DNA of 24,000 bases from Solirubrobacterales bacterium. GTDB lineage: Bacteria; Actinomycetota; Thermoleophilia; Solirubrobacterales; Solirubrobacteraceae. The notes beneath the pieces were generated by a model that worked only from the letters and a program-made list of their open reading frames with translations, was not told where the DNA came from and searched no databases. Location of the stretch: NCBI GenBank assembly GCA_038319025.1, contig JBBQCW010000008.1, positions 28,202 through 52,201 on the forward strand. The letters run 5' to 3'. A program made the position numbers and the translations under genes. Shown here in pieces: positions 1 through 24,000 of the stretch (positions are counted from its first letter, which is position 1; each line of letters opens with the position of its first letter).

Positions 1-303
1 GAGCAGGTCCGCAGGATGCAGCGACGCGCGTTCGAGCTGCAGACGAACGACGAGGACGCGACGGACGCGCCCGATCCGCTCGACGAGGATCCCGATGCGC
101 TCGCGCGCCTGCGCATGCCGGTGCTCGTGGCGGCCGGCGAGCTCGACATGCCGGATTTCGTCGACGGCGCCGAGGTCTTGGCGCGGACGATTCCGGGTGC
201 GCGCCACAGCGTCATCGCGGGTGCCGGGCACCTGGCGCCGCTCGAGACGCCCGAGGCATTTCGTGAGCTGCTGCTGCAGTTCCTGGTGGGCGCGTCGGGC
301 TAG
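1..303 (+). CDS. alpha/beta-fold hydrolase, C-terminal fragment (5' end outside window)
   Basis: Frame 1 is open from base 1 to TAG at 301-303. The C-terminus VIAGAGHLAPLETPEAFRELLLQFL is the typical catalytic-His segment of alpha/beta hydrolases. Confidence 0.7.
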   Translation, partial: EQVRRMQRRAFELQTNDEDATDAPDPLDEDPDALARLRMPVLVAAGELDMPDFVDGAEVLARTIPGARHSVIAGAGHLAPLETPEAFRELLLQFLVGASG

Positions 304-797
304 GGTGCCGGGGAATCGGGTGGAGCGTCGGCGTCCGCGCTGAGGTTGGTGAGCAGTGCTTCGAGTGTGTCTGCGGCCTGCTCGAAACGGCGCGGGCCGA
401 TGCGCTCTGCGTAGTCGCGCTCGATGTCGCGGATGATCCGTTGGGCGGTGCGGATGGCGTCCCAGCCGGCGTCGGTGAGGCAGATGAGCTTGGCGCGACC
501 GTCGGTGGGGTCGGGGCGCCGTTCGACGACGCCGAGCGCCTCGAGATCGTTGACGATTTCACTGACGGCGGGGAGCGTCAGGCGAGCCTGGTCGGCGAGG
601 TCGGTGAGGCGTGAGCCGTCGGCCTTGATGTAGGCGGTGACGTGCGTGTGCGAGATGCGCGCGTCGGTCAGGCCGGCGTCGACGAGTCGCGCGAAGAGCT
701 CGGTCTGGAACAACCGGGTGAGGTGCACCAGCAGCTGCCCGATGTGGTGGCGCGAAGCGCTGGTGTCCGGGCTGGTGCGTGGAGGTGGCGCAGTCAT
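300..797 (-). CDS. MarR family transcriptional regulator
   Basis: Winged-HTH core LTDLADQARLTLPAVSEIVNDLEALGVVERRPDPTDGRAKLICLTDAG is MarR-like. ATG at 797 is preferred over the ORF-track TTG at 806. The gene is divergent from the cupin gene. Confidence 0.85.
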   Translation of the reverse strand: MTAPPPRTSPDTSASRHHIGQLLVHLTRLFQTELFARLVDAGLTDARISHTHVTAYIKADGSRLTDLADQARLTLPAVSEIVNDLEALGVVERRPDPTDGRAKLICLTDAGWDAIRTAQRIIRDIERDYAERIGPRRFEQAADTLEALLTNLSADADAPPDSPAP

Positions 798-810
798 CCA
801 GAACAAGGTA

Positions 811-827
811 ACTTCGGTCGCCGAAGT
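811..827. promoter_or_regulatory. Candidate MarR operator: inverted repeat ACTTCGG-tcg-CCGAAGT
   Basis: A 7-bp perfect inverted repeat with a 3-bp spacer lies in the ~50-bp gap between the divergent MarR (start 797) and cupin (start 851) genes. Confidence 0.4.
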
Positions 828-850
828 AAATCCACCGACGGAGGTTGCTG

Positions 851-1369
851 ATGCGTGAGATCGCCAACCCGCGAACCGGACAGAGGATGAGGTTCCTCCT
901 GACCGCGGAAGATAGCGACGGCGAGCTGCTGAGAATCGAGACCGTCAACCCGCCGAGCGGGACCTTCGAGCCCACCCACGTCCATCCGCGGCAGGTCACG
1001 AGCGCTGAGGTCGTGTCGGGGTCCTTGACGTTCGTTGTCGACGGCGAGCGGCGGCGGGTGTCGGCGGGCGAAAAGATCACGATCCCAGCCGGCGTCCCGC
1101 ACGCCTTCTGCAACGACGATGACACCGACGCGGTCGCCATCCAGGAGGCCCGGCCGGCGCTGCGGCTCGCGGAGTTCTTCGAGACCTACTTCGGGCTCGC
1201 CGAGCGCGGGGAGCTCGACGAGCACGGGAACCCAAGGCTGTTGCGCGTCGCGGTGCTCGGCCCACGGTTCGCCGACGAGATCCGGATGGTGAGCCCGCCG
1301 TGGCCTGTACAGCGCGCACTCTTCATGCTGCTCGGACCCCTCGCACGGGCACGCGGCTACGACACCTGA
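851..1369 (+). CDS. cupin domain protein
   Basis: Cupin motifs are present: EPTHVHPRQ...SAEVVSGSLTFVVDGE...GEKITIPAGVPHAF. ATG at 851 is preceded by GGAGG at 840-844. The ORF-track start at 845 is TTG. Confidence 0.8.
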   Translation: MREIANPRTGQRMRFLLTAEDSDGELLRIETVNPPSGTFEPTHVHPRQVTSAEVVSGSLTFVVDGERRRVSAGEKITIPAGVPHAFCNDDDTDAVAIQEARPALRLAEFFETYFGLAERGELDEHGNPRLLRVAVLGPRFADEIRMVSPPWPVQRALFMLLGPLARARGYDT

Positions 1370-1444
1370 CACGTAACGCGCGCCCAGCACGGCGGGGCGG
1401 GCGCGGCGGTCCCGGGACCTCCGTCGCTGGATAGGGTGCCGGGC

Positions 1445-2173
1445 ATGTCGTCGACACCGACCCCGCCGGCGACCACCGTCGCCGAGCTGCTCGCCGATCC
1501 GCCGCTGGTGCACGGGCCCGAGGGCGGAAATGACCTCATCACGCATGGTCTGCTACCGGTCGTGCTCGAGTACATCGAGTCGAACGTGGGGCCCGGCGAC
1601 CGCACGCTGGAGACCGGCTGCGGGCTCAGCACCATCCTCTTCGCCATGCGCGGCGCCGAGCACACGTGCATCGTGCCGAACCCGCCGGAGGTCGACCGCG
1701 TGCGCGGCTGGCTCGCCGACCACGGCGTCAGCGACGCGACGCTGACGTTCCACACCGCGACGTCCGAGCGCGTGCTGCCGATGCTCGACCTGGGTGAGTT
1801 GGACTTCGTGCTCATCGACGGTTCGCACTCCTTCCCGCAGGTCTTCATGGACTGGTTCTACGTGCAGGACGCGCTGAAGGTCGGCGGCGCCGTGATCGTC
1901 GACGACGTGCACGTGTGGACCGGCCGGGTGCTGCGCGACTTCCTGCAGGCCGAGCCCGAGTGGTCGCTGGAAAAGCGCTTCCAGGGCCGCACCGTCGCGA
2001 TCCGCAAGGTCGCGAAGACGAACCCGGACAAGATCTGGTTCGAGCAGCCGTACGTCGAGAAGAGGACGCGCGCCAAGGTGATGGGCCGCGCCCGCATGGC
2101 CGCCGCCTTGATCCGCGAGGGCGACACCGAGGAGCTCACCAAGCGCGTGAAGGCGACGCTCGGCCGCAAGTAA
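1445..2173 (+). CDS. class I SAM-dependent methyltransferase (Methyltransf_24-like)
   Basis: SAM-binding motif LETGCGLSTILFA, then FVLIDGSHSFPQVF...LKVGGAVIVDDV. ATG at 1445, with an alternative GTG at 1436. The TAA stop at 2171-2173 abuts tRNA-Cys. Confidence 0.8.
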   Translation: MSSTPTPPATTVAELLADPPLVHGPEGGNDLITHGLLPVVLEYIESNVGPGDRTLETGCGLSTILFAMRGAEHTCIVPNPPEVDRVRGWLADHGVSDATLTFHTATSERVLPMLDLGELDFVLIDGSHSFPQVFMDWFYVQDALKVGGAVIVDDVHVWTGRVLRDFLQAEPEWSLEKRFQGRTVAIRKVAKTNPDKIWFEQPYVEKRTRAKVMGRARMAAALIREGDTEELTKRVKATLGRK

Positions 2174-2243
2174 GGCGACGACCGGAATCGAACCGGTGTA
2201 CACGGCTTTGCAGGCCGCTGCGTAACCACTCCGCCACGTCGCC
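2173..2243 (-). tRNA. tRNA-Cys (anticodon GCA)
   Basis: The reverse complement folds as a cloverleaf: acceptor GGCGACG/CGTCGCC, anticodon stem GCGGC/GCCGT, loop CTGCAAA (U33, GCA, A37), T arm ACCGG-TTCGATT-CCGGT. The discriminator is U, as expected for tRNA-Cys. No encoded CCA. Confidence 0.9.
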
Positions 2244-2306
2244 GGGGAGGTGCCGGAGGGTAGCGGTCCAGCGCCCGAATGGGCGTCTTCGACGGTTCAT
2301 TGTTGC

Positions 2307-2344
2307 GTGACAGCCGTCACATATGCGATGCTGACACCGTGTCA
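2307..2344. promoter_or_regulatory. Two short palindromes upstream of or overlapping the start of the copper-protein gene (candidate operator)
   Basis: GTGAC-agcc-GTCAC lies at 2307-2320 and TGACA-ccg-TGTCA at 2332-2344. They share the TGAC/GTCA half-site and their centres are ~24 bp apart. The second covers the preferred GTG start at 2339. Confidence 0.3.
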
Positions 2345-3973
2345 CGTAACCGGAGTTCCCTTCTCCGCGCGATGAGCGGCGCCCTCGCGGCCTCCGCCAT
2401 CGCGCTCATCTGCACTGCCTCGGCGTCCGCCGCCAACGGTGCCTGGACGAACGAGAAGGGGATCCAGCACCTGCATTTCGAGACGGGCGCAATCGATATC
2501 AAGCCCGGTCAGAACACGGTCGACAATGTGGTCATCCCTGCCCGGCTGAAGCCGGCTGAGGACGGATACCTCATTCGCATGAAGCCCGACCTGCAGTACC
2601 TGAACGGCAAAGTGCCGCCCGTTGATGTAATCCACCTGCATCACGGCGTCTGGCTGAACGCCAGCGGCCGTTCGCCGGCGTCGCCGCTGGGCGGGATCGA
2701 GCCGATCTTCTTCGGCGGTGAGGAGAAGACGGTCTTCCACATTCCCAAGGGCTACGGCTACGCCTACAAGGCCAGCGACGTTTGGATCCTCAACCAGATG
2801 ATCCACAACAACACGCCGAACGCCACGAAGGTCAAGCTGGTGTGGGATCTGGACTTCATCCCAGCGACTACGCCGCTGGCCAAGACGGTCAAGGCCGTGA
2901 CGCCTCTCTGGATGGATGTGCGCCGTGGCTGGGCCTACCCCGTTTTCAACACGATCCGCAACACCGGCGGTCCGGACGGACAGTTCACTTTCCCGCAGGA
3001 CGAGAAGACCAGCCCGTACCGCGCCGGCGGTGCTCAGAACGAGTACACGATGCCGTGGAGCGGCACGATCGTCAGCGCGATCGGCCACCTGCATCCGGGT
3101 GGTCTGCGCGATGACATCGACCTGATCCGGGCCGGCGCAAAGCTGCCGACGTCAAAGGCGTGCCGCAAAGTGGGGCTGAACCCGGAGGGGACGAAGTCTG
3201 CTCGCCGCTGCGTCAAGGCCACCTCCGGTATGAGCTCTGACTCCACCCGCATCTTCCGTAGCCAGGCGCACTACTACGACAAGGCCGGCCCCGTTTCCTG
3301 GGACGTGTCGCTCACCGCCTCGCGCCCTGATTGGCGCGTGAAGATCAAGGCCGGGGACACGCTGCGCATCAGCACCACGTACGAGAACAAGATCTCCTCG
3401 TGGTACGAGAACATGGGCATCGTCCTGCTGTACGTGGCCAAGGACGACAACACCGGCGTCGACCCGTTCGCCAAGCCGGTCGACTGGCGCGGCGTGCTCA
3501 CGCACGGGCATCTGGGCGAGAACGACAATCACGGCGGACTCAAGTCCGGCCTGGTCGATCCGACGAAGGTGTCCTCGGGCCCCGTGGCCACGACCGTCAA
3601 CATCAAGAACTACCAGTTCCAGCCGGGTGACTTGGGCCTGCTGACCACCGGCGCAAAGGTTCCGACGGTGCCCCAGGGCAAGAGCCTGGAGTTCGTCAAC
3701 CAGGACAACGCCGCGTTCGAGTGGCACTCGATCACCACGTGCGCCAGCCCTTGCAACCGCTCGACGGGTATCTCCTACCCGCTGGCCAACGCCGGTCTGC
3801 CCAGCCTGCAGTTCGACTCCGGTCAGCTCGGGTTCGGCGACTCCAGCGGCTCGCCGGTAGTCAATCGGTTGACGTATGACACACCCCCGACGCTCCCGGT
3901 CGGTACGTATACGTACTTCTGCCGGGTCCACAACTTCATGCGGGGTTCCTTCCGCGTGATCAAGTCGATCTAG
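2339..3973 (+). CDS. secreted copper protein: PHM/DBH-like monooxygenase-type N-terminal region fused to a C-terminal type-1 copper (amicyanin/plastocyanin-like) cupredoxin domain
   Basis: The 564-aa ORF-track entry starts at ATG 2279. GTG at 2339 is preferred because it gives a classical signal peptide (SRNRSSLLRAMSGALAASAIALICTASASA/ANG). The C-terminus EFVNQDNAAFEWH...YTYFCRVHNFMRGSFRV gives His, Cys, His and Met type-1 Cu ligands. The N-terminal region has HLHHGVW, QMIHN, GHLHPGG and YENMG in PHM ligand order. Confidence 0.85.
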   Translation: MSRNRSSLLRAMSGALAASAIALICTASASAANGAWTNEKGIQHLHFETGAIDIKPGQNTVDNVVIPARLKPAEDGYLIRMKPDLQYLNGKVPPVDVIHLHHGVWLNASGRSPASPLGGIEPIFFGGEEKTVFHIPKGYGYAYKASDVWILNQMIHNNTPNATKVKLVWDLDFIPATTPLAKTVKAVTPLWMDVRRGWAYPVFNTIRNTGGPDGQFTFPQDEKTSPYRAGGAQNEYTMPWSGTIVSAIGHLHPGGLRDDIDLIRAGAKLPTSKACRKVGLNPEGTKSARRCVKATSGMSSDSTRIFRSQAHYYDKAGPVSWDVSLTASRPDWRVKIKAGDTLRISTTYENKISSWYENMGIVLLYVAKDDNTGVDPFAKPVDWRGVLTHGHLGENDNHGGLKSGLVDPTKVSSGPVATTVNIKNYQFQPGDLGLLTTGAKVPTVPQGKSLEFVNQDNAAFEWHSITTCASPCNRSTGISYPLANAGLPSLQFDSGQLGFGDSSGSPVVNRLTYDTPPTLPVGTYTYFCRVHNFMRGSFRVIKSI

Positions 3974-3993
3974 CGGCCGAGTAGGACCAACGA

Positions 3994-4027
3994 CCCCGCC
4001 GGGATCCCGGCGGGGTTGGTATGTTTC
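3994..4027 (+). terminator. Rho-independent terminator candidate
   Basis: A perfect 22-nt palindrome CCCCGCCGG-GATC-CCGGCGGGG lies at 3994-4015, 20 nt after the stop codon. It is followed by the T-rich TTGGTATGTTT. Confidence 0.6.
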
Positions 4028-4037
4028 CGGCGTCCCA

Positions 4038-4110
4038 GGGCGATTAGCTCAGCTGGGAGAGCGCCGCCTCGACAAGGCGGAGGTCACTGGTTCGAGCCCA
4101 GTATCGCCCA
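4038..4110 (+). tRNA. tRNA-Val (anticodon GAC), with unusual C at position 33
   Basis: Cloverleaf: acceptor GGGCGAT/ATCGCCC, D arm GCTC-AGCTGGGA-GAGC, anticodon stem CCGCC/GGCGG with loop TCGACAA, T arm ACTGG-TTCGAGC-CCAGT, discriminator A. No encoded CCA. Confidence 0.85.
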
Positions 4111-4176
4111 CTTCCCACGCCAGCTCGGGGGCCGCCGTCACCCGGTCACCGCACCGTTGACCGGTCCGGCAACCGG

Positions 4177-4968
4177 CTACAGGTTGATGAACGCGTTCTG
4201 TCCGTGATGCGGGTCGCGTTTGACCACGGCGACGAGGTCTTGGAAGTCGTCGAAACCGCGCTCGGCGTGGTAGAGCAAGCAGATGTCAGGGTGGTTCTGC
4301 AGCTCGCCCGCCAGCCACGCCGGGGTGCATGCGGCCGTGCCGTAACCGGAGCCGTAGCCGCTGGAGCGCGGATGTCCGCGGTAGCCGAACCCGGTTGCCT
4401 CGAAGTCGGCGATGACCCCGTTGATGCGCCGGTTGTCCATGGCACGCCAGCGGTGCACGGCGTCGCGGCCATGCGTGGAGAAGACGAGAAGCCCCTCGGG
4501 GCTGAGCCGCTCGATCATCCAGTTCAGGAATGCGCGGGCGCGCTTCAGGGGCAGATGAGTGAGCAGCGACCCGCACCAGACCAGGTCGAACGTCTCGGTG
4601 ATCGGGATGTCGCGTGGGTCGGCCTGGGACACGACGCCCGTCGCACCGAAGCGCTCCGCGCAGAAGCTGACGCCGTCGGTGAGGACGTCACACGCGGTCA
4701 GCTCCGCCTCCGGGAACGCCTTGGCCAACATGCGCAGCACGCGGCCGTAGCCGCAGGGCAGATCGAGAATCGACCCCAGGTGAGTGGTGCCGGCCATGAC
4801 CATCGCCGTGGCGATGCCGGCGATGGCGGAGTGGCCGACTTGGATGTAGAAGTCCAGATCGCCCTTGAACATGTCGTCGTCGGGATGACGGGTCAGGTCC
4901 ACCTCGTCCTTGTAGGACGCCAGGCGACACGACACCAAAGCCATGGTGCGGGCAAGTTCAGTCTCCAT
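4177..4968 (-). CDS. class I SAM-dependent methyltransferase
   Basis: Motif I ILDLPCGYGRVLRMLA, then DLVWCGSLLTHLP and LSPEGLLVFSTHG. ATG at 4968 (METELARTMA...) is preferred over the ORF-track GTG at 5079, whose Arg-rich extension would run into the RBS of the divergent gene. Confidence 0.8.
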   Translation of the reverse strand: METELARTMALVSCRLASYKDEVDLTRHPDDDMFKGDLDFYIQVGHSAIAGIATAMVMAGTTHLGSILDLPCGYGRVLRMLAKAFPEAELTACDVLTDGVSFCAERFGATGVVSQADPRDIPITETFDLVWCGSLLTHLPLKRARAFLNWMIERLSPEGLLVFSTHGRDAVHRWRAMDNRRINGVIADFEATGFGYRGHPRSSGYGSGYGTAACTPAWLAGELQNHPDICLLYHAERGFDDFQDLVAVVKRDPHHGQNAFINL

Positions 4969-5095
4969 GCGGCGAGCAGCATAGACGGCGCGGGCTGAGC
5001 GTCGCGAGCAGGGCTTTTGGTTTCGTGACCTTTTCCCCGAGGTGCGCTCTTCAGCGACGAACCACATCCGTTCGTCCACTCAGGAGGGCCTTTCG

Positions 5096-6133
5096 ATGAA
5101 GAAGTCTGCGTGCCTCATGTCCGTCGCCGCGGTGCTGGGAACCGCCGCGCTCGCCCCGACCGCTCAGGCCGCGCCCCAGCGCGGCACCGTCCTGCAGGTT
5201 GACCGCTCCGCCCACGTCGTACGCACGGTCGGCACCGGCGGCTCCGTCGCCTCCTACCGCGTACGGGGTTCGCTCAAGCGCTTGCGACCGGGTGCCCGCA
5301 TCCGGTTTGACGCCTCCGGGCACCACGCCCGTGGCGTGCACGTGACCGGCCGCGCCCGCACCGCCCAGTTCCCGGCGCGCGTGGCCGAGGCCGACGGCGG
5401 CAGCGCGCAGCTCACACTCCCGGACGGCCGGCCGTTCACCGTCGGCACCGGTACAGCTGCCGACGGCGCACCGGCCGGGCACGCCGTCTCGGTCACCGTC
5501 AGCGGCCTGCAACAGGGCCAGAAGGTGTTGGTCACGGTGCACTTCGCCGTCAACGGCGACGTTCTGATCGAGATCGCGCTGCAGCAGGACGCCGCGCCGG
5601 CCGACCAGCCGGCCGACGAGGATCCGGGCCAGGGCGAGGATGCGGGCGACGACCCCGGGAACGGCGACGGCCAGGCTTGCCCGATCGGCCAGAACGAGGT
5701 GGCCGGCAATGTGCGCGGGATCAACCGTGGAGCCGGCACGTTCTCGATCGGCCAGCCGTTCGACGATGATGAGACGTTCCGAGCCCCGGCAGCGCAGCTC
5801 GCCGGCCTGAGCGTGGGGGACACGACGCTCGTGCGTTACGACCCGAGCGCGACGGGCAGCGTGCGCGACGCTCTCCAGGTGCACGTCGTCGCCGGCGCCA
5901 AGCCGGAGGCCGGCTACGGCGTCGCCGAGGGCACTGTCTCGTGGGCCAATCTCGACTCGTCGCTGTTTGCCGTGTGGAAGCCTGCGGACGGCAGCCGTGT
6001 CGTGTTCTCCGGTCCGTGCTGGCTCGTGGTGAGCCTGTGGAAGACGGAGGACGTGAGCGTCATCTACCACGCCGATTCGTCCGGCGACCTGGTCGCCGAC
6101 GCCGTCGCGCCGCGGGACGGGAGCCGCGACTGA
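5096..6133 (+). CDS. secreted repeat protein of unknown function (DUF5666-like beta-barrel repeats, tentative)
   Basis: ATG at 5096 is preceded by AGGAGG at 5083-5088. Signal peptide MKKSACLMSVAAVLGTAALAPTAQA/AP. Four similar segments of the type G-x-V-x-x-V/I-D/N...F/L-x-V flank an acidic linker (PADQPADEDPGQGEDAGDDPGNGDG). Confidence 0.75.
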   Translation: MKKSACLMSVAAVLGTAALAPTAQAAPQRGTVLQVDRSAHVVRTVGTGGSVASYRVRGSLKRLRPGARIRFDASGHHARGVHVTGRARTAQFPARVAEADGGSAQLTLPDGRPFTVGTGTAADGAPAGHAVSVTVSGLQQGQKVLVTVHFAVNGDVLIEIALQQDAAPADQPADEDPGQGEDAGDDPGNGDGQACPIGQNEVAGNVRGINRGAGTFSIGQPFDDDETFRAPAAQLAGLSVGDTTLVRYDPSATGSVRDALQVHVVAGAKPEAGYGVAEGTVSWANLDSSLFAVWKPADGSRVVFSGPCWLVVSLWKTEDVSVIYHADSSGDLVADAVAPRDGSRD

Positions 6134-6218
6134 CCCACGACACCGCAGCCTGCAGCGAGGACCCGCGGCGCCCCGTGCGCCGTGGGTCCGCTGGCGTTCA
6201 TACGACCGGGAGGGCATC

Positions 6219-7394
6219 ATGGGACAGGTGATCGGAGCTTCAATCATGCGCACGCAATCCGACGCTCGGCTCGCAGGGCTGGCCGCCGACGGCCACGCAC
6301 TGGCGTTCGAGGCAATCGTTGCGCGCTACGAGCGTGAGCTGCTGCGCCACTGCGCGCGCATCGCTCCTGCGCAGGCCGAGGACGCCGTGCAGCAGACGTT
6401 CCTCAGCGCGTGGACGGCGCTTCAGAAGGGCACCACGGTCCGCGACCTGCGCGGCTGGCTACATCGCATCGCCCATCACGCAGCGCTGCGGACGATCCCG
6501 CCGGCTGGGCTGGCCGTCCAGCTTGCCGATGGGGATGGCACCTGCGAAGCCCTTGAAGCAGCGGTTGAACGACGACTCGCGCTGCGCGGCGCTTTCGCTG
6601 CGGTCGCCGACCTGCCCGAGCGTCAGCGAGAGGCCTTGCTGCGCACCGCCGTGGACGGAGAGAGCCGCGAGTCGGTGGCCGGGCAGCTGGGCATAAGCAC
6701 CGGCGCTGTGCGCCAGCTCGTGCACCGCGCGCGCCAGACGCTTCGCGCCGCCGCCACGGCCGTCGTCCCGGCGCCTCTCCTCGTTCGCCTGGCGGGCGTG
6801 GACGACGGTCTCGCGGGTGGGGTCGGTGGCCTGGGTGCCGCAGGAGCGGGCGTGGCGATGAAGGCCGGCGCCGTTGCGGCCGTCGTCGCGTCGATGGTCG
6901 TGGCGCCGTTGACCGGCCATGGCGGCCGTGCCGACCCGGCGCAGGCGGCCTCGCCTCCGGGCACTCGCAGCCAGGGTACGAGGGAAGCTGCGACCGCCGA
7001 TCGGTCCGTGCCGGTCGCCGGTATCGGCGTAGTCCGTGCGGAAGCGTCCGGGCCAGGCCGCTCGATGGTTCGTCACGGGCTCAGCGGTAAGCGTCGGTCG
7101 CGGCCCGGGCATTCGGGCGCCAGCGCCCCCTCAAGTGCCGGCAAGGGGGCAACTGATCCGTCGAACAGCGGTGACACTGCCCAAGCCGATGACGATCCGC
7201 CGCCGCCCGAGACGGGGGAGGACCTGAACGCCGATCCAGGTCAGATCGATCCCGACGTCCAAGAGGATCCCGGGGATCCGTCCGCCGAAGCTCCAACGCC
7301 GCCGGATGACAGTGCGGACAGCGCGGACGACGCCCCGCCGACGCCCGAGGACGATCCGCCGGCCGACGACGGCCAGGACCAGCCCGGGGACTGA
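6219..7394 (+). CDS. ECF-type sigma-70 family factor with ~210-aa C-terminal extension (hydrophobic segment plus disordered acidic Pro-rich tail)
   Basis: GGGAGGG lies 5 nt upstream of ATG 6219. Region 2-like FEAIVARYERELLRHC...AEDAVQQTFLSAW...WLHRIAHHAAL. Region 4 is LPERQREALLRTAVDGESRESVAGQLGISTGAVRQLVHRARQTLR. Then the Ala/Val-rich GAGVAMKAGAVAAVVASMVVAPL and a D/P/E-rich tail. Confidence 0.85.
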   Translation: MGQVIGASIMRTQSDARLAGLAADGHALAFEAIVARYERELLRHCARIAPAQAEDAVQQTFLSAWTALQKGTTVRDLRGWLHRIAHHAALRTIPPAGLAVQLADGDGTCEALEAAVERRLALRGAFAAVADLPERQREALLRTAVDGESRESVAGQLGISTGAVRQLVHRARQTLRAAATAVVPAPLLVRLAGVDDGLAGGVGGLGAAGAGVAMKAGAVAAVVASMVVAPLTGHGGRADPAQAASPPGTRSQGTREAATADRSVPVAGIGVVRAEASGPGRSMVRHGLSGKRRSRPGHSGASAPSSAGKGATDPSNSGDTAQADDDPPPPETGEDLNADPGQIDPDVQEDPGDPSAEAPTPPDDSADSADDAPPTPEDDPPADDGQDQPGD

Positions 7395-7471
7395 TCGCGG
7401 CCTAGTCCCAACTTGGTTCCAAATCGCGGTCTGATGCGGATTTCGCGGTCCGTGGCCCGCATACTCAGACG

Positions 7472-9430
7472 ATGCCCCACGCGCCCTCCATCGCCTTCCG
7501 TCATCGTCGCTCCGGGCGTGCGTTCCTGACCGTCACGTTGTCGCTCGCGGCACTCGCCGGCGCCCCCGCCGGAGCCTTGGCCGCCGACCGCCTCGTCAAC
7601 GGGCCGCTCGTGACCGCAGCCGACCTGGGCACATGCCTCGTCACGCCGTGCAAGACCATCGGCTACGCCACCACGCAAGCGGTATCGGGAGATCGAATCG
7701 TTGTCTCGCCCGGGACCTACCACGAGAACGTGGTCCTCCCCTCCGGTGCGACGGGGGAGACGCTGATCGGAGCGACCCGCGCCGTGCGTCCGTTTATCGA
7801 CGGGGGCGCGGGCGTGGCGGTCAAGGTGCTGGGCGCGGGGGCCACCGTGCAGGGCCTGAAACTGCACGGCGACACGAGCGCGGTGGTCGCTCAGTTCAAC
7901 GCGTCGGGCACCGTCATCACCGACAACCTCTTCGACGATACGGCGCTGAACCCCAGCGGGAAGGTTGCGATCAACACAGGTAGCGCCACGATCACGGCGA
8001 ACGACTTCGCGATGCCCGGCGCCCCCGCCGGCGTCAGTCGCGCCTTGGTGGCGAACTCCACCAAAGCGGTCGACATCATCGGTAACACGTTCGACAACTA
8101 CTTCACCGCAGCCCAGTACAACATCGGCACCGCCGCGCCATCAGTGGTGCGCGACAACGTGATCATGAACGTCCATGGCGCGCCCCCGGGGGTCGGCGTT
8201 GGCCTCTTCATATTCGGATCGGCCGCCGTCACCGGCAACACGATCGGCGCCACGCCCGTCGCCAACGGCGGCGCCATCGGCATCAACCTGCGGGACTTTT
8301 CCGTGCCGGCCACCGACGTGACAGCGCGCAACCGCGTCTTCGGGTTCCCCAACTCCGGGATCGAGACTGAGCTCTCGGTGGCCGGTTCCAGCGCGACCAT
8401 GCGCGGCGATGTGCTCAGCAACGATCACTCCGGGTTCGTGCTGTTCGGCGGGACCTCGACGATTATTGGCGCAACGGTCTACGACAACAACAACTTCGAC
8501 GTGTACCTGGGCAGCGCCAACCTGCACCTGACCATGGCGTCGAGCATCGTCGGCGCCAAAGGCATCTTTCCGGGCGCAGTCGGGGCCGATTGCTCCATCA
8601 CGACATCGCGGGGTCCCACCACCACGGGCCCGTCATCGTGCGATCACTTCCAGACCAGCGCAAGCCCAGCGTTCGTAGGCCCGTCCGACTACCGGCTTAC
8701 CGCCGCCTCGCCGCTTATCGACACGGGTGACCCTGCTGCGCCCGACGCCGGGGAACTGGACATCGACGGCAACCCGCGCGCGGTGGTCGGCACGGACGCG
8801 GCGAAGTGCCTGCCGGCACGGCGCGACATGGGCGCCTACGAGTTCGTGCCTGCCCCCGCGTTTGTCTGCCCGCCCGTACCCCTGGTCGACCCGCTGCCCG
8901 TGGCGCCGCCGGTCATCGACCCGCCGCCCGTCATCCCGCCCGTCCTCGCGCCCGCCGGGTTAACGGTCCTGGACGACTCCGGAACACCGGTGACCGTGGC
9001 CGTCGACGGCGGCCCGACCGTGCGCTTGGCCGCCGGGAGCGTGGGCGCAACGCTCTCGCTCAAGGCAGGCACGCACACCGTGCGCGTCAGGCCCCGCAAG
9101 GGCAAGGTCGTGACTGCGACCATCGTCCTCACACCCGGTCAGCTCGGGGTGGTCGTGGTGACGACGTCACATCGTCGGCTGAGGCTCCGCGCCACCCGGA
9201 TCGCCCCGGGCGTACGGCGCCTACTCTCGCTCCTGCCCGGCACCCAGCGACTCCGCGTGGGGACGGCAAAAGCCAAGCGGGTTCGCCACGGGGCGTTCGG
9301 CACGCTGCCCGCCGCCGCAACCAGAGTGAGCGTCGGCGGGGGCCGGGTCGCACTGGTCGGCCATCCTCAGCTCGCGGTCCTCCTGCTCCGCCACCGGCGG
9401 CCGGTCGCCGTCATCCGCTCGGCGCCCTGA
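7472..9430 (+). CDS. secreted right-handed parallel beta-helix protein with choice-of-anchor-Q-like motif, Pro-rich linker and basic C-terminal domain
   Basis: Signal peptide ...LSLAALAGAPAGALA/AD. CKTIGYATTQAVSGDRIVVSPGTYHENVVL is a DUF1565/PbH1-type N-terminal cap, followed by repeated G-N-T/I beta-helix turns. DIDGNPRAVVGTDAAKCLPARRDMGAYEF is CoA-Q-like. Linker PPVPLVDPLPVAPPVIDPPPVIPPVLAP. Confidence 0.8.
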   Translation: MPHAPSIAFRHRRSGRAFLTVTLSLAALAGAPAGALAADRLVNGPLVTAADLGTCLVTPCKTIGYATTQAVSGDRIVVSPGTYHENVVLPSGATGETLIGATRAVRPFIDGGAGVAVKVLGAGATVQGLKLHGDTSAVVAQFNASGTVITDNLFDDTALNPSGKVAINTGSATITANDFAMPGAPAGVSRALVANSTKAVDIIGNTFDNYFTAAQYNIGTAAPSVVRDNVIMNVHGAPPGVGVGLFIFGSAAVTGNTIGATPVANGGAIGINLRDFSVPATDVTARNRVFGFPNSGIETELSVAGSSATMRGDVLSNDHSGFVLFGGTSTIIGATVYDNNNFDVYLGSANLHLTMASSIVGAKGIFPGAVGADCSITTSRGPTTTGPSSCDHFQTSASPAFVGPSDYRLTAASPLIDTGDPAAPDAGELDIDGNPRAVVGTDAAKCLPARRDMGAYEFVPAPAFVCPPVPLVDPLPVAPPVIDPPPVIPPVLAPAGLTVLDDSGTPVTVAVDGGPTVRLAAGSVGATLSLKAGTHTVRVRPRKGKVVTATIVLTPGQLGVVVVTTSHRRLRLRATRIAPGVRRLLSLLPGTQRLRVGTAKAKRVRHGAFGTLPAAATRVSVGGGRVALVGHPQLAVLLLRHRRPVAVIRSAP

Positions 9431-9461
9431 CCCTGCGCACCGGGCATGACATGATCGCCGT

Positions 9462-10484
9462 ATGACTGAGAACCGCCGCCTGGTACTGGCCCGCCGCCCC
9501 GTCGGTGTCGTACAGGACGACGACTTCGAGATGCTGGTCGAACCGGTCCCGGAGGCCGGCGCCGGTCAGTTCCTGATCCGCAACTGCTGGCTGTCATTCG
9601 ACCCGGCCCAGCGCGGTTGGATGAACGACGTCCCCTCCTACATTCCGCCGGTGCAGCTCGGTGAGCCGATGCGCGCCATGGGTGTAGGGCAGATCGTCGC
9701 CTCCCACCATCCCGACTTTCCCGAAGGCGCGATGGTCAGCGGCGGGTTCGGATGGCAGGACTACGTTCTGTCCGACGGGAAGGACGCGTTCGGGGTCCGA
9801 GTGCTTCCGCCCGGAGCGCCGCCGACCGCCGCGCTCGGCGTATTCGGAACCACCGGTCTCACCGCGTATTTCGGCCTGCTCGACGTGGGCCGCCCGAAGG
9901 AGGGCGATGTCGTGCTGGTCTCCGGCGCGGCCGGAGCGACCGGTTCCGTGGTTGGGCAGATCGCCAAGATCAAGGGCTGCCAGACGATCGGCATTGCTGG
10001 CGGGCCCGACAAGTGCACGTGGCTGAAGGACACGGTGGGCTTCGACGAAGTCATCGACTACAAGAACGAGGATGTCGCCGCACGCATCCGCGAGCTGGCG
10101 CCCAAAGGCGTCAACGTCTTCTTCGACAACATCGGCGGCGAGATCCTCGACGCCGGGCTGGGCAACATCGCTCAGGGCGGCACGATCGTCCTGTGCGGCG
10201 GGATCTCGTCCGGCTACACGCTGGAGGAGCAGCCCCCCGGCCCGCGCAACGTGTTCATGCTCACGGTGCGATCGGCACGGATGGAGGGCTTCATCGTCCT
10301 CAACTACGCCCAACGATTCGGCGAGGGCATCGCCCAGCTGGCCGAATGGGTGACGGAGGGCAAGATCATCTACGCCGAGGACATCCAGCACGGTCTGGAG
10401 AACGCGCCCGCCACTCTACGGCGCCTGTTCGAAGGCAAAAACTTCGGCAAGCAGATCCTGGAGATCGCGCAGCCCGAGGGCTAG
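9462..10484 (+). CDS. NADP-dependent oxidoreductase, medium-chain dehydrogenase/reductase family (PTGR/YncB/CurA-like)
   Basis: N-terminus LVLARRPVGVVQDDDFEMLVEPVPE...FLIRNCWLSFDPAQRGWM. Nucleotide-binding VLVSGAAGATGSVVGQIAKIKGC. C-terminus LRRLFEGKNFGKQILEI. Confidence 0.85.
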   Translation: MTENRRLVLARRPVGVVQDDDFEMLVEPVPEAGAGQFLIRNCWLSFDPAQRGWMNDVPSYIPPVQLGEPMRAMGVGQIVASHHPDFPEGAMVSGGFGWQDYVLSDGKDAFGVRVLPPGAPPTAALGVFGTTGLTAYFGLLDVGRPKEGDVVLVSGAAGATGSVVGQIAKIKGCQTIGIAGGPDKCTWLKDTVGFDEVIDYKNEDVAARIRELAPKGVNVFFDNIGGEILDAGLGNIAQGGTIVLCGGISSGYTLEEQPPGPRNVFMLTVRSARMEGFIVLNYAQRFGEGIAQLAEWVTEGKIIYAEDIQHGLENAPATLRRLFEGKNFGKQILEIAQPEG

Positions 10485-10493
10485 CGCGCCTTG

Positions 10494-11600
10494 CTAGATC
10501 GCGCCGTCGCGCTGTGATGCGTAGAGGCTCGGCGCCTCTTGGGCGTCGGGCTCGTGCGGCGCCACGTCCTGATCGAGGAACTCGAGCAGCGCGCGATTGA
10601 ACGTCGCGGGGCGCTCGATCATCGGGACGTGCCCGGTGTCTTCAAGGATCAGCGTCGTCGAGCGGGGGATGCGCTCGGCGAACTGCTCAGCGTCACCGAG
10701 CGGCACGAGGACGTCGTCGGTGCCCTGCACGATCAGCGTCGGGCAGGCGATCTCGGGCAGACGATCGACGAAGTCGTACTCCAGGATTGAGCGCAACGAG
10801 TCGTTGAACCCAGGTGCACCCATGGAGTGCAGCTGCTCGGCCACGAGGTCCTTGGCGAGCAAGGTGGGATGGCGGGCGACGATGCCCATCGCGAGCTGAA
10901 TGAATCCTGGTCGACGCAGCAGGCGGGCGGCGATCTCGGGATCGTTGGGCCCGGCTCCGCCGGAGGTGAGGAGGCGACCGACACGCTCGCTCAGCGGGTT
11001 GCGGTTGAGCGCTGAAGAGATGCCGGCGGCGTCGACGAGGACGAGACGCTCGACCCGTTCGGGGTGACGGATGGCCATTTCGGCCGCGGTGAAGCCGCCC
11101 ATCGAGTTGCCGACGACAGACACCGAGTCGAGGCCGAGGTGGTCGCACAGCTCGTCGACCGTCCGGGCGAAGCCGGTGATGCTGATCTGCTCAGCAGGCA
11201 TCCCGGAGCCGCCGAAACCCGGCAGGTCCAACGCGATCGCGCGGCGGGTCTGCGCGATGGTCGGCATGCTCTCGAGCCAGTTCTGCCAACAGCCGCCGAG
11301 GCCGTGGATGAAGAGGACGGCGCGATCTCCCTCGCCGAGATCGGCGTACTGCACGCCGGCACCGGCCAGTGTCGTGCGGTGCACGCGAGGACCCCAGTCC
11401 ACGTCGCGCCAACTGGGCTGCGCGGGTACGCCGTACTCGGGGTCGGCGCTCTTCGCTGAACGACGGCGAGACGGCACGGCGGGGGAGGGCCAGACGGCCT
11501 TCATCGGACCGCGGCGGTACTGGCGAGGCTCGGTCGGGGTGCTCATGGGACAAACGTTACGCCACCGGGCCGCCTGTGGGTGCAGGCGAGGGTTCCTCAC
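10494..11600 (-). CDS. alpha/beta-fold hydrolase
   Basis: VLFIHGLGGCWQNW (oxyanion HG), nucleophile elbow VVGNSMGG, and a C-terminal DTGHVPMIERP catalytic-His segment. GTG at 11600 overlaps the upstream stop (GTGA). An alternative ATG lies at 11546. Confidence 0.85.
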   Translation of the reverse strand: MRNPRLHPQAARWRNVCPMSTPTEPRQYRRGPMKAVWPSPAVPSRRRSAKSADPEYGVPAQPSWRDVDWGPRVHRTTLAGAGVQYADLGEGDRAVLFIHGLGGCWQNWLESMPTIAQTRRAIALDLPGFGGSGMPAEQISITGFARTVDELCDHLGLDSVSVVGNSMGGFTAAEMAIRHPERVERLVLVDAAGISSALNRNPLSERVGRLLTSGGAGPNDPEIAARLLRRPGFIQLAMGIVARHPTLLAKDLVAEQLHSMGAPGFNDSLRSILEYDFVDRLPEIACPTLIVQGTDDVLVPLGDAEQFAERIPRSTTLILEDTGHVPMIERPATFNRALLEFLDQDVAPHEPDAQEAPSLYASQRDGAI

Positions 11601-12664
11601 AACGCCGCGTGGAGGCGTTCCAGGTCCTCCTCGTCGTTCCAGGCACCCACCGACGCGCGCAGGTAAGCCGTCCCGGGCAGGTTGCGTACGGTCACGCCGG
11701 CGTCGGCGAGGCGAACGCGCGCCCCTTCGGGGTCTGGGTCCTCCCAGCTGACGAGGGTCGTCGGCCCGCGGGGACCGACGGTGCGGCCGTCGGCGGCGAG
11801 CCTGTGGGCCAATATGGCCGCCAGCGTCGTGGCGCGCTGGTGTACCGCCGGCCAGCCGGCGTCGGCCAGGACCTCATACGCGGCGAGGGCGCCCAGCCAG
11901 GTCCCGGCTGAGATCGCCGGAGCATCGTGGCGCGAGGCGTCGGCCGCGGGCACAGCATCCAGTCCGTCGGCGGGCACGGCGAGATCCACGTATGTCGGGC
12001 TTGGGCAGGCGAGCTGGGCGTGGCTGGTCGGGTTGATCCACAACATGCCCGTACCGACTGGGCCGCACAACCACTTCTGACCTGGGCCCGCGTAGTAGTC
12101 GCAGCGCAGAGCGGTCACATCGACGTCGATCGCGCCGACCGCCTGCGCACCATCAAGCAGAACGAGCGGGCCTTCCGGGATGTCGGGCGCGACCTCACCG
12201 GTCATCCAACCCACATGGGAGCAGGCGACCAGACGCGTGCGGGGCGTGACGGCGTCGCCGATGCGAGCGAGCGGGGCGGTCACGATTCTCACGCCGCGGT
12301 CGCGACGGATGGCGGCGAGCGGCCCGAGGAGGCCAGGGTGCTCATCGGGGGCGGTGAGGATCTCGTCACCGCGCTGGAGCCCTATGCCCTGCAGAACCCG
12401 GGTGATTCCCTCGCTGGTGCAAGTGGTCAGGGCGACGTCGGGCGCTTGGGCACCGAGCAGGTTCGCATACGCCGTGCGAAGGCGGGCGCGCACGTCATTC
12501 CACGCGGCGAAGTAGTCACCGTCACGCCCATCACGGGTGAAACGGTCCAGCAGGTCGGTGCGCGCATCGCGCGACGCGAGCGGTACTGGGCCGCAGGTGC
12601 CCGCGTTCAGGTACGCGCGCTCGGTGAGGACCGGGAACCGGGCGCGCAGTGCGCGGGCGTCCAT
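11597..12664 (-). CDS. class V aminotransferase / cysteine desulfurase-like PLP enzyme
   Basis: FPVLTERAYLNAGTCGPVP N-terminal motif. YYAGPGQKWLCGPVGTGMLW carries the PLP-lysine context. ATG at 12664 (MDARALRARFPVL) is preferred, because the ORF-track start at 12718 would overlap rpf. Confidence 0.85.
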   Translation of the reverse strand: MDARALRARFPVLTERAYLNAGTCGPVPLASRDARTDLLDRFTRDGRDGDYFAAWNDVRARLRTAYANLLGAQAPDVALTTCTSEGITRVLQGIGLQRGDEILTAPDEHPGLLGPLAAIRRDRGVRIVTAPLARIGDAVTPRTRLVACSHVGWMTGEVAPDIPEGPLVLLDGAQAVGAIDVDVTALRCDYYAGPGQKWLCGPVGTGMLWINPTSHAQLACPSPTYVDLAVPADGLDAVPAADASRHDAPAISAGTWLGALAAYEVLADAGWPAVHQRATTLAAILAHRLAADGRTVGPRGPTTLVSWEDPDPEGARVRLADAGVTVRNLPGTAYLRASVGAWNDEEDLERLHAAL

Positions 12665-12696
12665 CTTTCGGAGCCTACCCGCAGGCCTTGGGCGGG

Positions 12697-13254
12697 TCAG
12701 CGGCCGCAGACCGGCCATGGTGAGCTACCCGAGCGAGCCAGCAGCATCGCGGCGCGCATGTCCTGCTCAGCAGGCGGGGCGTCGGAGGCCACGCCACTGC
12801 CGCCGACGGAGGCCCACGTGCCCTGATCGAACTGGTACGCGCCGTAGAAGCCGTTGCCGGTATTTGACTTGTAGTCGCCGCCGGATTCGCAGGCGGCGAT
12901 CTTCGTGAGCGTCCCCCGTACGGCGTCCGCGACATGGGTCTGAGCCTTCAGACGCCGGATCTCACGGCTCAAGCGACGTTCCACGCGGACATGGCCGGGG
13001 ATCGTGAGACGCATCATGCGCGCCCGTTGGGCGTGCGTCAGGTGGTGGCCGTTGAGGGCCGCCGCACGCGAGGCGAGCTCCGTCGTGCGTCGTACGAGGA
13101 GGTGTCGGGCGATGGTCGGGGCGCTGTCGGGCAGGGTACCGATGCCCAGCGCTTTGACGGGCAGGACGGAGGCGGGCGGCTGGGCGATGGCGATGGCCGG
13201 GGCGGTGATCAGGGCGATGGCGGCAAAAACGACCGCAAGTGTCTTGGCGTGCAT
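12697..13254 (-). CDS. rpf: resuscitation-promoting factor (Rpf) family secreted transglycosylase-like protein
   Basis: Signal peptide MHAKTLAVVFAAIALITAPAIAIA/QP. The C-terminal Rpf domain IAACESGGDYKSNTGNGFYGAYQFDQGTWASVGG...PWPVCG has the catalytic Glu and the conserved Cys pair. Confidence 0.85.
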   Translation of the reverse strand: MHAKTLAVVFAAIALITAPAIAIAQPPASVLPVKALGIGTLPDSAPTIARHLLVRRTTELASRAAALNGHHLTHAQRARMMRLTIPGHVRVERRLSREIRRLKAQTHVADAVRGTLTKIAACESGGDYKSNTGNGFYGAYQFDQGTWASVGGSGVASDAPPAEQDMRAAMLLARSGSSPWPVCGR

Positions 13255-13261
13255 TTGGCTG

Positions 13262-13400
13262 ATGTCCTAAGGACGACCTGCACGGGACGCCGGGTGGCGC
13301 GCCGCGTGGCCGTCAAGCTTCGATTCCGCCGCGGGTGCGCAAGACAAAAGCCTCGAACGCAAGGGACCTCAGAAAGGGGATCCGGCACCGCAGCGGTGAG
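13262..13400 (-). promoter_or_regulatory. Candidate c-di-AMP (ydaO/yuaA-class) riboswitch in the rpf 5' leader (unverified)
   Basis: The minus-strand RNA contains GGUGCCGGAUCC, GAGGUCCC, GGCGGAAUCG and GCCACCCGGCG. This is the same order as the conserved GCCGAAUCC / GGAGGAACC / GGGGUNAAUC / GCACCCGAC blocks recalled from ydaO riboswitches. The match to the 3' CAGCUAAC block is poor. Confidence 0.3.
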
Positions 13401-13467
13401 CACAGGCTAGCAGAGATGCGCCCAACATTCGAACAGGTGTTCGTACGAGGCTGGACGACGGGGTGAG

Positions 13468-15438
13468 GTGACCGTCCGCGATAGCCTGAGCCCGATGCAG
13501 GTCACGCTTCCCGACGGTACCTCCCTGGATCTCCCCGACGGCGCCACCGGCGCCGACGCCGCCGCGGCGATCGGCCCGGGGCTGGCGCGCGCTGCGTTGG
13601 CCGTCAAGCAGCAAGGCGAGGTGCGCGATCTGGCCCGACCGCTGCTCGCCGATGCACCGTTGGAGATCATCACCTCGCGCAGCGGTCAGGACGCCCTGGA
13701 TCTGATTCGCCACGACACCGCTCATGTGCTGGCGGCGGCCGCGATGGAGCTGTACCCCGGCGTAAAGATCTCCATCGGCCCACCCATCGATGACGGCTTC
13801 TATTACGACTTCGAGTTCCCCGAAGGAACCAAGCTGTCCGAGGACGACTTCGCCGCGCTTGAGGCCAAGATGCGCGAGCACGTCAAGGCCGGCGAGGAGT
13901 TCGTGCGCGAGGACATCAGCGTTGCCGCCGCGCTGGAGCGCTTCCGCGCCGAAGGTCAGGATTACAAGGTCGAACTGATCGAGGATCTCGCCGCTGCCGC
14001 GGACCCGCATGAGCCACTGGAGACGGTGTCGCTTTACACCAACGGCCCATTCACCGACCTGTGTCGTGGGCCGCACGCGCCGTCAACGGCTCGCATCGCC
14101 GCGTTCAAGCTGCAGTCTGTCGCCGGGGCGTACTGGCGCGGGGATTCGACGCGGACGATGCTCACCCGCGTGTACGGCACAGCGTTCTTCGACAAGAAGG
14201 ATCTCGCCGCTCACCTCGAGCGCCTGGAGGAGGCTCGTGCGCGCGACCACCGCAAGCTGGGCCGGGAGCTCGGTCTGTTCACCTTCTCGGAGACCTCGCC
14301 GGGGTCGGCGTTCTGGTTGCCGCCCGGGACCACGGTCTGGAACACGCTCGTGGCCCTGTCGAGGGAGATGGGCACCGAGCGCGGCTTCACGGAGGTCAAG
14401 ACCCCGCAGCTGTACGACAGCGAACTCTGGAAGACCTCCGGGCACTGGGGCAAGTACCGCGAGAACATGTTCATCACGGAAACCGAGGGCCGCGAGTTCG
14501 GGCTGAAGCCGATGAACTGCCCGGGGCACGCGCAGTTGTTCAAGACGCAGGCATGGAGCTACCGCGACCTGCCGGTGCGCTATTCCGAGCCCGGGCTGCT
14601 CCACCGCAACGAGCTGAGCGGCACGCTGCACGGCCTCCTGCGGGTCCGCCACTTCACGCAGGACGACGCCCATATCTTTTGCACCGAGGAGCAGATCGAG
14701 AGCGAGGTTCGCCGCTGCTTGGAGTTCGCGTTCGCGACCTTCGGGCTGTTCGGGTTTGAGGTTCAACTAGAGCTCTCGACGCGGCCGGCCGAACGCATCG
14801 GCAGCGATGAGATGTGGGATCAGGCTGAAGGCAAGCTCGAGAAGGTGTTGCGCGACGACGGCCACGACTTCACGATCAACGCCGGCGACGGTGCCTTCTA
14901 CGGCCCGAAGATCGATCTGCACACCACCGATTCCCTCGGTCGCTCCTGGCAGTTGGGCACCGTCCAGCTGGACTACTCGATGCCCGAGCGGTTTGACCTC
15001 GAGTACACGTCCGCCGACAACACGCCGCAGCGGCCCGTGATGATCCACACGGCTCGCATGGGCTCCTTCGAGCGCTTCATCGGCATTCTGATCGAGCACT
15101 ACGCCGGCGAGTTCCCATTGTGGCTGACGCCGGTACAGGCTGCGGTGCTGTCGATCTCAGATCGGCATGCGGACGCCGCTGAGGCGGCGGCGGCGACCCT
15201 GCGCAAGAGCGGCGTGCGGGTCGACCTTGACGTCCGTAGTGAGTCGATCGGGCGCAAGATCCGCGACGCCGAATTGCGCAAGGTTCCCTACATGCTCGTG
15301 GTCGGTGATCGCGAGGCCGAGGACGGCACCGTGGCCGTGCGCCGGCATCGCGAAGGTGACCTGGGCACGGAGTCGCTGGCCATGTTCGCCGCGCGCGTGG
15401 CCGGGGAGTCAGACCGCCACAGCGAATCAGCGCTATAG
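13468..15438 (+). CDS. thrS: threonine--tRNA ligase
   Basis: Full-length ThrS: TGS domain ([16 protein letters not shown]), editing-domain HDTAHVLA, class II core [11 protein letters not shown]...[13 protein letters not shown], and an anticodon-binding C-terminus. The ORF-track start is GTG at 13468. ATG at 13495 gives the canonical MQVTLPDG N-terminus. Confidence 0.95.
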
Positions 15439-15505
15439 TCCCTCCCGTTGCCCGCTCTTAACGTCACTCGCGGCCGCTCCGCTTGAGCCTCCGCCCTCAT
15501 CACTA

Positions 15506-16330
15506 GTGCCGGTTCCCCGTAGGTTCGACCGGCGTCCGCCCGAACGCGACACGACTCGGATCAACGAGCGTATTCGCGTTCCCGAGGTGCGCCTCATCGA
15601 CGAGGAAGGCAACCAAGTCGGCGTGATGAAGACCGATGAGGCGGTTGCGTACGCCCAGTCGCGCGATCTGGATCTGGTCGAGGTGGCCCCTGAGGCCCGC
15701 CCGCCGGTGTGCCGTGTGCTCGATTACTCCAAGTACAAGTACGAACAGGCGCAGAAGATCAAGCAGGCCAAGAAGCATCAGCAGCAGATCACGATCCGTG
15801 AGATCAAGTTCCGGCCCAAGATCGCCACGCACGACTACGAGACCAAGAAGGGTCATGTCGAGCGGTTCCTGCGTCACAAGGACAAGGTGAAGGTCACGAT
15901 CATGTTCCGTGGCCGCGAGGTGACCCACCCCGAGCGCGGTGTGATGATTCTCGATCGTCTGGCTGAGGAACTCGCCGACCTGTGCGCGATCGAGCAACGT
16001 CCGATTCAGGACGGCCGCAACATGACCATGCTGCTCGGTCCATCCAAAGCGGTGCTGAACGGCACGCTGGAGCAGGAACTTGCTGAGCGCGCCGCTGCCG
16101 CAGAAGCCGCCGCTGCGGCGAACGCCGCGGTCGACGCCGCGATGGCGGAGGAGTCAGCCGAGGCCGAGAGCAGCGAGTCAGCGGTCGAGGCCGATGTGGT
16201 CGAGGCCGTCGAGCCTGAGGCCGCTGAGGCCGCTGAGGCCGCTGAGGCCACTGAGGCCGAGGCCGAGGCGCCCGAAGCCGCGGCCGACCCGGTCGCTGAA
16301 CCTGTCCAAGCGCCGGCCGAACCCGCCTGA
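15506..16330 (+). CDS. infC: translation initiation factor IF-3 with 91-aa acidic Ala/Glu-rich C-terminal tail
   Basis: [22 protein letters not shown]...[27 protein letters not shown]...[22 protein letters not shown]...VTIMFRGRE...[10 protein letters not shown] closely matches actinobacterial IF-3. GTG at 15506 is the first in-frame start after the thrS stop. ATC at 15560 is the alternative. Confidence 0.9.
16217..16270 (+). repeat. In-frame tandem repeat inside the infC tail: (GAGGCCGCT)x3, GAGGCCACT, then (GAGGCC)x2 and GAGGCG
   Basis: Read directly from the sequence: gaggccgct gaggccgct gaggccgct gaggccact gaggcc gaggcc gaggcg. It encodes [18 protein letters not shown]. Confidence 0.85.
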
Positions 16331-16350
16331 CGCCGCAGCTCCCGGATCGA

Positions 16351-16389
16351 GTGCCACCGCAGGCCCGCCCTGCGGGCACGATGTGGCAC
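16351..16389. terminator. GC-rich hairpin between convergent infC and SDR genes (possible bidirectional terminator, no U-tract)
   Basis: CCGCAGG (16357-16363) pairs with CCTGCGG (16369-16375) around a 5-nt loop. The flanking GTGCCAC (16351-57) and GTGGCAC (16383-89) are also complementary. Confidence 0.35.
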
Positions 16390-16424
16390 TCGCCGTCTAG
16401 AGCGCAGTGACCAGGCTGCTGGAG

Positions 16425-17378
16425 TCAGTGCGACTCGGGGCTACCGCTGAACACGGCGGGGAAACCTTCGCGGTAGCTCGGGAACGTCGGTGTCCAGCCC
16501 AGCTCCTCGTGGGCTTTCGCGTTGCTCGCGCCCCGGCCCTCGACCATCGCCCCGGCCAGTGCGCCGATGAGCAGCTTGGCCAGCCATAGCGGAACGTGCC
16601 GAGGGGGCTTACCGCCCATCGCCTGTGCCATCGCGGGGATCCAGTCGCGGGCGGCGACCGGCTCGTCGTCAGTCACGTGGTAGGTCCCGGCGCCTCCATG
16701 ATCCAGCGCCCGGACGGTCGCGGCGGCCGCGTCGTCGATGTGGATGAACGAGAACAGGCCGGCGCCCGAGCCGACCAGCGGGAATCGCCGACGCCGGACC
16801 TCCTCGGCGTTGTATCCGCCTGGCGCGTACGACGTGCCAGGGCCATAGAAGAAGCCGTACCGCAGGATCACGCCTTCAATTCCGTCCTCGTCCAGTAAGG
16901 CGCGCTCGAAGGCGTCGGCCGACCGGACACCTTCGGTCAGCGGCTCCGGGGCGTCGAGCCACAGCGGCGCCGCCTCGTCGAGGACGGGCGGGCCCTCCGG
17001 GCGCTGCATGAACGACACCGACTGGCCGATGATCCGGCGGGCGCCGGCGGCCCGGGCCGCCGCAGCGAACGTCGGTCCCGTCTCTCGGCGCAGGCGGGCG
17101 GTGGAGGACAGATCGCGGGCGTAATGGCGCGGGTCGAGCTTGGCGGGAATATCGGTGAGCTGGTGAATGACCACTTCCGGCTGTGCGGCCGCGATCGCCT
17201 CGCGGACGCCCGCCGCATCGAAGGCGTCACAGACGGCTGCGTCCACGCCGCGCGCGCGCAGGGCGGCGCCGCGCTCCGTCGAGCGGGTCATGGCGACGAC
17301 CTCGTGTCCTGCGCCCTGCAGGCGATCCAGCAGCGGGCGGCCGATGGCCCCGGTTGCCCCGGCGACGAAAACCCTCAT
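16425..17378 (-). CDS. NAD(P)-dependent epimerase/dehydratase family protein (atypical SDR)
   Basis: MRVFVAGATGAIGRPLLDRL Rossmann motif at the preferred ATG 17378, which overlaps the upstream stop (ATGA). The C-terminal portion is typical of NmrA/epimerase-like SDRs. Confidence 0.85.
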   Translation of the reverse strand: MRVFVAGATGAIGRPLLDRLQGAGHEVVAMTRSTERGAALRARGVDAAVCDAFDAAGVREAIAAAQPEVVIHQLTDIPAKLDPRHYARDLSSTARLRRETGPTFAAAARAAGARRIIGQSVSFMQRPEGPPVLDEAAPLWLDAPEPLTEGVRSADAFERALLDEDGIEGVILRYGFFYGPGTSYAPGGYNAEEVRRRRFPLVGSGAGLFSFIHIDDAAAATVRALDHGGAGTYHVTDDEPVAARDWIPAMAQAMGGKPPRHVPLWLAKLLIGALAGAMVEGRGASNAKAHEELGWTPTFPSYREGFPAVFSGSPESH

Positions 17379-17779
17379 GAAGTGGCCTCCCGTGGAGAGA
17401 CGAGTGTCCAGAGCCACACGAAGACACCGAGCAGCGCGGCGAGCGCGACGGCATTGAAGATGCCGGTGGCGACCGGGTCGGCGGAACCGGCGTCAACGAT
17501 GTGGTTGATCAGGTGCAGAGCGCCCTGAACGATGCCCAGCGCGATGACCGGGGGTCGCCACGACGGGCGCCGCGCAGCGATCAACAACGCCACACCGAAC
17601 GCCGCGCTCCACGTTGCGAGGTCGCGCACGTAATGCCCGTTGGGGGCGCCGAACGGCCCGATGTCGTGCACGAACGCGGTAGGCGCCACGGTCTGCATCA
17701 GTGCGATGGCCAGCGAACTGACACCGAGGACGTTGAGCGCTAGGCGCACACGGCGGTCGTCGGGAGTTGATGAAGGCAT
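17375..17779 (-). CDS. small integral membrane protein, unknown function
   Basis: The 134-aa ORF has about four hydrophobic segments (LALNVLGVSSLAIALM, WSAAFGVALLIAA, VIALGIVQGALHLI, IFNAVALAALLGVFVWLW). It is translationally coupled (ATGA) to the SDR gene and divergent from the MocR gene. Confidence 0.65.
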   Translation of the reverse strand: MPSSTPDDRRVRLALNVLGVSSLAIALMQTVAPTAFVHDIGPFGAPNGHYVRDLATWSAAFGVALLIAARRPSWRPPVIALGIVQGALHLINHIVDAGSADPVATGIFNAVALAALLGVFVWLWTLVSPREATS

Positions 17780-17807
17780 GGGATGACACTATGCGCTGGG
17801 TGGTGAC

Positions 17808-19217
17808 ATGAAAAGATCCAATTCCACGTACGAACGGGGTACCACTGGACCGGAGGTGCTCGTCGAGTTGGCCGCCGGTGACGGGCCGCTCGGCGCGCGG
17901 ATCGAGGGATCCCTGCGCGAAGGGGCACGGTCGGGCCGCTTGACGGCGGGCATCAGGCTCCCGTCGTCGAGGACGCTGGCCCGCGATCTCGGCATCTCTC
18001 GGCGGGCGGTCGTCGACGCCTACGCCCAGTTGGTGGCTGAAGGCTGGCTCGTCGCCCGCCAGGGCGCGGGAACCTTCGTTGCCGCGGCTGCGCACGAGTC
18101 CGAGCCGCTGCCGCGGCAGCTCCCGGTGCCGCCGCCACGGCCGCGCTACGACTTCTTCCCGGGAATCCCCGACCTCGCCGCATTTCCTCGCGCGCTGTGG
18201 CTTCGCACCGTTCGCGAGGTTCTGGCGGACGCACCTGATGCCGCCTTGCACTACCCCGACCCGGCCGGTGTACCCGAGCTGCGTACGGCGCTCGCCGCCT
18301 ACCTGGGCAGGGTTCGTAATGTGCAGGCAGGCCCCGAGCGTGTGCTCATCACCGCAGGGGCGCGGCAGGCCATCGGGCTGATCGCCCGCGCCATCGGCCG
18401 CGACGGGTCGGCATGTGTAGCCGTGGAGTGGCCCTCAATTCCGGACCACATTGCCGTATTGCGGGCCGCCGGGGCCGAGGTGATCCGCATCCCGGTGGAC
18501 GAGGAGGGAATCGACGTGGCGTCGCTCGCCGCCGGGCCCGCGCGGGCGGTGCTGATCACCCCTGCGCATCAGTTCCCGATGGGCATGGCGCTGTCGGGTC
18601 CGCGACGTGCGGCCCTCTTGGAGTGGGTTCTCGGCGCCGACGGGCGGCTGATCATCGAAGACGATTACGACGCCGAATTTCGCTACGACCGAAGGCCGGT
18701 CGGGGCGCTGCAGGGCCGGGCGCCCGACCACGTGGCGTACGTGGGTTCGACGAGCAAGACTCTGGCGCCCGGTCTGCGACTGGGGTGGACCGTCTTGCCC
18801 GCGGCACTCGCGCCGGCCGTGATTCGCGAGAAGCGCCTTGACGACGCCGGCAACGCGGTGGTCGATCAACTGGTGCTCGCTCGATTGCTGCAGACGGCGG
18901 CCTACGACCGCCACATTCGTGCGGCGCGGCGCCGCAACCGGCGCCGCCGCGAGGCGCTGGCGGGTGCGCTGGCGCGTGCTTTGCCCGATGTCCGCCTGGA
19001 GGGACTGGCCGCCGGCCTGCACGCTGTGGCGCGTCTGCCTCGGCCGGTCGATGCGCAGGCGCTGGTGGTGGCGGCGGCTGCCCGTTCGGTGGGTGTGTAC
19101 CCGTTGCCGGGGGCCGACGGGCGCGCGGACGTGCTGATTCTGGGGTACGCCGCACTCAGCGAACCGGCCATAGAAGCCGGGGTCTCACTGCTCGCCGAGG
19201 CGCTCGCGGGGGTCTGA
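17808..19217 (+). CDS. MocR/PdxR-type regulator: GntR-family wHTH fused to a class I aminotransferase-like domain
   Basis: N-terminal LPSSRTLARDLGISRRAVVDAYAQLVAEGWLVARQGAGTFV. The C-terminal fold-type I domain has YVGSTSKTLAPGLRLGW (PLP-Lys context). Confidence 0.9.
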   Translation: MKRSNSTYERGTTGPEVLVELAAGDGPLGARIEGSLREGARSGRLTAGIRLPSSRTLARDLGISRRAVVDAYAQLVAEGWLVARQGAGTFVAAAAHESEPLPRQLPVPPPRPRYDFFPGIPDLAAFPRALWLRTVREVLADAPDAALHYPDPAGVPELRTALAAYLGRVRNVQAGPERVLITAGARQAIGLIARAIGRDGSACVAVEWPSIPDHIAVLRAAGAEVIRIPVDEEGIDVASLAAGPARAVLITPAHQFPMGMALSGPRRAALLEWVLGADGRLIIEDDYDAEFRYDRRPVGALQGRAPDHVAYVGSTSKTLAPGLRLGWTVLPAALAPAVIREKRLDDAGNAVVDQLVLARLLQTAAYDRHIRAARRRNRRRREALAGALARALPDVRLEGLAAGLHAVARLPRPVDAQALVVAAAARSVGVYPLPGADGRADVLILGYAALSEPAIEAGVSLLAEALAGV

Positions 19218-19259
19218 CGCCCCAGAGGCGTCGTCTTTGTCATACTCCCGGGCCGCGTC

Positions 19260-19460
19260 ATGCCAAAGATGAAGACACATTCCGGAGCCAAGAAGCGCTT
19301 CAAGAAGACCTCCACGGGGAAGATCCGTGGCCGTCACGCGTTCTCGAGCCACATCCTCGAGAAGAAGACGCCGAAGCGCAAGCGCAAGTTCCGTAAGCCG
19401 ATGGTCGTCTCCGAGCACGACGTTCCGCGTGTCAAAAAGCTGTTGGGGACGAGCAAGTGA
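19260..19460 (+). CDS. rpmI: 50S ribosomal protein L35
   Basis: [42 protein letters not shown] is a canonical L35 sequence. Confidence 0.95.
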
Positions 19461-19816
19461 CCCGCGTCAAGCGTTCGGTGAACGCCAAGAAGAAGCGTCG
19501 CAAGATGCTGGAGCGGACGAAGGGTTTCCGCGGCCAGGCCAACAGCAACTACAAGCGCGCCAAGGAAGCGGCCATGAAGGCCGACGCCTACGCGTACCGC
19601 GATCGGCGCAACCGCAAGCGTGATTTCCGCCGCCTCTGGATTACCCGCATCAACGCCGCCGCGCGTCTGAACGGCATGTCCTACGGGCAGTTCATCCACG
19701 GCCTCAAGCTGGCCGGCATCGAACTGGACCGCAAGGTCCTGGCCGACGTGGCCGTGCGCGATCCCGAGACGTTCCGCCGATTTGTGGACGCCGCCCGCGA
19801 GGCGTCGGCCGTCTAA
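19457..19816 (+). CDS. rplT: 50S ribosomal protein L20
   Basis: [25 protein letters not shown]...[23 protein letters not shown] is canonical L20. The GTG start overlaps the rpmI stop (GTGA). Confidence 0.95.
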
Positions 19817-19840
19817 CACCGACCGACACCACTTCCTCCG

Positions 19841-19878
19841 GGCGCCGACTCCTCTTCAGGACCGGCGCCTTTTTTGTT
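19841..19878 (+). terminator. Rho-independent terminator after rplT
   Basis: GGCGCCG (19841-47) pairs with CGGCGCC (19863-69), with an inner TCCT/AGGA pairing. It is followed directly by TTTTTTGTTT (19870-79). Confidence 0.7.
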
Positions 19879-19881
19879 TCC

Positions 19882-20604
19882 ATGACCATCACGTCCGCTC
19901 ACAACGACACCCTGAAAGAGATCCGCCGTCTGGCGCGGCGGCCGGCCCGTGAGCGGGCGGGCCGGTTCGTGGCCGAGGGCGAAGATCTGATCACCGAAGC
20001 GGCCGCCAACGGGTGGAAGCCACTTACGTTGCTGAGCGCCGCGGGCAGTGGGCTGCCGGGGACCGAGGTCGAGCCGGCGCTGCTGGATTCGGTGTCCGGG
20101 CTGGGCTCGGGGACGCGCACGCTGGGTGTCTATGAGAGCCGCTGGGCGGTGCCGGTCGGGCCGCTCTGCTTGTACCTCCACGGCGTCGGCGACCCCGGCA
20201 ACGTCGGCACGATCTTGCGCTCGGCGCTGGCTTTCGGCGCGGCGTCCGTGATCCTGGGCCCGGACTGCGCCGACCCTTTCGGCCCCAAAGCGGTCCGCGC
20301 GTCGATGGGTGCGGTCTTCGCGATTCCCGTTGCCCGCGGCCACGGAATCCATGATGCGATCGGTTCCACGGTGGCGCTGGCCGCCGGGGGCGGCGAACCG
20401 CTGCGGGGGCCGATAACCACCGAGACCACGCTGATCATCGGGTCCGAGCGCGAGGGGCTTCCCGCGGAGATCCTCGACCGCTGCGACCGGATCGCCCACA
20501 TCCGCATCGGGACGGAGTCGCTCAACGCCGCCATGGCAGCCACCGTCGCGCTGTACGAGTGCACCCGCGAGGCCGACACGGACGCCCATAGGATCACGCC
20601 GTAA
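19882..20604 (+). CDS. TrmH/SpoU family RNA 2'-O-methyltransferase
   Basis: SpoU motifs LHGVGDPGNVGTILRSALAFGA, LIIGSEREGLPAEIL and IRIGTESLNAAMAATVALYE. It occupies the rplT-pheS position seen in other actinobacteria. Confidence 0.85.
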   Translation: MTITSAHNDTLKEIRRLARRPARERAGRFVAEGEDLITEAAANGWKPLTLLSAAGSGLPGTEVEPALLDSVSGLGSGTRTLGVYESRWAVPVGPLCLYLHGVGDPGNVGTILRSALAFGAASVILGPDCADPFGPKAVRASMGAVFAIPVARGHGIHDAIGSTVALAAGGGEPLRGPITTETTLIIGSEREGLPAEILDRCDRIAHIRIGTESLNAAMAATVALYECTREADTDAHRITP

Positions 20605-21680
20605 TGGTCGATCGCATCACCGCACTTCAAGCCGAAGGCGAGGCAGCCGCGCGGGCGGCGACGACGTCCGCTGCATTGGAGGACGTCCGCGTTCGGTTCC
20701 TGGGCCGCAAGGCGGAACTGCCCAACCTTCTGCGGGGTGTGGCGGATCTGGAGCCCGCCGAGCGCGGCGCCGTGGGCAAGGCGGCCAACCAGACGCGGCA
20801 GGCCCTGGAGGCCCTCATCACCAGCCGCGGGGCGGAGCTGGAGCTGGCGGAACTCTCCGAGCGGCTGCTGCGCGACCAGGTGGACGTGACGCTGCCCGGC
20901 ACGCCGCCCCAGCCGGTCGGCACGCTGCATCTGCTGACGGCCACACGGCGGGAGATCGAGGACGTCTTCTGTGGCCTCGGGTTCACCGTCGTAACCGGCC
21001 CCGAGGTCGAGCGCGTGCACTACAACTTCGACGCGCTCAACCACGATCCGGCCCACCCGGCGCGGGCACGGTCGGACACGTTCTACGTCGCGGACGGCAT
21101 GGGCCGGTCCGGTGGCGACGAGATCGTCCTGCGCACCCACACCTCACCGATGCAGATCCGCGCGATGGAGGCACAGCCGCCACCTATCGCCATCATCGTT
21201 CCCGGCCGGGTCTACCGCCGCGACAGCGACGCCACCCACACGCCGCAGTTCCACCAGATCGAAGGGCTGGCGGTCGATGAGGACATCACGCTCGCCGACC
21301 TCAAGGGCACGCTGCTGGCCTTCGCCCGCGCGATCTTCGGCGACGCGCGCGAAGTGCGGTTGCGGCCCCACTTCTTCCCGTTCACCGAGCCGAGCGTCGA
21401 GGTCGACGTCTCCTGTTTCCAATGCAGCGGCACCGGTGAGGTGCGCAACCATGAGCGGTGCAACCTCTGCAAGGGAACGGGTTGGCTGGAGATCCTCGGG
21501 TCGGGGATGGTGGATCCGAACGTGTTCGGCTACGTGCGCGACCACGGTTACGACCCCGAGCAGCACCAAGGCTTTGCCTTCGGAATGGGCGTCGAGCGGA
21601 TCGCGATGCTCAAGCACGGCGTGCCGGATCTGCGGCTTTTCTACGACAACGACATCCGCTTCCTGCGGCAGTTCGGCTAA
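20604..21680 (+). CDS. pheS: phenylalanine--tRNA ligase alpha subunit
   Basis: LRTHTSPMQIR, PGRVYRRDSDATHTPQFHQIEGL, FFPFTEPSVEVDV and FAFGMGVERIAMLKHGVPDLR. The ATG overlaps the upstream TAA by 1 nt. Confidence 0.95.
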   Translation: MVDRITALQAEGEAAARAATTSAALEDVRVRFLGRKAELPNLLRGVADLEPAERGAVGKAANQTRQALEALITSRGAELELAELSERLLRDQVDVTLPGTPPQPVGTLHLLTATRREIEDVFCGLGFTVVTGPEVERVHYNFDALNHDPAHPARARSDTFYVADGMGRSGGDEIVLRTHTSPMQIRAMEAQPPPIAIIVPGRVYRRDSDATHTPQFHQIEGLAVDEDITLADLKGTLLAFARAIFGDAREVRLRPHFFPFTEPSVEVDVSCFQCSGTGEVRNHERCNLCKGTGWLEILGSGMVDPNVFGYVRDHGYDPEQHQGFAFGMGVERIAMLKHGVPDLRLFYDNDIRFLRQFG

Positions 21681-21682
21681 CG

Positions 21683-24000
21683 ATGCGCGTCCCACTCAGC
21701 TGGCTTGACGAGTACGTGGTCGCCGACCTTCCCGTGCGGGAACTGGCCACGCGGCTGGCCATGACCGGCACCGAGGTGGACCGCATCCATCACCACGGGG
21801 TCGGTGCGCCCGAGGCGTTCGTCATCGGGCGGGTGCTGAGCGCTGAGCAGCACCCGGACGCTGATCGGCTGAAGGTCTGCATGGTGGACGTCGGTGGCGC
21901 GGCGGCGTCCCAGATCGTGTGCGGCGCGCCGAACGTGGCCGCCGGGCAGACGGTCGCGGTGGCCCAGCCCGGGGCGGTCATGCCTGACGGCACAAAGCTG
22001 AAGAAGGCCAAGCTGCGCGGCGTCGAGTCAGCCGGAATGATCTTGGCCGAGGACGAGATCGAGCTGGGTCAGGATCACAGCGGCATCATGGTGCTGGACG
22101 ACGCGCTGATGCCCGGTACACCGCTCGCCGACGTTTTCTCGATCGCCACCGAGGTTCTGGAACTGGAGATCACTCCCAACCGGCCCGATTGCCTGGGCGT
22201 GTACGGCGTGGCCCGCGAGGTGCACGCCGTCACGGGTGCCCCGTTGGCTGCCGCGCCGTGGGCAGCCAATGTCTCCGCCGGCGCTGATGGGGCGGCCGAG
22301 CCGCCGCCGGGCATCGAGGTCGTCGTCGAGGACGCCGCGCTGTGCCCGCGTTTCACGGCACGCGTGTACGAGAACGTGAAGATCGGCCCGTCACCGGCCT
22401 GGCTGAAGGGCCGGCTGATGGCAGCCGGCCAGCGGCCGATCAACAACGTCGTCGACATCACCAACTACGTGATGCTCCTCACCGGGCACCCCTTGCACGC
22501 CTTCGATCTGGATCGGATCTCCGGCGGTCGCCTCGTCGTCCGGGCCGCGCTCGCCGGTGAGCAGATGACCACGCTGGACGGCCAGGAGCGCACACTGGAT
22601 CCCGACGTATGTCTGATCGCGGACGGCGACGGCCCGACATCGCTGGCCGGCGTGATGGGGGGCCTGCGCTCTGAGGTGCAGCCAGACACCACGCGGGTCC
22701 TGATGGAGGTCGCCACGTGGAACGGCCCGCAGGTCAACCGCACGGCCGCCCGGTTGGGGTTGCGCAGCGAGGCTTCAGCGCGGTTTGAGAAGAGCTTGCC
22801 GGCCGAAGGCTGCACCGAAGCTCAAGCCGTCGCCGGCCGGTTGATGGTCGAGCTGGCGGGTGCCACCGCGGTGCCCGGCGTGGTCGACGTCGGCAGCTCT
22901 GGCGAGCCGGCTCCGATCGTCCGGCTGCGTGACGCTCGGGTGAGCGGTCTGCTGGGCGCCCCCGTGGCCCGGGAGCGGTCAGCCGAGATCCTGACCGCTC
23001 TGGGGTTCCTCGTCACCACGGCCTCCGACGGCCTCGACGTGGCGGTGCCGCACTGGCGCCGGGGCGACGTAACGCGAGAGGCGGACCTGATCGAGGAGGT
23101 CGCCCGTATCGACGGCGTCGATCGCCTGCCGGCCACGTTGCCGGAGAACCGCACTGGGCTTCCCGGCCGGCTGACGCACGCGCAGCGGTCGGTTCGCCGC
23201 GCTGAGGATGTGCTCGTCGGTCGCGGGCTGTCAGAGGTCGTCGGTTGGTCGTTCACCGCACCGGATCTCCTCGATCGTCTGCTGCTCCTTGTTGGGAGCC
23301 CGATGCGCGACGTCGTCGTACTGGAGAACCCGATGAGCGAGGCCCAATCGGTGCTGCGCCCGACGATCTTCGGCTCCCTGCTGGAGATCGCCGCCCACAA
23401 CGCAGCCCGCGGCGAGACCGATCTGGCCATCTTTGAATCCGGCAACGTCTATCGCCTTGATGCTGCGCGGACCGATGGCCTGGCCGACGAGCATCACGCG
23501 CTCGGCGCGCTCATAACGGGAGCCGTTCGGCCGGCCACGTTCGCTGAGGCCGAGCCGCCACACGCCGACGTGCTCACGGCGAAGGGCCTCGTCGATGCCG
23601 TCCTTGGGGCGTTGCACGTGGATTGGACGGCCTCGCAGGCCGTCCGCGCCTTTTTGCATCCCGGTCGCGCCGGTGAGATTCGCGTGGGCGACGAAGTGCT
23701 CGGCATCTTCGGTGAGTTGCATCCCACGGTCGCGGCGACATGGGGTTTCGACGCTCCCGTCGCCGTCCTGGCCATCGACCTCGGCAAGGCGATCGCGCAC
23801 GCCCCTGAAGCGGCGACCTACCGCGACCTGACCACCTTTCCCGAACTCCGGCAGGACCTCGCCGTGATCGTGCCCGACGACGTGCCCGCCGCGCGGGTGC
23901 TCGAGGTGGTGCGCGCCGCCGGCGGCAAGCTGCTGTCCGGCGCCGAGGTTTTCGATGTGTATCGCGGCGCGCAGGTGGGGGAGGGGCATGTCTCACTCGC
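21683..24000 (+). CDS. pheT: phenylalanine--tRNA ligase beta subunit (3' end outside window)
   Basis: Not in the ORF track because it has no stop in the window. Hand translation from ATG 21683 gives MRVPLSWLDEYVVADLPVRELATRLAMTGTEVDRI...HPDADRLKVCMVDVG...GAPNVAAGQTVAVAQPGAVMPDG...KLRGVESAGMILAEDE, which is canonical PheT. The frame stays open to base 24000. Confidence 0.95.
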   Translation, partial: MRVPLSWLDEYVVADLPVRELATRLAMTGTEVDRIHHHGVGAPEAFVIGRVLSAEQHPDADRLKVCMVDVGGAAASQIVCGAPNVAAGQTVAVAQPGAVMPDGTKLKKAKLRGVESAGMILAEDEIELGQDHSGIMVLDDALMPGTPLADVFSIATEVLELEITPNRPDCLGVYGVAREVHAVTGAPLAAAPWAANVSAGADGAAEPPPGIEVVVEDAALCPRFTARVYENVKIGPSPAWLKGRLMAAGQRPINNVVDITNYVMLLTGHPLHAFDLDRISGGRLVVRAALAGEQMTTLDGQERTLDPDVCLIADGDGPTSLAGVMGGLRSEVQPDTTRVLMEVATWNGPQVNRTAARLGLRSEASARFEKSLPAEGCTEAQAVAGRLMVELAGATAVPGVVDVGSSGEPAPIVRLRDARVSGLLGAPVARERSAEILTALGFLVTTASDGLDVAVPHWRRGDVTREADLIEEVARIDGVDRLPATLPENRTGLPGRLTHAQRSVRRAEDVLVGRGLSEVVGWSFTAPDLLDRLLLLVGSPMRDVVVLENPMSEAQSVLRPTIFGSLLEIAAHNAARGETDLAIFESGNVYRLDAARTDGLADEHHALGALITGAVRPATFAEAEPPHADVLTAKGLVDAVLGALHVDWTASQAVRAFLHPGRAGEIRVGDEVLGIFGELHPTVAATWGFDAPVAVLAIDLGKAIAHAPEAATYRDLTTFPELRQDLAVIVPDDVPAARVLEVVRAAGGKLLSGAEVFDVYRGAQVGEGHVSL

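Follow-up and report, generated by a model that had tools for sequence, protein, structure and literature searches.

A predicted secreted copper protein of Solirubrobacterales that joins a PHM/DBH-like core to a type-1 copper domain

Does a bacterial gene encode the catalytic core of a copper monooxygenase together with a blue copper domain in a single exported chain? This question is raised by a locus of a soil bacterium of the Solirubrobacterales, where an earlier note, made from the DNA letters, had proposed that a core like that of peptidylglycine alpha-hydroxylating monooxygenase (PHM) and dopamine beta-monooxygenase (DBH), with its CuH and CuM sites, is fused in cis to a type-1 copper domain acting as electron donor. 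PHM and DBH belong to the copper type II ascorbate-dependent monooxygenases and are the textbook example of the non-coupled binuclear copper class; to our knowledge they have been studied almost only in animals. We analyzed the window, i.e., the whole stretch of 24,000 nt carrying the locus (contig JBBQCW010000008.1, positions 28,202 to 52,201); all features described below lie on its + strand.

The gene, its export signal, and its genomic surroundings

An open reading frame of 564 aa is present at 2279..3973 of the window, and within it the CDS of the predicted secreted three-domain copper protein was delimited at 2339..3973 (stop codon at 3971-3973) from the ORF list, an identical NCBI protein, and a reading of the start site. 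The NCBI protein (P0001, 533 aa) is 100% identical, and its annotated start is the ATG at 2372, which is M32 of the longer frame. Residues are numbered here from this methionine, so that the numbers of the earlier note equal ours plus 31. The start site is uncertain among GTG 2339, ATG 2372, and ATG 2279. We favor GTG 2339 over the NCBI start, because the signal peptide that begins there has a charged n-region and is the better one (VSRNRSSLLRAM...ASA, then ANG); of the two positions in the earlier note, the feature start at 2339 is kept and the ORF-track ATG 2279, from which its residues were counted, is unlikely to be the true start. The mature protein is identical whichever start is used. 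The nucleotide positions given earlier for H121/H122 (nt 2639-2644), H176 (nt 2804), H270/H272 (nt 3086-3094), and M379 (nt 3413) and the C-terminal H483, C548, H551, and M554 were all correct.

The Sec-type signal peptide (2339..2431; VSRNRSSLLRAMSGALAASAIALICTASASA, followed by ANGAW) was read from the sequence and from hydrophobic N-termini aligned across all homologues; its predicted cleavage after A-S-A obeys the AXA rule, in agreement with the secreted product proposed before. In one homologue, P0104, a lipobox (LSSC) takes the place of the Sec-type cleavage site. Directly 3' of the stop codon lies an intrinsic-terminator-like stem-loop (3991..4018) with a 12 bp stem including 10 G-C pairs, and the gene is therefore monocistronic. 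The ORF is real and its product is secreted; both the gene and its export signal we regard as established.

The protein belongs to a family of more than 2,299 members, many of them annotated as plastocyanin by JGI, which occurs in Thermoleophilia and Acidimicrobiia and is represented in at least 578 species genomes. Over 80 genome loci and 2 contigs we found no conserved partner gene (donor, chaperone, or substrate), and the survey of neighbors suggested earlier thus gave no hint of a substrate. The real recurrent neighbors are UvrB, UvrA, an ABC transporter, an SDR, and pantoate ligase, and this neighborhood is housekeeping synteny, not functional partnership. An apparent upstream gene at 44 loci proved to be spurious, a shadow ORF in another frame of the target gene. 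A mobile island was considered on the grounds of the flanking tRNAs and a dip in GC content and was rejected, since the order tRNA-Cys, gene, tRNA-Val is kept in related Solirubrobacteraceae and core genes (ThrRS, IF3, PheS) surround the locus.

Predicted fold and proposed copper ligands of the N-terminal core

AlphaFold2 models of the full-length protein (pLDDT 86.5, pTM 0.87) and of the core only (pLDDT 88.9, pTM 0.89) were compared with the PDB by Foldseek, the structural check that had been suggested for this protein. PHM and DBH made up 22 of the 23 top matches of the full-length model and all 19 top matches of the N-core model, with E 1.3e-7 to 3e-5, probability 1.0, and TM up to 0.55-0.60 over both. 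The two models predict the two-beta-sandwich topology of PHM: an N-terminal subdomain (residues 25-200; 2444..2971), placed by the models, Foldseek, and hhalign, resembles the PHM CuH subdomain, and a second (residues 201-372; 2972..3487), placed by the models and Foldseek, resembles the CuM subdomain. The second subdomain carries a clade-specific surface insertion (residues ~258-291; 3143..3244) with C264 and C280, which occupies columns ~355-425 of the homologue alignment, is poorly conserved, and is missing in most homologues. These comparisons support a PHM/DBH-like core, and that its predicted fold is of this kind we take as established.

In the core-only model the predicted packing of the subdomains resembles most closely the "closed" PHM/DBH conformers 6ala_A and 4zel_A (TMq 0.52-0.55, versus 0.44-0.49 for canonical PHM and 0.42 for the fully open 8dsj), the conformer chosen by AlphaFold being weak evidence. 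In the closed conformers the coppers are ~4-5 Å apart, and whether an open (11 Å) or a closed binuclear arrangement operates in catalysis is currently disputed, the closed near-binuclear one being under discussion as the form in which PHM and DBH react (PMC12164859).

Membership in the corresponding sequence families, which the earlier note had proposed to check, was not borne out, whereas the other computational checks that were run in answer to the note favored its interpretation. Pfam PF01082 (Cu2_monooxygen) and PF03712 (Cu2_monoox_C) did not match the window protein at E<=10, nor any of 66 divergent relatives at E<=1, and the protein is therefore a remote structural relative of PHM/DBH, not a member of the family. 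The N-terminal region likewise found nothing in single-sequence or profile HMM searches of Pfam, NCBIfam, and PDB sequences. By hhalign, the local comparison with a 76-sequence PHM alignment was marginal (P 0.028 overall, null 0.27); the N-subdomain matched the PHM N-subdomain with P 0.0042, and the correct pairing of subdomains (P 0.004) beat the mismatched ones (0.03-0.6). The global mode gave no support (P 0.7), and since the global comparison failed and the local one was marginal, we claim no sequence-level PHM family membership. In PHM, the carboxylate and backbone of the peptide substrate are bound by R240, N316, and Y318; these residues are absent here, the register with the aligned ligands giving I237, I350, and L352. 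It follows that the protein is no orthologue with specificity for peptidylglycine, and, as the PHM disulfides are missing together with these binders, its chemistry may differ from that of PHM.

We then consider the six residues proposed as copper ligands, whose conservation was counted in 181 aligned homologues with identity down to ~35% (denominators of ~170-180 per position). The proposed CuH ligands H90 and H91 (H121/H122 before; codons 2639..2644), equivalent to PHM H107/H108, are conserved in 173/173 and 170/170 homologues, and the proposed third ligand H145 (formerly H176), equivalent to PHM H172 and encoded within M143-I-H145 (2798..2806), in 176/177. For the candidate CuM site, H239 and H241 in H239-L-H241 (formerly H270/H272; 3086..3094), equivalent to PHM H242/H244, are each present in 173 of 179, and M348 (formerly M379; 3413..3415), the proposed counterpart of PHM M314, in 165 of 168. 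The six are 97-100% conserved, as had been hoped of true ligands, and this conservation of the motifs goes far beyond chance. All five histidines were aligned directly by hhalign to PAM 107/108/172/242/244; the near-invariance of the six proposed ligands and their PHM-equivalent alignment can be considered established. The methionine is placed indirectly: M348 reaches PAM M314 only via M391 of Nod19 (see below), while the direct hhalign comparison offsets it by a 9-residue loop gap. In the secondary structure of the model M348 immediately precedes the last long strand, and M314 of PHM occupies the same place.

The arrangement that we required of a CuH site, two adjacent histidines on one strand with a third ~55-65 residues on, is found in H90/H91/H145, and that of a CuM site, H-x-H and a methionine ~70 residues on at the start of the last strand, in H239/H241 and M348, with the methionine placed via Nod19. 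PHM and DBH carry the PROSITE-type signatures H-H-M-x2-F-x-C and H-x-F-x4-H-T-H-x2-G. The window protein matches neither of them, as its sequence reads HHGVWLN and GTIVSAIGHLHPGG, and agreement is limited to the ligand residues and the last G; of the match to the first signature claimed earlier, the HH pair remains. Other residues are conserved as well: M143 (174/176, in M-x-H145), which aligned to PHM Q170, and H88 (164/173). On these near-invariant residues the earlier note had not remarked, nor on the linker motif and the Cys pair C457/C461 described below. Because H88, M143, and the linker residues H378, H380, and H387 (see below) are also conserved, the sequence suggests that the metal sites may differ from a simple copy of those of PHM.

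The sole curated family with a sequence-level signal for the core is Pfam SURNod19 (PF07712; MtN19/NOD19), which matched 6 of the 66 divergent relatives (best E 6.3e-6). The window protein itself had no PF07712 match, and relatives scanned individually scored 18.8, 13.3, and 11.7 bits, under the gathering threshold of 25 bits. When 170 bacterial cores were compared with 97 plant Nod19 sequences by hhalign, 268-280 columns were aligned with a local P of 6e-4; the global comparison gave P 1.4e-6 and a probability of 81%, with reversed nulls at P 0.47-0.57 and, over both comparisons, at P 0.26-0.57, and homology to authentic SURNod19 members was found over the full length. More specifically, H92, H93, H172, H316, H318, and M391 of the Nod19 protein P0521 aligned to H90, H91, H145, H239, H241, and M348 of the window protein, M391 aligned to PAM M314, and the same six residues are kept in 96-97 of the 97 plant sequences. 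Judged by these alignments, the bacterial N-terminal core is a remote homologue of SURNod19, a homology that we regard as established.

No solved Nod19 structure was found by sequence search, and text matches to "MtN19" in Pseudomonas papers refer to the cloning vector MTN1907, not to Nod19. Nod19/MtN19 is widely reported in studies of stress, nodulation, and virus interaction, yet its function is described as unknown (PMC9632046, PMC10326430); therefore, no function was transferred from Nod19, and the inference runs from the bacterial analysis to Nod19. Plant Nod19 is among the validated targets of miR398, the microRNA of copper economy, and is co-regulated with Cu/Zn-SOD (PMC3882225), which hints independently at copper binding in the superfamily.

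The type-1 copper domain and the His-rich linker

The C-terminal part of the protein (residues ~400-533; 3569..3970) is an amicyanin-like type-1 (blue) copper cupredoxin domain by profile, Foldseek, and ligand conservation, as the earlier note had recognized from the ligand spacing H...C-x2-H-x2-M, which is intact. The ligands are H452 (3725-3727; conserved in 158/177), C517 (3920-3922; 156/170), H520 (3929-3931; 154/170), and M523 (3938-3940; 151/169), and the exceptions are mostly gaps or truncated sequences. The family profile matched PDB amicyanins with E 7.5e-4. Two curated models scored below their cut-offs: TIGR02657 with E 0.0034 and 17.7 bits, where 110.2 are required, and Cupredoxin_1 with E 0.048. 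The predicted structure of the domain matched amicyanin in Foldseek with TMt 0.63-0.65 and probability 1.0, and its C-terminal loop reads C-R-V-H-N-F-M-R-G where amicyanin has C-T-P-H-P-F-M-R-G. There are no mau (methylamine dehydrogenase) genes in the window.

Core and cupredoxin meet at a His-rich linker, T-H-G-H-L-G-E-N-D-N-H-G-G (residues 377-389; 3500..3538), defined by its conservation. In the family the motif reads T377-H-G-H-L-x-E-N-D-N-H-G-G389, with H378 kept in 165/166, E383 in 162/169, H380 in 142/167, and H387 in 133/166; the linker may relay electrons, form an interface between the domains, or bind a further metal.

Both the core and the type-1 motif sets are present in 136 of the 181 relatives, the remainder being mostly fragments, and conservation is higher in the core than in the cupredoxin. 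An intact type-1 site and a fusion kept across the family are thereby established. One relative, P0199, has in addition a PQQ-type propeller and a second cupredoxin, an architecture consistent with an electron-supply chain; a fusion to cytochrome c as an alternative donor was not seen, as no relative contains a CxxCH motif. In the literature we found no description of a bacterial enzyme with a PHM-like core and a cupredoxin, in line with the earlier statement that no characterized enzyme has this architecture.

Proposed function, alternatives, and relation to known systems

Based on these results, we propose, with a probability of roughly 0.55, that the gene product is a secreted copper enzyme which acts on its own and bears three or more copper sites, a PHM/DBH-class core being coupled to a type-1 copper domain. 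Copper binding as such, the route of the electrons and the direction in which they move, the monooxygenase chemistry, and all that concerns the substrate are inferred. The N-terminal ~350 residues would be the two-beta-sandwich catalytic core of the non-coupled binuclear copper monooxygenases, with H90, H91, and H145 forming a CuH-like electron-transfer site and H239, H241, and M348 a CuM-like O2-activating site, and the C-terminal ~130 residues (H452, C517, H520, M523) a type-1 copper domain predicted to pack rigidly on the core. The blue copper would be reduced, one electron at a time, by an extracellular donor and would in turn reduce the CuH-like site, a task that falls to ascorbate in animals; the type-1 domain may thus be a built-in electron donor replacing ascorbate. 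The CuM-like site would bind O2 and then hydroxylate, or otherwise oxidize, a C-H bond of an extracellular substrate.

The same features could be read as a blue copper oxidase following the logic of multicopper oxidases, where the type-1 copper would oxidize a metal ion, such as Cu(I), Fe(II), or Mn(II), or a phenol and the electrons would move inward to the two PHM-like coppers, which, lying close to each other, would reduce O2 to H2O2 or water, with the substrate not oxygenated. Such a reading would fit a secreted protein that has no partner genes and acts on abundant small substrates, it agrees with the loss of the PHM substrate-binding residues, and the predicted packing is nearest to conformers whose coppers lie ~4-5 Å apart (PMC12164859). 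However, the conformer chosen by AlphaFold is weak evidence, trinuclear-cluster motifs (H-C-H) are absent, and a His2Met site typically serves to activate O2 for C-H abstraction, not to carry out four-electron reduction, so that we consider this oxidase unlikely. An analogue of the nitrite/NO-type reductases would work as NirK does, with the type-1 copper supplying electrons to a catalytic His3 copper (H90/H91/H145) at which a small nitrogen oxyanion is reduced. It would share the logic of a type-1 plus a His3 site, and 6hbe and 9cck do appear in the full-length Foldseek list. They do so through the cupredoxin domain only (TM 0.15) and are gone with the core-only model, the second triad (His2Met) would be left unexplained, and no denitrification genes lie nearby, all of which makes such a reductase very improbable.

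A non-catalytic copper-handling or electron-carrier protein, with the cupredoxin as functional unit and the beta-sandwiches binding or buffering copper or anchoring it in the envelope, would be consistent with the JGI plastocyanin annotation, with the many conserved His and Met, and with the absence of substrate-related neighbors. The conserved residues, however, reproduce both PHM triads exactly, in the same order and on the same predicted fold, and are not scattered His/Met patches; moreover, the core is better conserved than the cupredoxin, and the plant homologues keep the core without any cupredoxin. We consider a carrier of this sort quite unlikely. PNGase F belongs to the same fold superfamily as PHM, and 3ks7, 7zgn, and 9lwg are present in the Foldseek list, which could point to a glycan-binding or hydrolytic protein with purely structural His and Met. 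These matches are far weaker (E 2.6e-3 or worse and TM ~0.3, versus E 1e-7 and TM 0.5-0.6 for PHM/DBH), the invariant residues coincide with the PHM copper ligands, and fusion of a redox domain would make no sense for a hydrolase; this last reading is barely plausible.

If the protein is indeed a monooxygenase with its own blue copper, a large bacterial family with the PHM fold and ligands and a covalent type-1 copper would allow intramolecular electron delivery to a CuH-like site to be followed optically at ~600 nm. The family would offer a bacterially expressible C-H-oxidizing scaffold that may not need ascorbate, and it bears on the dispute over the open (11 Å) and closed binuclear copper arrangements (PMC12164859). 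For the plant and fungal Nod19/MtN19 proteins, it provides a testable hypothesis, that of a copper-dependent oxygenase. Tentatively, and with somewhat less than even odds, we also suggest that the bacterial family and plant/fungal SURNod19 form an unrecognized, kingdom-spanning branch of PHM/DBH-type monooxygenases, whose bacterial branch would be ascorbate-independent, with a blue copper wired via the His-rich linker and perhaps closed near-binuclear catalytic coppers; such a branch, if true, would explain the control of plant Nod19 by miR398.

In comparison with known systems, the window protein resembles PHM/DBH in the predicted two-beta-sandwich catalytic core, for which these enzymes are the best structural matches, in the HH...H (CuH) and HxH...M (CuM) motifs with the same order and similar spacing, and in being exported, as PHM/DBH are exported or lumen-facing. 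It differs in being bacterial (Actinomycetota), in lacking the PHM disulfides and a DOMON domain, in its added covalent type-1 copper domain and His-rich linker, and in a predicted subdomain packing like that of the closed conformer. With plant Nod19 it shares a signal peptide; Nod19 has instead an insertion rich in Cys and, at its C-terminus, a transmembrane helix; ending after the Met strand, it has neither the His-rich linker nor a cupredoxin. The cupredoxin is like amicyanin in its ligand set, its H-x-F-M-R-G loop, and its fold, and unlike it in being fused in cis to an enzyme core, in scoring far under the TIGR02657 equivalog cut-off, and in having two additional conserved cysteines, the pair C457/C461, shortly after the first His ligand. 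Finally, 6hbe (NirK with a C-terminal cupredoxin) and 9cck (a Nitrosopumilus MCO with a C-terminal cupredoxin) likewise join a catalytic copper module to a C-terminal type-1 domain, but their catalytic modules are built of cupredoxin domains, whereas that of the window protein is predicted to be an unrelated PHM-type jelly roll.

The gene and its predicted fold

The open reading frame placed by the earlier note at 2279..3973 on the forward strand (564 aa) is present in the window, and all the residues and nucleotide positions assigned to it were confirmed. The length of the 100% identical NCBI protein (P0001), 533 aa, places its start at M32, nt 2372, and residues are numbered here from this Met; the numbers used in the earlier note are higher by 31. 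A GTG at 2339, the coordinate adopted in the earlier note, extends the N-terminus by a positively charged n-region (VSRNRSSLLRAM-) resembling the signal peptides of homologues, and on this basis we favour it over nt 2372. The mature protein would be identical for either start, with predicted cleavage between ASA and ANG. A divergent tRNA-Cys (2173-2243, minus strand) and a tRNA-Val (4038-4111, plus strand) flank the gene. A strong stem-loop terminator stands after it at 3991-4018, which leaves the gene monocistronic.

The N-terminal region, proposed from motif matches to be a PHM/DBH-like two-copper core, was not recognised by Pfam, NCBIfam and PDB-sequence searches. An AlphaFold2 model of the full-length protein, built on a 51-sequence alignment, reached pLDDT 86.5 and pTM 0.87, the latter suggesting that the three domains are arranged in a defined way. 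Of the 23 top matches of this model in a Foldseek search of the PDB, 22 were PHM or human DBH (E 8e-7 to 3e-5, probability 1.0), and amicyanin matched the C-terminal domain (TMt 0.63-0.65). With a core-only model (residues 25-372; pLDDT 88.9, pTM 0.89), all 19 top matches were PHM or DBH (E 1.3e-7 to 2.5e-5, TM up to 0.55/0.60), while the matches to double-jelly-roll capsid proteins and PNGase F were much poorer (E 7e-5 at best, TM <=0.35). The structure search of predicted models is therefore consistent with the proposed PHM-like fold and argues against an unrelated one. By conformer, TM-scores of the model were 0.52/0.60 for closed H108A-citrate PHM (6ala), 0.55 for DBH chain A, intermediate at 0.44-0.49 for canonical 11 Å PHM, and lowest, 0.42, for fully open 8dsj. 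This order, with the conformers taken as in a recent PHM review, hints at a closed-like packing of the subdomains, which is model-dependent.

Conserved putative ligands, kinship with SURNod19 and comparison with PHM

A word-indexed search returned more than 2,299 homologues, called hypothetical protein at NCBI and 'plastocyanin' or 'hypothetical protein' at JGI, some being nameless. The N-terminal region, used by itself as query in an exhaustive HMMER search, matched 1,052 representatives of 50% identity clusters. According to a genome scan, at least 578 species-representative genomes carry the gene, nearly all of them soil MAGs of the Thermoleophilia (Solirubrobacteraceae, Baekduia, Conexibacteraceae, Thermoleophilaceae) and Acidimicrobiia.

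The ligands proposed in the earlier note turned out to be essentially invariant across 181 aligned sequences: at the CuH-like site H90 (173/173), H91 (170/170) and H145 (176/177), at the CuM-like site H239 and H241 (173/179 each) and M348 (165/168), and at the type-1 site H452 (158/177), C517 (156/170), H520 (154/170) and M523 (151/169), where the exceptions are mostly gaps or truncations. Core motifs and the C-terminal C-x2-H-x2-M occur together in 136/181 sequences, the remainder being mostly fragments, which argues that the core-cupredoxin fusion is ancestral in the bacterial family and not a one-off.

Several near-invariant residues had not been listed in the earlier note. H88 (2633-2635; 164/173, Met instead in 9 sequences), in an H-x-H-H motif, and M143 (2798-2800; 174/176), in an M-x-H motif, flank the CuH-like ligands; the CuH-like site may be richer in ligands than that of PHM. 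Between core and cupredoxin runs a near-invariant His-rich linker, THGHLxENDNHGG (3500-3538; H378 165/166), that could relay electrons, form the interface between domains or bind a fourth metal. Just past the first type-1 His ligand, the conserved pair C457-x3-C461 (TxCxxPCNRSTG, 3740-3754) is likely to be a disulfide stapling a loop close to the copper; amicyanin lacks a counterpart. In this Solirubrobacteraceae clade and related sequences, about 34 residues that include two Cys (C264, C280; 3143-3244) are inserted at the surface, and this insertion is missing from most homologues; a few homologues carry other, longer insertions at the same place.

When 66 divergent relatives were scanned individually against Pfam, none matched the Cu2_monooxygen models, and 6 matched PF07712, 'Stress up-regulated Nod 19' (best E 6.3e-6); the matches traceable to single proteins are below threshold, yet collinear. 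The relatives tied to this link are P0125, P0170 and P0241, plant Nod19 proteins are P0408-P0527, and the window core spans 2444-3487. An authentic plant Nod19 sequence (supplement of PMC9203031) used as query gave 939 homologues, of which the 120 listed are all annotated PF07712, including Phaseolus PHAVU_006G127300 (P0521). Alignment of 170 bacterial cores with 97 plant Nod19 sequences by hhalign was full-length (268-280 columns; local P 6e-4, global P 1.4e-6, probability 81%), against P 0.26-0.57 for reversed nulls. The six core ligands align with Nod19 H92, H93, H172, H316, H318 and M391, conserved in 96-97 of the 97 plant sequences. Judged by these profiles, the core domain and plant/fungal SURNod19 (MtN19/NOD19, PF07712) are remotely homologous. 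The His-rich linker motif is absent from plant Nod19 and confined to the cupredoxin-bearing bacterial branch.

The function of Nod19 is 'currently unknown' (PMC9632046); in Arabidopsis NOD19 the SURNod19 domain lies between a signal peptide and a C-terminal transmembrane helix (PMC10326430). Targeting of bean Nod19 by miR398b has been validated, and Nod19, like Cu/Zn-SOD, goes down under copper deficiency and up under copper excess (PMC3882225), the behaviour to be expected from a copper protein that is dispensable. This regulation offers independent, circumstantial support for copper binding in the superfamily, and miR398 targeting together with the six shared His/Met positions suggests that Nod19 proteins are PHM-like copper enzymes. 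A literature search retrieved nothing linking Nod19 to PHM or copper binding, and a sequence search found no solved Nod19 structure.

A reference PHM sequence from PDB entry 4e4z_A, with homologues all annotated PF01082 and PF03712, was used for profile-profile alignment. The overall link between the bacterial family and PHM is statistically marginal (P 0.028 vs 0.27 for the reversed null); the N-subdomains paired at P 0.0042, against 0.03-0.6 for mismatched subdomains. Despite this marginal link, the residue mapping is specific: the script-extracted alignment sets H90, H91, M143, H145, H239 and H241 on PAM 107, 108, Q170, 172, 242 and 244, and the strand 'vk.GD.L' on PHM 'i..GD.lAARC'. M348 is offset in the direct alignment because the preceding loop is 9 residues shorter than in PHM, and it maps onto PHM M314 via Nod19, whose local alignment with PHM, not significant alone, sets Nod19 M391 on M314. 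P0270, the cluster representative of rat PHM, has Ala at position 107 and appears to be an H107A mutant chain from the PDB; database representatives can thus be engineered variants, and this Ala was allowed for when reading the alignments.

Genomic context

Clustering of ORFs from 80 genome loci gave no conserved functional neighbour: recurrent neighbours are housekeeping synteny only (UvrB, UvrA, ABC transporter, SDR, pantoate ligase), and the largest apparent 'neighbour' was rejected as a shadow ORF of the target gene itself. Two long contigs compared had nothing in common around the gene. In about 20 loci among L018-L082 (Thermoleophilaceae and related), uvrB upstream and uvrA downstream bracket the gene, a conserved housekeeping synteny without obvious functional meaning.

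The window flanks hold a MarR regulator, a cupin, two methyltransferases, an ECF sigma factor and core genes including ThrRS, IF3 and PheS, and G+C over 2001-4000 is 64-65% at the gene, compared with 67-73% on either side. Related Solirubrobacteraceae (loci L004, L005, L006, L017) share the tRNA-Cys/gene/tRNA-Val arrangement, which argues against a mobile island. At locus L007 both tRNAs also flank the gene, with several extra genes before tRNA-Val, and at L003 another gene, of 1.8 kb, lies between the two tRNAs. The ECF-type sigma factor at 6219-7394 (regions 2 and 4) has a Pro/Asp/Ala-rich C-terminal extension of about 200 residues with a hydrophobic stretch, and may be a fused anti-sigma or membrane-anchored sigma factor. 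Large predicted secreted proteins with signal peptides, at 5042-6133 (363 aa) and 7472-9430 (652 aa), had no Pfam match.

Proposed working and comparison with known enzymes

According to the reading we consider best supported, with a probability of roughly 0.55, the protein is a secreted enzyme that carries three or more coppers. Its type-1 site would take single electrons from an external donor and relay them to the CuH-like site, possibly via the conserved His-rich linker; from there they would reach the CuM-like His2Met site, where O2 would be activated for C-H oxidation of an extracellular substrate. Of this reading, the analysis shows the predicted fold, the ligand residues, the export signal and the fusion, while copper binding, the route of the electrons, the chemistry and the substrate are inferred. 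The closed-like packing of the model keeps alive another arrangement, which we hold to be rather improbable, in which the two core coppers, acting as a near-binuclear site, would reduce O2, and the substrate would be oxidised at the type-1 copper. A copper carrier or buffer, or a NirK-like reductase, is less likely, as is a PNGase-like protein, since PNGase F has its fold superfamily in common with PHM but matched the core model far more weakly.

In the distant relative P0199 (/P0407; 1,211 aa, on a 2.1 Mb contig), core and cupredoxin are joined to a PQQ-type beta-propeller (PF13360/PF01011) and a second, plastocyanin-like cupredoxin, a domain set compatible with what may be a fused electron-supply chain from dehydrogenase to oxygenase. 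No CxxCH haem motif occurs in any relative.

R240, N316 and Y318, the substrate binders of PHM, correspond to I237, I350 and L352 in the window protein, and the PHM disulfides are absent from it; the protein is therefore no peptidylglycine hydroxylase orthologue. The protein matches neither the Pfam models of the PHM/DBH family nor its PROSITE-style signatures. The searchable literature gave no description of the core-cupredoxin combination, the bacterial family or the SURNod19 kinship. In conclusion, proteins hitherto annotated as hypothetical or plastocyanin combine two known kinds of domain, a PHM/DBH-type core and an amicyanin-type cupredoxin, and the window protein is, in its predicted fold and working, like the PHM/DBH core while standing outside that sequence family.
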